This document shows positions 1-64,000 of a stretch of 64,000 bases of DNA, in pieces; the first letter of the stretch is position 1, and each line of letters opens with the position of its first letter. The notes under the pieces are model-generated. The model ran no database searches. It was not told the DNA's origin and saw only the letters and a program-made list of their open reading frames with translations. The translations under genes and the position numbers were made by a program. Source of the DNA: a virus (lineage: Duplodnaviria; Caudoviricetes); the IMG/VR virus record IMGVR_UViG_2595698339_000001, positions 1 through 64,000 of that record, one strand, 5' to 3'.

Positions 1-266
1 GGCTTTCGTGTGAGCCGTGACGTTTTCACAAATATGTGCCCCACCTGGGGAAATGGGGCATCTGCCCTGCATATCTATGCACCGAGGGGAACTCCGATCA
101 CTGAATATCATGCACTGCCAGCCTGGAAACTGGCTCTGACCTGCACACATCCATATGCCATGCAACAGACTCTCCTCCCGAGCGACCTCAAGTGCGGGGT
201 TTGCGGGGAAACGGTGGTGGAGAGGTTCGTGCATGGCGAGTACATCTTCGCACGTAAGGAGCTCAC
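1..266. other. Probable left genome-end non-coding region (cos/terminase-binding region)
   Basis: No convincing ORF; short inverted repeats (tgcccca 37-43 / tggggca 54-60); lies upstream of the packaging genes. Confidence 0.5.
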
Positions 267-449
267 ATGAAGCTATCTGACCTGCCCGCGGGCGCTATCG
301 TCACCAAGGCTCGGCCGTCGCTGCGCATCTCTCGGATCAATATCCAGGGCACAAAGGTCCCGGTCACCTTGGAGTACAACTCGGCCACCGGCGACTTCAA
401 GGTGACCCCGGTCGATCCCTCGCTGAATGATCGGCAGGTGCTCCAGTGA
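267..449 (+). CDS. hypothetical protein
   Basis: AAGGAG RBS before ATG; stop overlaps next GTG (GTGA). Confidence 0.7.
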   Translation: MKLSDLPAGAIVTKARPSLRISRINIQGTKVPVTLEYNSATGDFKVTPVDPSLNDRQVLQ

Positions 450-604
450 TCGAGTTCTTCGAGACCGAGCTGGAGCCCGCCATCGGCCTCGGTGCCGTCG
501 TCCTGGCCGCACTCTCCGAGATTCTGGGCGTCAAGCTGGACCCGGGGGTCTTCTACGGCAATCGGGCCGAGGCGTCGCTGAACGACAGGCACAAGCTCCA
601 GTGA
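446..604 (+). CDS. hypothetical protein (52 aa, MIEFFETELEPAIGLG...SLNDRHKLQ)
   Basis: Read manually; GTGA overlaps at both ends. Confidence 0.65.
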   Translation: MIEFFETELEPAIGLGAVVLAALSEILGVKLDPGVFYGNRAEASLNDRHKLQ

Positions 605-786
605 CGGTCGCATCCCCAGGCGAGTTCCTTCAGGGCGCCATCGACGCCGTCGCGGAATTCCTCCGCGCCTTCGGCCCGGTGATCGACGCCGATCCGGTCG
701 ACCTGGACGCCGACTACGTCGACTGCGAGCACCATATCGAGGGGCCATGCGAGGTCTGCCTGCCGGGAATTGAGGACGACTGGTGA
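601..786 (+). CDS. hypothetical protein, acidic, Cys-containing
   Basis: GTG coupled to the upstream stop; C-terminal part of the 427..786 ORF. Confidence 0.6.
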   Translation: MTVASPGEFLQGAIDAVAEFLRAFGPVIDADPVDLDADYVDCEHHIEGPCEVCLPGIEDDW

Positions 787-1064
787 CGGCCCAATACCCG
801 GCCCTGCCGCCCATGACGGCGTGGCAGAAGGAATTGCTGGCGATCCTGCTCGTGCAGAGCGCACGTTTCTGGGACCTCCCGGACGATCCCCTTGAGGACC
901 TGGGTTTGTGGTTCCCTGAGCTACAGGAAGAGCGGGAAGCCGCCCTGGCGTCCGCCTCCATCCTCGAGCTCATCCTCCAAGACGCCGACCTCACCCTGAC
1001 GTACCGGCGCTGGGAGGCCGGGGCAGTCATCGACGCGCTACTCGAAGGGTTGGAAGATGGGTAA
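783..1064 (+). CDS. hypothetical protein
   Basis: Translationally coupled, GC3-rich codon usage. Confidence 0.7.
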   Translation: MTAQYPALPPMTAWQKELLAILLVQSARFWDLPDDPLEDLGLWFPELQEEREAALASASILELILQDADLTLTYRRWEAGAVIDALLEGLEDG

Positions 1065-1518
1065 ACGCGGACCCAAGCCCCGGCCAAATCACCTCAAGGC
1101 CCTCGAAGGCGTTGAAGAGCGGTACATGAACCGCGACGAGCCGATCCCCACCGATGGGGAACTCGTGGCCCCCGACATGTCGGAGGGCGCCCAGGAAGTC
1201 TGGGACGAGCTGGCCGACGACCTCGCCGACAAGGGCTGCCTCAAGCCGTGGGACGTCTACATGTTCGCCGTGTTCTGCGAGGCGGTGGCCACCTATCGGG
1301 CCTGCCGCAAGATGATGGGCCACGAATACACGGCCATCGGCGCCGCGGGCGGCGTCATCAAGTCCCCGTACTGGCAGATCATGCGCGACTGCGCCACCAC
1401 CATGGCCCAATACTCGTCCCGCTTCGGTCTCACCCCTGGTGACCGGGCCAGCCTTCAGCTGGGCGGCGGGGGAGAGGAAGACGGCCCCAAGAACGGAGCG
1501 GAGCGTCTCCTTGGTTAA
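1057..1518 (+). CDS. terminase small subunit (P27-like)
   Basis: GKRGPKP N-terminus, KSPYWQI and FGLTPGDRASL motifs typical of P27 TerS; position. Confidence 0.9.
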   Translation: MGKRGPKPRPNHLKALEGVEERYMNRDEPIPTDGELVAPDMSEGAQEVWDELADDLADKGCLKPWDVYMFAVFCEAVATYRACRKMMGHEYTAIGAAGGVIKSPYWQIMRDCATTMAQYSSRFGLTPGDRASLQLGGGGEEDGPKNGAERLLG

Positions 1519-1855
1519 CCGTGACTTCTGGCTGGGCATGCTGGCCCTCCCGGCTGCCGCCGCGGCCATCGCCCTCATCGTGGGCGTCATCGCGGGGGTC
1601 ATCTGGTACTCGGAGCGCTTCAGCCTCGGGACCTGGCGGCTGTGGCCCAGGTCGACCCGCGGGCGTGAAGTCCTGCCCGCCATCGCGGCCTGTGCCAAGT
1701 GGACTCGCTACCTGTGGATTCCGGGCTGGCACGTGATCATCTGCCGCACCACGCTCTACGACCCGTACGACGTCGCCGACAACGACAAGCATCATCTCGT
1801 CCGGAACGCCATCCGAGAAGCGCTACGGCGCGCAGGGGAGCACGATTCCGACTGA
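1511..1855 (+). CDS. membrane protein
   Basis: Hydrophobic LALPAAAAAIALIVGVIAGVIW; TTG start overlaps the TerS stop. Confidence 0.65.
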   Translation: MVNRDFWLGMLALPAAAAAIALIVGVIAGVIWYSERFSLGTWRLWPRSTRGREVLPAIAACAKWTRYLWIPGWHVIICRTTLYDPYDVADNDKHHLVRNAIREALRRAGEHDSD

Positions 1856-1879
1856 TCCTGCAATTCCCTGACGGACGAA

Positions 1880-1918
1880 ACTGACCTCCCCTGGGTGAAT
1901 GTACCGGGGAGGCTCAGT
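1880..1918. terminator. hairpin between convergent genes, probable bidirectional terminator
   Basis: actga-cctcccc ... ggggagg-c-tcagt stem. Confidence 0.55.
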
Positions 1919-1955
1919 CGGTCATGCGTGCGATTGGACACTCCTTGCGAGAACA

Positions 1956-2255
1956 TCAGATACCCCTCTCAGCTTTCGTCGGAACCTTCAACACGTAGAT
2001 GGATGTCGGGTTGCGCGAGCTGATCGGCCCCAGTGTCCACCCGGCCGCGGTCAGATGGTCGTGGAGGTCGGCCGCGGCGCGGACATTCTCGCGGGGGAAC
2101 TCCACATCGAGGTCACTCAAGTCCACGAAGATCCCCGCGGGATAGGTGCCGTCACCGCTGACGTGATAGCCCTGGCGGTCGCGGGGCGTGGTGATGATGC
2201 CAGCGTCGCGGCGCAGCGCTCGGGAGACGACGCTGGCTTTCGGGTATCCGTTCAT
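1956..2255 (-). CDS. hypothetical protein, probably leaderless
   Basis: ATG 7 nt downstream of the -10 box of a near-consensus promoter. Confidence 0.65.
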   Translation of the reverse strand: MNGYPKASVVSRALRRDAGIITTPRDRQGYHVSGDGTYPAGIFVDLSDLDVEFPRENVRAAADLHDHLTAAGWTLGPISSRNPTSIYVLKVPTKAERGI

Positions 2256-2262
2256 GAAAACG

Positions 2263-2291
2263 ACCATAACCTTACTTCACCCATAAGTCAA
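2263..2291 (-). promoter_or_regulatory. SigA-type promoter TTGACT-17-TATGGT
   Basis: Near-consensus hexamers with 17-nt spacer on the minus strand. Confidence 0.7.
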
Positions 2292-2302
2292 TAGGAGGTG
2301 TA

Positions 2303-4966
2303 GTGGAACCTTGCGGCTACACCCTTGATGGAATTGAGTGCGAAGAAGTCGGGGCGCACTTCTGCATCCCGCGCGCCAACAAAGCGCAAGCCTTCTTTGA
2401 AGAGATCCTCGTCCACACAAAAGGACAGTACACCCGGAAGAAGTTCATCCTCGAAGACTGGCAGCGGGACGACATCGTCCGCCCACTCTTCGGCAGGGTC
2501 GAATACTCCGAGGAATTCGGCTGCTACAAGCGCCGGTACGAAATCGCCTGGATTGAGCTCGCGCGCAAGAACGGCAAAGCACTCGATGTGGAGACCCCCA
2601 TCCTCACCGGCAATGGCTGGAAGAAGATGGGTGACATCCAAGTCGGGGATTACGTTCACGCCGCGGACGGCACCCTAGCCCGGGTCTCCTACGTCTCCGA
2701 GCGTCACTGGCGCGACTGCTTCTCCGTGCAATTCGCGGACGGCGCCGAACTCGTCGCCTCCGACCATCACCTGTGGGCCGTCAACGACCGCCTCAAGGGT
2801 GAGCGCGTCATCGACACCGCAGAGCTCTACCGGACGCAAACCTACGGAGCCCGCGGGGACCGCCGCTACACGGTCACCGTCCCCGAGGCGCTCGACCGTG
2901 ACGAAGCCCCCCTCCCGCTCGACCCCTACATCCTGGGGGCCTGGCTGGGCGACGGCACCGCCACGCGCGCCGAGTTCACCAGCGAGGACCCCGAGATATT
3001 CGCGGCCATCGAGGCAGCCGGATACCCGCTCTCCTACGACTACGCCAGCGGCAATGCCCGCACCCGCGGCGCCAAGGGCCTGGTGGCAGTCCTGCGCAAG
3101 ATGGGAGTCCTCGGCGCCAAGCACGTCCCGCAGGACTACCTGATCGGATCGCGCGCCCAGCGGCTCGCCCTCCTCCAGGGCCTGATGGACACTGACGGGT
3201 CGGTCATCACTGGGCCGAACACGCCTCGTGTCGAGTTCTGCAACACCAACCGGGACCTGGCCGAGGCTGCGCTCTTCCTGGCTCGCTCGCTCGGATGGAA
3301 GGCCACCCTCAAGGAGTCCCGCGCCCGCCTGAACGGTAAGGACTGCGGACCCCGATTCCGGGTGAGCTGGACCGCCTACTCCGACATGTCACCGTTCCGC
3401 CTGCAGCGGAAGTCTGACAAGTTGGCCGCGGCGCCCGCGCGAGCCACGCGCGCACGGACTAACACAATCACTTCGGTGACGCCCGTCCCCACCGTGGAGA
3501 CGGTCTGCATCCAGATTGATCACCCGTCGCACGTCTTCCTCGCCGGGAAGTCCCTGACTCCGACGCACAACACCGAACTCCTCGCCGGAATCATGCTCTA
3601 CCTGCTCGTCGCTGACGGTGAACAGTCCGGTGAAATCTACGGCGTCGCCCGCGACAAGAAGCAGGCCGCCCTCGCTTTCGACGTCGCCGCCCAGATGGTC
3701 AAGTTCTCGCCGATCCTGTCGAAGCGCCTCAAGGTCGTTGACTACAAGAAACGGATCTACGATGCCAAGACCAACTCCTTCTACGACGTCATCGCCGCTG
3801 ACGCGAAGTCTGCGCTGGGCTCGAACCCTTCTGGTTGTGGCGCTGATGAGATTCTTGCCTGGCAAGACGGCGGCATGTGGGACTCGCTCCGAACCGGTAT
3901 GGGCTCAGGTGCGCGCGTGCAACCACTCATGGTTGCCTCTACCACTGCCGGTAACGACACCGAGGGCTTCGCTGGCCTGAAGCACCGGGAGATGGAACGG
4001 GTCATGGAAGACCCGGACAACCCCGACTTCAAGCACATCTTCGTCTACATGCGGAACACTCCGATGGAGGAGGACCCGTGGAACGAGGAGTGCTGGCCCC
4101 ACGCCAACCCCGCGCTGGGTCGCTTCCTCTCGTGGGAGGCAATGCGCAAGCAGGCCGCTGAGGCCCGCAACAACCCCATCGCCGAGATGGCGTTCCGCCA
4201 GTTCAAGCTGAACCAGTGGCAGAACTCCACCATCCGCTGGATGCGGATGCCAGCGTGGGATGAGTGCAAGGGCACCGTATTTAAGTCGAATAAGGACCTT
4301 TTCGACGCATTTGCGGGCCAATCCTGCTGGTTTGGGCTGGACCTCGCTGCACGACGCGATTTGTGCTCGATTTGCTACCTATTCCCGCAGTCGGACGGCT
4401 CAGTCGATCTGCTTTGGCGACACTGGATTCCAGAGTCTGCCCTAGCCAAGCTGGACCGCCTGAACGACGGTCGCTTCGCCAAGGAGTTCGTCCCCGGAGG
4501 CTGGTTGAAGGTCACTGAGGGCGACGTACTCGACTTCGACGTGGTCTACGACGACATCGAGGCTGACTCAAAGCGTTTCACCATCCTCGGTGGCGATGCT
4601 GACCAGTGGTCCTCGGACCCTGTCATTCAGGAGATCGAGAAGAGGACGTACCTCTACGAGGACATCTTCGCCTACAAGAACGACTTCGCCCACATGTCCG
4701 ACAGTATGCACCGCATCTTCGAGTGGACGCTCGCCAAGAATCTGCGTCACCACGGGAATCCGTTGGCGCGCTTCTGCTTTAGCGCCTGCGAGGCTCGTGT
4801 GGCTGCGTACGACCCGAACCTAATCCGCCCTGACAAACCCGACCGCGACATGGCTGCCAAGCGCATCGACGCCGTACCCACCGCAGTGATGGCTACCAAC
4901 GCCTTCTACACCCGCGGTGGCGACTACGACTCGGTCTACGAGGAGCGTGAAGCATTGAGCGTCTGA
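2303..4966 (+). CDS. terminase large subunit, intein-containing
   Basis: Walker A ARKNGK/T split by the intein, Walker B ADE, TTAG motif, GLDLA and IDAV nuclease motifs. Confidence 0.97.
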   Translation: MEPCGYTLDGIECEEVGAHFCIPRANKAQAFFEEILVHTKGQYTRKKFILEDWQRDDIVRPLFGRVEYSEEFGCYKRRYEIAWIELARKNGKALDVETPILTGNGWKKMGDIQVGDYVHAADGTLARVSYVSERHWRDCFSVQFADGAELVASDHHLWAVNDRLKGERVIDTAELYRTQTYGARGDRRYTVTVPEALDRDEAPLPLDPYILGAWLGDGTATRAEFTSEDPEIFAAIEAAGYPLSYDYASGNARTRGAKGLVAVLRKMGVLGAKHVPQDYLIGSRAQRLALLQGLMDTDGSVITGPNTPRVEFCNTNRDLAEAALFLARSLGWKATLKESRARLNGKDCGPRFRVSWTAYSDMSPFRLQRKSDKLAAAPARATRARTNTITSVTPVPTVETVCIQIDHPSHVFLAGKSLTPTHNTELLAGIMLYLLVADGEQSGEIYGVARDKKQAALAFDVAAQMVKFSPILSKRLKVVDYKKRIYDAKTNSFYDVIAADAKSALGSNPSGCGADEILAWQDGGMWDSLRTGMGSGARVQPLMVASTTAGNDTEGFAGLKHREMERVMEDPDNPDFKHIFVYMRNTPMEEDPWNEECWPHANPALGRFLSWEAMRKQAAEARNNPIAEMAFRQFKLNQWQNSTIRWMRMPAWDECKGTVFKSNKDLFDAFAGQSCWFGLDLAARRDLCSICYLFPQSDGSVDLLWRHWIPESALAKLDRLNDGRFAKEFVPGGWLKVTEGDVLDFDVVYDDIEADSKRFTILGGDADQWSSDPVIQEIEKRTYLYEDIFAYKNDFAHMSDSMHRIFEWTLAKNLRHHGNPLARFCFSACEARVAAYDPNLIRPDKPDRDMAAKRIDAVPTAVMATNAFYTRGGDYDSVYEEREALSV
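2579..3571 (+). mobile_element. class 3 intein (331 aa) with LAGLIDADG homing endonuclease
   Basis: Starts Ala (ALDVETP), ends HN followed by Thr; block B SDHHLW, block F TVCIQI, block G TPTHN (W-C-T triplet); YILGAWLGDG and LLQGLMDTDG helices. Confidence 0.92.
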
Positions 4967-4977
4967 GAGGTATCTAA

Positions 4978-5199
4978 TTGTTTGAGAAGAAAGACCTGCT
5001 CAAAGACCATGTGCGCGAGCGGTTTTACGTGACCCCCGGGCATGACGTGCCCCCCTTCACTGGCATCCTACTGAACGTCGCCAAGGCCAACCTGGAATTC
5101 GGCGATGTGCGCGTGGAGAACCACCAAGTGGAGGGCACGCTGTTCGTTGAGCGTCACCCCGGCCTCTATCTCCAAAGGGTGAATGATGCTACTGGCTAA
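4978..5199 (+). CDS. hypothetical protein
   Basis: GAGAGG RBS, fills the gap between terminase and portal. Confidence 0.7.
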   Translation: MFEKKDLLKDHVRERFYVTPGHDVPPFTGILLNVAKANLEFGDVRVENHQVEGTLFVERHPGLYLQRVNDATG

Positions 5200-6742
5200 C
5201 GGTCAGACCCTGTCCGCGCCCGCCATGGCCGAGCTGTCGCCACAGATGCAGGACTCCTACTACTACGCGCCCGCTGTGGGCATGCAGTTGGAGCGCCAAT
5301 TCTCGCTCTACGGCGGCATTTACAAGAACCAGCCATGGGTACGGACAGTCATTGCCAAGCGCGCACAGGCGCTGGCACGCCTCCCGGTGAAGTGCATGTT
5401 CACCAGCGGTGACACCGAGACCGAGGAGCGTGACACCGGCTACGCGAAACTGCTGGCCGACCCCTGTGAATACCTTGATCCGTTCGCCTTCTGGGAGTGG
5501 GTCGCCTCGACGCTGGACATCTACGGCGAGACGTACCTGGCCATCCAGAAGAACAAGAGCGGTACCCCCGAGAAGCTGATGCCGATGCACCCCTCGCGGG
5601 TCGCCATCAAGCGCAACAGCCGAACTGGCCGCTACGAGTACTACTTCCAGGCCGGTGCCGGTGTGGGCACGCAGCTGGTGAGCTTCGCCGACGACGAGGT
5701 CGTCCCGATCCGCTTCTTCAACCCTGACGGGCTGGAGCGCGGTCTGTCGCTCATGGAGTCGCTGAAGTCCACGATCTTCTCCGAGGATTCCTCGCGCAAC
5801 GCCACCGCGGCGATGTGGAAGAACGCTGGCCGCCCCAACCTGGTGCTGCGGCACGAGAAGCGCCTCAGTGAGGCTGCTCAGCAGCGCCTGCGCGAACAGT
5901 TCGACCGCGCGCACTCGGGCTCCTCGAATACCGGCAAGACGATGGTGGTGGAAGAGGGCATGGAGCCCATCCCGCTGCAGTTGACCGCGGTGGAGATGCA
6001 GTTCATCGAAGCCCGCCAGCTCAACCGCGAAGAGGTCTGCGGCGTCTACGACATCGCCCCTCCCATCGTCCACATCCTGGACCGTGCCACGTTCTCCAAC
6101 ATCTCGGCGCAGATGCGCGCGTTCTACCGCGACACCATGGCGATTCCGATTGCCCGCATCCAGTCCGCGATGGACAAGTACGTCGGACAGTACTGGGTCC
6201 GCAAGAACCGCATGAAGTTCGACATTGACGACGTCATCCAGCCCGACTGGGAGGCGAAGTCCGAGTCGACGCAGAAGATGGTCAACTCCGGTGTCGCCAC
6301 CCCGAACGAGGGCCGCGAGATCATGGGCCTGCCGCGGTCGAATGACCCGAAGGCCGACGAGTTGTACGCGAACTCCGCGCTGCAGCCCTTGGGCGCCACG
6401 CCCGATGGCGCTGTCGAGGGGGAGGAGGCCCCGGCGCCGAAGCGACCGGCCAGTACTCCTGTCGCGTCTCTGGACCAGTCTCCGCCCACCTCGGTGCCGG
6501 GACTATCCCCGACCAATTCTGATCGCTCCACGGACTCAGGGAAGACCGAGCCGCGGCGCCTCATGCAGAAGCCACCCCCCAAGGAGTCGTCGCCGAAGCA
6601 CCTGCGCGCCGTCAAGGGCGCCATGGGCCGCGGCAAGGACATCAAGGGCTTCGCGCTGCAACTGGCGGAGAAGTACCCCGACGACCTGGAGGACATCTTG
6701 CTCGCCGTGCAGCTCGCACTGGCCGAGCGGAAGGACAACTGA
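5183..6742 (+). CDS. portal protein (HK97-like)
   Basis: GETYLAI, MHPSRV, GLSLME, TPNEGREIMGLP motifs; position. Confidence 0.95.
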   Translation: MMLLANGQTLSAPAMAELSPQMQDSYYYAPAVGMQLERQFSLYGGIYKNQPWVRTVIAKRAQALARLPVKCMFTSGDTETEERDTGYAKLLADPCEYLDPFAFWEWVASTLDIYGETYLAIQKNKSGTPEKLMPMHPSRVAIKRNSRTGRYEYYFQAGAGVGTQLVSFADDEVVPIRFFNPDGLERGLSLMESLKSTIFSEDSSRNATAAMWKNAGRPNLVLRHEKRLSEAAQQRLREQFDRAHSGSSNTGKTMVVEEGMEPIPLQLTAVEMQFIEARQLNREEVCGVYDIAPPIVHILDRATFSNISAQMRAFYRDTMAIPIARIQSAMDKYVGQYWVRKNRMKFDIDDVIQPDWEAKSESTQKMVNSGVATPNEGREIMGLPRSNDPKADELYANSALQPLGATPDGAVEGEEAPAPKRPASTPVASLDQSPPTSVPGLSPTNSDRSTDSGKTEPRRLMQKPPPKESSPKHLRAVKGAMGRGKDIKGFALQLAEKYPDDLEDILLAVQLALAERKDN

Positions 6743-6747
6743 ATATG
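6731..6747 (+). promoter_or_regulatory. start-associated motif AAGGACAACTGAATATG
   Basis: Identical 17-mer at 11317-11333, near-identical at 7821-7836. Confidence 0.7.
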
Positions 6748-7746
6748 GACCTCATCACCAAGGCCCTAGCCACCATCGACCAGTCGGCCGAGAAGGACTA
6801 CGGCCCCAATGGCGGCTTCACCGCAGTGCTCTCAACCCCGTCGATGGACCGTGACGGCGACAGCCTGAAGCGCCACGAGTGGAAGGAACCCCTTCCCGAC
6901 CGAGTCCCGCTCGACGTCGACCACGGCATGTCCGTGGCCACCACCGTGGGCTCGTTCCACCCCTACTTTGAGGGTGACAAGCTGATGATGGACGCCTACT
7001 TCTCCTCGCTGAAGCAGGCCCAGGATGTTCGGACCCTCGTGGACGAGGGGCACATCAGCACCGTCTCCGTCGCGTTCATGAATGACCGCGGCGCCATGAA
7101 GGACGGCACCCCCCACCGGGAACTCCTCAACGCGGGCATCGTCGCCATCCCCTCCAACCGGGATGCAGTGATCCTGCAGTCCAAGGCGCTCGACACCCGC
7201 GCCCAGGAACTCGCGCACGAGAAGGTGCTCGAGAAGGCGGCCGGTGCCGGTAACGGCGACACCGCGCTTCTCCAGGCCATCCACGACGCGGCCGTCCACC
7301 TCGGCGCCGAGTGCGCCGCCTGCGACGAGCTGCACGCCAGCGACGTTCCCAATCCTCCGCCCGCGGCGCCCGGTGCCGAACCGGCGCCCAAGCCCAAGCC
7401 TGCGGCTGAGAAGAAGCCCCCGGCCAAGGATGCGGACGAGGAAGAGATCGAAACCAAGTCCACCATCGAGGTGGAGGTCCCCGAGGGTGAAGACCTTGAA
7501 GCGTTCAAGGCTCGCCTCGAAGGACTGCTCAACCCCCAGACTCCCGACCTCCCTGACGAGGCCGGAACGCCACAAGATTCAACCGAAGAATCGCCCGCTG
7601 ACGAAGAGCCCGCGCCCGTCGATGAGACCGCCGCCGCCTCCGAGGAAGCCGCCGAGGAGCCGGAAGAAGTGGTGGTCGAAGAGCCCTCTCTGTTTGAGAC
7701 TCACGGAGAGATGCTCGCCTTCGCGTCCAGTTTCTCTGGACTCTGA
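6745..7746 (+). CDS. capsid maturation protease with acidic C-terminal extension
   Basis: DRDGD, DH and VSVAF motifs of HK97-type protease; position between portal and capsid. Confidence 0.88.
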   Translation: MDLITKALATIDQSAEKDYGPNGGFTAVLSTPSMDRDGDSLKRHEWKEPLPDRVPLDVDHGMSVATTVGSFHPYFEGDKLMMDAYFSSLKQAQDVRTLVDEGHISTVSVAFMNDRGAMKDGTPHRELLNAGIVAIPSNRDAVILQSKALDTRAQELAHEKVLEKAAGAGNGDTALLQAIHDAAVHLGAECAACDELHASDVPNPPPAAPGAEPAPKPKPAAEKKPPAKDADEEEIETKSTIEVEVPEGEDLEAFKARLEGLLNPQTPDLPDEAGTPQDSTEESPADEEPAPVDETAAASEEAAEEPEEVVVEEPSLFETHGEMLAFASSFSGL

Positions 7747-7833
7747 CAAATCCATCCGCTGTTCAGTATTCATGCGGCACAACAGGATTGAACATCACCG
7801 CTACTGAACAACAACTCCATAAGGAAACTGAAT

Positions 7834-9327
7834 ATGCCTAGCACGGCACAGTTGGAAGCCCAGGGCCGCCAGCTCGCAAAGTCCATCAAGGACATCAACG
7901 CGGACGAGACCAAGACCGCCGCGGAGAAGAAGGAAGCCCTCGCCAAGATCGAACCCGACTTCAAGGCCCACCAGGCCGAGGTCGAGGCGCACGAGCGCGC
8001 GCAGGAGATGCTGAAGAGCCTCGGTGGCGCGGACGCCGCCAAGGACGGCCTGGACAACGACATCCCCGAGGTCGAGGTCCGCAACCTGAAGCAGATTCGC
8101 AAGCACCTGGCTCGCGCGGTCATCATGAACCCGGAGCTCAAGAACGCCACGTCGTTCGAGAAGGGCACCAAGTTCGACGTCTCGTTCAACGTGAGCGCCA
8201 AGGCGGCTGACCCCGGCACGGCTGCGGCTGAGCTGATGGGCGCCTTCGCGGACGGTGAGACCGCCCCCGCGGCCATCGGCCAGAACCCCTTCGGTTCGAC
8301 GGGTACCTTCGCCCCCGGCATCCTGCCGACCTTCCTCCCGGGCATCGTGGAGCAGCTGTTCTACGAGCTGAGCCTCGCGGACCTGATTTCCTCGCGGCCC
8401 GTCACCAGCCCGAACCTGTCGTACCTGACCGAGTCGGCTGCGCACAACAACGCCGCCGCGGTCGCTGAAGCCGGGACCTACCCGTTCTCCAGCGAAGAGT
8501 TCGCGCGGGTCTACGAGCAGGTCGGCAAGGTCGCCAACGCTCTGACCATCACCGATGAAGGTCTGCGCGACGCACCCGAGCTGTTCAACTTCGTCCAGGG
8601 CCGCCTGCTCGAAGGCATCCAGCGCAAGGAAGAGGTCCAGCTCCTGGCTGGCGGCGGGTACCCCGGCGTCAACGGCCTGCTGCAGCGCTCGACCGGCTTC
8701 ACCGCCTCCTCGGCCTCCTCGCTGTTCGGCGCCACCTCGGCCACCGTCAGCAACGTGAAGTTCCCCGCGGACGGCACCAACGGTGCGTTCGTCGGCCAGG
8801 ACACTGTCGCGTCGCTGAAGTATGGCCGCGTCGTCACCGGCGCCGCTGGCTCGGGCTCTGGCGTTGCGGGCTCGTACCCGACCGCCGCGGAGATCGCGGA
8901 GAACGTCTTCGACGCCTTCGTGGACATCCAGCTGACCCTGTTCCAGACCCCGAACGCTGTGGTGATGAACCCGCGCGACTGGGAGCTCCTGCGCCTGACG
9001 AAGGACGCCAATGGCCAGTACATGGGCGGCAACTTCTTCGGCAACGCCTACGGCAACCCGGTCAACGGCGGCAAGAACATCTGGGGCGTCCCGGTTGTCA
9101 CCACCCCGCTGATCCCGCTGGGCACCATCCTGGTGGGCCACTTCGCGCCTTCGGTCATCCAGACCGCTCGCCGCGAGGGCGTGACCATGCAGATGACCAA
9201 CAGCAACGGAACCGACTTCGTTGATGGCAAGGTCACCGTGCGCGCTGAAGAGCGCCTCGGCCTGCTGGTGTACCGCCCCTCGGCCTTCCAGCTGATCCAG
9301 CTGAAGAAGGGTGCGACGGGTTCTTAA
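7834..9327 (+). CDS. major capsid protein (HK97 fold)
   Basis: VAEAG, VMNPRDW, IWGVPVV and RAEERLG motifs; strong codon bias. Confidence 0.96.
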   Translation: MPSTAQLEAQGRQLAKSIKDINADETKTAAEKKEALAKIEPDFKAHQAEVEAHERAQEMLKSLGGADAAKDGLDNDIPEVEVRNLKQIRKHLARAVIMNPELKNATSFEKGTKFDVSFNVSAKAADPGTAAAELMGAFADGETAPAAIGQNPFGSTGTFAPGILPTFLPGIVEQLFYELSLADLISSRPVTSPNLSYLTESAAHNNAAAVAEAGTYPFSSEEFARVYEQVGKVANALTITDEGLRDAPELFNFVQGRLLEGIQRKEEVQLLAGGGYPGVNGLLQRSTGFTASSASSLFGATSATVSNVKFPADGTNGAFVGQDTVASLKYGRVVTGAAGSGSGVAGSYPTAAEIAENVFDAFVDIQLTLFQTPNAVVMNPRDWELLRLTKDANGQYMGGNFFGNAYGNPVNGGKNIWGVPVVTTPLIPLGTILVGHFAPSVIQTARREGVTMQMTNSNGTDFVDGKVTVRAEERLGLLVYRPSAFQLIQLKKGATGS

Positions 9328-9392
9328 TAACCGTCCCGGGATCAACTACCTACCCGGGCGAGAACACCTTTCCAGTAGGTAGCTGACGTTCG

Positions 9393-9425
9393 TGAGGGGG
9401 CCGGGTCACCTCGGCCCCCTCATTT
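9393..9425 (+). terminator. intrinsic terminator after capsid gene
   Basis: tgagggggccg...cggccccctca stem followed by ttt. Confidence 0.7.
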
Positions 9426-9449
9426 ACACGAAAGGCGTTCTGCAAGAAC

Positions 9450-9629
9450 ATGTCTCACATTCAAGTCAAAGATACGTATCCCAAGCCGCTGATCATCCCC
9501 GCGGTCCACTCCGCCTATGTCAACCGGGCTGAAGCCAAGCTGGTCGAGGACGAGGTCGAGACCAAGGTTGTCCGCAGCGGCCGCAAGGCGAAGACGAACC
9601 GGCCCACCGCAGGCGTGGAGACGAAGTAG
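9450..9629 (+). CDS. small hypothetical protein (59 aa)
   Basis: Read manually; stop overlaps the next GTG. Confidence 0.6.
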   Translation: MSHIQVKDTYPKPLIIPAVHSAYVNRAEAKLVEDEVETKVVRSGRKAKTNRPTAGVETK

Positions 9630-10195
9630 TGACATTCGCCCAGCAGCTGGCCGACGCCTTCCCCGAAGATGCGGATGATGCTGCAACGGCCCTGTCCTGG
9701 GCGAAGTCTCAGGTCGAGGGTTACTGCGGCCGCAAGTTCGATCTGGTCGAGGACGACGTCGCCATCGTGGACCCGTACTGCGGGTCATCGCTCCTGCCCA
9801 GCATTCCGGTAGTCGAAATCTCCAAGGTTGAGGGCTACCTGCCTACGGGCAATGGGATGGACTGGGTGGAGCTGACCAACTACTGGTTCAAGCGCGACAC
9901 CGGCCTCATCTTCGACACGACCGGCCTCCCCGGCTCCGAGTGGAGCACCGGCCACACCTGGCCCTGGCTCCCCGGTTCGCTGCGGGTGACCTACACCCAC
10001 GGCTACAACCCGGTGCCGGATGAGCTGATCGACGTCGCCATTCGCCTCGCGCGCGAGTACCAGTCCAACCCGGAACTCTTGGTCTCCAAGCAGGTTGGCG
10101 AGATCGAACGCCGCTTCGGCAGTGTCGCTGGCACCTCGCTGTCCAAGGCTGACCAGGCCATTCTGGACCGCTACGTCATCGCCACCCTGGCTTAG
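9629..10195 (+). CDS. head-to-tail adaptor
   Basis: VEGYCGR, VTYTHGY, ILDRY motifs; position. Confidence 0.85.
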   Translation: MTFAQQLADAFPEDADDAATALSWAKSQVEGYCGRKFDLVEDDVAIVDPYCGSSLLPSIPVVEISKVEGYLPTGNGMDWVELTNYWFKRDTGLIFDTTGLPGSEWSTGHTWPWLPGSLRVTYTHGYNPVPDELIDVAIRLAREYQSNPELLVSKQVGEIERRFGSVAGTSLSKADQAILDRYVIATLA

Positions 10196-10209
10196 CTAGG
10201 AGGACCCCC

Positions 10210-10545
10210 ATGGAACGCATCGGTGAGGACACCGTCACCTTTGTCCAGATCGGCAAGGGCGCGAAGTCCGACCGCGGAATCCCGCAGGCGGTGGAGGAAT
10301 CCTCCACGGACGTCCAGTGGTGTTCCTTCCAGCCTCTCGGTGTCCACTACCACGTCACGGACGTCTCCCTGCCTGATGCCACTGACCGCTGCCTGGCGCC
10401 CCCGGTGCCCGCGGCCGTCGCGTGCAAGGCGGGAGACAAGCTCATCTTCCACGGTGTGTCACACCTGGTGCTGGGCGTCCGCGACCACTGGGACAAGGGC
10501 AAGCTCCATCACCTCACGGTGATCACCAAGAGGTGGGAGCAATGA
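10210..10545 (+). CDS. head-to-tail stopper
   Basis: Size and position; AGGAGG RBS. Confidence 0.7.
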   Translation: MERIGEDTVTFVQIGKGAKSDRGIPQAVEESSTDVQWCSFQPLGVHYHVTDVSLPDATDRCLAPPVPAAVACKAGDKLIFHGVSHLVLGVRDHWDKGKLHHLTVITKRWEQ

Positions 10546-10922
10546 AGGGTCTAGGGAACCTCATCTCGAAGGCTGACATCGCCGCCGCGATTGCGACCTC
10601 TCCCGCGGTTCACGCTGGCCTGATTGCGAAAGCTAAAGAGGTGCAAGAGTATTGGGTGGAGTACTGGAACTCCATTCCCCACCCGCACTCCCGCACCCAC
10701 ACGCTGAAGTCGGGCTACGTGGAGAACCCGGGCGACTACGCCAAGTCGATTCGCGTCTCCTTCATCAAGAGCAAGTCGGGCCTACCCAAGGCTCGTGTGA
10801 TGGCCACGGACTACAAGTCCTGGTGGATCGAATACGGCGCAAAACATATGCCGGAATTCGCACCGCGTGCGCACACACTGGCTCACTTTGAGGGAGGGGG
10901 TGCTACCACTGTCTCGGCCTAA
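10542..10922 (+). CDS. neck/tail completion protein (HK97 gp10-like)
   Basis: WIEYG motif; ATGA coupling. Confidence 0.65.
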   Translation: MKGLGNLISKADIAAAIATSPAVHAGLIAKAKEVQEYWVEYWNSIPHPHSRTHTLKSGYVENPGDYAKSIRVSFIKSKSGLPKARVMATDYKSWWIEYGAKHMPEFAPRAHTLAHFEGGGATTVSA

Positions 10923-11304
10923 CCCCAACGCAGAGAAGCTGGTCTGCGCCTACCTGTCGCCATTCTTCGAGAACGTTGCGTCACACCGATGGGTTGATGC
11001 CCCAACGCCTTTCATCCTCGTCAAGAGGCTGCCGGGTGGGGGACAGGGTGAGGTCTCCGACTGCGCCCTGATGTCAATCAAGGTGTTCGGCAAGGACGTT
11101 GATGAGGCTGGCGACCTGGCTGACGAAGTCCACGAGCGGATGCGCAAGTGGAAACCCAAAGACACCGTCTCCTACGGCGGGCACTCGTTCGGAATCAACC
11201 TCCTGGAAGTGGAAGACGCTCCCTTCTGGCTTGACTACGGCGACGACACAGAAGAGTGCTACACGGCCCGCTACTGGGTCCACCTTCGCGTGGATTACGT
11301 GTAG
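10900..11304 (+). CDS. tail terminator protein
   Basis: Position directly before major tail; VKRLPGG and YTARY motifs. Confidence 0.7.
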   Translation: MLPLSRPNPNAEKLVCAYLSPFFENVASHRWVDAPTPFILVKRLPGGGQGEVSDCALMSIKVFGKDVDEAGDLADEVHERMRKWKPKDTVSYGGHSFGINLLEVEDAPFWLDYGDDTEECYTARYWVHLRVDYV

Positions 11305-11330
11305 CCCCAACCGAATAAGGACAACTGAAT

Positions 11331-12305
11331 ATGAGTGAGTTGTGGACTGGGCTTTACCAGGGCAACGCGGATCGCATCCGCAAGTGGCTCTATGGCTCGG
11401 TGCTGATCCGCGACTGGAAGCCGGATGGCTCCACCAGCCTGGCGGACTTCACCCCGTTCGATCCCACTGACGGCAACCTGAAGGACACCCTCCTGAGCGA
11501 GGACTTCCCCGGTGGCCGCTTCTACGAGATCGGTGCCATCACCGAGGACGGCGTGGAATTCAACCCGAAGTTCTCGACGGACGACACCAAGATTTGGCAG
11601 TCGCGGCGCGCGCAGCGTACCGACGTCACCGAGGACGACGAAGAGGTCATGTTCACCGCCGCGGAGAACACCCCTCTGATCGACTACCTGCGGTACAACC
11701 TGCCGCTGGAGAACGTCCCCTCCGTGGGCACCGCTGGCTACAAGGCCACCAAGCCGAACTACACCGATATGGTCTACCGCCAGATCGTTGTCATCGGCGT
11801 TGACGGCCGCATGGACGAGGCCGAGTACGTGGCCGAGGTCCGCCCGCGCGTCTCGCTGACCAAGGTCGGCAAGCAGTCCTTCAAGGCGAAGGAAATCGAC
11901 GGCACGGAGCTGACCTTCGGCGTCTACCCGGACCCGGCGTCGGGCTTCCCCGCGCGCCGCATCCCCGGTGGCCCGTTCTGGGCTGAGTCGGGTGGCCCGG
12001 TGCTGTGGCCGACTCCCGAGGTCGCCCCTGTGGCAGTCCTCGATGAGGACGTCGTGACCATCGTGCTCCAGGAGCCGGTCTCGCCGAACACGCCCTTCAC
12101 CTACACCGTCTCGCAGACCTCGGGTGGCACCACCACCGCGGCGACGCTCGTCGGTGAGCCGGTGACGGACGAGGACGGCGAAGTGACGATCACCGTCGAG
12201 GCCCCGGCCACGAGCGGTTCGTACACCTTCAAGGTGACCGCGGAAGGCAGCAACGGCGAGACCGCCGAGTCGCAGGCTTCCAACTCCGTAACCGTAAACC
12301 CTTAG
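11331..12305 (+). CDS. major tail protein with C-terminal Ig/FN3-like extension
   Basis: IGAITEDG motif, YTFKVTA...SQASNSVT C-terminus, start-associated motif. Confidence 0.9.
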   Translation: MSELWTGLYQGNADRIRKWLYGSVLIRDWKPDGSTSLADFTPFDPTDGNLKDTLLSEDFPGGRFYEIGAITEDGVEFNPKFSTDDTKIWQSRRAQRTDVTEDDEEVMFTAAENTPLIDYLRYNLPLENVPSVGTAGYKATKPNYTDMVYRQIVVIGVDGRMDEAEYVAEVRPRVSLTKVGKQSFKAKEIDGTELTFGVYPDPASGFPARRIPGGPFWAESGGPVLWPTPEVAPVAVLDEDVVTIVLQEPVSPNTPFTYTVSQTSGGTTTAATLVGEPVTDEDGEVTITVEAPATSGSYTFKVTAEGSNGETAESQASNSVTVNP

Positions 12306-12308
12306 TGA

Positions 12309-12348
12309 CCGTGCCCGGGTCAAACACCTTCCCGGGCACGGCTCTCTT
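12309..12348 (+). terminator. hairpin after major tail gene
   Basis: Perfect 11-bp stem ccgtgcccggg/cccgggcacgg followed by ctctctt. Confidence 0.6.
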
Positions 12349-12364
12349 CCCAGGAGGTGCCTAG

Positions 12365-12838
12365 ATGGCATACACGCCCAAGACGTGGGCTGACGGCGTG
12401 GATGGGGGCACCCCCATCACCGCCGCGGAGCTCAACCGTATGGAGGCTGGCATCGAGGGTGCCACTGAGACGGCTGAGGACCACACCCATACCGCCAGCG
12501 AGATCAGCGATGCCACCTCGGTGGGTCGCTCCGTTCTCACGGCGACCGACGCAGCTACAGCACGTACGGCCATTGGCGCCGGTACGTCCAGCCTGCAGCT
12601 GGGTACGTCGGGCACTACGGCCGCTGCGGGTGACCACACCCACACCGGCTTCGTGCCGACCAGCCGCACTGTCAACGGAAAGGCCCTGAGCGGCAACGTC
12701 ACGCTGACCGGCGCTGACGTCGCGCTCACCGGCTACACCGCTGGCACCGCGGACAACGTGGCCGCGACTGACACTGTCATCGCCGCCATCGCCAAGCTGG
12801 AAGCTCGCATCGCCGAGCTCGAAGCCGCCGCTGTCTAG
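12365..12838 (+). CDS. small fiber-like virion protein
   Basis: YTPKTW..TPITAAELNRME N-terminus, HTH fiber repeats, C-terminal coiled coil. Confidence 0.7.
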   Translation: MAYTPKTWADGVDGGTPITAAELNRMEAGIEGATETAEDHTHTASEISDATSVGRSVLTATDAATARTAIGAGTSSLQLGTSGTTAAAGDHTHTGFVPTSRTVNGKALSGNVTLTGADVALTGYTAGTADNVAATDTVIAAIAKLEARIAELEAAAV

Positions 12839-12857
12839 TACAGCGCATTCCGTTAAC

Positions 12858-12914
12858 ACCCGCCCCGCTGCCCGCCACCGCCCTTCGTGGCACGGCGGGT
12901 ACGGGCGGGTTTTA
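12858..12914 (+). terminator. long GC hairpin with U-tract
   Basis: acccgccc...gggcgggt followed by ttt. Confidence 0.65.
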
Positions 12915-12958
12915 TCAACTCTCGCAACACAATTCAAACTTTCAAGGGGAACAACACC

Positions 12959-13420
12959 ATGGCAGCTTCCAAGAAGCAGAAGCGCGACCGCCGCGTCAAG
13001 CTCGCCGAATTCCGCGTCCAGGCCATCGAGTCCGAGGGCGCCCTGTCGAGCCTGGAGATCGAGGCCGACAACGGCGAAGTCTTCGTCATCCCGCATCCGC
13101 TGATGCTCAACGACGAGGAGCAGGAACGCATCGAGAAGCACAACCGCGGCGACGGCCTGGACCGTGAGCAGCTGTTCGATGAGAACGGCGAGCCGATGAA
13201 GGACCTCGCGGGCAATCCGATGACCCGGATCGTGGAGCCGCACAAGATCAACGGCGTGGAGTGCCCTCCCGCCGTGGTTCGCTCCGCCATCGCCATCATG
13301 GGCGAAGAGACGTACGCGCGCTTCAAGGCCGCGGGCGGCCACGCCAATGACGTCCAGCTCGCGTGGAACTACCTGGTAGCCACCATCAAGGAGCGCGAGG
13401 AAGAGGACCCAAACTCCTAG
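12959..13420 (+). CDS. tail assembly chaperone (G)
   Basis: Upstream of tape measure; slippery heptamer near the end. Confidence 0.9.
   Translation: MAASKKQKRDRRVKLAEFRVQAIESEGALSSLEIEADNGEVFVIPHPLMLNDEEQERIEKHNRGDGLDREQLFDENGEPMKDLAGNPMTRIVEPHKINGVECPPAVVRSAIAIMGEETYARFKAAGGHANDVQLAWNYLVATIKEREEEDPNS
13408..13414 (+). other. -1 programmed frameshift site C CCA AAC
   Basis: X XXY YYZ heptamer in frame; the -1 frame is open to 13830. Confidence 0.8.
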
Positions 13421-13830
13421 AGGCGGTTCGACTCCTTCGGGAGTACGCCGCCGAGATTGAGGTCGACCTCGCCCTCAAGAACATCGACATCTTCGACTGG
13501 TACAACTTCACCAAGCGCAAGGACGGCGCCCCCAAGCTGTCGTCCCGGCGCTTGCTCAACATCGTGTACGGGGGACTGGACGATAAGTCCGTCACCAAGA
13601 CCGCGATGCGTGAAGGCGACTGGTCCCCGGATGAGTACGCACAGGCCGCCACGGTCAACGAGTTGCGTCTACTCCGTGCCGATCAGGCCGCCATCAGTGG
13701 TCGATCCTTCGATGTCAACCTGATGAAGTCCCCCGCCCAACTCAAGGCGGAGATGGAAGAGAGTCAGGTCAAATCCCGCATCCAAGAGCGGATTTCAAAA
13801 CAACTGAATAAAGGACGGCGTAGTGGCTGA
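13408..13830 (+). CDS. tail assembly chaperone frameshift extension (GT)
   Basis: -1 frame ORF with LSSRRLL motif. Confidence 0.85.
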   Translation, partial: PKLLEAVRLLREYAAEIEVDLALKNIDIFDWYNFTKRKDGAPKLSSRRLLNIVYGGLDDKSVTKTAMREGDWSPDEYAQAATVNELRLLRADQAAISGRSFDVNLMKSPAQLKAEMEESQVKSRIQERISKQLNKGRRSG

Positions 13831-16800
13831 AAAGGGAATCTTCCTTGACATCCTGCCTCGGTTCGACATGGCAGCGACGTCCGCCCTTCTGCAGAAGGTG
13901 CAGGGCATCTTCGGCAAGGCGGGCAAGGAAGTCGGTGTCAAGTTCGGCACCGAAGCAGAAACGGCGCTACGCCGCTACCAGGCTGAGCTGACGCGGGCTG
14001 AGAACCGCGCATCGCAGTCCTACTACCGCATGCGCAAGGCGCAGGGTGAGCTTCAGGTCGCCGAGGCGCGGGCCAATGAGCTGCGCGCCAAGAACATCGA
14101 GGCCACCTCCGCCCGCATGATCGCCGCGGAGAACCGCATCGCCGACGCCAAGCGCAAGCAGGCGGCCGAGGCGAAAATCTACGCCGCCCGCGAGGCGGAG
14201 GCGAACGCCGCGCGCGCCGCCTCCGCCGAGCAGGGCGCGCTGGTGGCCGGTGCTGGCGCGAGCAAGGTGAAGTCGATCCTCAACGGGGTCGGCATCGCCG
14301 CCACCGCCACCACGGCCGCAGTCGCCTTCGGCACCGGCAAGCTGGCTGGCGAGTTCGAGTCGACGGGTGAGCGCATCAAGGTCGCCACCCGTATGCCGAT
14401 AGAGGAGCTCAAGAAGCTCCAGGACGGCCTGCTTCAGCTCGGCCCCACGGTGGGTTACACCGCCTCGGAGTTGCAGGAAGCCTCGTACACGGTCTCGAAG
14501 GCCGGTTTCCGTGACGCCGCGGACGCCCTGGCCATCTTGAAGGCTGGCGCCCAGCTGGCCCGTACCGAGGGCGTGGGCCTGGAAGAGGCCATGAACGGTC
14601 TGACCACCACCCTGGTCGACTTCCACATCCCCGCCTCGCAGGTCGCCGACGTCGCCTCGCAGTTCCAGTACGCCTTCGGTAACGCCAAGGCGCCCATCGA
14701 CCAGCTCATGGGCTCTCTGCACAACATCGAGCCGGTGATGAAGACCTTCGCTGGCGACTCGGGAGACCCCAAGTCGTTCGTCGCGCAGGTCGGCACCATG
14801 CTCGCGCAGATGACCCAGACGGGTGCGTCTGCTGACCAGTCGTCGCAGAACATCCGAAACATGTTGCTGCACTTGGTGTCTGCCAACGGCCCGCAGCGTG
14901 AAATCGCCGGTCTGCTCGGTGTCGACATGGACGCGCTGTCCAAGCAGCTGAAGGACCCCAACGTCGGCCCGCTGGGCGTCATGAAGCAGATCAACGACGC
15001 CATCAAGAAGGACATGGGACCTGACGGCAACGTCATCCTCCCGGCCATGTACGAGAGTTCCCAGCTCGCGGAAAACATGGCGTTCACCTACCAGCAGCTA
15101 ACCGCCGAGGGTAAGGCGTTCGCCGACGCCATCCAGAACGGCACCCTGTCCGCCAAGGACATGAAGAACCTACGTCTTCAGGAGAAGCTAGAACCAGCCC
15201 TCAAGGACTGGGATGCGATGCACCAGAAGATCAACAGCATCAACCCCATCCTGAAGAAGAACCAGGATCAGGTCCAGACCTACGCCTCGCTCGTCAAGAA
15301 GATCACCGGCACCGACCAGGGCATGACCGTGTTCTCGTCACTGTTCGGCGACGACAAGACGACCGCGAAGACGATGGAGCTCTGGAAGACCGCGCGCGAG
15401 GCTCACGCAGACGCCAACGGCGACGTCGAGCACGCCTCGGAGGTCATGGACACCTACCGGGCGAAGTTGGACGCCACGCACTCTGCGATGCACTCCTTGG
15501 GTATCCAGATGGGCGAGACCTTCCTGCCTTACATCAAGGGCATGGCTGACGGCCTCCGCAACGTCGCACAGTGGCTCGGTGAGCACCAGACCCTGACGAA
15601 GGCTCTCATCACGACTGTGGGGAGCCTGGCGGCCGCGTGGGTCACCGTGAAGATCGCCGTGGCCGCGGTCAAGACTGTCGAGGCCATCGCTGGCGCCGTC
15701 TCGTTCATTCGGGGTGTCGCCATCCCCGCGGTCCAGATGCTGGCCTCCGCGTATCTGGGCATCGTCCCGGCTGCTGGCAAGGGCGCCGCCGCTGTCACCG
15801 CATCCGCCGCGACGCAGACTGCCGCCCTCGGTGGCGTCACCACCGCGGCGCGCACAGCCGCCACGGCTGTGTCGGGTATCGGCTTCGCGGCCCTGGCGGC
15901 CATCCCGTCGCTCATCGCGCTGTCCTCGGCCATCTTCATGGCGGAGCAGGCCAAGCAGAACGGCCACGCCTTCGGCGGAAATCCCAACGACCCGAACAAG
16001 CACCGCGAGTACACGGTGGACCAGGCGCAGGGCTACCAGCTCCCCGAGGGCATCCCCGCGGCCGGATCGACGGAAGCCGAGCAGGCCATCTCCGCTGCGG
16101 CGGTGGGTGGCGACGAGGGCGCCAAGTGGGTTGCCTCGGCCACCTCCAAGGGTGACCAGGCCATGCGCTACGGCTGGCTGATGACCCATGGTGGTCTCGG
16201 CGTGGTGGCGTTCCAGCCCCCCACGGACTACTCGGCGCCGCGCCCCGGCAACTGGAACTCCCAGATGGCGGGTGGCGGCAACGGTCCCCACGGCGGCCGT
16301 GGTATGCAGCTTGCCGACGAGCGCTACAAGCCCCCGGCGTCCCCGGTCGACCTGCAACTGCAGGCCGCGATGGAGGCGGCGGGCATCAGCCCGGACACCC
16401 TCGAGGGTCTCACTGGTGCTGGCGACGGCGCTCCGAGTACCGGCCTGTTCCCGGGTATGACGGGCGGTGGCAGCGATGGCACCGTCAAGCTGCCTGACGC
16501 TCCGGTCCTGCCTGTCGACACGTCGGTGCCTGGCGGCATCCCCGGCATGCCCGAGGACCCCTCGGTGTACTCCGCGGAGTCGAGCTACATCAACGACCGG
16601 CACAAGCTGGCCGAGAAGCGTGCTCGCGTAACGCAATTGGAGCAGTCGGGTGTCGCCACCGAGGATGACATCCAGAAGGCCAAGAACGAAGCGCTCGACG
16701 CTGAGCGTGACTTCCACCAGGCTGAGCTGCGCCTCAACGAGGCCCGCAAGGACCAGTACGAGAAGTTCACCAAGGACGCGCAGAAGTTCGGCAAGGACTT

Positions 16801-18559
16801 CGACCTCGACAAGAGCACCAACGGTGCCGGTGGTTTCTGGGCTCAGATGGGCCAGAAGATCGCGGGCGCGTTCTCCGAAATCCTGTTCGGCGGCCTGCTT
16901 GGTCCACTGATCAAGTCCAAGTTCGCCGAGCTTGACGATCAGAACGTGCCGTACTTCGGCATGAACATGAACGGCGGCTACCGCGGCGGATATGGCGGCG
17001 GATACCTCCCGTACCTCAACTACGGCGGATACCCCGGCGATGACGCGCTCCTGTCGCGCGTGCCCGCGGGTAAGTACACACAGGAGCAGCGCGGCGACCT
17101 CACCCAAGGTCTCGCCGACTGCTCCAGCGCTGTCGAGGATCTCGTCAACATCATGGACGGTCGACCCACGGGTGGCGCCAACATGTGGACAGGCAACGCG
17201 GACCAGTGGCTCACTGAGCACGGCTTCGTCAAGGGTATGGGCGGCCCCGGTGATTTCCGGGTCGGCTTCAACTCCAGTCACATGCAGGCCACGCTGCCTG
17301 GCGGCACGCCGTTCAACTGGGGTAGCGATGCTGCCGCGGCTCGCCGCGGTATCGGCGGCACGGGCGCGGACGATCCCGCGTTCACATCGCACTACTACCG
17401 GCCCGCGGGCGGAACCATCCCGCTCTCACCCGCAGCCCCCGACTACGCCTCGACGGTTCGCCAGTCGACGGCCGCGGTCAAGGAGCACAACACCGAGGTT
17501 GCCAAGGGTCAGGAGCAGGGCGAGAACCTCATGGAGGTTCCGCAGCCCACGCAGGCCGACATCAACGCGGCGGCCGCGCAAGGCACCGGCCTCACCAACC
17601 CGGGCGCCCCGGCGTTCACTCTGGAAGACCTCCAGAAGGAGTTTGCTGGCGGCGGCGGTGGCGAGGGTCCGATCTTCAAGCGGTCCCCGCAGGTGAGTGC
17701 CGAGGGCGGCACTGGTGGGCCACCGCAGCCCATGCGGCCACTCCCGCTGATCACGCACACGCCTGACGCCACGGGCCAGTACGGCTCGGGCAATGCCTCA
17801 CGTCAGCGCCGCGGTCTTCCGATTGTCCCGCCCGCGGGCATGGGCATCGGCATCCCCGGCATCGGCACCCCCGGCCAGGCACCGGGTCAGGTCGGCCCGT
17901 TCCCCACGCCCAACGGAATCAACGGTCCTACTCTCCCTGGCGGTCCTGGAGCGCCTCCTGGCGCACCCCCGGGTGTACCGGGCGGGCAGACTCCGAAACC
18001 GCCTCCAGGAGCTTCAGGAGCGGCAACTCCGGGCGCGGCACGGCCGCAGTCCTCGACTGGCGGTCAGCAGCCTTCCGGTTCGTCCGGTGGCGGTGGCGGT
18101 CTCGGGTTCACCCCCGGTGGCGCCATCGACATGGCAGGCCAGGCGGCGGCCGCGGCGGCAAACGCCTTCGCACCCGGATCGGGCATCGCTGTCCAGAAGG
18201 GCATGGAGGTCGCCAACCGGGCCATGAAGTTCGGTGGCCAGCTGATCGGTATCGGCGCCGAGGGTCTCATGGAGACCTTCCTGCTGAACGACTCACCGCT
18301 AGCGGACCCGTCCAAGTCGTGGTTCGGCAAGGTCGCCATGGGTATCGGCAACATCAAGCCCGCGGGGGAGAACACCGCTGGCAAGACGACGCCACCCCTG
18401 AAGCCCGAGGAGAACCCTCAGCAGCATCAGGGCAACGGGCAGCCGCCTGGACCTCTCGTCAACATCGAGCAGCAGAACATCGCCAAGGGCGACGGCGGCG
18501 AGGCCGCGCGTGACACCGCACGCACGTTCAACCAGTACCAGGGAGGGGGAGCCCGATAA
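13823..18559 (+). CDS. tape measure protein
   Basis: 1578 aa, Ala/Gly-rich, TM segments, follows the chaperones. Confidence 0.96.
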   Translation: MAEKGIFLDILPRFDMAATSALLQKVQGIFGKAGKEVGVKFGTEAETALRRYQAELTRAENRASQSYYRMRKAQGELQVAEARANELRAKNIEATSARMIAAENRIADAKRKQAAEAKIYAAREAEANAARAASAEQGALVAGAGASKVKSILNGVGIAATATTAAVAFGTGKLAGEFESTGERIKVATRMPIEELKKLQDGLLQLGPTVGYTASELQEASYTVSKAGFRDAADALAILKAGAQLARTEGVGLEEAMNGLTTTLVDFHIPASQVADVASQFQYAFGNAKAPIDQLMGSLHNIEPVMKTFAGDSGDPKSFVAQVGTMLAQMTQTGASADQSSQNIRNMLLHLVSANGPQREIAGLLGVDMDALSKQLKDPNVGPLGVMKQINDAIKKDMGPDGNVILPAMYESSQLAENMAFTYQQLTAEGKAFADAIQNGTLSAKDMKNLRLQEKLEPALKDWDAMHQKINSINPILKKNQDQVQTYASLVKKITGTDQGMTVFSSLFGDDKTTAKTMELWKTAREAHADANGDVEHASEVMDTYRAKLDATHSAMHSLGIQMGETFLPYIKGMADGLRNVAQWLGEHQTLTKALITTVGSLAAAWVTVKIAVAAVKTVEAIAGAVSFIRGVAIPAVQMLASAYLGIVPAAGKGAAAVTASAATQTAALGGVTTAARTAATAVSGIGFAALAAIPSLIALSSAIFMAEQAKQNGHAFGGNPNDPNKHREYTVDQAQGYQLPEGIPAAGSTEAEQAISAAAVGGDEGAKWVASATSKGDQAMRYGWLMTHGGLGVVAFQPPTDYSAPRPGNWNSQMAGGGNGPHGGRGMQLADERYKPPASPVDLQLQAAMEAAGISPDTLEGLTGAGDGAPSTGLFPGMTGGGSDGTVKLPDAPVLPVDTSVPGGIPGMPEDPSVYSAESSYINDRHKLAEKRARVTQLEQSGVATEDDIQKAKNEALDAERDFHQAELRLNEARKDQYEKFTKDAQKFGKDFDLDKSTNGAGGFWAQMGQKIAGAFSEILFGGLLGPLIKSKFAELDDQNVPYFGMNMNGGYRGGYGGGYLPYLNYGGYPGDDALLSRVPAGKYTQEQRGDLTQGLADCSSAVEDLVNIMDGRPTGGANMWTGNADQWLTEHGFVKGMGGPGDFRVGFNSSHMQATLPGGTPFNWGSDAAAARRGIGGTGADDPAFTSHYYRPAGGTIPLSPAAPDYASTVRQSTAAVKEHNTEVAKGQEQGENLMEVPQPTQADINAAAAQGTGLTNPGAPAFTLEDLQKEFAGGGGGEGPIFKRSPQVSAEGGTGGPPQPMRPLPLITHTPDATGQYGSGNASRQRRGLPIVPPAGMGIGIPGIGTPGQAPGQVGPFPTPNGINGPTLPGGPGAPPGAPPGVPGGQTPKPPPGASGAATPGAARPQSSTGGQQPSGSSGGGGGLGFTPGGAIDMAGQAAAAAANAFAPGSGIAVQKGMEVANRAMKFGGQLIGIGAEGLMETFLLNDSPLADPSKSWFGKVAMGIGNIKPAGENTAGKTTPPLKPEENPQQHQGNGQPPGPLVNIEQQNIAKGDGGEAARDTARTFNQYQGGGAR

Positions 18560-18588
18560 CCACCCATCCCGAGGGTGAAGTCAGCCTC

Positions 18589-20250
18589 ATGGGGGCGGAG
18601 CTGGCGAAGGAATACATCGACGCATGGATTTCCTACGTCAGCCCAGCCGGTCAGGTGTTCTACCTGGCCGGTCCCCAGGCTCCCGTCGCGGGAGCGCAGA
18701 ACGGCTTTGTCCTCCAAGAGATTCGGGGCGTTCAAGCCCCTATCACCCACCTGACGAGCAAGGGTGCTCGCCAAGACGGCGACACCTGGAACGACTCCAT
18801 CTATGAATCCGCCGAGCTCGACTTCACTGTTGAGGCATCCGGCGTCACCACCCAGGACACCCGACGCGAGGTTCGCAGCTGGGTGGACGCCTGGAGCCCC
18901 AAGAAGCTGGGCAAGTTCTCCTGGTTCACCCCGGAGAACGGTGAGTGGTGGATGGATGTCCGCCAGCACAAGAACGTGCCGGATGTCCTCTCCCACGTCC
19001 GCAGCAAGCGTCAGGTCTTCACCTGGACCGCGGTCAACAACGACGCCTTCTGGAAGTCCTTCGACTCGGTCAGCGCCTTCGGTATGACCTACGAGGACGA
19101 GACCGACGAGTTCGACCGGGTCGACCACACCGGCCTGGGCGACGGGTACATCCAGACCTACACGGGCGACGAGGACGCAGGCGTCTGCGGCACCGATGGC
19201 ACCGTAATGCGTTGGTACCCGGGAAGTTCCAAGGGCACCCGCTACGTGCATAACCTGTTCATCGCGGACAAGCCCTCCTCCGACAACGTCATCGTCTCCT
19301 TCACCTACAGCGGTATCCAGCGCTTCCCGTTCCCCGCACCCGCGGTCAACGAGCTCTGGGCGCGCTGCGGCGTGGTCGATGACGGCGAGGGTGGGCAAGC
19401 CTGGGACGGCAGCGGCATCCGTATGCAGCTGGTCGGCCAGAACGTCTCCATCTCGGTCTTCAAGGACCACGAGATGATCCACACATGGATCAGGCCGTTG
19501 CTGATCGCCCCGCTGTGGGGTGAGAAGTGGACGCTGGTGTGCGGCTCCGCCAAGAACGGCCGCCAGTACCGCGTGCTGCGCGGTGACCCCGGCTTCGAGG
19601 TGCTGTCCTACACCGAGCCCAAGACCGAGTCCTACATGGACGAAGACCATCGCTACACCGGGCACGGCATGAAGGCCACCGCGGGCCTGCTCAACACGCA
19701 GGTGCTCCCCGCGGAAATCCACCGCTTCTCCTTCGCCGACAACCTCCAGGCCGGTCAGTCCGGGCACTTGGCGCTGTCGAACCGCGGAGACCAGGACGGG
19801 TGGCCGCGCTACCTCTGCTACGGACCCGGCACCTTCAAGTTCAGCAATGGACCCGGCGCCGAGCCCACGATCACGTTCGGACCCCTCCTGGAGGGCCAGG
19901 TCGTCATGCTCACCACGCTGCCCCGGCTGCGCTCGGTGATCGACTTGTCGCCCAATCAGCCCACAGAGCAACAGCTCTCGGCATTCCAGGACCTCATCAA
20001 GGACCTGATCAGCTTCGCCACGAACAACAACGTCCCGCCGCTCCTGCAGCAGTTTGAAAGCTGGTTCGGCATCCTGCCCCCGCAAGGCAACCTGTACGAG
20101 CTCCTGGATGGGAGGTTCACCGTGCCAATCCCGCCGAAGCCGGAAGACGGCCCGCCTGAGACCTCGTTCATCTCGGTGTCCATCTCAGGCGCGACCATCG
20201 ACAGCAAGGTGGTCGCCGCCCTAACTCCGCTGCGAAAGTGGCCCGAGTAG
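18589..20250 (+). CDS. minor tail protein (distal tail-like)
   Basis: Position after TMP; GARQDG motif. Confidence 0.85.
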   Translation: MGAELAKEYIDAWISYVSPAGQVFYLAGPQAPVAGAQNGFVLQEIRGVQAPITHLTSKGARQDGDTWNDSIYESAELDFTVEASGVTTQDTRREVRSWVDAWSPKKLGKFSWFTPENGEWWMDVRQHKNVPDVLSHVRSKRQVFTWTAVNNDAFWKSFDSVSAFGMTYEDETDEFDRVDHTGLGDGYIQTYTGDEDAGVCGTDGTVMRWYPGSSKGTRYVHNLFIADKPSSDNVIVSFTYSGIQRFPFPAPAVNELWARCGVVDDGEGGQAWDGSGIRMQLVGQNVSISVFKDHEMIHTWIRPLLIAPLWGEKWTLVCGSAKNGRQYRVLRGDPGFEVLSYTEPKTESYMDEDHRYTGHGMKATAGLLNTQVLPAEIHRFSFADNLQAGQSGHLALSNRGDQDGWPRYLCYGPGTFKFSNGPGAEPTITFGPLLEGQVVMLTTLPRLRSVIDLSPNQPTEQQLSAFQDLIKDLISFATNNNVPPLLQQFESWFGILPPQGNLYELLDGRFTVPIPPKPEDGPPETSFISVSISGATIDSKVVAALTPLRKWPE

Positions 20251-21917
20251 GGTACGAAGACCCGGCAAATCTCCACGCACGCCTCCGCGCAGACCCGTAC
20301 AACGCAGCAACCGCCGCACAAATGGCGGCGCTGGCGCAGATCAATCCGCCAGATGACACTGTCGTCACCTTCTATGGGAAGACGTACGGGATCGCGGGGG
20401 TGTCCTCGGACTACATCGAGGTCACCGCGGAGTTCCCACGCAATGCGGTAGAGACCGCGACAATCGTCCTCAAGCACTCGGACCCCATGGTCCCGCACGT
20501 CATGAAGTGCTACGAAGAGGTTGTCCCGGTCACTATCGAAATCGGGGCCATGCGATGGTCCGGTCGGGTCGACACATTCGATTATGCAATGAAGGACGGT
20601 GAATACACCGTCACACTCCAGTGCGTAGGCGACTACAACTGGTTTAACAAGATTCTCGTTTGGCCGAACTGGCTATTGCCAATTCAGGTACAAATTCCCT
20701 CACGGGCCGTGTTTATCGGTCCCGCCATCACTTGCCTCAAAACTATGATTGGCGAACAGTGCCTACGCCTGCAATTGGGCATGTGGGAACTGGTCAACAA
20801 TCTCGGCTCTGGAAACCTCGACTGGCAAGCCTGGTTCGGCACCGCGCTGATGAGCGACGGCAATCCGCTGGACACGCTCATGACGCCCATTGTGGTGGTC
20901 CCCACTAATCCGCTATTCGACACATCCCCGTGGATTTCGATTAACGGCCGAATGGACAGCGTCGCCACTCTGGCGGAGCAGACCCTAAAGGACCTCGGTC
21001 TGCATCTCACGGCCAGCCTGTGGCTCCCTGGCGACCCCCAGCCCAAGGGCCTCCTGTTCCCGCTGAAGAAGGCGACCATCGTCGTGGACGTGGTCGACCG
21101 CAGCGGCGTCACGGGTCCTACCGGCACGTTCATCGACGGTCTGATCAAGGACGTCGTGGACTTGCAGGAGAGCGTCCTGGGCAAGGTGCTGGCGCCGTTC
21201 CTCAACCCCGGCAATGCCTACGCCCCCGAGGGTGTGAACATCGCCCCGACTCTTGGCGTGAACTTCGTGAAGCCATGGGCGCTATTCGTTGACCACCCGC
21301 GCGGTGGCCTCACCGAATTCCACCTAAATGGCCATCACCCATTGGCTCATACCATTATCGGTGGCGGTAAATCACCTAAGTGGCTAAATGATTTGATAAA
21401 TGCGACAATGTCCTTTTTTGTCGACATTATTCAAATTGTTATTGGCATAACCGGCGTTCCAAGCGGCATTTTCGATGGCACATTCGATGACATTCTGCTG
21501 GCCTTCCAGCTGATCGAGAACTTCGACCGTCGCAAGAAACTCGGACCCTTCGGGTACCCCGAGTATTTCGTGCAGACCGGCGCCTCCGCATACACCTTGG
21601 ACGAATGGTTCGCCCTTCGCTCGGGCATGTGGGACACGCGCGGTTATCACAGCGTCCAGCTCACCTTCGAGAATGGCTACCCGTACACCATCGGGAAGGA
21701 CCTCTTCGTCGGCGGCCTGGCGTCCTTTGCGATGCTCGACAAGCTCTACACCGACTACGTCGAGAAGGTCGTCTTCAAGGACAGCGCGAGCGCGCGCAAC
21801 CAAGTCCAAGTGTTCATCGGCGATGGCAAGGCGCAGGAATCCCCTGTGGCCAAGTTGCAGCGCCGCATCACCGGCTTCCAGGAATTCGTGCAAATCGTCA
21901 CGATGAGCAACCACTAA
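20238..21917 (+). CDS. minor tail protein
   Basis: RWSGRV, IGGGKSP motifs typical of mycobacteriophage tail proteins. Confidence 0.85.
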   Translation: MARVGYEDPANLHARLRADPYNAATAAQMAALAQINPPDDTVVTFYGKTYGIAGVSSDYIEVTAEFPRNAVETATIVLKHSDPMVPHVMKCYEEVVPVTIEIGAMRWSGRVDTFDYAMKDGEYTVTLQCVGDYNWFNKILVWPNWLLPIQVQIPSRAVFIGPAITCLKTMIGEQCLRLQLGMWELVNNLGSGNLDWQAWFGTALMSDGNPLDTLMTPIVVVPTNPLFDTSPWISINGRMDSVATLAEQTLKDLGLHLTASLWLPGDPQPKGLLFPLKKATIVVDVVDRSGVTGPTGTFIDGLIKDVVDLQESVLGKVLAPFLNPGNAYAPEGVNIAPTLGVNFVKPWALFVDHPRGGLTEFHLNGHHPLAHTIIGGGKSPKWLNDLINATMSFFVDIIQIVIGITGVPSGIFDGTFDDILLAFQLIENFDRRKKLGPFGYPEYFVQTGASAYTLDEWFALRSGMWDTRGYHSVQLTFENGYPYTIGKDLFVGGLASFAMLDKLYTDYVEKVVFKDSASARNQVQVFIGDGKAQESPVAKLQRRITGFQEFVQIVTMSNH

Positions 21918-21925
21918 GGAATCAG

Positions 21926-22759
21926 TTGTCTATCTCAATGGACGGCAACGACCTGATCTGGGACGGGGAAGTTCGCATCACGAACTTCACCCGTTCCGAG
22001 ACGGGTGTTGTCACTCTCGTGCTCACTCCGCGTGGCGGCGTGGGCGCCCTGCCCGTCATGGCGCAGGGTGAGCCCGGTAAGCCCCCGGTGATCGACAGCG
22101 TCGAGGTCGGTGAAATCCCCCACGGCGAGGACCTCCCCGACGTCGAGTGGACGCTGGTGACCCCGGCCGCGGACGGCAACCCTCCGCACTACACCCTGAA
22201 GTTCTACGTCCACGCGGGTGAGAAGGGTGAGAACGGCGACAACGCCACCATCATCGGCGCCTCGGACGTATCGGGAACTCCCGCAGACGGATTCATCCTC
22301 CAGTACGACGAGGCCACCCAGAAGATGGTCTGGGTCGCCAGCCGCATCAACGGCCTGTACGTGCCCACTTCCTTCTCCACGGACACCGCGGGCAGCGCCG
22401 CGCGCAAGCAGATCGCCTACGTCCGCATCCCCGGCACCGACCAGCCCAAGGAGTGGCGCCCCCTGGTGTGGGCACAGACCCAGAACACCGGCACGGCCGC
22501 CACTCGGGTGAACCTCGAGTGTCGCATTGACGACCCCACCACGGGGCCTGTCGTGGGCCGCTACTACGGCATCGCCGGGGCGACCCCGCCTCCGATGATC
22601 CTCATCCCCGCGTTCGACAGCGCCACCACCAAGGTCACCAAGAGCTCCACCTACACGGACATCTTCCTGGTGGCCGTTCAGGTGGAACCCGTTGGCGACA
22701 ACTGGGTTTGGAACCCGGAGCGCACCACATTCACGGTCAAAGTCGACCAGATCAAATAA
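21926..22759 (+). CDS. minor tail protein
   Basis: TAAGGA RBS before TTG; short collagen-like GEPG/GEKGENG. Confidence 0.8.
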   Translation: MSISMDGNDLIWDGEVRITNFTRSETGVVTLVLTPRGGVGALPVMAQGEPGKPPVIDSVEVGEIPHGEDLPDVEWTLVTPAADGNPPHYTLKFYVHAGEKGENGDNATIIGASDVSGTPADGFILQYDEATQKMVWVASRINGLYVPTSFSTDTAGSAARKQIAYVRIPGTDQPKEWRPLVWAQTQNTGTAATRVNLECRIDDPTTGPVVGRYYGIAGATPPPMILIPAFDSATTKVTKSSTYTDIFLVAVQVEPVGDNWVWNPERTTFTVKVDQIK

Positions 22760-22775
22760 CTGAACAGGGGGAGTC

Positions 22776-25172
22776 ATGACATATCCGGTTACCCCGGACC
22801 CGTCAATCCACAACGTCCCCGCCCGCAATCGCGCGCAGGACCAGCAGCAGATCATCAACCAGCTGCGAACCCTGTTCCTAGCCCTCCCCAAAGCCATCCT
22901 GAGCCAGGTCGTTGCCTTCATCAAGCAGACGACGGGCATCGACCTCTCAGGGTTGCTCAACTTCCTGGAGGGCGTGTTCGGCGGCATCAATCTGCTCAAC
23001 CCCCCGAGTCCCGCGGAGATTTGGCGTGGCGTCGTTCAGACGCTCATCCAGCCCCTCAACCTTCTCATCGGGCCGAATTCGCTTCTGGGCCACCTCTTCC
23101 GGCAGCTTCAGGCGCCCGAGGTGGTCAACCTCCTGCCCGCCTCCACGTTCGCCAGTGGCTCCATTACCGACAACACGCTGTTCACCGTCGACCTCGGCCA
23201 CTCCCGCAGTTCTGATGGGTCGGGCGCCGCCAAGGTCATCGCAGACGGGGAACTCAAGACGATAACCAGCGGCACCAACCCGCAGGACGTCATCGTGATT
23301 GCCCCCGGCACCACCGTCTCTGGCACAGTGTTCGTCAGCCACGAGGGCTACGAGGGCACGGGGGTGGCCATCCGCCTCCTCCTGGTCCCGTTCGCCGACG
23401 ACGGCGAGCCGGGTGAGCCCATCGAGCTGGCCTCCTACGCGCCCGCCTCCGCGGACATGGAGTGGCCCGGATTCGAGCTGACCGGGTCCGAGACGCTGCC
23501 CGAGGAAGTCGTCGGAGTGCAGCTCCGCATCGAGGTGACCGAGGAAGCCACCGCAGGCACCTTCTACCTCGATGACGCGAAAGTCGTTCAGTCAGGCAAG
23601 ATTCAGCCCAGCTGGATCAGCGGCCTGACGGACACGATTGACGACATCCGCGGACGCATCCAGGCCATGCTCGACACAATCGTCAACACGCTGCGCGGCG
23701 CCGGATCGGGCGTGCTCAACACGTTCGCCGACCTGGTAGACGTCCTCAAGAACATCAACCCAGCCAACATCCTCGGGTGGTTCGGCGCGGCTACCATCCC
23801 CGAAGCGTTCCAGAACTTCCTGGACGCCATTGTCGGTGGCGCCGTGGGCCAGCAAGGTTCCGGCGCCAGCCTGGCGGACGCCTTCAACGTGTTCCTCAAG
23901 ATCGCGTCGGACGCCGCCAAGGGCCTGTTCTCCTGGGACCTACTCGGCGTGCGCACCAACAAGCCGATCAACCGCGGCCTGATCAAGTCGGAGCGCTCCA
24001 ACTTCAACTTCTCGGAGATCACCGACTGGCTCGAAGTCACGCAAGAGAATTCACTCATCGCGGTGGACAACATCGAGGAGTCGATGCCACTGGGTGTCAT
24101 CTCCTGGATTGGCTACGGCACCGTGGGCCTGACCGCGTTCTACGTGAACGTCTACCAGGTGCTGGAAAACGGCGACTTCGAGCTGGTCCACCACTCGCCC
24201 AACATTGTTGACCGGCTGTCCGGCAACGAGGCGCCGGGAGAGTTCCAGCGCTACGAGCTGGATGAGGCCCTACCAATCGAGATCACCGAGGCATACGCCT
24301 ACGAGCTGGTGCCCGTGGGTGGCTCGCACTGGGTGCGCGGCATCATCTCGAAGATTCCCTTCGACCCGAAGACGACTCTCGTCTCCTTGGCCGCATCCCG
24401 CGACAACACCGCGGACCCCGACAACCCGCCCGAGCTGATCGCCAAGCTCGACATCACCCGCTCATTCAACGTGCCATGGGTCGGCATCGCAGTCGACACC
24501 GGCAACGGGGGAGATCACCACGACCCGCAGCGCATCGCGCTCGCTGGCGCCACGGAAATTCCCATGCCCGCATGGGCCAACGCGGTCGACCTCATCGGCG
24601 TCGGCGGCGCGGGCGGCGGCCGCCAAGGCTCCCTCACCAGCAATGGCGAGGGCGGCGACCCCGGCAAGTGGGCAGCTGCCACCCTTCTGCGCGGCGTCGA
24701 CTTCGACGGACCCGTCATCATCCAGTTCACCCCCGGCGACGGGGGCTCTGGCGGCACAGGCGTCGGCGGCAAGGGTGGCGACACGGTCTTCACCCTTGGC
24801 GACAACACGGTGACCGCAGAGGGCGGCGCGGGCGGCACCTCGCTCAGCCTCCTTGGCACCTCGGTTGGCCGCGGACCCGTCCCGCTGGAGTACAACGGCG
24901 AGACCTACGTAGCTGGCGCGGACCAGAAGGTATTCAGTGGCCCCGGTCAGGCCCCTGGCGGCGCTGGCAACGGCGGCGACCGCTTCTTCAACAACGGCGG
25001 CCATGGCGCCCGCGGCGGCGGTTGGGTGCGCTTCTACAAGGTTGAGTCGCCCGATGAGACGACTCCGCCTGAGCCTATCGACACCACGCCACCGACCCCT
25101 CCCGAGACGGTGATCGTCAACACCACCTACTCGGTCATCACGGTGCGAGCGGAAGGAGGTACGGACGAATGA
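22776..25172 (+). CDS. minor tail protein with Gly-rich C-terminal domain
   Basis: Carbohydrate-binding-like middle region, Gly-rich end. Confidence 0.85.
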   Translation: MTYPVTPDPSIHNVPARNRAQDQQQIINQLRTLFLALPKAILSQVVAFIKQTTGIDLSGLLNFLEGVFGGINLLNPPSPAEIWRGVVQTLIQPLNLLIGPNSLLGHLFRQLQAPEVVNLLPASTFASGSITDNTLFTVDLGHSRSSDGSGAAKVIADGELKTITSGTNPQDVIVIAPGTTVSGTVFVSHEGYEGTGVAIRLLLVPFADDGEPGEPIELASYAPASADMEWPGFELTGSETLPEEVVGVQLRIEVTEEATAGTFYLDDAKVVQSGKIQPSWISGLTDTIDDIRGRIQAMLDTIVNTLRGAGSGVLNTFADLVDVLKNINPANILGWFGAATIPEAFQNFLDAIVGGAVGQQGSGASLADAFNVFLKIASDAAKGLFSWDLLGVRTNKPINRGLIKSERSNFNFSEITDWLEVTQENSLIAVDNIEESMPLGVISWIGYGTVGLTAFYVNVYQVLENGDFELVHHSPNIVDRLSGNEAPGEFQRYELDEALPIEITEAYAYELVPVGGSHWVRGIISKIPFDPKTTLVSLAASRDNTADPDNPPELIAKLDITRSFNVPWVGIAVDTGNGGDHHDPQRIALAGATEIPMPAWANAVDLIGVGGAGGGRQGSLTSNGEGGDPGKWAAATLLRGVDFDGPVIIQFTPGDGGSGGTGVGGKGGDTVFTLGDNTVTAEGGAGGTSLSLLGTSVGRGPVPLEYNGETYVAGADQKVFSGPGQAPGGAGNGGDRFFNNGGHGARGGGWVRFYKVESPDETTPPEPIDTTPPTPPETVIVNTTYSVITVRAEGGTDE

Positions 25173-28009
25173 TCGTCGCGTACAACGTATATGACGCGGA
25201 CACCAACCTGAAGCTGAACGAGCAGCCCATCCCCATCACAGAAACGTGGGACTGGGTTGGTCGCTCAGCGGGGACGCCGTACCGGATCTACACCACCAAC
25301 GTGGATGCGGCCGGATGGGAGTCTGAACCAGGCCCCGTCAAGGAGGTGTCCACCAAGGAGTTCGTCCCCACCGAAGGCCCCATGCCCTCTGACCTCACCT
25401 CCGTCATTGACGAGATCGTGGCGGAGGGTATGGCCACAGGGGCGGGGCCAGGCGTTGGCCTGTATGTGACATCGCCGCAGGGCTACTACCTGAAGACCTA
25501 CGGCATCTCCACCACAGGCGTGCCGCTGACCCCGGACATGCACTTCCGCATCGGTTCGGCCACTAAGCCGTTCACGGCCACCGCGGTGCTCATGGCAATC
25601 CAGGACGGGCTCATCTCGCTGGAAGACACCATCGACCAGTTCGACACCCCGGAGTTCAAGCTCAGCGACATCGACCGGGCCAACGAGATCAAGATTCGTC
25701 ACCTGATGATGATGCGGTCGGGCGTCTTCAATGAGCAGCGAGACCTGACGTTCATGCTCAACTTCGCCCTGTTCCCGAAGTCGGGATTCTCCGACCAATC
25801 CTGGTTCAACGTTCTCAAGAGCCATAAGCTGGTTCGTGACCCGGGAACCGAATTCGAGTACGTCAACGGCAACTGGTTCCTCATCAGTCTGATCCTGAAG
25901 GCGGTGCGCGGCAAGCACATTCGACAAATCCTCTACGACGATATCATCAACCCGCTGGGTCTGACGGAAACGTCCTGGCCCGCCACGGCGGCGATGCCCG
26001 CCCCCTACGCGGTGGGGCATGACGGACTCCTCGGCGGCATCACCACCGAGACTCATCCGACGTGGCCGCACTGCGCCGGGTCGATTGTGTCGACGCTGAC
26101 CGACCTGCATAAGTGGTGTGGGCACATGCGAGACGCCACGCTACTGACCCCCGAAATGGAGCAGCTGCGCGACTCGATGTTCTGCCCCATCCCATCGGGA
26201 AGCCCCTTCGCGCCGCCAGAGTACGGCTACGGCCTGGCCTGGTACGACTATGGCGACTGGAAGGGTCATGCCGGATCGTGGGTGGGCTACGAGTGCTCAC
26301 CGATGTACCACAAGGAATCCGGCACGATCATCGTCTGCTACGAGAACTCGCAGAGTACCGGCACCAACGGCGTTGGCGTCCAGACGTTCTCGCAGATTTT
26401 CCCGCAGATCGCCGAACTCCTTGTCCCGGGCTCTATGCCGGTCAAGGAGTACGCCTCGTGCGCCATCTCATCTGACCCGTTCCTCGGTAAGCCCGCCCCG
26501 GCCAACCTCGGCTACAAGGGCGTGTCCACTCCCATTACCGGGCTCGGCGGTGGTTCTGTCAACTTCACCGCGGCGGCCAACGCTGACGTCTTCGGCTTCG
26601 TTACCTGGGACCGCAGTGGGCCGGTCCCCACCGCCACCTATGGCGGCGAGGACATGGAGCGCATTGCCGTTGAGTATCACAGCGGCGACTCGGCATACGG
26701 TGGTCAGGCCCTCTTCCGAATTCCCAACGCGGGAACGGGGGAGGCGAAGTCGTTCAAGGTGTCTGGCAGCGGCTACGGATGGCACACCGCCTACGCGGTC
26801 GCCTTCGAGTCCGTGGTCGGCGTCGAGGGACCTACAACCAACTCTGGTCTTGGCACCGTCCACTCGCACCCGGTGGAGGCAAGCTCATCCGGGCTCGTCC
26901 TGCAAGCGTTCTCGGCGGGCTACGGGTACTCCAACATCGACACGATCACAGGCGCGCGCTACCGGGCGAAGTACACCGGCGTCGCGCCCCTCCTGGCCGT
27001 GAACACCACCAATCTCACGGGCGACATCTCGACTATCTCCTCCAGGGATAACCGCTGGGCGTCCATCGCGGTGAACATCACCGTGGCGCACGACATCGAG
27101 GTCACACCGCCCCCATTCGAGCTGACCCTCAACGGCGGAACCCCGGTGATCGAAATGGACGTGGCCAACAAGGTCATCACCCCCGCAGGGTTTGACCTCG
27201 GCATGATCATGGGCGAGCCCAGCGGACAGAAGATCACCCCCGAGTCGACACCGCTGACCCTGACCTGGGGCACGCCTCAGATCGAGGTCGCACCGTCCTT
27301 CATCCCGTTCACTGACGTCAATATCGAACACACCGACGAGCCGGTACCGGCAGGCACCACAGGCGCCTGGGTCACCCTCGGTGGCGCTGGCGGCGGCGGC
27401 GGCTCTGGTCGCCGATCCAACTCCGGTTACCGATACGGCGGCGGCGGTGGTGGTGGTGGCGCCTACGTGGACCGCATCTTCGTCCCCGTCGAGCTCATGG
27501 GCTCCACCTATTCGGTGACGCGCGGCAGCGGCGGCAGCGGCGGCGCTAAGGTGCTCACTTCTGGAGATGGGCGCGGCGGCGCCAACGGTGGCGCATCCGT
27601 CTTCTCATCCGGCAGCGTCGTCATTACCGCGAACGGTGGCGGACATGGCTCGGGCGGCACCAGCTCGTCCAGTAGCGGCACGCGGGGCCTCGGCGGCACG
27701 GCAACGGCTGTGGGCATCACTGGCGTCACTGCGTCACTGCTCTCTGGAGCCAACGGCGGCAACGGCGGCAGTAGTCCTACCAGCGGTGGCAGCAAGACCG
27801 ACGGCGCTGGCGCTGGCGGTCGAGGCGGTGGCGGCAAGAAGTCCAACGACAAAACCTTCAACGGCGGCAACAACGGGACCAGCGACGGCCCCGCGGGCAA
27901 CGGCGGCGGCGGATCGAGCGGCGGCAGCGGCACCGGCACTGACGCAGGTGACGGTGGCGATGGCTACACCAAGATCGAATGGTCCAACCTTCCGAACGGA
28001 GGTGTATAA
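25169..28009 (+). CDS. minor tail protein with serine beta-lactamase/D-Ala-D-Ala carboxypeptidase domain
   Basis: FRIGSATK (SxxK), YVN (YxN), GHAG motifs; Gly-rich C-terminus. Confidence 0.9.
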   Translation: MIVAYNVYDADTNLKLNEQPIPITETWDWVGRSAGTPYRIYTTNVDAAGWESEPGPVKEVSTKEFVPTEGPMPSDLTSVIDEIVAEGMATGAGPGVGLYVTSPQGYYLKTYGISTTGVPLTPDMHFRIGSATKPFTATAVLMAIQDGLISLEDTIDQFDTPEFKLSDIDRANEIKIRHLMMMRSGVFNEQRDLTFMLNFALFPKSGFSDQSWFNVLKSHKLVRDPGTEFEYVNGNWFLISLILKAVRGKHIRQILYDDIINPLGLTETSWPATAAMPAPYAVGHDGLLGGITTETHPTWPHCAGSIVSTLTDLHKWCGHMRDATLLTPEMEQLRDSMFCPIPSGSPFAPPEYGYGLAWYDYGDWKGHAGSWVGYECSPMYHKESGTIIVCYENSQSTGTNGVGVQTFSQIFPQIAELLVPGSMPVKEYASCAISSDPFLGKPAPANLGYKGVSTPITGLGGGSVNFTAAANADVFGFVTWDRSGPVPTATYGGEDMERIAVEYHSGDSAYGGQALFRIPNAGTGEAKSFKVSGSGYGWHTAYAVAFESVVGVEGPTTNSGLGTVHSHPVEASSSGLVLQAFSAGYGYSNIDTITGARYRAKYTGVAPLLAVNTTNLTGDISTISSRDNRWASIAVNITVAHDIEVTPPPFELTLNGGTPVIEMDVANKVITPAGFDLGMIMGEPSGQKITPESTPLTLTWGTPQIEVAPSFIPFTDVNIEHTDEPVPAGTTGAWVTLGGAGGGGGSGRRSNSGYRYGGGGGGGGAYVDRIFVPVELMGSTYSVTRGSGGSGGAKVLTSGDGRGGANGGASVFSSGSVVITANGGGHGSGGTSSSSSGTRGLGGTATAVGITGVTASLLSGANGGNGGSSPTSGGSKTDGAGAGGRGGGGKKSNDKTFNGGNNGTSDGPAGNGGGGSSGGSGTGTDAGDGGDGYTKIEWSNLPNGGV

Positions 28010-28972
28010 ATGGCTGCAGGCTGGTGGGTTGAGAAGGTCGTCAAGCCCCAACCCAAGCAGCTGACCCTCACCATGGGGACGCCCATCGTGACGCAGACGA
28101 ACGATGTCCTCGTCACCCCGGCGCCGATGCACTTCGACCTTGACTGGGGAACCCCAGTCAATGGCCTGGCGGTCACCCCGGCTCCCGCGGAGATGGAGCT
28201 CGCGTGGGGCACTCCCGTTGTAACGCAAGGGATTAACATCAACCCGCCCGGGGCTGGGCTCACACTCACCCCGGGCACCCCCGCGGTCATCTCCACGGCA
28301 AACCAGTTCATCAAGCCCGCAGGCAAGGACCTTGCATTCAGCTGGGGGGTCCCAGTGGTGACGACCAAGCCTAAGCCAGCCTTCGGGTCTATTAGCTCGC
28401 TAGTCGGCGGAACTATCGGACCCACGGTCGGTCTCAACGCACCCGCGGGCGCTGACGTGTTCGCGCTGGTCGCATGGGACCGCTCAGTGACCGGCGTAAC
28501 TGGCATCACCTACGACGGTGTCGCCATGGAGTTCGTGGCCCAGCTCAATCACAACAACACGCCAGCGAACGGCAGCCTCGTCATATACCGACTGGCAGGC
28601 GCAGGCACGGGCTCCACGGAGACCTTCTCGGTATCGTCATCGGGCTCTTCCTGGTACATCCTCGGTGGAATCTCCTACACGAACGTAGGCGCCATCGGAA
28701 CGCCGGTGACGACATACGGAGTTGGTGACACAGCATCCCAAGCGCTCACAATTCCGTCGAACGGCGTTGCCTTGCAGGTGGTTTCATCAGGTAGGGGGAG
28801 CGCCTCAGTCGGCGAGTACACCTCGTTTTCCGGGGTGACCAACCACGCGCATAACAGGATTAACGGCGCGGTAACGATGGCAATCAACACGGTTTCCGCG
28901 TCAGGCGTGGCGACCTCAACGGCCACGTCAACGACCAACCCCTGGGCGGCCATCACAATCCCTCTCACGTAA
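28010..28972 (+). CDS. minor tail protein
   Basis: Repeated TP...WGTP motifs; C-terminal domain similar to part of the upstream gene. Confidence 0.8.
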   Translation: MAAGWWVEKVVKPQPKQLTLTMGTPIVTQTNDVLVTPAPMHFDLDWGTPVNGLAVTPAPAEMELAWGTPVVTQGININPPGAGLTLTPGTPAVISTANQFIKPAGKDLAFSWGVPVVTTKPKPAFGSISSLVGGTIGPTVGLNAPAGADVFALVAWDRSVTGVTGITYDGVAMEFVAQLNHNNTPANGSLVIYRLAGAGTGSTETFSVSSSGSSWYILGGISYTNVGAIGTPVTTYGVGDTASQALTIPSNGVALQVVSSGRGSASVGEYTSFSGVTNHAHNRINGAVTMAINTVSASGVATSTATSTTNPWAAITIPLT

Positions 28973-28986
28973 CCCCTCCGCATCCG

Positions 28987-29017
28987 AAAGGCCCCTCGAA
29001 ATCCGAGGGGCCTTTGT
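28987..29017. terminator. intrinsic terminator, possibly bidirectional
   Basis: Perfect 12-bp stem aaaggcccctcg/cgaggggccttt. Confidence 0.75.
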
Positions 29018-29041
29018 CATACCCATGGAAAGGAACATCCA

Positions 29042-29470
29042 ATGGCCGCTGGTCCATGGACTCCCGTCAACTCCACTCGCACCAACCTCCTCAACGGCAC
29101 CTTCGACCTCGACAGCGACTCGTTCAAGGTCGCCCTGGTCACCTCGTCTGGCAACATCAGCGCCTCCACCACCGCGTGGTCTGGCGTCACTGGCGAGGTC
29201 GCCTCGGGCAACGGCTACACCACGGGCGGCGAGTCAGTCACCCTGTCCCTCACGGGGACCACCTCGGTGGCTGTCACGTTCGCATCCAACCCGGTGTGGA
29301 CGGCTTCCGGCTCGGGCATCGCCGCCAAGTGGGCAGTGATCTACGAGGTGGGCGGCAACGTGCTGGCCTACGCTCTGCTGAACTCTGATGGCTCGACGTC
29401 GACCACGACCGATGGCAACACGCTAACGGTCAACAGCTCTGGGGCGAACTACATCTTCACCCTGGCGTAG
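29042..29470 (+). CDS. minor tail/structural protein
   Basis: DSDSFKVAL, EVASGNGYTTGG, IFTL motifs; GAAAGGA RBS. Confidence 0.8.
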   Translation: MAAGPWTPVNSTRTNLLNGTFDLDSDSFKVALVTSSGNISASTTAWSGVTGEVASGNGYTTGGESVTLSLTGTTSVAVTFASNPVWTASGSGIAAKWAVIYEVGGNVLAYALLNSDGSTSTTTDGNTLTVNSSGANYIFTLA

Positions 29471-29642
29471 GTCGACCGGCCGCGCGCAGCTGATACACGC
29501 GCGCTTTCGAGATGTCGAGCGCTTCCGCGACCTGCTGCCAGGTGCAGCCAGCTTGCATGGCTTCCCACACCAGGCGCGGGAGCTCGGCATCCAACGCGGC
29601 GCGCTTGCCCCTGTTGGCGCGAATGCGGTCAAGCTCGGTCAC
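29457..29642 (-). CDS. small helix-turn-helix DNA-binding protein
   Basis: TWQQVAEALDISKARVYQ HTH; leaderless GTG 7 nt after TAGACT. Confidence 0.8.
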   Translation of the reverse strand: MTELDRIRANRGKRAALDAELPRLVWEAMQAGCTWQQVAEALDISKARVYQLRAAGRPTPG

Positions 29643-29662
29643 AGATCGCAGTCTAGCAGGGC

Positions 29663-29690
29663 TTGACTTCTGGTCTAGTTCAACTAGACT
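29663..29690 (+). promoter_or_regulatory. promoter TTGACT-16-TAGACT with overlapping palindromic operator GTCTAGTT-C-AACTAGAC
   Basis: Hexamers and perfect 8-1-8 inverted repeat at 29673-29689. Confidence 0.7.
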
Positions 29691-29774
29691 GTAGCTAACG
29701 CACCGACCTGACGGGTACAGATTGGAACCCTTGCCCGCCAGGTCGGCCCAACCCCCAACACAGGAGGCAACACC

Positions 29775-30059
29775 ATGTTACGCAAACTCGTCGCAACCGT
29801 CATCGCCGCCGCGGCCATCGGCCTCGGAGCTCCCGCTGTCGCGCAGGCTCAGCCGCACATGTGTGACAACCACGGCTTCGGTTCCGGCATGATCTACAAG
29901 GCGGCCTGTGGGTCGGGCTCGGGCGGCGCGGCCGCGGAGTGGACCTACGCCAAGAACCCTGACGGCACCGACAAGATGGAGTGCGGCAAGCACGTCTACA
30001 AGATCGCCCGCCACAGCGGCGGCGGCCGGTACGGCGTCGAGACCACCGATCCGTGGTGA
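29775..30059 (+). CDS. secreted protein
   Basis: Signal peptide MLRKLVATVIAAAAIGLGAPAVAQA; AGGAGG RBS. Confidence 0.8.
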   Translation: MLRKLVATVIAAAAIGLGAPAVAQAQPHMCDNHGFGSGMIYKAACGSGSGGAAAEWTYAKNPDGTDKMECGKHVYKIARHSGGGRYGVETTDPW

Positions 30060-30084
30060 CCTGAACCCACAACTGAATATCGAA

Positions 30085-30117
30085 GAAAGCCCCTGAGTTT
30101 CGGCTCGGGGGCTTTCG
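30085..30117. terminator. intrinsic terminator
   Basis: gaaagcccctgag/ctcgggggctttc stem. Confidence 0.7.
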
Positions 30118-30132
30118 CATTGGGGGAACATT

Positions 30133-31635
30133 TTGAGTGTAACTCGCGCGAACGTCGAAGCGACGAAGCGCTTTATCGGAGAGCGCGTCGGCAACCCGTA
30201 TGTGTACGGCGGGGCGCTCTCGCCCACGAACGTCCACCAGGGCACCGACTGCTCAGAAGTCTGGCAGACCGTCCTGGAGATGATCCACGGCCGGTACCAG
30301 CCGGGACGCCAGTCCGAAGGTGCCACCACCGAGTCCTACCGGCGCAAGCGCCAAGGCGGTTCGCTGCCTGACGGCGTGCGTGGCCCATTCGGCACTGTGG
30401 ACGTGAACCACTGGAGCGAGATTCCCGCGGACGCCGCGGTCAAGCTCGCCTTCCATCACGGCCCTGGTGGCGGTGCGAACTCCCACATGTGGGGCGAGCT
30501 CGACGGCATGCTCATCGAGTCCGCGGGCTCCAAGGGCCTGGTCACCAACGGCCGCGCCATGACTGTCGACAACTCCTACGCCACGGCCTGGGCCTACCTG
30601 CCCGGACCCATCGTGGAGGACGGCACGCCGCCCGCCGACCCGCTGGAGCCCCGCGACACCCTGTACGCGGACGTCTCCGAATGGCAAGTGCCGGTCGATG
30701 ATTCGTACCCATACTCCACGATCTGCATCCGGTCGAACGACGGGACGCACAAGGACCTGGACTGGGCGCACAACTACGACTGGTGCAAGCGCAACGCGGA
30801 CAGCGGCAAGCTGAAGTTCTTCATGGTCTACTTCGTGTGGCGGCCGAACTGGCAGGACGCAGTCCGCACGCTCAAGGAGCAGATCGGCACACCGCATCCC
30901 AAGATGGCCATCATGCTGGACATCGAGTCCTGGGGCGGGCAGATTCGCGGCAATCAATCCGCTGGCATCAACGCCGCTTTCGAGGACATCGCAGCGTGGC
31001 TGGGGGACCGGCGCCGAGTGTTTGGCTACGGCAACGTCGGAGACCTCAACAGCATCTGGCCGCAGAAGCCCGAAGGCATTCGCCTGGTGGTCGCAGCCTA
31101 CGGCTCCAATCCGTCCTACCCGGGGAAGATCGCTCACCAATACACGAACGGTGAGGGCTACGGGGCGCGCGACGGACTGCCCGATGGTGCAGCTCCCTTC
31201 GGCAAGTGCGACATGAACTCTGCGGACGGCCTGACCGCAACGCAATTCGCTGCGGCGCTTGGCATTTCCGTTACAACTGAAGAGGACGACGACATGGCAA
31301 AAGTCCCGCAAGATCAGTGGGACCGCGTCTACCGAGAGCAGACGCAGAAGCACCCCAGCCGGTCACCGCTTCGTCACCTGGACGAGGGTGTAATCGACAC
31401 CTGGTGCGGCATCGACCTGAACGTAGACGGCAACGTCCACGTCGTGGTCGTGAAGGCTCTCGCAGAGATGGGTCACCAGCCCTCCATCGCGCTCCTGTCC
31501 GAAGTGGCAGGCGCCGACCCGATCAAGTACCCAGACCGGCAAGAAGACCGCGCGCTGGCACTGCTGATCCTCAACTGGGTCGCCAAGGTCAATCCGCAGG
31601 CACTCCAGACCTACATCGACTCACAGAAGGCATAA
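30133..31635 (+). CDS. lysA: endolysin Lysin A (Cys peptidase + GH25-like muramidase + C-terminal domain)
   Basis: YVYGG..DCS..H peptidase motif; DVSEWQ and LDIES GH25 motifs; position. Confidence 0.9.
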   Translation: MSVTRANVEATKRFIGERVGNPYVYGGALSPTNVHQGTDCSEVWQTVLEMIHGRYQPGRQSEGATTESYRRKRQGGSLPDGVRGPFGTVDVNHWSEIPADAAVKLAFHHGPGGGANSHMWGELDGMLIESAGSKGLVTNGRAMTVDNSYATAWAYLPGPIVEDGTPPADPLEPRDTLYADVSEWQVPVDDSYPYSTICIRSNDGTHKDLDWAHNYDWCKRNADSGKLKFFMVYFVWRPNWQDAVRTLKEQIGTPHPKMAIMLDIESWGGQIRGNQSAGINAAFEDIAAWLGDRRRVFGYGNVGDLNSIWPQKPEGIRLVVAAYGSNPSYPGKIAHQYTNGEGYGARDGLPDGAAPFGKCDMNSADGLTATQFAAALGISVTTEEDDDMAKVPQDQWDRVYREQTQKHPSRSPLRHLDEGVIDTWCGIDLNVDGNVHVVVVKALAEMGHQPSIALLSEVAGADPIKYPDRQEDRALALLILNWVAKVNPQALQTYIDSQKA

Positions 31636-31638
31636 CTC

Positions 31639-32022
31639 ATGGACAAGATTCGCCAGTACTACTACCTCGCGGCGGCTGCCATCGCGGGCCTCATCCCGAT
31701 CCTCAACATCCTGCACGTGCTGAGCGACGACCAGATTCTGAGCGTGAACCAGATCATCGCCAGCATCGGCTCGCTGATCGGCGCCGCGGGTGTCGGCACG
31801 GCCGGTGTGATCCTGGGCAAGCAGCGCAAGGAAGGCGTCCTCGAGAAGCTGGACCCAGCCGACAAGGTCGTCACCGGCATCCAGGAAGCGGTCACCGCGG
31901 CGGCCCACGCCAACGACCAGCTGGACCGCGTCAAGGAGGTCGTGAACACGCTCAACCCGGGCACGGTCATCGGCAACCTGGTGGAGCAGGCCATCGCAGC
32001 GGCAGCGCGGCCTCGTGTCTAG
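31639..32022 (+). CDS. holin
   Basis: Two N-terminal TM helices, follows lysA. Confidence 0.8.
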   Translation: MDKIRQYYYLAAAAIAGLIPILNILHVLSDDQILSVNQIIASIGSLIGAAGVGTAGVILGKQRKEGVLEKLDPADKVVTGIQEAVTAAAHANDQLDRVKEVVNTLNPGTVIGNLVEQAIAAAARPRV

Positions 32023-32353
32023 CCCGGACGAACTCAAGGCCATCGACCTGGGGGTGGAGCTCAACGGCGACCCCCAGCCTTGGCGCTTCGTCAAGGTCCG
32101 CCACAACCGGGAGATTGGCGACATCGTCACCGATCCGGCCCGCGGCGAGTGGAACTCGGACCACAACGGCAAGCACTACGAAGGCACCACCGCGCAGGCG
32201 GAGCACATCGTGGGCATCGCTGAGCAGATCGCGTGGACGCACATCTTCTCGGATGGCGTGAAGCGCGACGCGGGCGACGTCCTGATCGCGCTGGGTGAGT
32301 TCCTGGTGGCCGCTGGCATCTTCGACGCCCTGAAGGGGGCCGAGGAGAAGTGA
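32015..32353 (+). CDS. hypothetical lysis-cassette protein
   Basis: Coupled between holin and lysB. Confidence 0.75.
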   Translation: MSSPDELKAIDLGVELNGDPQPWRFVKVRHNREIGDIVTDPARGEWNSDHNGKHYEGTTAQAEHIVGIAEQIAWTHIFSDGVKRDAGDVLIALGEFLVAAGIFDALKGAEEK

Positions 32354-33207
32354 CCACCTACGGAGAACTGAAGGCTCTCCGTCTTGGTGTGAAGTACGTT
32401 CGCCACACTCTCTTCACGGTGGCGGGGACCTGGGCCGACATGTGGTCCGGGTACCCCGCCGACGTCGCGCGGCTGGTGGATGAGGACCTCTTCCGCTGGC
32501 AGCCTGTGTGGTACCCCGCCTCGTTCGGCCCGGTCGGCAATCCGCTGGGCCGCTCGTACCAGGAGTCCGTCCAGGACGGCGTGAAGGAGCTGATCAGGCT
32601 CATCAACGCCACGCCTGGCACGTTCGCCTTGGTGGGATACTCGCAGGGCGCCGAGGTGGTGTCCCGGGTCCTCTTGGAAATCCTGTTCGGGTCGCTGCGG
32701 CATCGCCTGAAGGACTTCATCGGCGGCGGGTGCTTCGGCAACCCGTACCGCGCGAAGGGTGTCAGCTACCCCGGTAGCGGCCTGCCGACCTCGGGACATG
32801 GCATCGCCCCCGTCAACCTGGCTCCTGACATTCTCCCCGCGGAGATGTGGGAGGAGTGGTGGAACGAGGGCGACCTGTACGCACAGAACCTCGACGGGAA
32901 GTCTGGCGAGATAATCACCAGCTTCTACGACATCCTCACCAAGCTGCAGTTCCACGACATGCTCGGCCTGGCCGTGAACATGTTCAAGGCGCTAAGCAAC
33001 GACAAGGGCATCATCGCGCAGGTGATGCGGGTCCTCGCGGTTCCGCTGCCGGGTGTCATCGACGCCGGTCGCGCCGCGGTGTACGCCGGGACGTTCGCCG
33101 TCCAGGGCACCCGCCCGCACATCACACTGGCTGAGACCGGCCGCGTCGCGCGCGCCGTGTGGCACCTGAACCGCATCGGCGCCAAGACATTGGCTCGGGC
33201 CTCATGA
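32350..33207 (+). CDS. lysB: Lysin B (mycolylarabinogalactan esterase, cutinase-like)
   Basis: GYSQG nucleophile elbow, FGNP motif. Confidence 0.92.
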   Translation: MTTYGELKALRLGVKYVRHTLFTVAGTWADMWSGYPADVARLVDEDLFRWQPVWYPASFGPVGNPLGRSYQESVQDGVKELIRLINATPGTFALVGYSQGAEVVSRVLLEILFGSLRHRLKDFIGGGCFGNPYRAKGVSYPGSGLPTSGHGIAPVNLAPDILPAEMWEEWWNEGDLYAQNLDGKSGEIITSFYDILTKLQFHDMLGLAVNMFKALSNDKGIIAQVMRVLAVPLPGVIDAGRAAVYAGTFAVQGTRPHITLAETGRVARAVWHLNRIGAKTLARAS

Positions 33208-33620
33208 CCGGCGAGTGGATCACCGTCGTTGCGGGCCAGTGGCCGTGGCTGATCCTGGTGGCCGTCTTCCTCATGCTCATCCCGCAGGCGGTTAAGGCCA
33301 TCGAGACCGTCAAGGGTCTGTTGGCGCCGCTCTTCGAGCGCTTCACTCCCGCGGCGAAGCGCAAGGACAAGCGCGACGACATTAACGCCAAGGTCGCCGA
33401 CCTGGAGGCGCAGGTCACCTTCCTCACGGAGCAGGTGGCGAACCTCCGCGCGCGTGACCGCATGTACTGGGCCTGGGTGATCTCAGACCAGGAGTGGCAC
33501 CGCAAGGTCGAACTGGAAGCGGCCGAGCGCGGCTGGGAGCTTCCGCACCATGTCTCATTCGATGAGTTCTACGACGAGTGGATCATTCAGCACCCCATTC
33601 CCCGTCCCTACCAGCTCTAG
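33204..33620 (+). CDS. membrane protein with coiled coil
   Basis: N-terminal TM, ATGA coupling. Confidence 0.75.
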   Translation: MTGEWITVVAGQWPWLILVAVFLMLIPQAVKAIETVKGLLAPLFERFTPAAKRKDKRDDINAKVADLEAQVTFLTEQVANLRARDRMYWAWVISDQEWHRKVELEAAERGWELPHHVSFDEFYDEWIIQHPIPRPYQL

Positions 33621-33626
33621 GAACAC

Positions 33627-33872
33627 GTGAAGGTAACGATTTACACCAAGCCGGGGTGCAAGCCCTGCGAAGGCACCAAGAAGATGCTCACCAAGAAGGG
33701 CATCGAGTTTGAAGCCGTGGATGTGACTGAGGTCCCGTCCGCGGCCAAGGTTGTCACCGACCTCGGGTACGCAGGTGTGCCCGTCGTCGTGGTCGACTGC
33801 GGAGACGAGGCCAGTTGGACTTGGCACGGGTTCGCCCCGAGTCAGATTGAGAAGCTGGCCAAGCTTCAGTAA
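33627..33872 (+). CDS. nrdH: NrdH-like glutaredoxin
   Basis: IYTKPGCKPC, VPVV, WHGF motifs. Confidence 0.92.
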   Translation: MKVTIYTKPGCKPCEGTKKMLTKKGIEFEAVDVTEVPSAAKVVTDLGYAGVPVVVVDCGDEASWTWHGFAPSQIEKLAKLQ

Positions 33873-33944
33873 TTCCCGCCCATCCAGCAGGACACAGATG
33901 GACGAACTCCGTCACCCCGGGTAGATGTGCCCGACAAATAAACC

Positions 33945-34028
33945 AGAGCCCCAGAGCTCGCCTCCCGGCATCAACGGCGTTCCCCCCGAATGATGTGTCA
34001 GGTCGTAGGCGAGCCTGGGGCTCTTTTT
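33945..34028 (+). terminator. long stem-loop terminator (possible small RNA) ending the rightward operon
   Basis: agagccccag/ctggggctct, gctcgcct/aggcgagc and gcatca/tgatgt stems, U-tract. Confidence 0.75.
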
Positions 34029-34033
34029 CGTCA

Positions 34034-34513
34034 CTAGGCGGCGCGAGCCTTGTATCTGACCCTCGCGTCGGCAGCGCACTGTCGGCATTTCCTCCGGTCG
34101 GGTCGACTGGGGTGCGTATAGGTGTTCTCGGGAGTGTATAGGTGCCCGTTTCGGCACTCGTCCCTCTCTCGCAGTCGCGCAGCCGCGGCGCCGGGGCTCG
34201 TTGGCCTGCCGTGCTTGACCTTGTCCGCCTGGTTCGCCTTGGGCGTGTCCCAGCGCAGATTGCTTAGCCGGTTATCCCCGGGAGTGCCGTTGTTGTGGCA
34301 CGCCTCCATACCTGGCGGGCACGGCCCGACGAACGTCTCCAGCACCATGCGATGAACGCGCTGCTTGCGAACTGTCCCATCCGGGTAGTAGATATTGACC
34401 CTGCGGTAACCACTCGGGGTCCACATCCGCTTTAACTCTTGACCCTTAAACCCGAAGACTCGTCCGTCGTCACTGACCTTATACTTCGGATTGGGTGGAT
34501 ATGGCTTTATCAC
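34034..34513 (-). CDS. NUMOD4/HNH homing endonuclease
   Basis: YKVSDDGRV, VHRMV, CHNNG..DNRLSNLRW; GTG start downstream of an extended -10 TGnTACAAT (start uncertain). Confidence 0.88.
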   Translation of the reverse strand: MIKPYPPNPKYKVSDDGRVFGFKGQELKRMWTPSGYRRVNIYYPDGTVRKQRVHRMVLETFVGPCPPGMEACHNNGTPGDNRLSNLRWDTPKANQADKVKHGRPTSPGAAAARLRERDECRNGHLYTPENTYTHPSRPDRRKCRQCAADARVRYKARAA

Positions 34514-34535
34514 TTCACCAATGATTGTATCATGC

Positions 34536-34596
34536 GCCCCGCCTGAGACTCCCACAGCGTTCCCCTTGTGGTTGAGACTCGGCGGGGCCTTCTTTT
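34536..34596 (+). terminator. long stem-loop with U-tract
   Basis: gccccgcc/ggcggggc and ccaca/tgtgg stems, then cttctttt. Confidence 0.6.
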
Positions 34597-34698
34597 GCGT
34601 TTCGGGCCGGTGTAGCTTCACCGCTTAGCTGGAAAACCGGAAGTTCCATCCGGCCTGCGTGTCAATTCACGCCCTAGCTCATCCCAGCACCCGAAGTC

Positions 34699-34878
34699 TT
34701 ACGCCGCGGCGGCGTGAGGGTTGTGCGCGCTGCGGAAATCCACCCCCAGACGATCCCGATCAAACTCTGCACCCTTGGCGCAGGTCGCCATGATGCCATC
34801 CCAGATGACGGTGCCGCCGACGATGACCTGCCGTGGCACGAAGCAGCGGTGGTCGCAAAACTTGCAGTATGGTCCCAT
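34699..34878 (-). CDS. small Cys-rich protein (59 aa, MGPYCKFCDHRCF...)
   Basis: Read manually; starts 2 nt after the Lsr2 stop. Confidence 0.6.
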   Translation of the reverse strand: MGPYCKFCDHRCFVPRQVIVGGTVIWDGIMATCAKGAEFDRDRLGVDFRSAHNPHAAAA

Positions 34879-34880
34879 GC

Positions 34881-35267
34881 CTATCCTGAAAACTCGGGCG
34901 CCGCGGTGGCGCGCTTCTTCGGTGTGGACTTCTTCGGCTTGTGCGCCTCGGTGTACGCCTCCTCCACCTCGATGGGGATGCGGCCCTTGGGTGACACGTT
35001 CCAGCCGTTGTTGTTTGCCCAGTCCCTCATGGCCTGGAGTTGTTCGGGGTCTCGCTTCGGCGCCTTCGGTGCGGGCTTGGGAATTCCCGCGCGCTTCGGC
35101 CGCCGCCCCTTGTCGAAGTAGGGAGCAAGAAGCTCCGCCAACTCCTTGCCATTCTCGGTGGACAAGTCGATCTCTACGACGTCGTCATTGAGTCGGAGGA
35201 AGTGAGTCTTCTCCGCTTCGCTACCGTCAAGATCATCAATGAGTCGATGAATGATCTCGGTTGCCAT
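34881..35267 (-). CDS. lsr2: Lsr2-like nucleoid-associated protein
   Basis: LIDDLDG, EIDLS..N, RDWA..NG..VS.KGRIP motifs. Confidence 0.95.
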   Translation of the reverse strand: MATEIIHRLIDDLDGSEAEKTHFLRLNDDVVEIDLSTENGKELAELLAPYFDKGRRPKRAGIPKPAPKAPKRDPEQLQAMRDWANNNGWNVSPKGRIPIEVEEAYTEAHKPKKSTPKKRATAAPEFSG

Positions 35268-35314
35268 AACCCTCCCTTACCTTATTCGGTAATAGTGAGG
35301 CTATCGGAGATTAA

Positions 35315-35512
35315 TCAGATATACCAGAGCCGGTCGCCATGGCTGTCGTACATGTTGCCCCAGTGGGAGCTCAGCAAGTTGTGGTGACCGCGCATATACC
35401 AGACTTGCTCGCCGCGGACGGCAACCACAGTGGCAGGCTCGGTGCGCTCCTGATCCAGGAAGACGTAGTCGCCAATCTGGGGACCGACTTCTCGGCTGGG
35501 TTTCATCGTCAC
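35315..35512 (-). CDS. hypothetical protein
   Basis: Coupled leftward operon. Confidence 0.6.
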   Translation of the reverse strand: MTMKPSREVGPQIGDYVFLDQERTEPATVVAVRGEQVWYMRGHHNLLSSHWGNMYDSHGDRLWYI

Positions 35513-35973
35513 GCCTTCAGTTCGTAGTGTTCGGGATTGCGGCAGTCATCACCACACTCGTCGTCGTTCGCCGACATTGCAGAATGTGGTCGCTCGACTT
35601 CTCGGGGCGCCTCGCTCCATCCCGACACCCAGCGGGCCTCGTGAGCGATGTGGGTGAGGGGCGAATCCATGTCGGGATCGTGGGAATCACCGTCTTTCGA
35701 GTAGTTCTCCAAAGCCCAGGCGGCCTCATCCTCGCTGCGTCCAAGCCACCGGTGGCCGGATTCCTCGACGGGCACCCACTGCTCTTCGCGGGTGAGTCCT
35801 CCGAGGGCTTTATCAACCTCATAAGCCACGTGCGCGGTGTGTACGCCGTCGCCTTCCTCCGACCACCCGCAGATGCAGTACTCGGCGCGCACCATGTCGA
35901 ACCCCACGTCTGCGCCGTTGTAGGCGTGCGCATCGATCACCTCGATCATGAGGTTTTGGGCTTCGCTGCTCAC
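35509..35973 (-). CDS. hypothetical protein (CICG..H.AH zinc motif)
   Basis: GTG coupled to the upstream stop. Confidence 0.7.
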   Translation of the reverse strand: MSSEAQNLMIEVIDAHAYNGADVGFDMVRAEYCICGWSEEGDGVHTAHVAYEVDKALGGLTREEQWVPVEESGHRWLGRSEDEAAWALENYSKDGDSHDPDMDSPLTHIAHEARWVSGWSEAPREVERPHSAMSANDDECGDDCRNPEHYELKA

Positions 35974-36335
35974 GCTTCCTCCCCGGTATCCAGCGCGGCG
36001 AGGATCTGGTGGGCGATGGCGTTGCAGCCGCACGGTGCGCCGACATGCCGATTCGCCAGTTCCCGTATTAGCGTTTCCCGCGCGCGCAAACGCTCAACCT
36101 CGGCCACCAGCTCAGGGATGATAGTGCGCGCGGCGGCAATGAACTCAGCCACTGGGAGGTCTTCGCAGTGAGCCACCCATCCGCCGTTTGGACTGTCCAC
36201 GTCGTACCACTCATCCGCCGAGTCATAGTGGTGGGCTTCGTGAATAATCGGTTCGCCATCTTCGGAGTCGATGGTCCACGGACCATCTCCGATACTTTCC
36301 AGCGCGGCTTTTGCGCGGGTTACCGGGTCGCTCAT
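35970..36335 (-). CDS. Ead/Ea22-like protein
   Basis: GPW and AEFIAAARTIIPELVAEVERLR motifs. Confidence 0.65.
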   Translation of the reverse strand: MSDPVTRAKAALESIGDGPWTIDSEDGEPIIHEAHHYDSADEWYDVDSPNGGWVAHCEDLPVAEFIAAARTIIPELVAEVERLRARETLIRELANRHVGAPCGCNAIAHQILAALDTGEEA

Positions 36336-36505
36336 CGCTTCCTCTCCCACGGGTGTCCGGTCCAGTCGATCAGGCTGTTGTAGCCGAGCCCGAACGGGTA
36401 GTACCAGCCGTTCTCCATTCGCTTGATGATGAGTTCAAGCTCTTCGCCGGTTCTCACAGCCCGAACCCGTAGAACCACGGGCTTGCTGAGTTCTGTCTCG
36501 TTCAT
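36332..36505 (-). CDS. hypothetical protein
   Basis: MNETELSK start coupled to the upstream stop. Confidence 0.6.
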   Translation of the reverse strand: MNETELSKPVVLRVRAVRTGEELELIIKRMENGWYYPFGLGYNSLIDWTGHPWERKR

Positions 36506-36672
36506 CAGGGCACTACTTTCGCCAGGATTACCAGTGCGTCTGCCAGGCCGCTGGCCCGCCCCCCGCTGACTAGGCAGTCCTCTTTGTCGCCGCGGGCCGT
36601 GGCTGCTTCGCAGAATCGAAGCCACTTCACGCGCTCGGCGTTGATCAGGTCTATTGCATCGCTCAAGGTCAT
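36505..36672 (-). CDS. hypothetical protein (55 aa, MTLSDAIDLINAER...)
   Basis: Read manually; overlapping start/stop at both ends. Confidence 0.6.
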   Translation of the reverse strand: MTLSDAIDLINAERVKWLRFCEAATARGDKEDCLVSGGRASGLADALVILAKVVP

Positions 36673-36839
36673 CGGGTCTTCTCGATCTCTCGGCGAACTT
36701 CCGAGTCATCCAGTAGGCGACTCCACGCGGCGGCCGTCACCGGAACGCCCTTGCACGAGTGGATGACTTCAAAGACCCACTTGCCGCAACGCTGACACTC
36801 CTTCCGGCCATCGCCAGGGTCGGTGATGGGGTGGCTCAT
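36669..36839 (-). CDS. small zinc-binding protein (CQRC..H.C)
   Basis: C-terminal part of the 36669..36995 ORF. Confidence 0.55.
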   Translation of the reverse strand: MSHPITDPGDGRKECQRCGKWVFEVIHSCKGVPVTAAAWSRLLDDSEVRREIEKTR

Positions 36840-36897
36840 CCCAGCGGCCTCAGAACCAGCCGATCCACACGCGCAGCCCTGTCGAATGCGTACTTCA

Positions 36898-37113
36898 TCA
36901 GACACGCTCCCCGGTGCTTGGCATGTAGATCGGTCCAGGCTCACGCTCGCCGTAATGTTCGTCGTCCTCGACGGCGCGCACGTAGATGTCTCCACCCGGG
37001 GCCAGAAGAGTGCGAGCCGACAATGGATCGTCCAGCTTCTTGAGCAACGTCTCCAGGTTGCGCCGGGTCAGTTCCAGGATGGGCTTGCCCGGTTTGTTCT
37101 CGATGTACTTCAC
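36898..37113 (-). CDS. hypothetical protein
   Basis: LTRRNLETLLKKLD motif, codon usage. Confidence 0.7.
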   Translation of the reverse strand: MKYIENKPGKPILELTRRNLETLLKKLDDPLSARTLLAPGGDIYVRAVEDDEHYGEREPGPIYMPSTGERV

Positions 37114-37131
37114 AGCTTCATTCCCCTGAAG

Positions 37132-37278
37132 TTAAGTCATCTTCTTGTGCGGATGGATGCCCGCGGCCTTCTTGGCGGCGACGGTCAATTGCACCGACAT
37201 CCCGATCCGGGTGTTGTGCTCCTTGGTGCGGAAGTGCTTGCCGCATTGGCAGCCGGGATTGCATGGTGGCGCGGGCAT
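37132..37278 (-). CDS. small Cys/His protein (C..GCQCGKH)
   Basis: ATG coupled to the upstream stop. Confidence 0.55.
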   Translation of the reverse strand: MPAPPCNPGCQCGKHFRTKEHNTRIGMSVQLTVAAKKAAGIHPHKKMT

Positions 37279-37673
37279 CAGAGCACCCCCGACTTCTCGA
37301 TGACACCCTTGATGTGGTGGATGTCCTTGGAGTCCGGGGTCGAGCTGTGGTGATCGGCCACGTACGAGGCGTACCTGAAGACCCGGGAGAGCACCTTCTC
37401 CAGCTCCTCCTCGCGCTCCGACTTCTGCGGGGCCTCGCCAGCGGCCGCGCGTCGCTTCTCCAATTCCGCCAAGAGTCCACGAACGTGATCGTCGCTCTCC
37501 TGTGTGCGCAGCTTCACCACCTCCTGATGGATGGCATCCCACTGGGAGAAGTCCTTGTCGAGGAAGAGGTTGAGCCTGCTGCCCTGATGGTCGGTGAGGT
37601 TGATCACGATGGTGTCGCCATCGAGGCGTTCCACCCTGTCAACCTTCGGGTCGTGGAACATGAGCGTGGCCAT
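37278..37673 (-). CDS. hypothetical protein, first gene of the leftward operon
   Basis: GAAGGA RBS, codon usage. Confidence 0.75.
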   Translation of the reverse strand: MATLMFHDPKVDRVERLDGDTIVINLTDHQGSRLNLFLDKDFSQWDAIHQEVVKLRTQESDDHVRGLLAELEKRRAAAGEAPQKSEREEELEKVLSRVFRYASYVADHHSSTPDSKDIHHIKGVIEKSGVL

Positions 37674-37914
37674 TTTTTCCTTCTTTCCCCTAGTGCCGTA
37701 CCCGACTAGGTAACGACTTGTTGTTCGGTAGGGCGCTCAAGGTGAGTTCCGAAACCGAGGAGATTGTTCGATCAGCGCTGCGCTTGCCGAACGACTCGCC
37801 AACGTAGGCCGAGGGCCATCCGGCCTCGGGGCTGACTCGCTCGCTGACGCTCGCAAGTCCGCATAGCGCTCTCTACGTTCGCACTGATTCTCTACGCGAG
37901 GACGCTACAGGCTG

Positions 37915-37948
37915 AATTCACTTCAGGTCAATTCACTTCACTGAATTC
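37915..37948. repeat. direct repeat AATTCACTTCA x2 plus CTTCACTGAA operator-like site
   Basis: Copies at 37915-37925 and 37930-37940. Confidence 0.65.
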
Positions 37949-37959
37949 TTAGAAACTTC

Positions 37960-38283
37960 TCAGGAATCGAGGTTGTGGATGGGGCGGCCGAAGACGTCCC
38001 GCGGCGGCGCCATAGGCACCGTGTCAGGACCCTCCGGGCTCACGAAAGGCGGTACGTCACTTGACGTTTCATCCGGCACCGCAGCTTGCAGCTTCGCCAC
38101 TTCAGCGAAGACCGTGCCGACGAACACCAGGAGGACGAAGATGACCATCACCCACCCCAAAACCGCCCCAAACGCGGAGAAGAAGAAGCCCAGAAGGGCC
38201 GCGAGGAAGAGAGCGAGGAACGACAGGCTGACGATCCCCCACAGGAACTTGACGACAATCACGGTAGCCCCCTTGAGCTGCAC
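37960..38283 (-). CDS. membrane protein (2 TM)
   Basis: Long hydrophobic N-terminal half. Confidence 0.75.
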   Translation of the reverse strand: MQLKGATVIVVKFLWGIVSLSFLALFLAALLGFFFSAFGAVLGWVMVIFVLLVFVGTVFAEVAKLQAAVPDETSSDVPPFVSPEGPDTVPMAPPRDVFGRPIHNLDS

Positions 38284-38458
38284 GTTTGTGACGGAATCGA
38301 GCGGTTAACTACAGGTAGCTATGTGTCAGATAATGCACGGCACACCGCTCGCAAACCATCTGCGAATACATGGCTTAGGACACCGTAAAAGCTGGTCTAA
38401 TGTTCCATTAACAGGATTGGGGCCTTCTGCCTCGCACCTGCTCTGACCAGCCTCTTTA

Positions 38459-38491
38459 GTTGTCCTGGTGTCGATAATACACTAGGACAAC
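38459..38491. promoter_or_regulatory. 13-7-13 inverted repeat upstream of integrase (candidate recombination core or operator)
   Basis: gttgtcctggtgt-cgataat-acactaggacaac, 12/13 symmetric. Confidence 0.5.
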
Positions 38492-38512
38492 GCTCAGGTG
38501 TAGGATAACTTT

Positions 38513-39394
38513 GTGACCGACGATTTGCTGGCAGAGCTCAAGGACTCCTGGCTCATGGAACTGCGGGCCGCGCGCAAGTCCGCCGAGACCATCCGGGCCT
38601 ACGGCGGTAGCGTGGAGGGCTACCTGAACTTCTGCGTCGAAGGAGAGCTGGCGCCACTGGAGAAGGCCAGCCTGCTGGCGTGGGTCAACTCCATGGCCAG
38701 CCTGCAACCGGCCACCGTGCATCTGCGACTGACCGCGGTGAAGCAGTTCATGCGCTGGGTGGCCGACGAGGAAGGCGTCAACGTCGACGGCCTGCTGGTG
38801 GTGCGCCCACCCAAGCTGGACCAGAAGGTGGTCAAGCACCTGTCCGACCGCGCCGTGCAAGCCCTGGTGGCCACCTGCGCGGGCAACACCTTCCGCGACC
38901 GCCGCGACAAGGCGCTCATCGTGCTGTTCACCGAGACCGGCATCCGGGCCGCGGAGATGCTCGCCCTCGACGTCGAGGACGTCAGCCTGGTCGACTGTCA
39001 GCTCACCGTGCGCCGCGGCAAGGGCGCCAAGGGCCGCCGCGTCAAGTACTCCCCGATGTGCGCGGCCACCATCGACAAATACCTGCGCGCGCGGCGCCGC
39101 GCTGGACACGGCTCCGAGGGGCCGCTGTGGATCGGCCTGGGGGGAAGACTCTCCTACACCGGAATGAAGTCCTCCCTGAAGCGCAGAGCCGACGATGCGG
39201 GGGTGCCAGGCTTCCACCCGCACCGGCTGCGGCACACCTCCGCGGTGCGCTGGCTCAAGGCCGGTGGCAGCGAGGCGGGACTCATGGCCCAAGCGGGCTG
39301 GCAATCCCGGCGTCAGATCGACCGCTACATCAAGAGCGCGGCCGAGGAGCTCGCATCGGACGAATTCGACCGACTGAATTTGAGCGTGGAGTAG
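38513..39394 (+). CDS. int: tyrosine integrase/recombinase (short, no obvious arm-binding domain)
   Basis: TGIRAAE (R), KG.K.R (K), HRLRH (HxxR), AGW (W), DRY (Y). Confidence 0.95.
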   Translation: MTDDLLAELKDSWLMELRAARKSAETIRAYGGSVEGYLNFCVEGELAPLEKASLLAWVNSMASLQPATVHLRLTAVKQFMRWVADEEGVNVDGLLVVRPPKLDQKVVKHLSDRAVQALVATCAGNTFRDRRDKALIVLFTETGIRAAEMLALDVEDVSLVDCQLTVRRGKGAKGRRVKYSPMCAATIDKYLRARRRAGHGSEGPLWIGLGGRLSYTGMKSSLKRRADDAGVPGFHPHRLRHTSAVRWLKAGGSEAGLMAQAGWQSRRQIDRYIKSAAEELASDEFDRLNLSVE

Positions 39395-39420
39395 ACACTT
39401 CACTGAACTGAAGCTAGGCT
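39392..39420 (+). promoter_or_regulatory. promoter TAGACA-17-TAGGCT with CTTCACTGAACTGAA filling the spacer
   Basis: Hexamers and dispersed motif seen directly. Confidence 0.65.
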
Positions 39421-39483
39421 GAAGTCAACCGCAATGGGGGCGAGGCAGCAATTGCCCGCACAAAAAGATATGGCCCTTCCGTA

Positions 39484-39512
39484 GCCACCTCCGGTTCGCC
39501 GGGGGTGGCTCT
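39484..39512 (+). terminator. hairpin terminator
   Basis: gccacctccgg/ccgggggtggc stem followed by tctt. Confidence 0.6.
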
Positions 39513-39532
39513 TCATTGCACTGAGGATCAGC

Positions 39533-39772
39533 ATGACCCCCGAAGACCTCGCCCGCCGCGCGACCATCGCCTCCCACGCCTCGTGGGGCAAGACCGTGGA
39601 CCGCACCGCGCGCACCGCGCCCGCGCGCGCCAAGTTCGAGCAGCGCTTCCTCGACCAGGCGGGCGGAGACCCCCAGCGCGCGGCCAGCCTGCGCAAGGAG
39701 TACTTCGCCCGCCTCAACGACAAGTCAATCCGCGCGCGTCGGCGCCGGGTCAACTCACCGGCTCGGCCTTGA
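39533..39772 (+). CDS. small basic protein adjacent to integrase
   Basis: GAGGA RBS; SW..T.DRTART.PAR motif. Confidence 0.75.
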   Translation: MTPEDLARRATIASHASWGKTVDRTARTAPARAKFEQRFLDQAGGDPQRAASLRKEYFARLNDKSIRARRRRVNSPARP

Positions 39773-40523
39773 ACCAGCGCCGCTTGGCCTGCCAGGAATA
39801 CGCAGACGTCAGGGCGAAGCCGATCCCGCAGGCCGACGCCAGCACCCAGATCGACAGGCTGGAGATCATGTGTGACTGCACCCCGGGGGTCGCCAGGTCG
39901 GTGACCGCCCGGGACAGGCAGGCCGCGGCGCCGCAGATCGAGGCGATGAGATAGACCCGCGCAATCGACCGGCTCCTGGGGTCGTGGAGGAGCTTGACGG
40001 TTGCGCGGGAGCCATATACGAGCAACCACACCAGCACGACGCACAGCAGTAGCCAGTACAGCCGAAGCCAGGGGAGCTCAGTAGTGGGGGCGGTGAAGAA
40101 ATCGGGATAGTTCTCCTCGCCCGCTTGAGACAGGGTGAACACCGCCAGCAAGAGCGGCACCGCCAGCGTGGCCGGTGTCTCCACCCAGAGTTTGAATGCG
40201 CGCTGTTGGACCTCGGCGCCCTTGAGGCGGCCGATGACATTGAACGCCGCGGCCGACGCCGCCACGATGTAGCAATCGTGCCCGACGTAGTCCTCGAGGT
40301 TGTATTGCCCGGTCAGGGAGTGGAGCCACTCACCGAGCGTCGCCGAGGCAAACGGCGACATGAGAATTACAGCTAAGCCTTGAAGGGCGACGTTGATGGT
40401 GGCCGCCCTCTCCCAGCTACTCCGCCACGTAAGGCGGCGAATCCACAGGCTCCAGCAGACAGAAGCCAACGTGGCAATGATGAGACAAGCGACGGTCATG
40501 TACGTTCCACCCGGATTAAACAT
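39750..40523 (-). CDS. polytopic membrane protein (about 7 TM)
   Basis: Multiple hydrophobic helices; own candidate promoter upstream. Confidence 0.85.
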   Translation of the reverse strand: MFNPGGTYMTVACLIIATLASVCWSLWIRRLTWRSSWERAATINVALQGLAVILMSPFASATLGEWLHSLTGQYNLEDYVGHDCYIVAASAAAFNVIGRLKGAEVQQRAFKLWVETPATLAVPLLLAVFTLSQAGEENYPDFFTAPTTELPWLRLYWLLLCVVLVWLLVYGSRATVKLLHDPRSRSIARVYLIASICGAAACLSRAVTDLATPGVQSHMISSLSIWVLASACGIGFALTSAYSWQAKRRWFKAEPVS

Positions 40524-40558
40524 TGCTGGCGATCCCTCTTATCCCCAGCGCCGAGGAA

Positions 40559-40587
40559 AATGTACTCTAAACCGTTTAAGATCGGAA
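40559..40587 (-). promoter_or_regulatory. candidate promoter TTCCGA-17-TACATT
   Basis: AT-rich intergenic region, 17-nt spacing. Confidence 0.4.
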
Positions 40588-40617
40588 GTAGCTAATTTTC
40601 ATAGCTAACAACCAAAT

Positions 40618-41058
40618 TCACAGCGGAGGAGCGTCCTCGCGGTACAGGGTGGGCTTAACCTGCTTCGCCGCGCTCATCATGGTGACCACCCCCTTTCTCG
40701 TGAGTAGCTGAGGGTCCGCCTCCTCCAGCAGCATCTGCAGCATGGCCTTGACCTCGCCGAGCTCCTTGTGGACGTCCTCGATGGTGGGCTTGCCATCCAT
40801 CGCGGCAGGGTAGCCACCCATGCGACGGCCCTCTTCGGCGCCGCCGCCGATGTGCTCACCGAACGCCTCGGCGTTGGTCACACTCGGACGGTCACCGTGC
40901 TTGCACCACTGCGTCATTGTCGACCCACTGAGTCCAAGCACCTCCGCAGCCTGCGCCCTTGTCAAGCTGCGCCTGCGTATCCAGTCGATTACGTACGTGC
41001 TCCAGCGGTCCCGATCTGCGTCGGTCCACTGCTCCTCATTCGACCCCATGCGACACAC
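40618..41058 (-). CDS. XRE-family HTH protein, probable immunity repressor
   Basis: LTRAQAAEVLGLSGSTMTQW HTH; divergent from the early right arm. Confidence 0.8.
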   Translation of the reverse strand: MCRMGSNEEQWTDADRDRWSTYVIDWIRRRSLTRAQAAEVLGLSGSTMTQWCKHGDRPSVTNAEAFGEHIGGGAEEGRRMGGYPAAMDGKPTIEDVHKELGEVKAMLQMLLEEADPQLLTRKGVVTMMSAAKQVKPTLYREDAPPL

Positions 41059-41062
41059 CCTA

Positions 41063-41244
41063 CCTCACTGAACTGAACTTCATCAAGATGGGTATTTGCT
41101 AGACAATCTATGGGACAACGCAAATACCCTGGTAGGACGTTTGACGTACAGGCAGCAAAGGTTAGCAACGTACCCGGTACCGCTGGTTTCGACTTAATCA
41201 CATGCTTGCGAGCTGCGTTTCGCTGTGCTTTAGTTCACTAAAGC
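41063..41244. promoter_or_regulatory. divergent control region with operator-like sites
   Basis: CCTCACTGAACTGAA 41063-41077; gggtatttgc/gcaaataccc 41090-41129; gctttagt-tc-actaaagc 41227-41244. Confidence 0.7.
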
Positions 41245-41274
41245 GAACAGAAACCGAAGCCGAAGGAGGGCAAC

Positions 41275-41373
41275 ATGTTCGGAATCCTGAGCGACACCAT
41301 AAGGCGAGTTATCTTCCGCAAGCAAATCGCGGCCGCCATGCAGCGCCACCCCGCAGGCAGCGCACGGCGATGA
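41275..41373 (+). CDS. small protein (32 aa, MFGILSDTIRR...)
   Basis: AAGGAGG RBS; ATGA coupling to the next gene. Confidence 0.6.
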   Translation: MFGILSDTIRRVIFRKQIAAAMQRHPAGSARR

Positions 41374-41507
41374 ACGAACTCCTCCGCCACGACGAAACGC
41401 CCACCTCCAAGTTCCTGGCCAACGCCTACTACGTGACCATGTTCAGCGCGGTCGGCATCGGCTCTCTTCTCCTCATCCTCGCAGTTCTCACCGGAAGGGC
41501 ATCATGA
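41370..41507 (+). CDS. small membrane protein
   Basis: Single TM; coupled at both ends. Confidence 0.65.
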   Translation: MNELLRHDETPTSKFLANAYYVTMFSAVGIGSLLLILAVLTGRAS

Positions 41508-42349
41508 CCACCGACATCTACGACCGCGACGGGAACCTCCTGCACGCCTCCAGGTTCGACGGCCTTCGCGCCGCAGTGGAAGACGCCGCCTCCCGGGGCA
41601 TTTCCCTGCAGTGGGCCGATCTCCGCGGAGCCGACCTGTCCCGCGCCTACCTCGCAGGTGTCAACCTGTCCCGCGCCAACCTGAATAACGCCAACCTGTC
41701 CCGAGCTCAGCTGCAAGACGCCAACCTCAATGGCGCCTGCTTAATCGGCGCTGACCTGACCTACGCGGGGGCGATCTCGGCCAGCCTTGTCGACGCCAAC
41801 CTCGTGCGCGCCAACCTGAGCAGTGCAACGCTCCAGTCAGCCAACCTGGCCTACGCCAGACTGTTCGGGGCCAACCTCTCCCGGGCCAACTTTGACGATG
41901 CCAACCTGGTCCACGCCAGCCTGATAGAGGCCAACGCCGCTAACGCCTCCTTCGAGGGTGTCAACCTCCGTCACGCCGAACTGGAGCGGATCAAGAACCT
42001 CAATCCGCACACGGCCGCCGAGCTGCTGGTCCCGCCCGCGGAAGGCGCCTTCACGGCCTGGAAGAAGGCCCAGCTCGGGAGCATCGTCAAGCTCACCATC
42101 CCCGCCCACGCGCAGCGCTCCAATGCCACCAGCCGCAAGTGCCGCGCATCGGAGGCGTACGTCGAAGCCATCTACGACGAATATGGCGCCCCCGTCTCGT
42201 CGGCGCGCAGCCTGCACGACCCGTACTTCATCTACCATGTCGGCGCGATTGTCACGCCTCGTGTCGAAGGCTTCGAGCCCGACCGCTGGCAGGAATGCGC
42301 CCCCGGCATCCACTTCTTCATCACCCGCAGCGAAGCAGAGGCATACTGA
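41504..42349 (+). CDS. pentapeptide repeat protein with C-terminal domain (KCRAS...ECAPGIHFF)
   Basis: Tandem A(D/N)Lxx repeats. Confidence 0.92.
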   Translation: MTTDIYDRDGNLLHASRFDGLRAAVEDAASRGISLQWADLRGADLSRAYLAGVNLSRANLNNANLSRAQLQDANLNGACLIGADLTYAGAISASLVDANLVRANLSSATLQSANLAYARLFGANLSRANFDDANLVHASLIEANAANASFEGVNLRHAELERIKNLNPHTAAELLVPPAEGAFTAWKKAQLGSIVKLTIPAHAQRSNATSRKCRASEAYVEAIYDEYGAPVSSARSLHDPYFIYHVGAIVTPRVEGFEPDRWQECAPGIHFFITRSEAEAY

Positions 42350-42350
42350 C

Positions 42351-42497
42351 ATGGACAAGGCCACCGTCATCGCCAAGCTCATGGACATCCAAGAGCTGTG
42401 CAACGAAGCCCTCACCACTGCCGACCACAACAACCCGTGGTCCACCGCCAAGCCCTTGGCCAACAAGATTCTCGGCATCATCAAGGCTCAGTCATGA
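42351..42497 (+). CDS. hypothetical protein (48 aa)
   Basis: GAGG RBS, coupled downstream. Confidence 0.6.
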   Translation: MDKATVIAKLMDIQELCNEALTTADHNNPWSTAKPLANKILGIIKAQS

Positions 42498-42772
42498 GCT
42501 TCACCAAAACCGACGACGACATCATCGCCGAATTGTCGGAGCAGTTCTTCCTCGAATGCCAGGGGGCGAAGTGCAACCGCGAAGCCGAATACCTTCTCTG
42601 GCGCCGCCACGGTAAACGTCAGTGTGGCGCCAAGGTCTACACCTGCAGCGCGTGCCTGCGCGACACCGAGAATCGCTGGATCATCCTGCTCAACTCCGGT
42701 GGCGGCTGCGAACGCTGCGCCGAACCGTTCGAGGGTCACCTCTCGGACAACCTGCGCTACATCAAGCTCTGA
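42494..42772 (+). CDS. zinc-binding protein
   Basis: Several CxxC pairs; ATGA coupling. Confidence 0.7.
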   Translation: MSFTKTDDDIIAELSEQFFLECQGAKCNREAEYLLWRRHGKRQCGAKVYTCSACLRDTENRWIILLNSGGGCERCAEPFEGHLSDNLRYIKL

Positions 42773-42802
42773 AAACAACTCAAAATTAGTTCCCGGAACG
42801 AC

Positions 42803-42854
42803 TGGACAACCCGGAGATAAGCGGGTAACTTTAGTCCAGTGAAGTTCAGTAAAG
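42803..42854 (+). promoter_or_regulatory. promoter TGGACA-17-TAACTT with operator-like site at the start point
   Basis: Hexamers; CTTTACTGAACTTCA on the minus strand at 42840-42854. Confidence 0.55.
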
Positions 42855-43290
42855 CGGGGGAGATGCCTCGCACACGAGGACGAATCTCCATCACCCGAAT
42901 AGGGACTCACACAATCTTCTGACCGCATTCTGACGGTCAATCTAAAGCTCCAGGAAAGCTGGGCTTACTATCGCGGCGGCGAGAACGCAAACCTAGAGGA
43001 CAATCTTCAGCAGTAACTCCGCACTGGCTCTGAGCCGTTGAACGTGGCTACGACGAGTTGGGACGAGCTTCTTCGCGCTGTTGTTTTGTCTGAGCGTGTG
43101 GCATAAGGCCAGAGAAGACCTCTTACATCTTCTTCCGGGGACGTCATATCCCCGGCGCGCACAGTCCCTGAGAGCATATCCGCTCTATGTGGGATTACCA
43201 AGACCACCCTTGAGGTTGAGTCGTCATTGTCCATCACGGTCCCGCTCACATTGGGTTGAGCGTGGCTGAATGGCGACTCCCTCAAGGGTG
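42838..43290 (+). ncRNA. putative large structured RNA or 5' leader
   Basis: At least six stem-loops in a gene-free, lower-GC interval; G-U pairs favour the + strand. Confidence 0.5.
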
Positions 43291-43315
43291 AAAACACCAA
43301 CCAAGGAGGGTTTGA

Positions 43316-43621
43316 ATGCTGCTCGCACATTGCTCGGAAGACGAGAAGGTCCTACTGACCGCCTACCTCGCGCTAACCCCCGAGGGTCCTTCCCTCCTTG
43401 CCCCGAGGGACGCTGAGTCGACCCTGGCTTCGTACCTCGCCCTTCAGCCCGCCGATCAACCCCTCCAACACACCCCGCCGCCGCAGTACACCGCCGCCCT
43501 CGGTGAACTCGCACGCTCATTCCACCACCTGAGTCACCGCCGAAAGTTGAAGCAGGGCAGGGGATTTGCCTCCTTCCACGAGGTCCGCGCCCACCCCCGC
43601 TACGGCACCAGCGTCCGCTGA
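43316..43621 (+). CDS. hypothetical protein
   Basis: AAGGAGG RBS. Confidence 0.7.
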   Translation: MLLAHCSEDEKVLLTAYLALTPEGPSLLAPRDAESTLASYLALQPADQPLQHTPPPQYTAALGELARSFHHLSHRRKLKQGRGFASFHEVRAHPRYGTSVR

Positions 43622-43639
43622 AAAGGTGGAGGCCAAGAA

Positions 43640-43747
43640 ATGAGGTCACGACTCGCCGCCCTGCTCGGTCGCCTCTATGGCTGGCTGGAAGAACAACTCT
43701 TCGATCCCTTCCCTGACGCTCTCTCTGAGCTCTGGCCTGCCGAGTAG
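43640..43747 (+). CDS. small protein (35 aa, MRSRLAALLGRLYGW...)
   Basis: GGAGG RBS; read manually. Confidence 0.55.
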   Translation: MRSRLAALLGRLYGWLEEQLFDPFPDALSELWPAE

Positions 43748-43754
43748 GTACCCC

Positions 43755-44054
43755 ATGGCCGAGGACGTCAAACATCCGCACCACTGCGGAAAATGCACCA
43801 AGCGCTGGGGAGGTCTCAACACCTCCCACTGCGGGGCCTGCCACACCACCTTCACCGGCCTAACCGCCTTCGAGAAGCACCGCCACAAAGGCACCTGCCT
43901 CACCCCCGAGGCCGCGGGCCTGGCCCTCACCGGCCGCGAATACGAGTGCTACGGCGCCCCAATCACCAACGACCGCTGGAGACCTGATGCACTACAAGCT
44001 CAAGTACGACCGCAAGGAAGTGAAGTACACGATCACCGCCCCCGGCGTGCATGA
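43755..44054 (+). CDS. zinc-binding protein (FDXHR-like: HCGKC, HCGACH, FEKHR)
   Basis: Motif pattern. Confidence 0.75.
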   Translation: MAEDVKHPHHCGKCTKRWGGLNTSHCGACHTTFTGLTAFEKHRHKGTCLTPEAAGLALTGREYECYGAPITNDRWRPDALQAQVRPQGSEVHDHRPRRA

Positions 44055-44148
44055 AGAGTTCACCATGTGGACTGCGCATCGGGTGTGGGACTGGATTCAG
44101 AATCACCTGACTCCTGGCGACACACTCCACTTCGTCCCCGAGACCTGA
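43987..44148 (+). CDS. small protein (53 aa, MHYKLKYDRK...)
   Basis: GGAG RBS; read manually; overlaps the upstream ORF. Confidence 0.55.
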   Translation: MHYKLKYDRKEVKYTITAPGVHEEFTMWTAHRVWDWIQNHLTPGDTLHFVPET

Positions 44149-44173
44149 CCCCACGGGCGCCCGTCCGGGCAAC

Positions 44174-44330
44174 TCACCCTCCTCGCCACAGGGTGTGGGA
44201 CGCGCGCGCCCAGCGTGGCTGGCTGGGGTCTTTCCTCCTTTCTACCCAGTCAGTCGCCACCCCATTAGAGACCCCCACCAAGGTTCCCTCCTTCCCTTGG
44301 TGGGGGTCTCTCCTTACTTCCCAAGGAGAT
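44174..44330 (+). ncRNA. putative multi-hairpin RNA with anti-SD (CCUCCUU) loops
   Basis: Perfect 17-bp stem 44267-44311 with loop ttccctccttc; second stem with loop containing ttcctccttt. Confidence 0.5.
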
Positions 44331-44336
44331 TCACCC

Positions 44337-44669
44337 ATGAAGAAAACCCTCATCGCCGCCGCGCTCGCGGCCGCCGCACTACTCACCCCGTCCTGCTCGC
44401 TGATGAGCCACCAGGTCTACACCGACTGCACCGTGCAGGCCAAGGACACCCTCCTCGACGGCAACGGCGACGGCGGCGTCACGCGCACCAAGCGCGTCAC
44501 CACCACCTGCGGCGCCTTCGACGTCGAGGACTCCCTCGCGGGCGGCTTCAACTCGTGGGACCTCTGGACCGCCCTGGAGGTGGGCAAGACCTACGACATC
44601 GAGACGGGCGGCCCCCGTGTCGGCTTCTTCTCCATGTTCCCCTACGTCACGAAGGTCACCGCGAAGTGA
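44337..44669 (+). CDS. secreted protein / lipoprotein
   Basis: MKKTLIAAALAAAALLTPSC signal peptide ending in Cys; AAGGAG RBS. Confidence 0.8.
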   Translation: MKKTLIAAALAAAALLTPSCSLMSHQVYTDCTVQAKDTLLDGNGDGGVTRTKRVTTTCGAFDVEDSLAGGFNSWDLWTALEVGKTYDIETGGPRVGFFSMFPYVTKVTAK

Positions 44670-44992
44670 ACACCATCGAGATTCTCGAGAAGGCCAAAGA
44701 GCTCGCCCCCGAGAAGTGGGATGAAGGGGCTTCACTGGGCTATTCCGACTCCCCCTGCTGCATCCTCGGCCTCGTGGGACACGCCCGCTTCGGGGAGAGT
44801 TGGGATCACTCCTACATCTCCCTAGATGAGGATGGGGACGCCGCCGCCGCGGTTGAAGCCCTCGCCGCGGTCTCCCTCCCCTATGGGGGAGATGCCCAGG
44901 AGAAGGTGTACCGCCACAACGACGCCCACCTGAAGACCGTCGCGCAGGTGCAGTCCTTCATCGACCGCGCCATCGAGAATCACCGGGGATGA
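44666..44992 (+). CDS. hypothetical protein (CCILG...HND)
   Basis: GTGA coupling. Confidence 0.7.
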   Translation: MNTIEILEKAKELAPEKWDEGASLGYSDSPCCILGLVGHARFGESWDHSYISLDEDGDAAAAVEALAAVSLPYGGDAQEKVYRHNDAHLKTVAQVQSFIDRAIENHRG

Positions 44993-45957
44993 CCGACTAC
45001 ACGGTCAAGCGGAACTACAAGGGGCAGGTGCTCGTGGCAGCACCGGACGCCCCGCCCGTGACCGGCGAATGGGTTGTGTCCAAGGACGGCAAGGACTACT
45101 TCCGCACCGAGAAGGGCCGCTCCGACGTCGAGCCATACTCCCGCACCTCCAAGGCGGGGGAGCACCTCAAGGGCAGCGGTGAAGCGCTCAGCAACTTCGC
45201 CGCCTCCATGGCCGCCCTCGGTGTGGTGATGAACGACAGCGTCCACTCCGAGCTGGCCACCCTGATCAACGAGTACGACGGCGACCCCTACTACAAGGGC
45301 GACGACGGCGGCTGGAAGTCGGGCAAGAAGCGGCTCCTGGAGCAGGTGGACATCGCCCGCAAGGTGGCCGGTGCCTCCTCCGCGTCGGCCAAGGGTACCG
45401 AGTTCCACAAGCTCGCGGAGATCGTCAACAAGGGCAAGACGCCCACCGTTGTCCGCGAGGAACTCAAGCCCCGCCTCGCCGAGTACCAGCGCCGCGTCTC
45501 CAAGGTCAAGTTCCTCCGACAAGAAATCCTGATCGTCAATGACCTCATCAAACGAGCAGGGTCCATCGACTACCTCATGGAGCTCCCTGCAGGACTCCGA
45601 ACGCCTGATGGCGTCACTCATGACGAGCCCATCATTTGCGCCGGGGACCTCAAAACCGGCAAGTGGGATCGAGACTATCCCGCTGGCGTATATGCACAGC
45701 TATTCGGCTATGCAGGCGGCTTCCGGTACAACCAAGAAACAAATGAGCGACTGCCTCTCCACCCGAACTTCAATGATCGGTGGGCGGTCCTCGTGCATTA
45801 CCCCTTGGTAGTGCCCGGTTCCACCGTCGAATTCTACTGGCTGGACATGGAAGTCGGCCGCGAAGCCGCACTCCTCAACAAGCGCCTTGACGACATGATC
45901 AAGTACTTCCAGTCGACCAAGGGCAAGCCCATTCACTTCGAGTTGGAGTCAACATGA
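44989..45957 (+). CDS. PD-(D/E)xK exonuclease (Cas4/RecB-like)
   Basis: GTEFH, AGSID, DLKTG, QL..YA motifs; near the ERF gene. Confidence 0.88.
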   Translation: MTDYTVKRNYKGQVLVAAPDAPPVTGEWVVSKDGKDYFRTEKGRSDVEPYSRTSKAGEHLKGSGEALSNFAASMAALGVVMNDSVHSELATLINEYDGDPYYKGDDGGWKSGKKRLLEQVDIARKVAGASSASAKGTEFHKLAEIVNKGKTPTVVREELKPRLAEYQRRVSKVKFLRQEILIVNDLIKRAGSIDYLMELPAGLRTPDGVTHDEPIICAGDLKTGKWDRDYPAGVYAQLFGYAGGFRYNQETNERLPLHPNFNDRWAVLVHYPLVVPGSTVEFYWLDMEVGREAALLNKRLDDMIKYFQSTKGKPIHFELEST

Positions 45958-46364
45958 CCACCGAAATCGGACAGAAGATCATCACCAAAATCCGTGAGAT
46001 CGCTGCGGAGAAGCCAGACTTCGTCTACCAACCCCCCGTCAATGACTACGCGGACCACTGCGTCTACGTCCACGGCGGGCAGCCATCCTGCATCGTGGGC
46101 CAGGCACTGTGGAAGCTGGGCATCATCGGCCCCAGTCTGGAGGTGGACCGGACCCGCATCGATGACACTGAGCCTGGAAGTGGTAGGGGATTGGAGAGCT
46201 CACCCAACCGCGCAGGTTCCCGCGGCCTGCTCCGGTACCTCGGCCTGGAGGTCTCCCCCGAGGAGGACGACTGGATTCGTGCCGTGCAGCAGAACCAGGA
46301 CTGCGAGCATTCCTGGGCAGATTCAGTGAAGTGGGCCGACTCCACGGGGGATGAGGATGCCTGA
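45954..46364 (+). CDS. hypothetical protein, paralog family copy 1 (CxY..PxCIVG.AL..Q..QD)
   Basis: Shared motifs with 48218 and 50598. Confidence 0.75.
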   Translation: MTTEIGQKIITKIREIAAEKPDFVYQPPVNDYADHCVYVHGGQPSCIVGQALWKLGIIGPSLEVDRTRIDDTEPGSGRGLESSPNRAGSRGLLRYLGLEVSPEEDDWIRAVQQNQDCEHSWADSVKWADSTGDEDA

Positions 46365-47079
46365 CGAAGCCCAGACCGGCCCACTCGCCGAGGACCCCGC
46401 CCCGCACACGCCCACTGTCTTTGAGGCGTGGTCGCGCGTCATGTCCGATGTGCAGGCCATCTCCAAGGACTCCCGCAACGAGCAGCAGCACTTCAACTTC
46501 CGCGGCATCGACGCTGTCATGAACGTGGTGGGACCGGCGCTGCGCGCGCACGGCGTCACGGTCATCCCGCGCGCCGTCGAGGAATACTCGGAGCGCTACG
46601 AGACGCAGCCCCGCGGCAACCGCCCCGGCACCCCGATGATCAACCGCCTTGTCCGGGTGGAGTTCACCGTCTTCGGGCCTCGCGGCGACTGGTTCGCTGG
46701 CACTACCTACGGTGAGGCCGCCGACTCGGGCGACAAGGCGATGTCCAAGGCTCACAGCGTGGCCTACCGGACATTCCTGTTGCAGGCTCTGACCATCCCC
46801 ACCGACGAGCCCGACCCCGACGAGGACGCGCACGAGCGCGCACCCCGCCAGGAACGCCGCCGCGAACCCAAGGACGAGCCGCCGCCGCTGAGCGACGAGA
46901 ACGCCGAGGGCCGCGCCGAACTGCGCGAGTTCTGCGAGGAGAACAACCTCGACGCCAAGGTGGTGGCGGGCAAGTTCGCCACCGACAACCCTGGCCAGTC
47001 CATCCGCACCGCCGACAATGAGACCATCCGCGCCTACATCGCAACGATGAAGGCCGGTCTCGTGAAGGCGGATGTTTAA
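46357..47079 (+). CDS. ERF-family ssDNA annealing protein
   Basis: FNFRGIDAV, GEAADSGDKA..KA.S.AYR..L...IPTD. Confidence 0.9.
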   Translation: MPDEAQTGPLAEDPAPHTPTVFEAWSRVMSDVQAISKDSRNEQQHFNFRGIDAVMNVVGPALRAHGVTVIPRAVEEYSERYETQPRGNRPGTPMINRLVRVEFTVFGPRGDWFAGTTYGEAADSGDKAMSKAHSVAYRTFLLQALTIPTDEPDPDEDAHERAPRQERRREPKDEPPPLSDENAEGRAELREFCEENNLDAKVVAGKFATDNPGQSIRTADNETIRAYIATMKAGLVKADV

Positions 47080-47383
47080 CGGCCCGAGCATCGACCCGGA
47101 CAATCTGGAACTCCCACCGATCACCGCCAACGAAGTCGATTACTTCGTCGCCCGCCAGCGCGCGCAGGCGACGCGGTCCTGCGACGTCGTCAAGGGATGC
47201 ACGGTGGGAGTTGGGTGGATGCTCAACCTCCACGAGTGCCATCAGGTGGCTGCGTGCGACGGCCACTACAAGTCGCTGCTCTACACCTACAAGCAGGGCG
47301 TGACCGATGGCTGGGTGCGCTGCCCGGATTGCGGCGAGGAGTTCACCAAGCTGCACGACATCATGACGGCAAGGAAAATCTGA
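47072..47383 (+). CDS. zinc-binding hypothetical protein
   Basis: CPDC and other Cys/His residues. Confidence 0.7.
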   Translation: MFNGPSIDPDNLELPPITANEVDYFVARQRAQATRSCDVVKGCTVGVGWMLNLHECHQVAACDGHYKSLLYTYKQGVTDGWVRCPDCGEEFTKLHDIMTARKI

Positions 47384-47853
47384 TGGACGACGACGATCTG
47401 CGCTGCAGTTGCGGAAGCCTCTACGACGACTGCGACCCGGATTACTGCTTCGATAACCCGCAGAGCTACTTCTACCCCGAGCCCAGAACATGGGACGACA
47501 TCGAGGACGACATCGCCAGTGCATTCACTGGCCAGATGAAGAACCTCGATGCCGCATTCACCCGTGAGGCGCCCAAGTACGCACCCACCTGGTGGATGCT
47601 CGTCACCGCGTGCCCCGAAGACATCAGGATCGAAGAGGATGTCGAACATGAGGACGTGATTTGTGGTGACATCCGCAGGTCGATCATTACGAACCGCAAC
47701 CTCTACCTCGCATGGGGCGAAGACAGTCGCCATCCGATCTACGCCTACTTCCAGCGCGTCGACTTCGACAAGCAGCTCTCCTGGATTAGCGACGTGCAGA
47801 TGGTTGAGCCCCCCGCCTGGGGGCTCTGGATGCCTTCTCTCATTGGAGTGTGA
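47383..47853 (+). CDS. hypothetical protein
   Basis: TGATG coupling, AAGGA RBS. Confidence 0.7.
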   Translation: MDDDDLRCSCGSLYDDCDPDYCFDNPQSYFYPEPRTWDDIEDDIASAFTGQMKNLDAAFTREAPKYAPTWWMLVTACPEDIRIEEDVEHEDVICGDIRRSIITNRNLYLAWGEDSRHPIYAYFQRVDFDKQLSWISDVQMVEPPAWGLWMPSLIGV

Positions 47854-48221
47854 TGGACGAGGAAGAGTTCCACCACGAGCCCCTCACCCCGGTGGGCATC
47901 GAGAAGCAGATGGCCCGCGCCCTTCACTACGTGAAGAAGGGCACCAAGGTGGTCAAGGAAACGCGCAGCGAATACCTGGCCAAGAAGCGCGCCTACAAGC
48001 TGGCCCTCGCCGAGGCTCGCCAGTCCGATACGGGCACGCGGGCTGACCGAGAAGACCGCGCACTCATCTCCACCAAGAAGCTCTGGGAGGAGATGGACGA
48101 GGCCGAGGTCGCCATGAAGTACGCCGAAGACAAACGAGACGACCTGGAAAAAGAACTGTCCGCATTGCAGACAGGAACCAAGTTGGTCTCCCAGGAATAC
48201 AACGTCTCGACAAGGAGATGA
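47850..48221 (+). CDS. coiled-coil protein
   Basis: Heptad-rich and charged. Confidence 0.75.
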   Translation: MMDEEEFHHEPLTPVGIEKQMARALHYVKKGTKVVKETRSEYLAKKRAYKLALAEARQSDTGTRADREDRALISTKKLWEEMDEAEVAMKYAEDKRDDLEKELSALQTGTKLVSQEYNVSTRR

Positions 48222-48595
48222 GCATGTCAGAACTGAAGCCTTTCCGCTGGGTCATTCAGCGCATCAAGGAACTCGCCGCGGAGAACCCGGAGCGGGTGGC
48301 GCACTGCCAATACTTCACGGTCGAGCGCGACGGCAGCACCCAGCCCTGCTGCATCGTGGGCCACGCCCTCGCAGAGGCAGGCATCCGCCAAGAGGAGTCC
48401 GGGGACGGCTACCACTACATCGGCAATGACACCGCCTCCACGCTGGCGGGAACCCTGGCGGGCCAGCTCCCATGGGCCGAGTTCGGCTTCGAGTCGCCCG
48501 CGGTCAACGAGCTGCGCTGGGTCTCCTTGGTCCAGCACCTCCAGGACGGCGGCTACACCTGGAGTGAGGCCGTCGAGGGCGCGGGTGACATCTGA
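48218..48595 (+). CDS. hypothetical protein, paralog family copy 2
   Basis: CQY..PCCIVGHAL..Q..QD.G..W..AV. Confidence 0.75.
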   Translation: MSMSELKPFRWVIQRIKELAAENPERVAHCQYFTVERDGSTQPCCIVGHALAEAGIRQEESGDGYHYIGNDTASTLAGTLAGQLPWAEFGFESPAVNELRWVSLVQHLQDGGYTWSEAVEGAGDI

Positions 48596-48774
48596 TGGTT
48601 GCCGTCGACAAGTCCGGGTTCCACATCAGCAACACCTATATCGGCATGCTGACGGGCCTCTCGCGCCTGTCTCACGTCTACGCGGGCACCGTCCCGTACA
48701 AGACCATCCAGCAGCGCCGCAAGAAGAACCGGGCAGCCAAGCGCTCCCGCAAGATCAACCGGAGGCAGCGATGA
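48595..48774 (+). CDS. small Arg/Lys-rich protein (59 aa)
   Basis: Read manually; ends RRKKNRAAKRSRKINRRQR; coupled at both ends. Confidence 0.65.
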   Translation: MVAVDKSGFHISNTYIGMLTGLSRLSHVYAGTVPYKTIQQRRKKNRAAKRSRKINRRQR

Positions 48775-49004
48775 TCAGCGAGAAGTGGCTGGGCACCATC
48801 AAGAAGGGCGAGGAGGCCCTCAAGTTCATCAGGGAGGGGCTCGCAAAGCTCAGCGAAGACGGGCACCCTGACGCGGGCATCCTCCGCACGCAACTGCGTC
48901 GCTTGGAGTGCGAATTCCGCGATGCGCGTGACGATGGCAGCGGCGACAGCGAGTACAGGGAAATCCTGGAGCTCACCAAGATGGTCTCGGAACGGCTGAA
49001 GTGA
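48771..49004 (+). CDS. hypothetical protein
   Basis: GGAGG RBS, ATGA coupling. Confidence 0.65.
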   Translation: MISEKWLGTIKKGEEALKFIREGLAKLSEDGHPDAGILRTQLRRLECEFRDARDDGSGDSEYREILELTKMVSERLK

Positions 49005-49414
49005 CCCGCGTCGTCTTGGTCACCGGCTCCCGTGACCTCACCGAGGAACACATCGTCCACGAGGAGCTCTACACCGAGGCGCGCAAGGCGGGCGGTCTGC
49101 ACAACCTCACCGTCCGCCACGGCGGCGCCGCGGGCGCTGACCACTGGGCGCACACCTTCTGCGTGAAGCACCCAGAGGTCACCGAGGACGAAGTCAAGGC
49201 CGACTGGAATCGGGACTGCACCGGCCAGTGCTTCCACGGCCCCCGCTACAAGGACGGCAAGCCCTACTGCCCAGTCGCCGGGGTCCTGCGCAACCAGGCC
49301 ATGGTCGACAAGGGTGCCGACATCGCCCTGGCCTTCCCCCGCGGGCAGGCCCGAGGCGCCAACGACTGCATCAGGCGGGCCAAGAAGGCGCAGATTCCCG
49401 TCGTCGTCCGGTGA
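49001..49414 (+). CDS. SLOG-family (YspA/DUF2493-like) protein
   Basis: VLVTGSR, HGGAAGAD, RNQAMV motifs. Confidence 0.8.
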   Translation: MTRVVLVTGSRDLTEEHIVHEELYTEARKAGGLHNLTVRHGGAAGADHWAHTFCVKHPEVTEDEVKADWNRDCTGQCFHGPRYKDGKPYCPVAGVLRNQAMVDKGADIALAFPRGQARGANDCIRRAKKAQIPVVVR

Positions 49415-49728
49415 ACGAGAAGGAGTGCCGGGAGCGGGCCAACGAGCGTGAAGCAGGCTACTGCGCGCTCTGCGGCCTCTACCTCCCCCTCACCCTCCAC
49501 CACCGCAAGAAGCGCAGTCAGGGCGGCAAATGGGACCTGACCAACTGCGTCATGGTCTGCGGCCACGGCACCAAGGGCTGCCACGGCTGGATCGAAAACA
49601 ACCCGAATGCCGCCGAGGACAAGGGCTTTCACGTCCGCCCCTGGCAGAACCCCGCAGAAACGCCACTGCTCTACCAGGGCAGGCAAGCACTACTCACCGA
49701 AGAGGGAACGGTCGAACATGTCAGTTGA
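49411..49728 (+). CDS. HNH endonuclease
   Basis: CALCG, HHRKKRSQGG, N...CG..CH. Confidence 0.85.
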   Translation: MNEKECRERANEREAGYCALCGLYLPLTLHHRKKRSQGGKWDLTNCVMVCGHGTKGCHGWIENNPNAAEDKGFHVRPWQNPAETPLLYQGRQALLTEEGTVEHVS

Positions 49729-49954
49729 CGGAGTCGCCAAGCGCGGACCCGAGAAGGGCCGCATCGTCATCACCCTGGAGACCACCATCCCGCGCGCCGT
49801 CTGGCCGCGCTACAAGGAGCGCCTGGGCTACGTCTCCGACGCCATCGACTGCCTGCGGGTCGACGTCCAGGACTACAAGGACGGCTACATCAGCCTCGAG
49901 GAGCTCATCGCCCTCGCTGACGACGGCGGCATCTCCGTCCAAGTCGGCAAATGA
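49718..49954 (+). CDS. hypothetical protein
   Basis: Operon position, codon usage. Confidence 0.65.
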   Translation: MSVDGVAKRGPEKGRIVITLETTIPRAVWPRYKERLGYVSDAIDCLRVDVQDYKDGYISLEELIALADDGGISVQVGK

Positions 49955-50601
49955 GCGACGTCCAGGTTAGTCGCAACTTCCACAAGCACCCCAAGGTGGT
50001 CGCCAGCTCCAATGGCGCCCTCGGCTTGTGGATCAAGGCGCTGTCCTGGTCCCGCGCCCACCGCAAGAAGGGCCACGTCCCCGCGGCCGACGCTGAACTC
50101 ATGGGCACCCCCGAGGAAATCCGAGAGCTGGTCGACAACCGGCTGTGGGACGTGGTCGAGGGCGGCTACCGCTACCACGACTACGGCGACTGGTACTGGA
50201 ACCCCAGGACCACCGCGGAGAACCTCGTCTACCACGTCGTGGGCGACGCCCACCCCGACCGTGTCCTGCGCCAACTGGAACAGCAGATCGAAAGCCTCCT
50301 GACCGAGGGCACGGAGATCGCGGTTGCTGAGCGCGCGCTGAAGCTGTGGCTGGCGAAACCCAACGCCGGGGTAGCTCTGCTGCCCTACCTCGTTTCCGAC
50401 GCTCTACGAGCTACAGGGAACGCAGCAATCGAGGAAGCGCTGCGAGACGCCTACCGCACCGGGGACATGACCCCCCTCCTGGAGCACGGCTACATCTACG
50501 AGCTCCCAGACCCCGAACCCGGGATGACCATCGAGCAAGTCCGAGCCGCCACCCTGGCTCACAAGCGAGAGCAGATCAAGAAATGGCAACAGGAACTGTG
50601 A
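49951..50601 (+). CDS. putative replication initiator / DNA-binding protein
   Basis: FHKHPK..A.GLW..GY.YHDY motif common in actinophage replication proteins; upstream of DnaB. Confidence 0.55.
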   Translation: MSDVQVSRNFHKHPKVVASSNGALGLWIKALSWSRAHRKKGHVPAADAELMGTPEEIRELVDNRLWDVVEGGYRYHDYGDWYWNPRTTAENLVYHVVGDAHPDRVLRQLEQQIESLLTEGTEIAVAERALKLWLAKPNAGVALLPYLVSDALRATGNAAIEEALRDAYRTGDMTPLLEHGYIYELPDPEPGMTIEQVRAATLAHKREQIKKWQQEL

Positions 50602-50930
50602 CCCCGCCCACCGCCACCCAGCTCGCCGAAGAGGTGAAGCGCCTCGCCGCCGAGTACCCCGACAAGCAGGCGGCCTGCCAATACTTCGAGTCGGACACGG
50701 GAGAGCCCTGCTGCATCGTCGGTCACGCGCTGGCCAAGTTCGGCTACACCTACGCCGACGCCAAGCGTCAATGGAACACCGGCGTCGACGTCGGGGAGCT
50801 CTTCCACAAGGGCGTCATCGCCCTCGGCGACGGCGAGAGTTATGACCTCCTCGACGGCCTGAGAGAAGTCCAGAGCGCCCAAGACGACGGCCTCCCGTGG
50901 GGTGAAGCAGTGAAGGCCCTGAGTGAATGA
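50598..50930 (+). CDS. hypothetical protein, paralog family copy 3
   Basis: CQY..PCCIVGHAL..Q..QDDG..W..AV. Confidence 0.75.
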   Translation: MTPPTATQLAEEVKRLAAEYPDKQAACQYFESDTGEPCCIVGHALAKFGYTYADAKRQWNTGVDVGELFHKGVIALGDGESYDLLDGLREVQSAQDDGLPWGEAVKALSE

Positions 50931-52185
50931 GCAACCACCCCAGGACCTAGCCGCCGAGTCAGCAGTCCTCGGCGCCATGCTTCTCTCCAAGAACGCCACC
51001 CCGGCCGTCATGGAGATTCTCAAGCCCGAGGACTTCTACCGCCCCAACCACGCCACCGTCTACCAGATCATCACCGACCTCTACATGGCCGGTGAGTCCG
51101 CCGACGTCATCACCGTCGCCGCGGAGCTCGGCAAGCAAGGGATGCTGAACAAGATCGGAGCCCCCCAGCTCCTCGACATGCAGCAGAACGTGCCCTCCGC
51201 GCTCAACGCCACGACGTACGCCACCATCGTCAAGGACAAAGCCAGGCAGCGTCGCCTCATCGAACTGGGCGACCGCTGCCGCCAGCTCGGCTACACCGAC
51301 GCCACCACCTCCGAAGAGGTCGACGCGCTCATCGCCCAAGCTGGCCAGTTCCTCTCCGAGGTGGAGCAACCCACCGGCAACGGGCTCGGCTTCGCCCAGC
51401 TCGTAGAGAAGTGGCGGACCTGGCAAGACCAGCCCTCCGACGTCATCCCCACCCCATGGCCCGAACTCAACAGGTGGATTCCGGGCGGGGGATTCTCCCC
51501 GGGGAACCTGGTGGTCGTCGGCGGCCGCCCCGGCGCGGGCAAGAGTAACGCCGGTCTGAACATCATCTCCAAGGCCGCCGAAGACAAGCTCAAGAGCCTG
51601 GTCTTCTCCGTGGAGATGGACGACGTCGAAGTGTTCAGCCGACTCCTCGCGGCAGGCACCTGGTCCCCGCTCTCGCAGATCATCGGCCGCAGCATGGAGA
51701 ACTCCACGTGGGAGCGCGTCGAGGAATACCTCGACACCCACAAGGACCTCCCCCTGGAAATCCACGACGACGCCTCCCTGCGTGTCGAGGAAGTGGTCTC
51801 CCGCTGCCGGGTGCGCAAGCCCAAGGTGGTGATGGTCGACTACGCCCAGCTGATGGAGAACAGCAACCCCAAGTGGGACGAGCGCACCAACATTGCGCAC
51901 ATCTCCCGCAGCCTCAAGGTGGCGGCCAAGCAGCTGCACATGGTGGTGGTCCTGGCATCACAGCTCAACCGAGAAAACACGAAATCCACGGCCAAGAACG
52001 GCCCCGCCATCCCCGACCTGACCAACCTGGCCGGTGGCGACTCTCTGGGCCGCGACGCGGACGTTGTCCTCCTCCTCCAGAAGGCCGACGACAACATCAT
52101 CCGCATGCACGTGGAGAAGAACCGGAACGGACGCACAGGAATGATCGAACTAGTGGCCCGCGGCGCGATGTCGAGGGTCGGATGA
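50923..52185 (+). CDS. dnaB: DnaB-like replicative helicase
   Basis: AESAVLG, GRPGAGKS, FSVEM, VDYAQL, SQLNRE, KNRNG. Confidence 0.96.
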   Translation: MNEQPPQDLAAESAVLGAMLLSKNATPAVMEILKPEDFYRPNHATVYQIITDLYMAGESADVITVAAELGKQGMLNKIGAPQLLDMQQNVPSALNATTYATIVKDKARQRRLIELGDRCRQLGYTDATTSEEVDALIAQAGQFLSEVEQPTGNGLGFAQLVEKWRTWQDQPSDVIPTPWPELNRWIPGGGFSPGNLVVVGGRPGAGKSNAGLNIISKAAEDKLKSLVFSVEMDDVEVFSRLLAAGTWSPLSQIIGRSMENSTWERVEEYLDTHKDLPLEIHDDASLRVEEVVSRCRVRKPKVVMVDYAQLMENSNPKWDERTNIAHISRSLKVAAKQLHMVVVLASQLNRENTKSTAKNGPAIPDLTNLAGGDSLGRDADVVLLLQKADDNIIRMHVEKNRNGRTGMIELVARGAMSRVG

Positions 52186-52370
52186 GTAACCGCGCAGAGA
52201 TTATCGCCAAGGTGCGCGAGGCGATTGAGGAACGCTTGCTCGCCCACGAGGGTCCGTACGTAAGCGTGTACGAGGATCACTGGGCGTGCCTAGACGGCGA
52301 GTTCGACCTCACCGACTTGGCCGAGGCAGCCTTCGACGCTATCGCGGACGAGTGGTCCCCTCCGTTTTGA
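52182..52370 (+). CDS. hypothetical protein
   Basis: ATGA coupling. Confidence 0.6.
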   Translation: MSNRAEIIAKVREAIEERLLAHEGPYVSVYEDHWACLDGEFDLTDLAEAAFDAIADEWSPPF

Positions 52371-52627
52371 ACCTCTTCGAGCAGCTCATGCAGCCAGGCG
52401 GTAGCGAAACCGCAATCGACATGAGCTGGCACGGTAAGGCGAAATGCCAAGGGGACCTACGGTTCTCAAGCCACAAACCTGACGAAGAACTCACCGAAGA
52501 ACTCACCGAGATTTGCCTGAACTGCCCGGTCTTCACGCGCTGCATGGTCGACCTGGCGGACAGCACCTCGGTGTTCGTCGCCGGGGAGTGGAAGGAAGAC
52601 GATGAAGATCATACTGGTTTGCCCTGA
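52367..52627 (+). CDS. WhiB-like protein (divergent)
   Basis: W...AKC..., IC..CPV..RC four-Cys pattern. Confidence 0.7.
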   Translation: MNLFEQLMQPGGSETAIDMSWHGKAKCQGDLRFSSHKPDEELTEELTEICLNCPVFTRCMVDLADSTSVFVAGEWKEDDEDHTGLP

Positions 52628-52823
52628 GCTTCCGGGCGGAAGGCTGGCCATCGGCCTGCCCGCGTGCCCGAGCCGCGGCGACGAAATCCAAATCCTGCCC
52701 GACTCCGAGCCGTTCATCGACGTGCGCTTCATCGTCACCGACGTGGCCTGGCAGGCTGGCGGCAAGTTTGACGGCTACTCCACATTCGCTCCCAACGTCT
52801 TCTGTGAGGTTGTCGATGGGTAG
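52602..52823 (+). CDS. hypothetical protein
   Basis: Operon position. Confidence 0.6.
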   Translation: MKIILVCPELPGGRLAIGLPACPSRGDEIQILPDSEPFIDVRFIVTDVAWQAGGKFDGYSTFAPNVFCEVVDG

Positions 52824-53181
52824 GCACTCCGCCGAGGTCCTCGTGCGGCTCTTCTATTCGGATCGGGACCCGCGCTACATCGACGTCACTGCCTGGGATG
52901 AGCGAGACGGCGAGGGGGAGTTCTACCTTCCGTTGAGTCACCCGGCCACGGACTTCCTCATGGCCGCGACATTGGACGACTACGAGCTCCGTATGTTCAT
53001 CGCCTCCGCTAGCTCAGGTGTCGAGTGGCACCTGTACCAGGCGGCCAAGGGTATAGCCCTCCCGGATGACCCATACGGACCTCGCAACTGGGTGCGCTTC
53101 CGGGTCCTGGAGCACTACAAGTACCTGCGCTCACGCATGGCCCCAGACGAGTGGGTCCGCAACCTGTACGGAGTCGAATGA
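52816..53181 (+). CDS. hypothetical protein
   Basis: GAGG RBS. Confidence 0.65.
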   Translation: MGRHSAEVLVRLFYSDRDPRYIDVTAWDERDGEGEFYLPLSHPATDFLMAATLDDYELRMFIASASSGVEWHLYQAAKGIALPDDPYGPRNWVRFRVLEHYKYLRSRMAPDEWVRNLYGVE

Positions 53182-53540
53182 CCAACCGCAGCAAGCAGAA
53201 GGGCACCGAATTCGAGACCCGCATCACGAACGGTCTGATCGAAGCCCTCGGCAACGAAGACATCGAACGCCGCACCCTCAGCGGCATCCATGACCGCGGT
53301 GACATCGCGGGCGTCAAGCTCAACGGCCAGCGCGTCGTCATCGAGTGCAAGAACGTCGCCACCGGCAAGGTCCTCCACCTCCCGCAGTGGGTGGAAGAGG
53401 CCCAGACGGAGGCCAAGAACGACGGCGCCCTGGTCGGTGTCGTCATCCACAAGCGCGCCGGAACCACCGACCCCATGAAGCAGTGGGTGTCCATGACCGT
53501 CGCCGACCTCGTCGCCATCCTCACCGGAGTGCCGCAGTGA
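53178..53540 (+). CDS. Holliday junction resolvase (Hjc-like)
   Basis: SKQKGTEFE, DRGDI, IECKN motifs. Confidence 0.85.
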   Translation: MTNRSKQKGTEFETRITNGLIEALGNEDIERRTLSGIHDRGDIAGVKLNGQRVVIECKNVATGKVLHLPQWVEEAQTEAKNDGALVGVVIHKRAGTTDPMKQWVSMTVADLVAILTGVPQ

Positions 53541-53731
53541 AGAACCCGCTCAACAACTACCGCGCCGTCGACACAATGGGCAGATTCCTCACCCACCTCG
53601 CCATCCTGCTCGCCATTGCCTTCTTCATGGAGGGCCATGCGGACTGGGGGGTGGCCTACATCATGGGGGCTGTACTGGCCATCGCAGTAGTCGTACTGGC
53701 TGATAGGTCAAATTACTTGAACGGCAAGTGA
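53537..53731 (+). CDS. small membrane protein
   Basis: Two hydrophobic segments. Confidence 0.65.
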   Translation: MKNPLNNYRAVDTMGRFLTHLAILLAIAFFMEGHADWGVAYIMGAVLAIAVVVLADRSNYLNGK

Positions 53732-53885
53732 AAAAAGCTAGGGACACCAGCAGAGACCTCTCCCGACCCTCAAATAACCCTATTTCAAGCCGGGGGTCTC
53801 GCATTGCTGGCTTCCACGAGGGTCCGCCGCGCGCCCGAGAGCCCTAGAAGCGCGGCACAAACTTCCAACCATAAGGGATCATTCG

Positions 53886-54827
53886 ATGACCAAAATCTGG
53901 GCCATGCGTGGCTACTCCGGGAGCGGAAAGTCAACGCGCGCAAGAGAAATCGCCACCGTCAACAAGGCTGTCGTCATCAACCGCGACTACCTCCGCAAGA
54001 TGATGCTGGGGGAGTGGTGGACCGGCAAGAAGCAGGACGAAGACCGCATCACGACCGCCGAAGAGGCGCTGGTCCTCGCCCACCTCAAGAGCGGCACATC
54101 CGTCGTCATCGACGCCACCCACCTGTGGCCTAAGTACCTGCGCAAGTGGGCACGCCTCGCCACCCAGCTGGGTGTGGAGTTCGAGGTGGTCGACGTCAAG
54201 CGCGACGTCCAGAGCTGCGTCGACCGAGACATCCTCCGCAGCTACGACGGTGAGCGCAGTGTCGGCGAAGAGGTGATCCGCAAGCAGGCCAAGAGCTGGT
54301 CCCAGGATCGGTGGCCCGAGATCACCGCAGAGCCCTTCATCATCCGCCCGGTGGGAACCATCAGCCAGCTGCCCCCCGCAATCATCGTGGACATCGACGG
54401 CACCCTGGCTCATATCCCCGTGAACGGCCGCTCACCCTACGACTACACCCGAGTCAAGGAAGACAAGGTCGACAAGGAGATCGCCTGGCTGGTCTCCGTG
54501 CTGCACCAGTGGCGCTACGTCTCCGACGATGACCAGGCCCCCGAGGTCATCGTCATGTCGGGTCGTGACGACACCTGCCGCGCAGACACCGTCGAGTGGA
54601 TGAACCAGAACGACATCCCCTTCGACCAGCTCATCATGCGACCGGCTGACGCCAAGGACGACCGCGGCAACAAGCTGCCCGACTACCAGGTCAAGTACCA
54701 GCTCTTCAATGACCAGATCCGCGACAAGTACAAGGTCCTGTTCGTGCTGGACGACCGCCAACAGGTCGTGGACATGTGGCGCAAGCTCGGCCTGAAGTGC
54801 CTTCAGGTGGCGCCGGGGGACTTCTGA
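53886..54827 (+). CDS. pnk: polynucleotide 5'-kinase/3'-phosphatase (T4 PseT-like)
   Basis: GYSGSGKST P-loop and RD motif; DIDGT HAD motif, SGR, DDR. Confidence 0.95.
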   Translation: MTKIWAMRGYSGSGKSTRAREIATVNKAVVINRDYLRKMMLGEWWTGKKQDEDRITTAEEALVLAHLKSGTSVVIDATHLWPKYLRKWARLATQLGVEFEVVDVKRDVQSCVDRDILRSYDGERSVGEEVIRKQAKSWSQDRWPEITAEPFIIRPVGTISQLPPAIIVDIDGTLAHIPVNGRSPYDYTRVKEDKVDKEIAWLVSVLHQWRYVSDDDQAPEVIVMSGRDDTCRADTVEWMNQNDIPFDQLIMRPADAKDDRGNKLPDYQVKYQLFNDQIRDKYKVLFVLDDRQQVVDMWRKLGLKCLQVAPGDF

Positions 54828-54933
54828 CGTAGCGCCAAAATTGTCGGCGAAAGGACACCATGACTCAGATCGGCATTACCCGCAAGGCGTGGTTATCACT
54901 CGCCACTCAGACTTAATGAGAGGAAACTACTAA

Positions 54934-55302
54934 ATGTCAAGAGAATTTGAACCGGCGAAGCCATGGATCGCCCGCGACGGAATGCCCATCTACCCCACAG
55001 CCTCCGAATTCGAGACCCGCTGGGACGCTGATAACACCTTCCCCTTCTTCGAGGATGAGTACGGTTACGGCCTCTTCGGGTACGGACACCAGGACAAGGC
55101 TGAGTTCGTCGCCATGGCGAACCGCTATAACGAGCTCTGCGGAGTCGGGATTGACGAAGTGCCCTACACCAGCGACGACGTCGTCCACTGCTGGGCGGTC
55201 GTAACTGACCCGCGCAATGAGGACGACGGCATCAGATTCTCCTGGCTCGGGATTGATGCAGACACCTACGGAGCATGGCCCCTGACGCGGATCAGCTATT
55301 GA
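54934..55302 (+). CDS. hypothetical protein
   Basis: GAGGA RBS. Confidence 0.7.
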   Translation: MSREFEPAKPWIARDGMPIYPTASEFETRWDADNTFPFFEDEYGYGLFGYGHQDKAEFVAMANRYNELCGVGIDEVPYTSDDVVHCWAVVTDPRNEDDGIRFSWLGIDADTYGAWPLTRISY

Positions 55303-55397
55303 TCCTTACCGCCGCCATAACCATCAAGGCCCTAGTCGGAATCACCGGCTGGGGCCTTCTCTTTGCCATCGGAATCTACTGGGGAATGAGACAGTGA
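55299..55397 (+). CDS. small membrane peptide (32 aa)
   Basis: TTGA and GTGA overlaps; MILTAAITIKALVGITGWGLLFAIGIYWGMRQ. Confidence 0.5.
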   Translation: MILTAAITIKALVGITGWGLLFAIGIYWGMRQ

Positions 55398-56719
55398 AAC
55401 TCGACGCACCGAAGAACAAGAACTACGCGGCCCAGGTCGTGCGCGTGCCCGCCACCCTGGAACTCAAGGGCCTGGACAACCTCGTCGGGGTGCCTGTGCT
55501 CGGCTGCCAGGCCCTCACGCAGCGCGACACCAAGGAGGGCGACCTCCGCATCGCCTTCACCGTGGAGACGCAGCTGTCCACGGACTACGCGCACTACAAC
55601 AACCTCTTCCGCGACGCCGAACGCAACGAGGACCCGAACGAGACCGGCTACCTGGAGAACCACCGACGCATCAAGGCAATGAAGCTCCGCGGCCACAAGT
55701 CCAGCGCGCTCCTCATGCCCCTCGAGTCGGTGGCCTGGACCGGCGTCGACCCGAGCGAGCTGCAAGAGGGCGACACCTTCGACACCCTCAACGGCCACGA
55801 GATTTGCCGCAAGTACGAGCTGCCAGTCAAGCACACCCACGGCGCCAAGGCGTCCAAGGTGCAGCGCGCCTTCAAGCGGGTGGACGCCAAGGTGTTCCCC
55901 GAGCATCTCGACACCGACAACTTCTTCCGCAGCGCGCACCTACTGGAGGCGGGCCGCGAGGTCATCGTCACCCAGAAGCTGCACGGCACATCCATCCGCG
56001 TCGGCAACGTCCCGGTGCTGCGCCAGAAGAAGTGGCTGGAGCGCTTCATCAACCGCTGGGTGAAGACCCCGGACTACGAGTTCGACGTCGTCTACGGCTC
56101 CCGCAAGGTGATCAAGGACGTCAACAACCCCAACCAGAACCACTACTACCAGTCGGACATCTGGACCGAGTACGGCAAGAAGATCGCCGCGCTCATCCCC
56201 GAGGGCTTCATCGTCTACGGCGAGCTCATCGGCTGGACGTCGGACGGAGCACCCTTGCAGAAGGGCTACACCTACGACGTGCCGCGGGGCGAGGCCCACC
56301 TGTACGTCTACCGGGTCGCCCACATCAACAGCCAGGGCCACCTCTCCGACCTGTCATGGAATGGCGTCAAGCAGTTCTGCCAGGTGCGTGGACTGAAGTG
56401 GACCCCGGAGATGGACCGGGTCAGCTTCGGTGGTGCCGACCCCGAGTACCCCTCGATTGAGGAGCTCACTCAGTACATCACCCAGGCGATGGACATGCGC
56501 TACGCCGACCACTACGACAAGACCGTAGCCGGTACCGCGGTAGCCGCTCTCATTGACCGGCCAATTTCCTTGTCCGACAAGAAGTCCGTGGACGAAGGCG
56601 TCTGCCTCCGCCAGGACGGACTAGTGCCGACGATCTTGAAGGCCAAGTCCCCCAAGTTCTTTGAGTACGAAACCAAGCTCCTCGATAGCGGGGAAGTCGA
56701 CACCGAGAGTGCGGCTTAA
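55394..56719 (+). CDS. RNA ligase with N-terminal OB-fold-like domain
   Basis: Motif I TQKLHGT, YGELIG, EGVC, LKAKS. Confidence 0.92.
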   Translation: MKLDAPKNKNYAAQVVRVPATLELKGLDNLVGVPVLGCQALTQRDTKEGDLRIAFTVETQLSTDYAHYNNLFRDAERNEDPNETGYLENHRRIKAMKLRGHKSSALLMPLESVAWTGVDPSELQEGDTFDTLNGHEICRKYELPVKHTHGAKASKVQRAFKRVDAKVFPEHLDTDNFFRSAHLLEAGREVIVTQKLHGTSIRVGNVPVLRQKKWLERFINRWVKTPDYEFDVVYGSRKVIKDVNNPNQNHYYQSDIWTEYGKKIAALIPEGFIVYGELIGWTSDGAPLQKGYTYDVPRGEAHLYVYRVAHINSQGHLSDLSWNGVKQFCQVRGLKWTPEMDRVSFGGADPEYPSIEELTQYITQAMDMRYADHYDKTVAGTAVAALIDRPISLSDKKSVDEGVCLRQDGLVPTILKAKSPKFFEYETKLLDSGEVDTESAA

Positions 56720-56755
56720 CTAGGGGGCGGATCGCCGCCCCAGGAAGTCACTCCT

Positions 56756-57577
56756 TTGAAGAAGTTCTGCAAAATGTGCGTGAAGCAGGGTCGCAAGAGG
56801 CCAAACCTGGTAGCCGAGAAGGGTGGTAAGGGGCTGTGCTCAGTCCACTACCGCCGCAAGCTCGCGTACCGCGGGGAGCCCCAAGGGCTCGTTCCCATGG
56901 GTCGAGCGCAGGAACATCTCAGCGCGCTCCGCGATGCTGGCGTCACCCTTCCTCGGATGGCCAAGTTGTCTGGCGTTAGCGCGCGGTCCCTGGAGCTCAT
57001 CCTCTACGGCGAGCGTGAGAGCGTCCGCGCCCTCACGGAACAGAAAATCCTCTCCATCGGCATCAGTCAGGCCACGGAGCTCAAGGACAAGGGCAAGTCT
57101 CAGGTGGCCAGCCTGGGAACCGTCCGCCGCCTACAGTCCCTCCGCCGACTGGGCTACTCGATAAAGGACCTCGCCGACAGGGTTGGACTGACCCGCGCAG
57201 CGCTCGACGCAATCCTCGGCCAACCCGACAGGAAGTGGGTCAACCAGAGCACCGCAGAGGCAGTGAAGAAGGTGTTCGCCGAGCTTCAGGCGACACCGCC
57301 ACCGGAGACCGCGACCACGCGCCGCGCCGCCGAGGTGGCGAAGGAGCGGGGCTGGCCCCTCCCTCTCGCTTGGGATGAGGACGCGATTGACGATCCAAGC
57401 GCGGAGCCTCACGACGTGGAGCGGCGGAAAACGGACTGGTACCAGGAATACCTCGACATCAAGGAAAACCTCGGCATCACAACGCAATCCCAGATCGCCC
57501 GACGCATGGGCATCAGGGAGGAGGCGCTCTACCAACGCCTCAAGAGGCTCAAGCAGACGGAGGAATCGGCGGCATGA
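56756..57577 (+). CDS. multi-HTH DNA-binding protein
   Basis: Three HTH-like segments, RRLQSL..GYS, PLAWDE. Confidence 0.75.
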   Translation: MKKFCKMCVKQGRKRPNLVAEKGGKGLCSVHYRRKLAYRGEPQGLVPMGRAQEHLSALRDAGVTLPRMAKLSGVSARSLELILYGERESVRALTEQKILSIGISQATELKDKGKSQVASLGTVRRLQSLRRLGYSIKDLADRVGLTRAALDAILGQPDRKWVNQSTAEAVKKVFAELQATPPPETATTRRAAEVAKERGWPLPLAWDEDAIDDPSAEPHDVERRKTDWYQEYLDIKENLGITTQSQIARRMGIREEALYQRLKRLKQTEESAA

Positions 57578-57834
57578 GCAACGAGAACTGGCGCGTGGAA
57601 GCGCGCTGCAACGGCCAAGACCCGGAACTCTTCTTCCCGCTGGGGAGGGGACCGGCCTACGAGCAGCAGGTGACCGAGGCCAAGAAGGTCTGCGGCGGAT
57701 GCCCGGTATCGGGCGAGTGTCTCAGGTTCGTCCTGAGCGTGGAGAGGCCGGGGGACTACCGCCATGGAGTCTTCGCTGGCCTCACCGAAGACGAGCGACG
57801 TCAGTTGTTCGACCACCAAGAAGAAGCAGCATAG
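57574..57834 (+). CDS. whiB: WhiB family transcription factor
   Basis: W...ARC...DPELFFP, AKKVC..CPV...C, GVFAGLT..ER. Confidence 0.93.
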   Translation: MSNENWRVEARCNGQDPELFFPLGRGPAYEQQVTEAKKVCGGCPVSGECLRFVLSVERPGDYRHGVFAGLTEDERRQLFDHQEEAA

Positions 57835-57850
57835 AGAGGGGACTATCCCA

Positions 57851-58009
57851 ATGCGACCCAAGATCATGGTGACCAACACCGACAAGAACGGAAAGGTTAC
57901 CGACAGCTGGTTTGTCCGCGTGGGCAAGAAGTCCCGCACCTTCTCCGCGGCCGACGCCAAGACCGGCGCCCACGTCAAGTGGATCAACGAACAGCTGGGC
58001 GCCGCGTGA
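57851..58009 (+). CDS. hypothetical protein
   Basis: GAGGG RBS, coupled downstream. Confidence 0.6.
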   Translation: MRPKIMVTNTDKNGKVTDSWFVRVGKKSRTFSAADAKTGAHVKWINEQLGAA

Positions 58010-58458
58010 ACCGCGAGGCGGTCCAGGCGCTGCGCGACAAGCTGGTGGCCGAGCGCGACAGTCACGCCCAGGAGACCTGGGCCAGCATCAAGCTCGATGC
58101 GGAGACCGCGCGTCTCCTGTCTGAGCGTTACAACAACGAATCGGTTCAACCCCTCAAGGTGTCCTGCGCCACGGCCGCCTGCGCCGCGGGCCACACCTGC
58201 CTGATGGCGGGGGACGTGTTCCTCATTGATCCGATGGGCGAATTCGACCCGGGCGAGATCGTTGAGGTGGACAGCGTGGAGACCCCCGATGGTGTCACGC
58301 GCACCGTCGAGGCGCGCGCCCAGGAGTTGCTGGGCCTCACCCGGGCAGAGACCAACAACCTCTTCGACCCGCACCACTCCCACGAGGAGACCATTCAGCT
58401 CCTTGACCAACTCCTCGCCGGGGAGGACATCTCCCTCGACTGGTGCAGCTGGAGGTAA
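58006..58458 (+). CDS. hypothetical protein (CATAACAAGH motif)
   Basis: GTGA coupling. Confidence 0.7.
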   Translation: MNREAVQALRDKLVAERDSHAQETWASIKLDAETARLLSERYNNESVQPLKVSCATAACAAGHTCLMAGDVFLIDPMGEFDPGEIVEVDSVETPDGVTRTVEARAQELLGLTRAETNNLFDPHHSHEETIQLLDQLLAGEDISLDWCSWR

Positions 58459-58461
58459 GCA

Positions 58462-58584
58462 ATGAACAAGCGGATGATCCAAGACCTCCGCGACAAACTC
58501 ATCCACCTCCTCGACCAGCTTCTCGCTGACGAGGACATCGAGGACTACTGCTCCGAAAACTGCTACGACAGGGACGACGACTGA
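58462..58584 (+). CDS. 40-aa internally deleted paralog of the upstream gene
   Basis: GGAGG RBS; LRDKL and LLDQLLA.EDI shared with both ends of 58006..58458. Confidence 0.6.
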   Translation: MNKRMIQDLRDKLIHLLDQLLADEDIEDYCSENCYDRDDD

Positions 58585-58585
58585 C

Positions 58586-58921
58586 ATGCCATCTATCGAA
58601 GAAATCAACCAGGCCGCCCGGGTGCTCGAAGACCTCGTGGAGGAGGGCGCCCACCGCGAACTTGACCACGACACCCACTTCATGGCCACCGTGGCGAACC
58701 TGCGAACCCTTGCCTATCAGCGCACCCCCCAGACGCTGAAGGTCTACCGCCGTGACGGCAGGAACGGCTACACCATCTACGCCGAGAAGCGGGACGGCAC
58801 CTACGTCGCCACCTATGTCACGGACGGCCTCCCCGGCGGCTCGTCCAGCTTCCAGAACATCAGCCCCTCAACAGTCGAGGCGCACCTCAAGCTCGGCAAG
58901 CTGGAACTCCTCTACGGTTGA
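58586..58921 (+). CDS. hypothetical protein
   Basis: Codon usage. Confidence 0.7.
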   Translation: MPSIEEINQAARVLEDLVEEGAHRELDHDTHFMATVANLRTLAYQRTPQTLKVYRRDGRNGYTIYAEKRDGTYVATYVTDGLPGGSSSFQNISPSTVEAHLKLGKLELLYG

Positions 58922-59460
58922 TCGAATACCGTTGCCGTTCCGGGGACTCCTGCGTGGCCAGGACCCCGGACGGCGGAGCCCTAGTCACTGGCCCCACCCT
59001 CTGCTCCCGATGCGCTGACGACATCCAGAAATGCCTGGAACAGCTACCCCACCTCATCACCGCCCTCCAAACCATGAAGGGCACCTGGGGAGGCGTCAGC
59101 TACGAAGCCCGGGTGCAATCCTCCAAGGAACCCCCCACCCCTCTGCACCTCCACGTCGTTGACCTTATCGACCGGATAAACCAGTCCATCGACGCGACAG
59201 AGGACTACCGCATAGTCGACCTGATCACTCAGGCGGATGGCGTCACCAGGGCGCTCGACATCCGGCACGTCCACAAGCGGGCGTCCGAAGCGGTGGGCTT
59301 CCAGCCAACATGGCAGCGCCGCCACGCCCCCTGCTGGGAGTGCGGCCTGCCAACACTCGGAACCTGGGTCGGCAGCGATGTCATCCAGTGCTCCAACGAA
59401 GAGTGCCTCGCCCAGTGCTCGCTGGACGAATACACACAACACTGCATGAGGAACAGATGA
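58918..59460 (+). CDS. zinc-finger protein
   Basis: LCSRC, CWEC, C...C motifs. Confidence 0.75.
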   Translation: MIEYRCRSGDSCVARTPDGGALVTGPTLCSRCADDIQKCLEQLPHLITALQTMKGTWGGVSYEARVQSSKEPPTPLHLHVVDLIDRINQSIDATEDYRIVDLITQADGVTRALDIRHVHKRASEAVGFQPTWQRRHAPCWECGLPTLGTWVGSDVIQCSNEECLAQCSLDEYTQHCMRNR

Positions 59461-60938
59461 CAGAACATCCTGTCTTGATCCACCTCGGCGACTGCCGGGA
59501 CATCCTCGCCGAACTTGAAGACGCCAGCGTCGACTCCATCGTCACCGACCCGCCCTACGAACTGGGATTCATGGGCAAGAAGTGGGACGGCTCGGGCATC
59601 GCTTTCGATGTCGAGATGTGGGAGCAATGTCTGCGGGTCCTCAAGCCGGGTGGGCACCTGCTCGCCTTCGGCGGCTCCCGCACCTGGCACCGGCTCGCCT
59701 GCGCGGTCGAGGACGCGGGCTTCGAGATCCGTGACTCCATCGCCTGGCTCTACGGGTCCGGGTTCCCGAAGTCGCTCGACGTGTCCAAGGCCATCGACAA
59801 GCAGCGAGATGACGGCGCAGATCGGCAGGCAGTCGGCGCATGGCTGCGGTCACACCGCGAGGACCGAGGCTTAACCCAAAAGGCGATCGCGACGCATTGG
59901 CCCTCCGCTACAGGCGGACTCACCGGTTGCGTGGCGAACTGGGAACTCGGGTTAAACCTCCCGACATGGGATCAGTGGTTGCGCCTGAAAGAGCTGCTGT
60001 CGCTGCCCGACGACATGGACGGCGAAGTCTGGCGGCTCAACGGGCGCAAGGGGACACCCGGCGAAGCATGGAGGACAGCCGAGGTGCTCAGCACAGAGGA
60101 CCGGATGAACGAGCCGTCTGGAGTGGTAAACGTCGGGCAAGGAGTTCGGACTCCTGTCACCCGCCTCATCAAGGCCGCAAATTCCGAGGCGGCACGCCAG
60201 TGGCAGGGATGGGGCACAGCTCTCAAGCCCGCGTTCGAGCCCATCGTGGTCGCACGTAAGCCTCTCGTGGGCACGGTGGCGGCGAATGTGCTGGAGTACG
60301 GCACGGGGGCGTTGAACATCGACGCCTGCCGCATCCCCGCCTCCGACAAGGCCAAATTCCCTACGGGCTACAGCAAGGCTACAGGGGACGCCTTTGCCCA
60401 GGACGCATACAGCAAGTCTTGGACTTGCGGTGAGGACAAGAACCCTGGCGGCCGATGGCCTACGAACGTTGTTCTCGATGACACGCAGGCTGCCGAACTC
60501 GACGCGCAGACCGGCATTCAAAAGTCCGGGACGGCGGTTCAGCGCAATGGCGGTGGGCAGAAAATCTTCGGCGGCATCGCGGGCGGGGAGAACAGTGCGG
60601 GTGCCCGACCTGACGCCGGGTACAACGACGAGGGCGGCGCGTCACGCTTCTTCCCAGTGTTCAAGTACCAGGCCAAAGCTCCCACCAAGGAGCGTCCCAG
60701 CTACGTCAACGAAGACGGCAACAAGGTCGTGCACAGCACCGTCAAGCCACTCGCCCTCATGCGGTGGCTGGTCAAGCTAGTCACCCCACCCGGGGGTGTA
60801 GTGCTGGACCCCTTCGCGGGCAGCGGAACCACAGTGGAGGCGTGCCTCTTGGAGAAGTTCCGGTGCATCGCCATCGAAAACGAACCCGACTACATCCCAC
60901 TCATCGAGCAGAGGCTGGAGCGATCCACAAGTGAGTAA
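59457..60938 (+). CDS. N4/N6 DNA methyltransferase (beta class) with inserted HTH
   Basis: TDPPY before H.TVKP and [11 protein letters not shown]. Confidence 0.92.
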
Positions 60939-61371
60939 AGACCTACAGGTACATCTCGTCGGCACCCTGACCGCCGACCCCGAGCTGCGGTTCACCCAAG
61001 GTGGGCAGGCCGTCGCCAACTTCACCGTCGTGTCCAACGAACGCCGCCGCGACGCCCAGGGCAACTGGGTCGACGGCGACGCCACATTCCTCCGCTGCAC
61101 CATCTGGCGCGACGCCGCCGAGAACGTAGCGGAAAGCCTCCAGAAAGGCCAGCGCGTCATCGTGCATGGCTACCTCAAGCAGCGCTCCTTCGAGACCAAG
61201 GAAGGCGACAAGCGCACCGTCATCGAGGTGGAGGTAGACGAGATCGGCCCGTCGCTGCGGTGGGCAACAGCTCGCGTGTCCAAGGTCGGCGGCAACAGCA
61301 ACGGGGGCGGCAGCTCCTCGTTCAAGGAAGCCGACGCCAACAAGTGGGGCGATGACGAGCCGCCCTTCTGA
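60931..61371 (+). CDS. ssb: single-stranded DNA-binding protein
   Basis: [12 protein letters not shown], acidic DDEPPF tail. Confidence 0.96.
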
Positions 61372-61486
61372 CCCCCAGGAAAACCGCCCTTTTCTGAGCC
61401 AGATTTTGCTTCCCCTCCGAAAACTTTTCCGCGGGGGGAAACCCAGTTTTGAGCAAATCATGGCCCCCTCCGAACAAGGAAGCACA

Positions 61487-62266
61487 TTGACTGCACCCAC
61501 TCCCATGAGCCCCGCCCTGGAAGAGGCGACCATCGCCAAGCTGCGCGCAGAAGCCGCCGCCGCGGAGGCCGCCGCCGAGGTCTCCAAGATGGAAACCCGC
61601 CTGAAGCTGGAGTCCGTCCGCAAGGAGGCCGCCCTCGCGCGCCACCAGACCGCGGCCGCCATCGGCCAGGAGCTCTACGTCGCCAACCAGGAGCGCACCC
61701 AGAAGCTGGAGCTCCTGCGCAACCACTACGTCCACGAGTACCACTTCGTTGACGGCGTGAACGACTACTCGGTGGAGGCGTGCCTCAACCAGTTGGCGCT
61801 GTGGCACCGCGAGGACCCGAACTGCGACATGCACATCGTCATGAACTCGCCGGGCGGCAGCGTCATCGCGGGCATGCACCTGTTCGACCAGATCGCGGCC
61901 TACTCGACGCGGCCGTGGGACACCTCTGACCGTCCCAAGGGCACGCACAAGACCACGATGACTGTGCGCGGCATGGCGGCCTCCATGGGCGGCATCCTGC
62001 TGCAGTCGGTGGACGAGCGCATCATCGGCCCCGAGGCGTACCTGATGATCCACGAGATTTCGGCGGGCACGGGCGGCAAGATCGGCGAGATTGAGGACAT
62101 GGTGGGCTGGTACCGCCACCTGTGCGCGCGCATCGCCAAGGTCTTCGTCCACCGCGCCGGGGGCAAGATCACCGCCGAGGAGTTCGACGCGGGATGGAAG
62201 CGCACCGACTGGTGGTTGGACTCCGACGAGGCCCTGCGTTACGGCTTTGTGGATCGGATCGCCTGA
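61487..62266 (+). CDS. clpP: ClpP-like protease with N-terminal coiled coil
   Basis: NSPGGSV..G, AASMG (Ser), MIHE (His), EAL.YGFVD; start uncertain. Confidence 0.9.
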   Translation: MTAPTPMSPALEEATIAKLRAEAAAAEAAAEVSKMETRLKLESVRKEAALARHQTAAAIGQELYVANQERTQKLELLRNHYVHEYHFVDGVNDYSVEACLNQLALWHREDPNCDMHIVMNSPGGSVIAGMHLFDQIAAYSTRPWDTSDRPKGTHKTTMTVRGMAASMGGILLQSVDERIIGPEAYLMIHEISAGTGGKIGEIEDMVGWYRHLCARIAKVFVHRAGGKITAEEFDAGWKRTDWWLDSDEALRYGFVDRIA

Positions 62267-62267
62267 A

Positions 62268-62465
62268 GTGCATCACGACTTCAAGCACCACGCGCCAAAG
62301 GACGACGCGACTGTGGCCGCCCATGAACTCGTGCGGCGCGACATCGACGCGCTGTGGGCCAACCTCGACGTAGTGCTGCCCGCTGGACGCGAGAAGGCCG
62401 TCGTCAAGACGAAGCTGGAAGAGGCCATGTTCTGGGCCAACGCCGCGATTGCGAGGTCTCAGTGA
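62268..62465 (+). CDS. Acb2/Tad1-like small helical-hairpin protein
   Basis: GREKAVVKTKLEEAMFWANAAIAR motif. Confidence 0.65.
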   Translation: MHHDFKHHAPKDDATVAAHELVRRDIDALWANLDVVLPAGREKAVVKTKLEEAMFWANAAIARSQ

Positions 62466-62818
62466 GCGAGCCCATTCCCGGCGACATTCGGGTACTGGCA
62501 TGGCTGGGCGCCGACACCGCCCTCTCCGCCGCCCAGGAAACCCGAATGGCCGAGGGGCACGACCCCACGGTGGTCTACGAACTCCTGATCATGGCCCAGG
62601 CCATGGGCACCCTGGCAGCCGCCTCCGACACCGTCTACCTCGGTGTCATCCAGGAGATGGAACGCCGGGAGCGCGCCGAGGCGGAGAAGCAGGAGATGGT
62701 CCAGAGACTGATCAGCGAGAAGCTGAACCGACCCAAGGAGAGCACACAGGATGAATCTGCACCTACTGCTGACGATGCGTCGTCGGCGCCGGATGAGGCG
62801 GACGGGGTGGGGGCGTAG
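62462..62818 (+). CDS. hypothetical protein
   Basis: GTGA coupling. Confidence 0.7.
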   Translation: MSEPIPGDIRVLAWLGADTALSAAQETRMAEGHDPTVVYELLIMAQAMGTLAAASDTVYLGVIQEMERRERAEAEKQEMVQRLISEKLNRPKESTQDESAPTADDASSAPDEADGVGA

Positions 62819-63109
62819 ATGACCTCCAAAGCATCCCTCCGCAATCAGGTCGACAGGCTGACCGCCGAGTTGGCTATCGCCAACGCCAAGGTGAACCGCC
62901 TGACTGACGATGTCGCGCACCACAAGGGACGCACCGAGCGCGCCGAGAAGGACCGCGACCGCTACAAGAGCGGCCTGGAAGAGCTCCGCGCCAAGATTGG
63001 GAGCATCTTGACGCCCAAGGCTGTGGGCGACTACATCTCCTTCCTCGGAGGCGGCGGCGGCGGCGCGAGCAGCTTTCCGTCCATCATCCTTGGAGCTTCT
63101 GCGCTGTGA
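62819..63109 (+). CDS. coiled-coil protein
   Basis: Heptad repeats. Confidence 0.7.
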   Translation: MTSKASLRNQVDRLTAELAIANAKVNRLTDDVAHHKGRTERAEKDRDRYKSGLEELRAKIGSILTPKAVGDYISFLGGGGGGASSFPSIILGASAL

Positions 63110-63425
63110 GCCATTGAGCGGCTGGCATTCCAGGTACCGCAGGATCATCGACATCTACCGATCCAACCTTCAGCTCGAGAACGCTGAGCTGTGCCGGATC
63201 GTGGACTATCAGATGGAAGAGATCGGGGAGGGGTGGGTCTGCGACGACTCGCCCCTTCCCCCGCTCGACACCCTGATGTCCGCGGCGGAGATCGGGAAGA
63301 GGTTCGGCTTCGCCCGGTGGGACGTTACGAACTGGGTAAAGTCGGGGAAGATCAAGCGGCACGAGACGGAAGAAGGGCCGCGGTATCGCCTCGGTGATGT
63401 CGTCGCCTACTTCTCGTCTCGATGA
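63090..63425 (+). CDS. HTH (MerR/excisionase-like) protein
   Basis: LMSAAEIG...VTNWVKSGKI...PRYRLGDV. Confidence 0.7.
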   Translation: MELLRCEPLSGWHSRYRRIIDIYRSNLQLENAELCRIVDYQMEEIGEGWVCDDSPLPPLDTLMSAAEIGKRFGFARWDVTNWVKSGKIKRHETEEGPRYRLGDVVAYFSSR

Positions 63426-63477
63426 AAAATCCGCCCAAATTCGCGTGTGATAACATCAAAGGTGCAGCGATACCCCC

Positions 63478-63768
63478 ATGCCAAAAACAGAAGAATGGCT
63501 CGACTGCGGTCCTGAATTCCCTGGCCACCAGGCTTCCAGCCTCGGCCGGATCAAGAACCCAAAGGGGAAGATACTTACTCCCCGCCCACACAATGGGGCA
63601 CTTCGAGTGGACATCGGCAAGCGCGCGGTAATGGTTCACGACGTCATTCTCAAGACGTTCTCGGGCAATCCCCCGAACCTCAATTACCGAGTGAAGCACC
63701 TCAACGAGGACCGCACCGACAACCGCGAGGAGAACCTGATGTGGGCTCAGCGGAAAGCGTCGAAATGA
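63478..63768 (+). CDS. short NUMOD4/HNH endonuclease
   Basis: ASSLGRIK, VH, HLNED..DN...NL; extended -10 TGnTAACAT at 63448-63456. Confidence 0.75.
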   Translation: MPKTEEWLDCGPEFPGHQASSLGRIKNPKGKILTPRPHNGALRVDIGKRAVMVHDVILKTFSGNPPNLNYRVKHLNEDRTDNREENLMWAQRKASK

Positions 63769-63857
63769 CCACCTGCAAGTGGTGCGCCGCGGACTCGTCA
63801 TGGTCGCACAATTGCATAAGGGCGCTACGGCGCCCTCGGTACGCCACCACCGACTGA
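63765..63857 (+). CDS. small protein (30 aa, MTTCKWC...)
   Basis: ATGA coupling; read manually. Confidence 0.4.
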   Translation: MTTCKWCAADSSWSHNCIRALRRPRYATTD

Positions 63858-63869
63858 ACGGGGCTCACA

Positions 63870-63949
63870 TGGCCCGTAGCTCAGTCAGGTAGAGCAGCCT
63901 TGCCCCTTGCGGGCTTGGTTCGTCCCCGGTTCAAATCCGGGCGGGCCTT
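63870..63949 (+). tRNA. atypical tRNA or tRNA-like RNA, identity ambiguous
   Basis: ggcccg/cgggcc acceptor, gctc/gagc D arm, cccgg-ttcaaat-ccggg T arm; enlarged anticodon arm. Confidence 0.7.
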
Positions 63950-63954
63950 GCCTC

Positions 63955-64000
63955 GCGCCCGTGGTCGAATTGGAAAGACTCCTGGCTTCCACCCAGGTTA
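63955..64000 (+). tRNA. tRNA-Gly(TCC), truncated by the window end
   Basis: D arm gtc/gac; anticodon arm cctgg-cttccac-ccagg. Confidence 0.85.

Follow-up and report, generated by a model that had tools for sequence, protein, structure and literature searches.

In the genome of a Cluster E mycobacteriophage, a stretch devoid of genes probably encodes an early, structured RNA of ~450 nt, read from the + strand, likely to be under repressor control and related through a single module to the early non-coding RNAs of Cluster A phages. The module is a 38-nt hairpin, which by comparative analysis we show to be homologous across Clusters A and E, with an outer helix that covaries. Both were recognized in a window of 64,000 nt (positions 1 to 64,000 of the IMG/VR record IMGVR_UViG_2595698339_000001), whose source is a Cluster E mycobacteriophage that is 100% identical in this region to Cjw1, Kostya and others. 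Literature searches found neither a Cluster E transcriptome paper nor a published description of the shared hairpin, and a search for RNA sequencing runs listed none.

The gap extends from 42773 to 43315 (543 bp) and is present in 132 of 132 Cluster E records. Its GC content is ~0.53–0.57, as against 0.60–0.69 in the flanks, and it sits immediately 5′ of a long run of + strand genes. An earlier note on this DNA, made from the letters alone, had described the surrounding operon as wall-to-wall; this is mostly so, but a second gap of ~190 bp lies at 44149–44337. The features referred to below are as follows.

42803..42831, + strand: candidate SigA-type promoter, read from the sequence and of predicted function.
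42838..42850, no strand assigned: imperfect palindrome of 13 bp, AGTGAAGTTCAGT, resembling an operator and placed at the predicted start; a putative repressor-binding site.
42839..42910, + strand: 5′ domain, a nested hairpin (dG −26.4, z −3.47, 0/200 shuffles).
42920..42966, + strand: two small hairpins (pairing probability >0.9).
43024..43068, + strand: conserved hairpin module (blastn, covariance model, covariation).
43081–43269, + strand: 62-aa ORF with a TTG start, entered in many records as a hypothetical protein; not a gene in our judgement.
43094..43160, + strand: perfect four-way junction (dG −27.6, z −3.18, 1/200 shuffles).
43163..43196, + strand: hairpin AGTCCC/GGGATT enclosing AGAGC/GCTCT (dG −14.2, z −3.45, 0/200 shuffles).
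43205..43290, + strand: 86-nt terminal hairpin (dG −49.4, z −6.8; on the − strand −42.5, z −6.5).
43303..43318, + strand: Shine-Dalgarno AAGGAGG and ATG of the next gene, 13 nt past the terminal hairpin.

The gap encodes no protein. Composition upheld the earlier statement that it holds no credible ORF, although 39 of the 60 listed records present the 62-aa ORF as a gene. That annotation, and the fact that this ORF defines the family phrog_4633, would speak for the very improbable alternative that the gap carries one or more small protein genes, namely the 62-aa ORF or a 107-aa ORF on the − strand (43007–43330). The two ORFs score −0.99 and −0.41 bits per codon, with GC3 values of 0.49 and 0.60, respectively, whereas the neighbouring genes score +0.10 to +0.70 bits per codon with GC3 of 0.77–0.86. 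No Shine-Dalgarno was seen ahead of the TTG, and a Pfam search with the 62-aa ORF gave no match at threshold. Its sole family match, phrog_4633, is 62 positions long; since this equals the length of the ORF, the family was taken to be built from the same annotations and the match to be circular. In Cookies the ORF is annotated at 180 bp rather than the 189 bp found elsewhere because of a 1-nt insertion, a frameshift that changes its C-terminus. One-base insertions are tolerated in Cookies and in SirDuracell, which argues against the small ORFs. Gene-like codon usage, gene-like GC3 and a conserved frame, as a protein-coding phrog_4633 would display, were not found in the 62-aa ORF. These results suggest that many Cluster E records carry a spurious annotation in the form of this 62-aa gene. 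The next gene (43316–43621) matches phrog_2744; no distant relatives of it were found among genome contigs, and viral contigs gave only matches of 16–22 residues.

The link to other phages is carried by the hairpin at 43024–43061. Its outer helix, P1, pairs CUGGCUC (43024–30) with GAGUUGG (43055–61), and the inner part (43031–43054), comprising a 7-nt loop, a bulged A and a 2-nt asymmetric loop, is nearly invariant. The trailing ACGAGC, which reaches 43068, is common to the window and Subcluster A1, where blastn found the hairpin in about 243–271 records. It also occurs in L5, EagleEye and Adzzy, and in all contexts its orientation is the sense of early transcription. A covariance model (R1) trained on the window and 10 A1 loci scored 26.1 bits in L5 (E 1e-6, record positions 51,148–51,196), the next best score in 69 kb being 12.2 bits, and reached 32.8 bits in Adzzy and 32.5 bits in EagleEye. 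In six sequences aligned in a register chosen by eye, four of the five P1 pairs showed compensatory changes and 98.6% of 72 cells were paired, as against 83.8% in shuffles (0/500). Shuffle tests led us to reject homology beyond the core, with A1 as well as with L5: outside the core, the scores of the E–A1 and E–L5 comparisons were reached by 402/500 and 72/500 shuffles, respectively, and that of the window against L5 beyond the hairpin by 65/300. A search of genome contigs gave 0 matches to a core 24-mer and two to a looser 20-mer, both in unrelated MAGs and below a rough chance estimate. Metagenome contigs held three matches to the core motif, one of them on a Cluster-A-like contig of 52.9 kb; the other two, on near-identical contigs whose ORFs are not phage-like, were treated as chance.

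The same hairpin bears on whether the gap works as RNA at all. A DNA-level element, such as a replication origin, a recombination or packaging-related site or several sites for protein binding, whose hairpins would be inverted repeats of double-stranded DNA, could explain the low GC content of the gap and the palindrome that it shares with the repressor region, and neither the terminal repeat nor the four-way junction loses much stability on the − strand. We nevertheless consider such an element improbable. The core hairpin folds on the + strand only (−10.3 kcal/mol, versus −5.9 on the − strand; by itself it is not unusually stable, z −0.85), and P1 in the window includes three G–U pairs that become A–C mismatches on the opposite strand. 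P1 covaries with pairing retained, which is an RNA signature. No iterons were found, in that no repeat family has three or more copies inside the gap, and its short repeats are at chance level: 35% of shuffles equalled or surpassed the repeated 9-mer, and 8% the count of repeated 7-mers. The recurring motifs pointed out earlier, ACAATCTTC and CATATCC, do repeat, but at this chance level. Moreover, the L5 homologue is transcribed, according to Dedrick et al. 2017 (PMC5712189).

We then compared the predicted structure with shuffled controls. All of the stems, motifs and hexamers listed in the earlier note exist in the sequence, and every listed stem has a pairing probability >0.9. The whole 453 nt gave z −4.0 on the + strand (0/100 shuffles) and z −2.8 on the − strand, and the structure is asymmetric in favour of the + strand, on which alone the 5′ domain (z −1.11 for 42839–42910 on the − strand) and the core hairpin fold. 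The 5′ domain has a basal stem (42839–47 with 42903–10), a middle stem (42855–58 with 42894–97) and inner stems, GGAGAT/ATCTCC (42859–64/42884–89) around CCTCG-CACA-CGAGG (42866–79). Behind it stand the two small hairpins, TGACCG/CGGTCA (42920–25/42934–39) and AAGCTCCAG/CTGGGCTT (42945–53/42959–66), the latter pairing as AAGC-T-CCAG/CTGGGCTT. In the four-way junction, an outer stem of 5 bp closes three hairpins whose stems measure 4, 7 and 7 bp, with CCGGGGA/TCCCCGG at 43135–41/43149–55; the junction has no T-loop motif, and no relatives of it were found. The AGTCCC/GGGATT stem pairs 43163–68 with 43191–96, and in the terminal hairpin the helix of 43205–28 with 43269–90 is made of 11 bp, a 2-nt bulge, a further 11 bp and inner stems. 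The 5′ domain, the four-way junction, the hairpin at 43163–96 and the terminal hairpin all beat shuffles, but the middle third did not: 42998–43093 gave z −0.1, and 150-nt windows starting at 42900–43000 gave z +0.3 to +2.0 (+0.3 for the window from 42900). The proposal of a large structured RNA stands in so far as the gap is non-coding, several elements exceed shuffles and one hairpin is conserved; but only ~38–45 of the 450 nt have detectable relatives, and elsewhere the notion of one large structured RNA therefore rests on thermodynamics.

The restriction of sharing to the core, together with the unremarkable folding of the middle region, would also be expected of a mostly functionless spacer that had acquired a short Cluster A fragment through illegitimate recombination, its stems being incidental. 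Variation within Cluster E does little to counter this, as divergence in the sequences compared is too low to demonstrate purifying selection. There are 10 variable sites in the 543-nt gap, versus 0 in 279 and 3 in 306 for two adjoining genes, and the gap centre has 3/389 versus 96/2498 in the pooled flanks (p 8e-4). Low variation in the gap was rejected as evidence of selection, and no conservation argument was used, because the adjoining genes are as invariant as the gap centre. We still regard a spacer as a poor candidate. Four separate elements beat shuffles with z of −3.2 or lower, the orientation of the shared fragment relative to early transcription is identical in all three contexts, and the gap is kept in every Cluster E record. 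In addition, substitutions avoid paired positions. All five substitutions found in four variant phages (42838–43300) fall at positions unpaired in the MFE structure, where 37% of positions are unpaired; this includes 4/4 in the 5′ domain and an A-to-G change of Saints25 at 43127, in a loop of the four-way junction. The 1-nt insertion of Cookies lies in the apical loop of the terminal hairpin.

A promoter is predicted at the 5′ edge of the structured region. It would consist of a −35 hexamer TGGACA (42803–08), a 17-nt spacer and a −10 hexamer TAACTT (42826–31), with a start near 42838–42840. These hexamers had been named in the earlier note and are present with that spacing, but they lie one base to the left of the positions that it implied, and a consensus scan called 0 sites (the consensus matches are 5/6 and 3/6). 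The promoter sequence has a single exact copy within the 64-kb window. The palindrome at the predicted start has the core TGAAGTTCA at 42840–48, and a second copy, TGAACTTCA, lies at 41074–82, 16 nt upstream of the start codon (41058) of the repressor gene (40618–41058, − strand), which was identified through phrog_2745 (E 6e-102). The operator-like motif named in the earlier note corresponds to a 9-bp palindrome, TGAASTTCA, which has two copies in 64 kb (42840 and 41074) against 0.21 expected, a number reached by 2 of 100 shuffles; both copies sit in intergenic regions flanking the repressor. This sharing of a palindrome by the gap and the repressor-proximal region agrees with repressor control.

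The comparison with Rfam that had been proposed for this region gave nothing at gathering score over the whole window. With E up to 5, positions 42700–43400 returned one chance-level match to MIR169 (E 0.67), and the Rfam searches gave no match to put, the presence of a put family in Rfam being unconfirmed. ARAGORN found no tRNA or tmRNA in the gap, its only call being a tRNA-Arg at 63869–63952; at the 85% threshold it called nothing, and at 70% it made four scattered calls, none at the core, which were regarded as noise. A tag-like frame, running from GCA at 42987 to TAA at 43014–16, was dropped because the 1-nt insertion of SirDuracell lies inside it and breaks it.

Abundant early non-coding RNAs are already known in the Cluster A phages L5, D29 and StarStuff, as described in PMC5712189. 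There, the L5 Pleft RNA of ~500 nt is demonstrated by RNA-seq and Northern blots, with its 3′ end at 51,140–51,190, where the authors report no canonical terminator to be evident. The L5 hairpin coincides with this mapped boundary, and directly upstream of it lies the segment 51,195–51,407, which the same study reports to be undeletable, the region being toxic to the host. In L5, EagleEye and Adzzy the hairpin takes the place of the anticodon arm in a tRNA-like element (51,133–51,226 in L5), where an acceptor-like stem, a D-like arm and a T arm with the loop UUCGAUU enclose this slot. In an alignment of 11 Cluster A sequences (A8), 99.2% of 243 cells of this scaffold pair, with nine compensatory pairs. 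D29 and 10 other Cluster A right ends that were compared have a different hairpin in the slot. Weak matches to the Rfam family RF01684 (mascRNA) were obtained on Cluster A loci only. By analogy, RNase P or RNase Z might cleave at these Cluster A tRNA mimics. The term ‘tRNA-like' has 0 occurrences in PMC5712189 and in the D29 preprint 10.1101/2025.11.21.689395, and no description of the fold was found in the literature. Around the core in the window there is no T arm or acceptor; the Cluster E element is without the L5-type tRNA-like scaffold, and its mechanism may therefore differ.

In Subcluster A1 the hairpin lies inside a stoperator-flanked non-coding cassette in the ‘gene 79' region of Bxb1; it belongs to the right arm, and the Bxb1 record ends ~3.3 kb to the right of it. 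A −35/−10 pair overlaps a repressor site in these cassettes, which exist in two sequence variants with the hexamers kept in both. The proteins flanking the Bxb1 cassette and those flanking the gap have no similarity. No description of the A1 cassette was found in the literature.

The cassettes and the L5 RNA also help to weigh a purely cis-acting leader of the early operon, which would act by put-like antitermination or through the terminal hairpin as an attenuator and would yield no free-standing RNA. The gap stands at the head of the + strand gene run, the terminal hairpin ends just ahead of the next ribosome-binding site, and the transcript level drops by ~90% past the homologous L5 region, as reported in PMC5712189; all three would suit such a leader. 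We judge it rather unlikely all the same. The terminal hairpin has no U-tract, GAAAACACCAACC coming next, and a terminator scan called no intrinsic terminator in 42773–43315. The A1 cassette is self-contained while the genes downstream of it vary among phages, and it therefore fits a module acting alone. The L5 RNA, again according to PMC5712189, accumulates as stable species of ~100–500 nt. From its modelled fold, the terminal hairpin is a candidate for a structure that protects or processes a 3′ end.

We therefore return to the early structured RNA as our preferred explanation. An RNA of ~450 nt would be made from the + strand early in lytic growth, starting from the promoter at 42803–42831, which the immunity repressor would probably shut through the start-site palindrome. 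It would have four parts: the 5′ hairpin domain, a loose middle with the 38-nt module, the four-way junction with the small hairpin behind it, and the 86-nt terminal hairpin. The last would probably protect or define the 3′ end, or be processed so as to release the RNA from the early mRNA that follows. The functional core would be the 38-nt hairpin, whose invariant inner part would probably bind a factor of the infected Mycobacterium smegmatis. Much more tentatively, the hairpin at 43024–43061 may be a portable RNA module that has been exchanged between Clusters A and E and that captures or diverts the same host factor early in infection, the Cluster E RNA being, like that of L5, both toxic to host cells and necessary for lytic growth. 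Its carriers would then be the L5-type tRNA mimic, the A1 cassette with a mini tRNA mimic and the non-tRNA-like 450-nt RNA of Cluster E, and that factor might, for example, belong to the machinery of tRNA processing or RNA decay, or be a defence nuclease.

The Cluster E candidate resembles the Pleft RNA of L5, D29 and StarStuff, as described in PMC5712189, in being non-coding over ~450–540 nt and in lying behind a repressor-controlled early promoter (predicted in the window) at the head of the early operon. With L5 it also has in common the hairpin of 34–38 nt. However, the L5 hairpin is set inside a tRNA-like cloverleaf with a canonical T-loop, which the window is without, and it stands at the 3′ end of its RNA, whereas that of the window is ~190 nt from the predicted start. 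No similarity is detectable beyond the hairpin, which D29 itself lacks, and the Cluster E RNA is a prediction from sequence, while that of L5 is known from RNA-seq and Northern blots. The closest relative of the window core is the A1 cassette, with 88–93% identity over 42 nt. Both have the trailing ACGAGC, a 7-bp P1, a promoter-like −35/−10 pair beside a repressor site (predicted in the window), a non-coding unit of RNA size and the next ribosome-binding site directly behind. They differ in length (~240 nt in A1 versus ~450 nt in the window), their flanks are unrelated, and behind the A1 core stands a mini tRNA-like domain (acceptor and T arm), in which one of the variants shows compensatory changes.

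Three known elements offer further parallels. The mascRNA is a tRNA-like processing and stability element at the 3′ end of MALAT1; put of phage HK022 comprises two stem-loops in ~70 nt and exerts its effect on RNA polymerase in cis; and phage T7 has RNase III processing hairpins between its early genes. The Cluster A relatives are like mascRNA in having a tRNA mimic at the place where a stable RNA ends with no terminator, whereas the gap has no tRNA-like match (ARAGORN; Rfam to E 5). Like put, the region would be a structured RNA just 3′ of an early phage promoter, here a predicted one, and ahead of a long operon. The terminal hairpin at 43205–43290 recalls the T7 hairpins in being long, bulged and intergenic, with at least 22 bp and no U-tract, and in closely preceding a ribosome-binding site; the two are unrelated in sequence, and the likeness lies in the predicted fold.

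Taken together, our results add to the early RNAs described in Cluster A a candidate of this type from a second phage cluster that is unrelated to it. In Cluster A itself, they place a covariation-supported tRNA-like fold exactly at the published 3′ boundary of the L5 RNA, so that tRNA-type processing of this end is directly testable. The hairpin that crosses the clusters, invariant inside and with a covarying outer helix, offers a well-defined target for experiments that delete it, swap it or use it in pull-downs.

A 701-nt query around the gap matched 236 records, 132 of them with at least 80% query coverage, and was 100% identical to numerous Mycobacterium phages, among them Palpatine, Quink, Cjw1, Kostya, Porky and Pumpkin (genus Kostyavirus). 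Pope et al. (2011, PMC3029335) place Cjw1, 244, Kostya, Porky and Pumpkin in Cluster E. Annotated relatives have the integrase and the leftward immunity repressor upstream of this region; the repressor is followed by four small rightward genes (one pentapeptide-repeat), the gap and a long rightward early arm, which encodes an ERF protein and a Cas4-family exonuclease. The 543-bp gap separates the stop of the gene at 42494-42772 from the start codon (ATG) at 43316. The gene at 41504-42349, directly adjoining the repressor, encodes a pentapeptide-repeat protein carrying DUF5758 at its C-terminus, and its position suggests a prophage-expressed gene.

The gap had been described as holding no credible ORF. 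Two ORFs do exist, and it is their composition that is non-coding:

43081-43269, + strand: 62-aa ORF with TTG start; GC3 0.49, codon log-odds -0.99 bits per codon
43007-43330, - strand: 107-aa ORF; GC3 0.60, codon log-odds -0.41 bits per codon

The six neighbouring genes have GC3 of 0.64-0.86 and codon log-odds of +0.10 to +0.70. A coding reading can point to two things: of the 60 listed Cluster E records, 39 annotate the 62-aa ORF and 21 do not, and the ORF has a single family match, a PHROG of 62 positions. This length equals that of the ORF, and we take the family to derive from these same annotations. In Cookies, a 1-nt insertion alters the end of the ORF. By composition, the 62-aa ORF is not coding, and we consider a coding role of the gap very unlikely.

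The gap is present in all 132 Cluster E records, with 98.5-100% identity. Four variant phages (SirDuracell, Glexan, Cookies and Saints25), taken from the 12 records with less than 99% identity and a few slightly above that value, were compared, giving 10 variable sites in the gap. Its central 389 nt contain 3 variable sites versus 96 in the 2,498 nt pooled from flanking genes (p 8e-4); however, the two genes directly adjoining the gap are equally invariant (0/279 and 3/306 variable sites), so the whole block varies little and this does not speak for selection on the gap. Of more weight, the substitutions within 42838-43300, which derive from two lineages only, all fall at positions unpaired in the minimum-energy fold (5/5, with 37% of positions unpaired; chance ∼0.007 if independent). 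The Cookies insertion lies in the terminal hairpin, at its apical loop, and that of SirDuracell inside a weakly predicted helix.

The stems listed in the earlier note, its two repeated motifs and the two promoter hexamers were recovered within one base of their reported positions, and every stem has a pairing probability above 0.9 (partition function). The whole candidate RNA (42838-43290) folds at -177 kcal/mol on the + strand (z -4.0, 0/100 shuffles) and more weakly on the - strand (z -2.8, 1/100 shuffles). Locally, the + strand folds are as follows:

42839-42910: 5' domain; z -3.5 on +, -1.1 on -
43094-43160: four-way junction; z -3.2
43163-43196: hairpin; z -3.5
43205-43290: terminal hairpin, 86 nt; -49.4 kcal/mol, z -6.8

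The stretch 42998-43093 is no better folded than shuffles (z -0.1), and 150-nt windows with starts at 42900-43000 have positive z. Thus, 'tiled by stems' is apt as a description, with statistical support confined to the two ends and the junction; the recurring short motifs are present, at a chance level for the repeated 9-mer (35% of shuffles reach it). A spacer reading, in which the gap would merely separate genes, could appeal to this unremarkable middle, but it has the folds of the two ends against it and we give it little credence. The element belongs to no Rfam family, matches no tRNA or tmRNA (ARAGORN, Rfam) and no intrinsic terminator (terminator scan). Elsewhere in the window, the + and - strands alike fold beyond shuffles at 42350-42500, within genes (z -2.5 to -4.2, 150-nt windows). 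A second non-coding gap of the early arm (44149-44337, ∼190 bp) holds a perfect 17-bp inverted repeat (44267-44283 with 44295-44311) and a terminator-like site (44209-44227), with z of -4.8 to -5.3 on + in 150-nt windows.

The proposed promoter, TGGACA-17-TAACTT, occurs as a single exact copy in the window; its hexamers are present, but the consensus match is too weak and the promoter scan does not call it. The operator-like motif at the predicted start proved to be an imperfect 13-bp palindrome with a 9-bp core, TGAASTTCA, of which exactly 2 copies exist in 64 kb (expected 0.21; 2/100 shuffles reach 2). The second lies 16 nt upstream of the repressor start codon. This arrangement fits two candidate repressor sites, presumably bound, on either side of the four-gene block beside the repressor. 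A 10-bp inverted repeat at 41090-41129 (GGGTATTTGC, 20 nt, GCAAATACCC), in the repressor-proximal intergenic region, adjoins the first TGAACTTCA palindrome.

Beyond Cluster E, blastn (word size 11) found 243 records of 48-54 kb that match window 43027-43068 only, and among the matches listed the strand is that of their leftward early transcription. These records include Bxb1, assigned to Subcluster A1 by Pope et al. (PMC3029335). The match covers most of a 38-nt hairpin, the core (43024-43061). TGAGCCGTNGNACGTGGCTA was found on 19 viral contigs, each of 51-55 kb, and twice in 185,579 species genomes, both times in unrelated MAGs; at this stringency, the core motif appears to be restricted to these phages and lacking from host genomes. 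Two near-identical metagenome contigs (L023, L024) carry the 21-nt core word followed by GCTGGCA; their ORFs do not resemble those of phages, and the word is probably there by chance.

Covariation was assessed in an ungapped 34-nt alignment of six sequences (window, two A1 variants, L5, EagleEye and Adzzy), leaving out Bxb1, whose extra C shifts the register; the remaining A1 loci duplicate the two included. Pairing is kept in 98.6% of 72 cells versus 83.8% in shuffles (0/500), with slid controls at 10-46%. The outer helix, P1, has compensatory changes in 4/5 pairs, and the covariation score is 0.444 versus 0.148 in shuffles (0/500), figures to be read with six sequences, a hand-chosen register and the fact that kinship alone can beat shuffles without structure. 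The covariation sought by the earlier note exists in P1; outside the core, the similarity of window and A1 cassette is no greater than in shuffles. By contrast with P1, there is next to no variation in the seven inner pairs and in the loops (loop U-[U/A]-G-[A/C]-A-C-G). We read this free-sequence helix around a fixed-sequence interior as an RNA that would be presented to a sequence-specific partner. Since P1 of the window contains three G-U pairs, the helix exists only in + strand RNA; a DNA-level reading is in our view highly improbable.

In the A1 phages the match sits in a stretch that is unannotated in most records:

L003:1340-1620 (Bxb1 'gene 79' region) and A1 loci L004-L018: non-coding cassette, ∼240 nt, with core hairpin and 3' mini tRNA-like domain

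The cassette is bounded by two stoperator-like sites, the first overlapped by a -35/-10 pair whose hexamers are kept in both sequence variants of the promoter. We take these bounding sites to be repressor 'stoperator' sites. Descriptions of such sites in PMC5712189 are consistent with this identification. The 3' part forms a mini tRNA-like fold made up of an acceptor-like stem and a T arm whose loop is UUCGAUU; in variant L005, the acceptor and three pairs of the middle arm show compensatory changes, and the Rfam mascRNA model matches weakly (E 0.89). Since the genes downstream of the cassette vary between phages, it behaves as a module of its own.

A covariance model of the core (window plus 10 A1 loci), searched against 69 kb, hit the right end of L5 (L031) at 26.1 bits (E 1e-6; runner-up 12.2 bits):

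L5 record 51,148-51,196 (L031:849-897), leftward strand: core match, covariance model
L5 record 51,133-51,226 (L031:834-927), - strand, with matching stretches in L032-L044, other Cluster A right ends: tRNA-like element, alignment and pair counts

According to Dedrick et al. (2017, PMC5712189), transcription from the L5 early promoter Pleft starts at 51,672 and ∼90% of the transcripts end at 51,140-51,190; no other phage transcript is as abundant as this RNA of ∼500 nt, which is processed into 100-400 nt species and comes from a toxic region. Deletions 51,195-51,619 and 51,195-51,407 could not be purified, whereas 51,407-51,619 was deletable (same study). The core match therefore places a conserved hairpin at the 3' boundary of the Pleft RNA, directly beside the undeletable segment, yet outside both attempted deletions.

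Alignment with 13 further Cluster A right ends, drawn from 125 records matching the L5 element, gave a cloverleaf with an acceptor-like stem GGGUAG/CUACCC, a D-like arm into which a hairpin is inserted, a variable arm and a T arm bearing the canonical T-loop UUCGAUU. Among 11 sequences (EvilGenius, Larenn and Turbido were excluded as near-duplicates of MS619 and Serenity here), 99.2% of 243 cells are paired versus 85.7% in shuffles (0/500), with compensatory changes in nine pairs (37 cells) and slid controls at 38-55%. MAFFT misaligned the EagleEye D-like stem, counted as gaps, and the Adzzy acceptor by one column, which accounts for the two unpaired cells. With the tRNA-Sec model of Rfam, the score is only 22 bits (E 0.23). 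The variable ('anticodon') arm is exchangeable, with two kinds among the 14 loci: the core hairpin in L5, EagleEye and Adzzy (26-33 bits), and a different GC-rich hairpin in the other 11, D29 included, none of which has a strong core-model match (the best, 13 bits in Larenn, lies elsewhere). The L5 gene 88-89 intergenic region (L031:128-214, - strand) holds a second weak tRNA-like match (tRNA-Sec 19.5 bits, E 1.1; mascRNA 17.2 bits). CTGAGCTTTGG occurs three times around the L5 element (L031, - strand, ∼816-951), twice in hairpin loops, and is also the alternative-arm loop of D29 (L034); CTGAGC is also found at the start of the core and again at window 43090. The term 'tRNA-like' has 0 occurrences in PMC5712189 and in the D29 preprint, and in full-text literature outside subscription journals we found no mention of a tRNA-like fold in Pleft RNA or of a hairpin common to different clusters, and no Cluster E transcriptome.

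On balance, we favour an early, repressor-controlled + strand RNA of ∼450 nt with protected ends and a factor-engaging hairpin. It would start from the promoter at 42803-42831 and be silenced in lysogens by repressor at the start-site palindrome; the stable 5' domain and the 86-nt 3' hairpin would shield its ends, and the hairpin at 43024-43061 may engage a factor common with Cluster A phages. Read-through past the terminal hairpin, or cleavage there, would yield mRNA for 43316 onward. The main rival, a purely cis-acting leader, akin to the put-like option of the earlier note, would suit the position ahead of the early arm and sits less easily with a hairpin also carried by a separate module; we regard it as unlikely. 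The Cluster E element differs from the Cluster A Pleft RNAs in having neither the tRNA-like scaffold nor homology along its length, but it shares one module with some of them, and we propose that it may act in a like mode.
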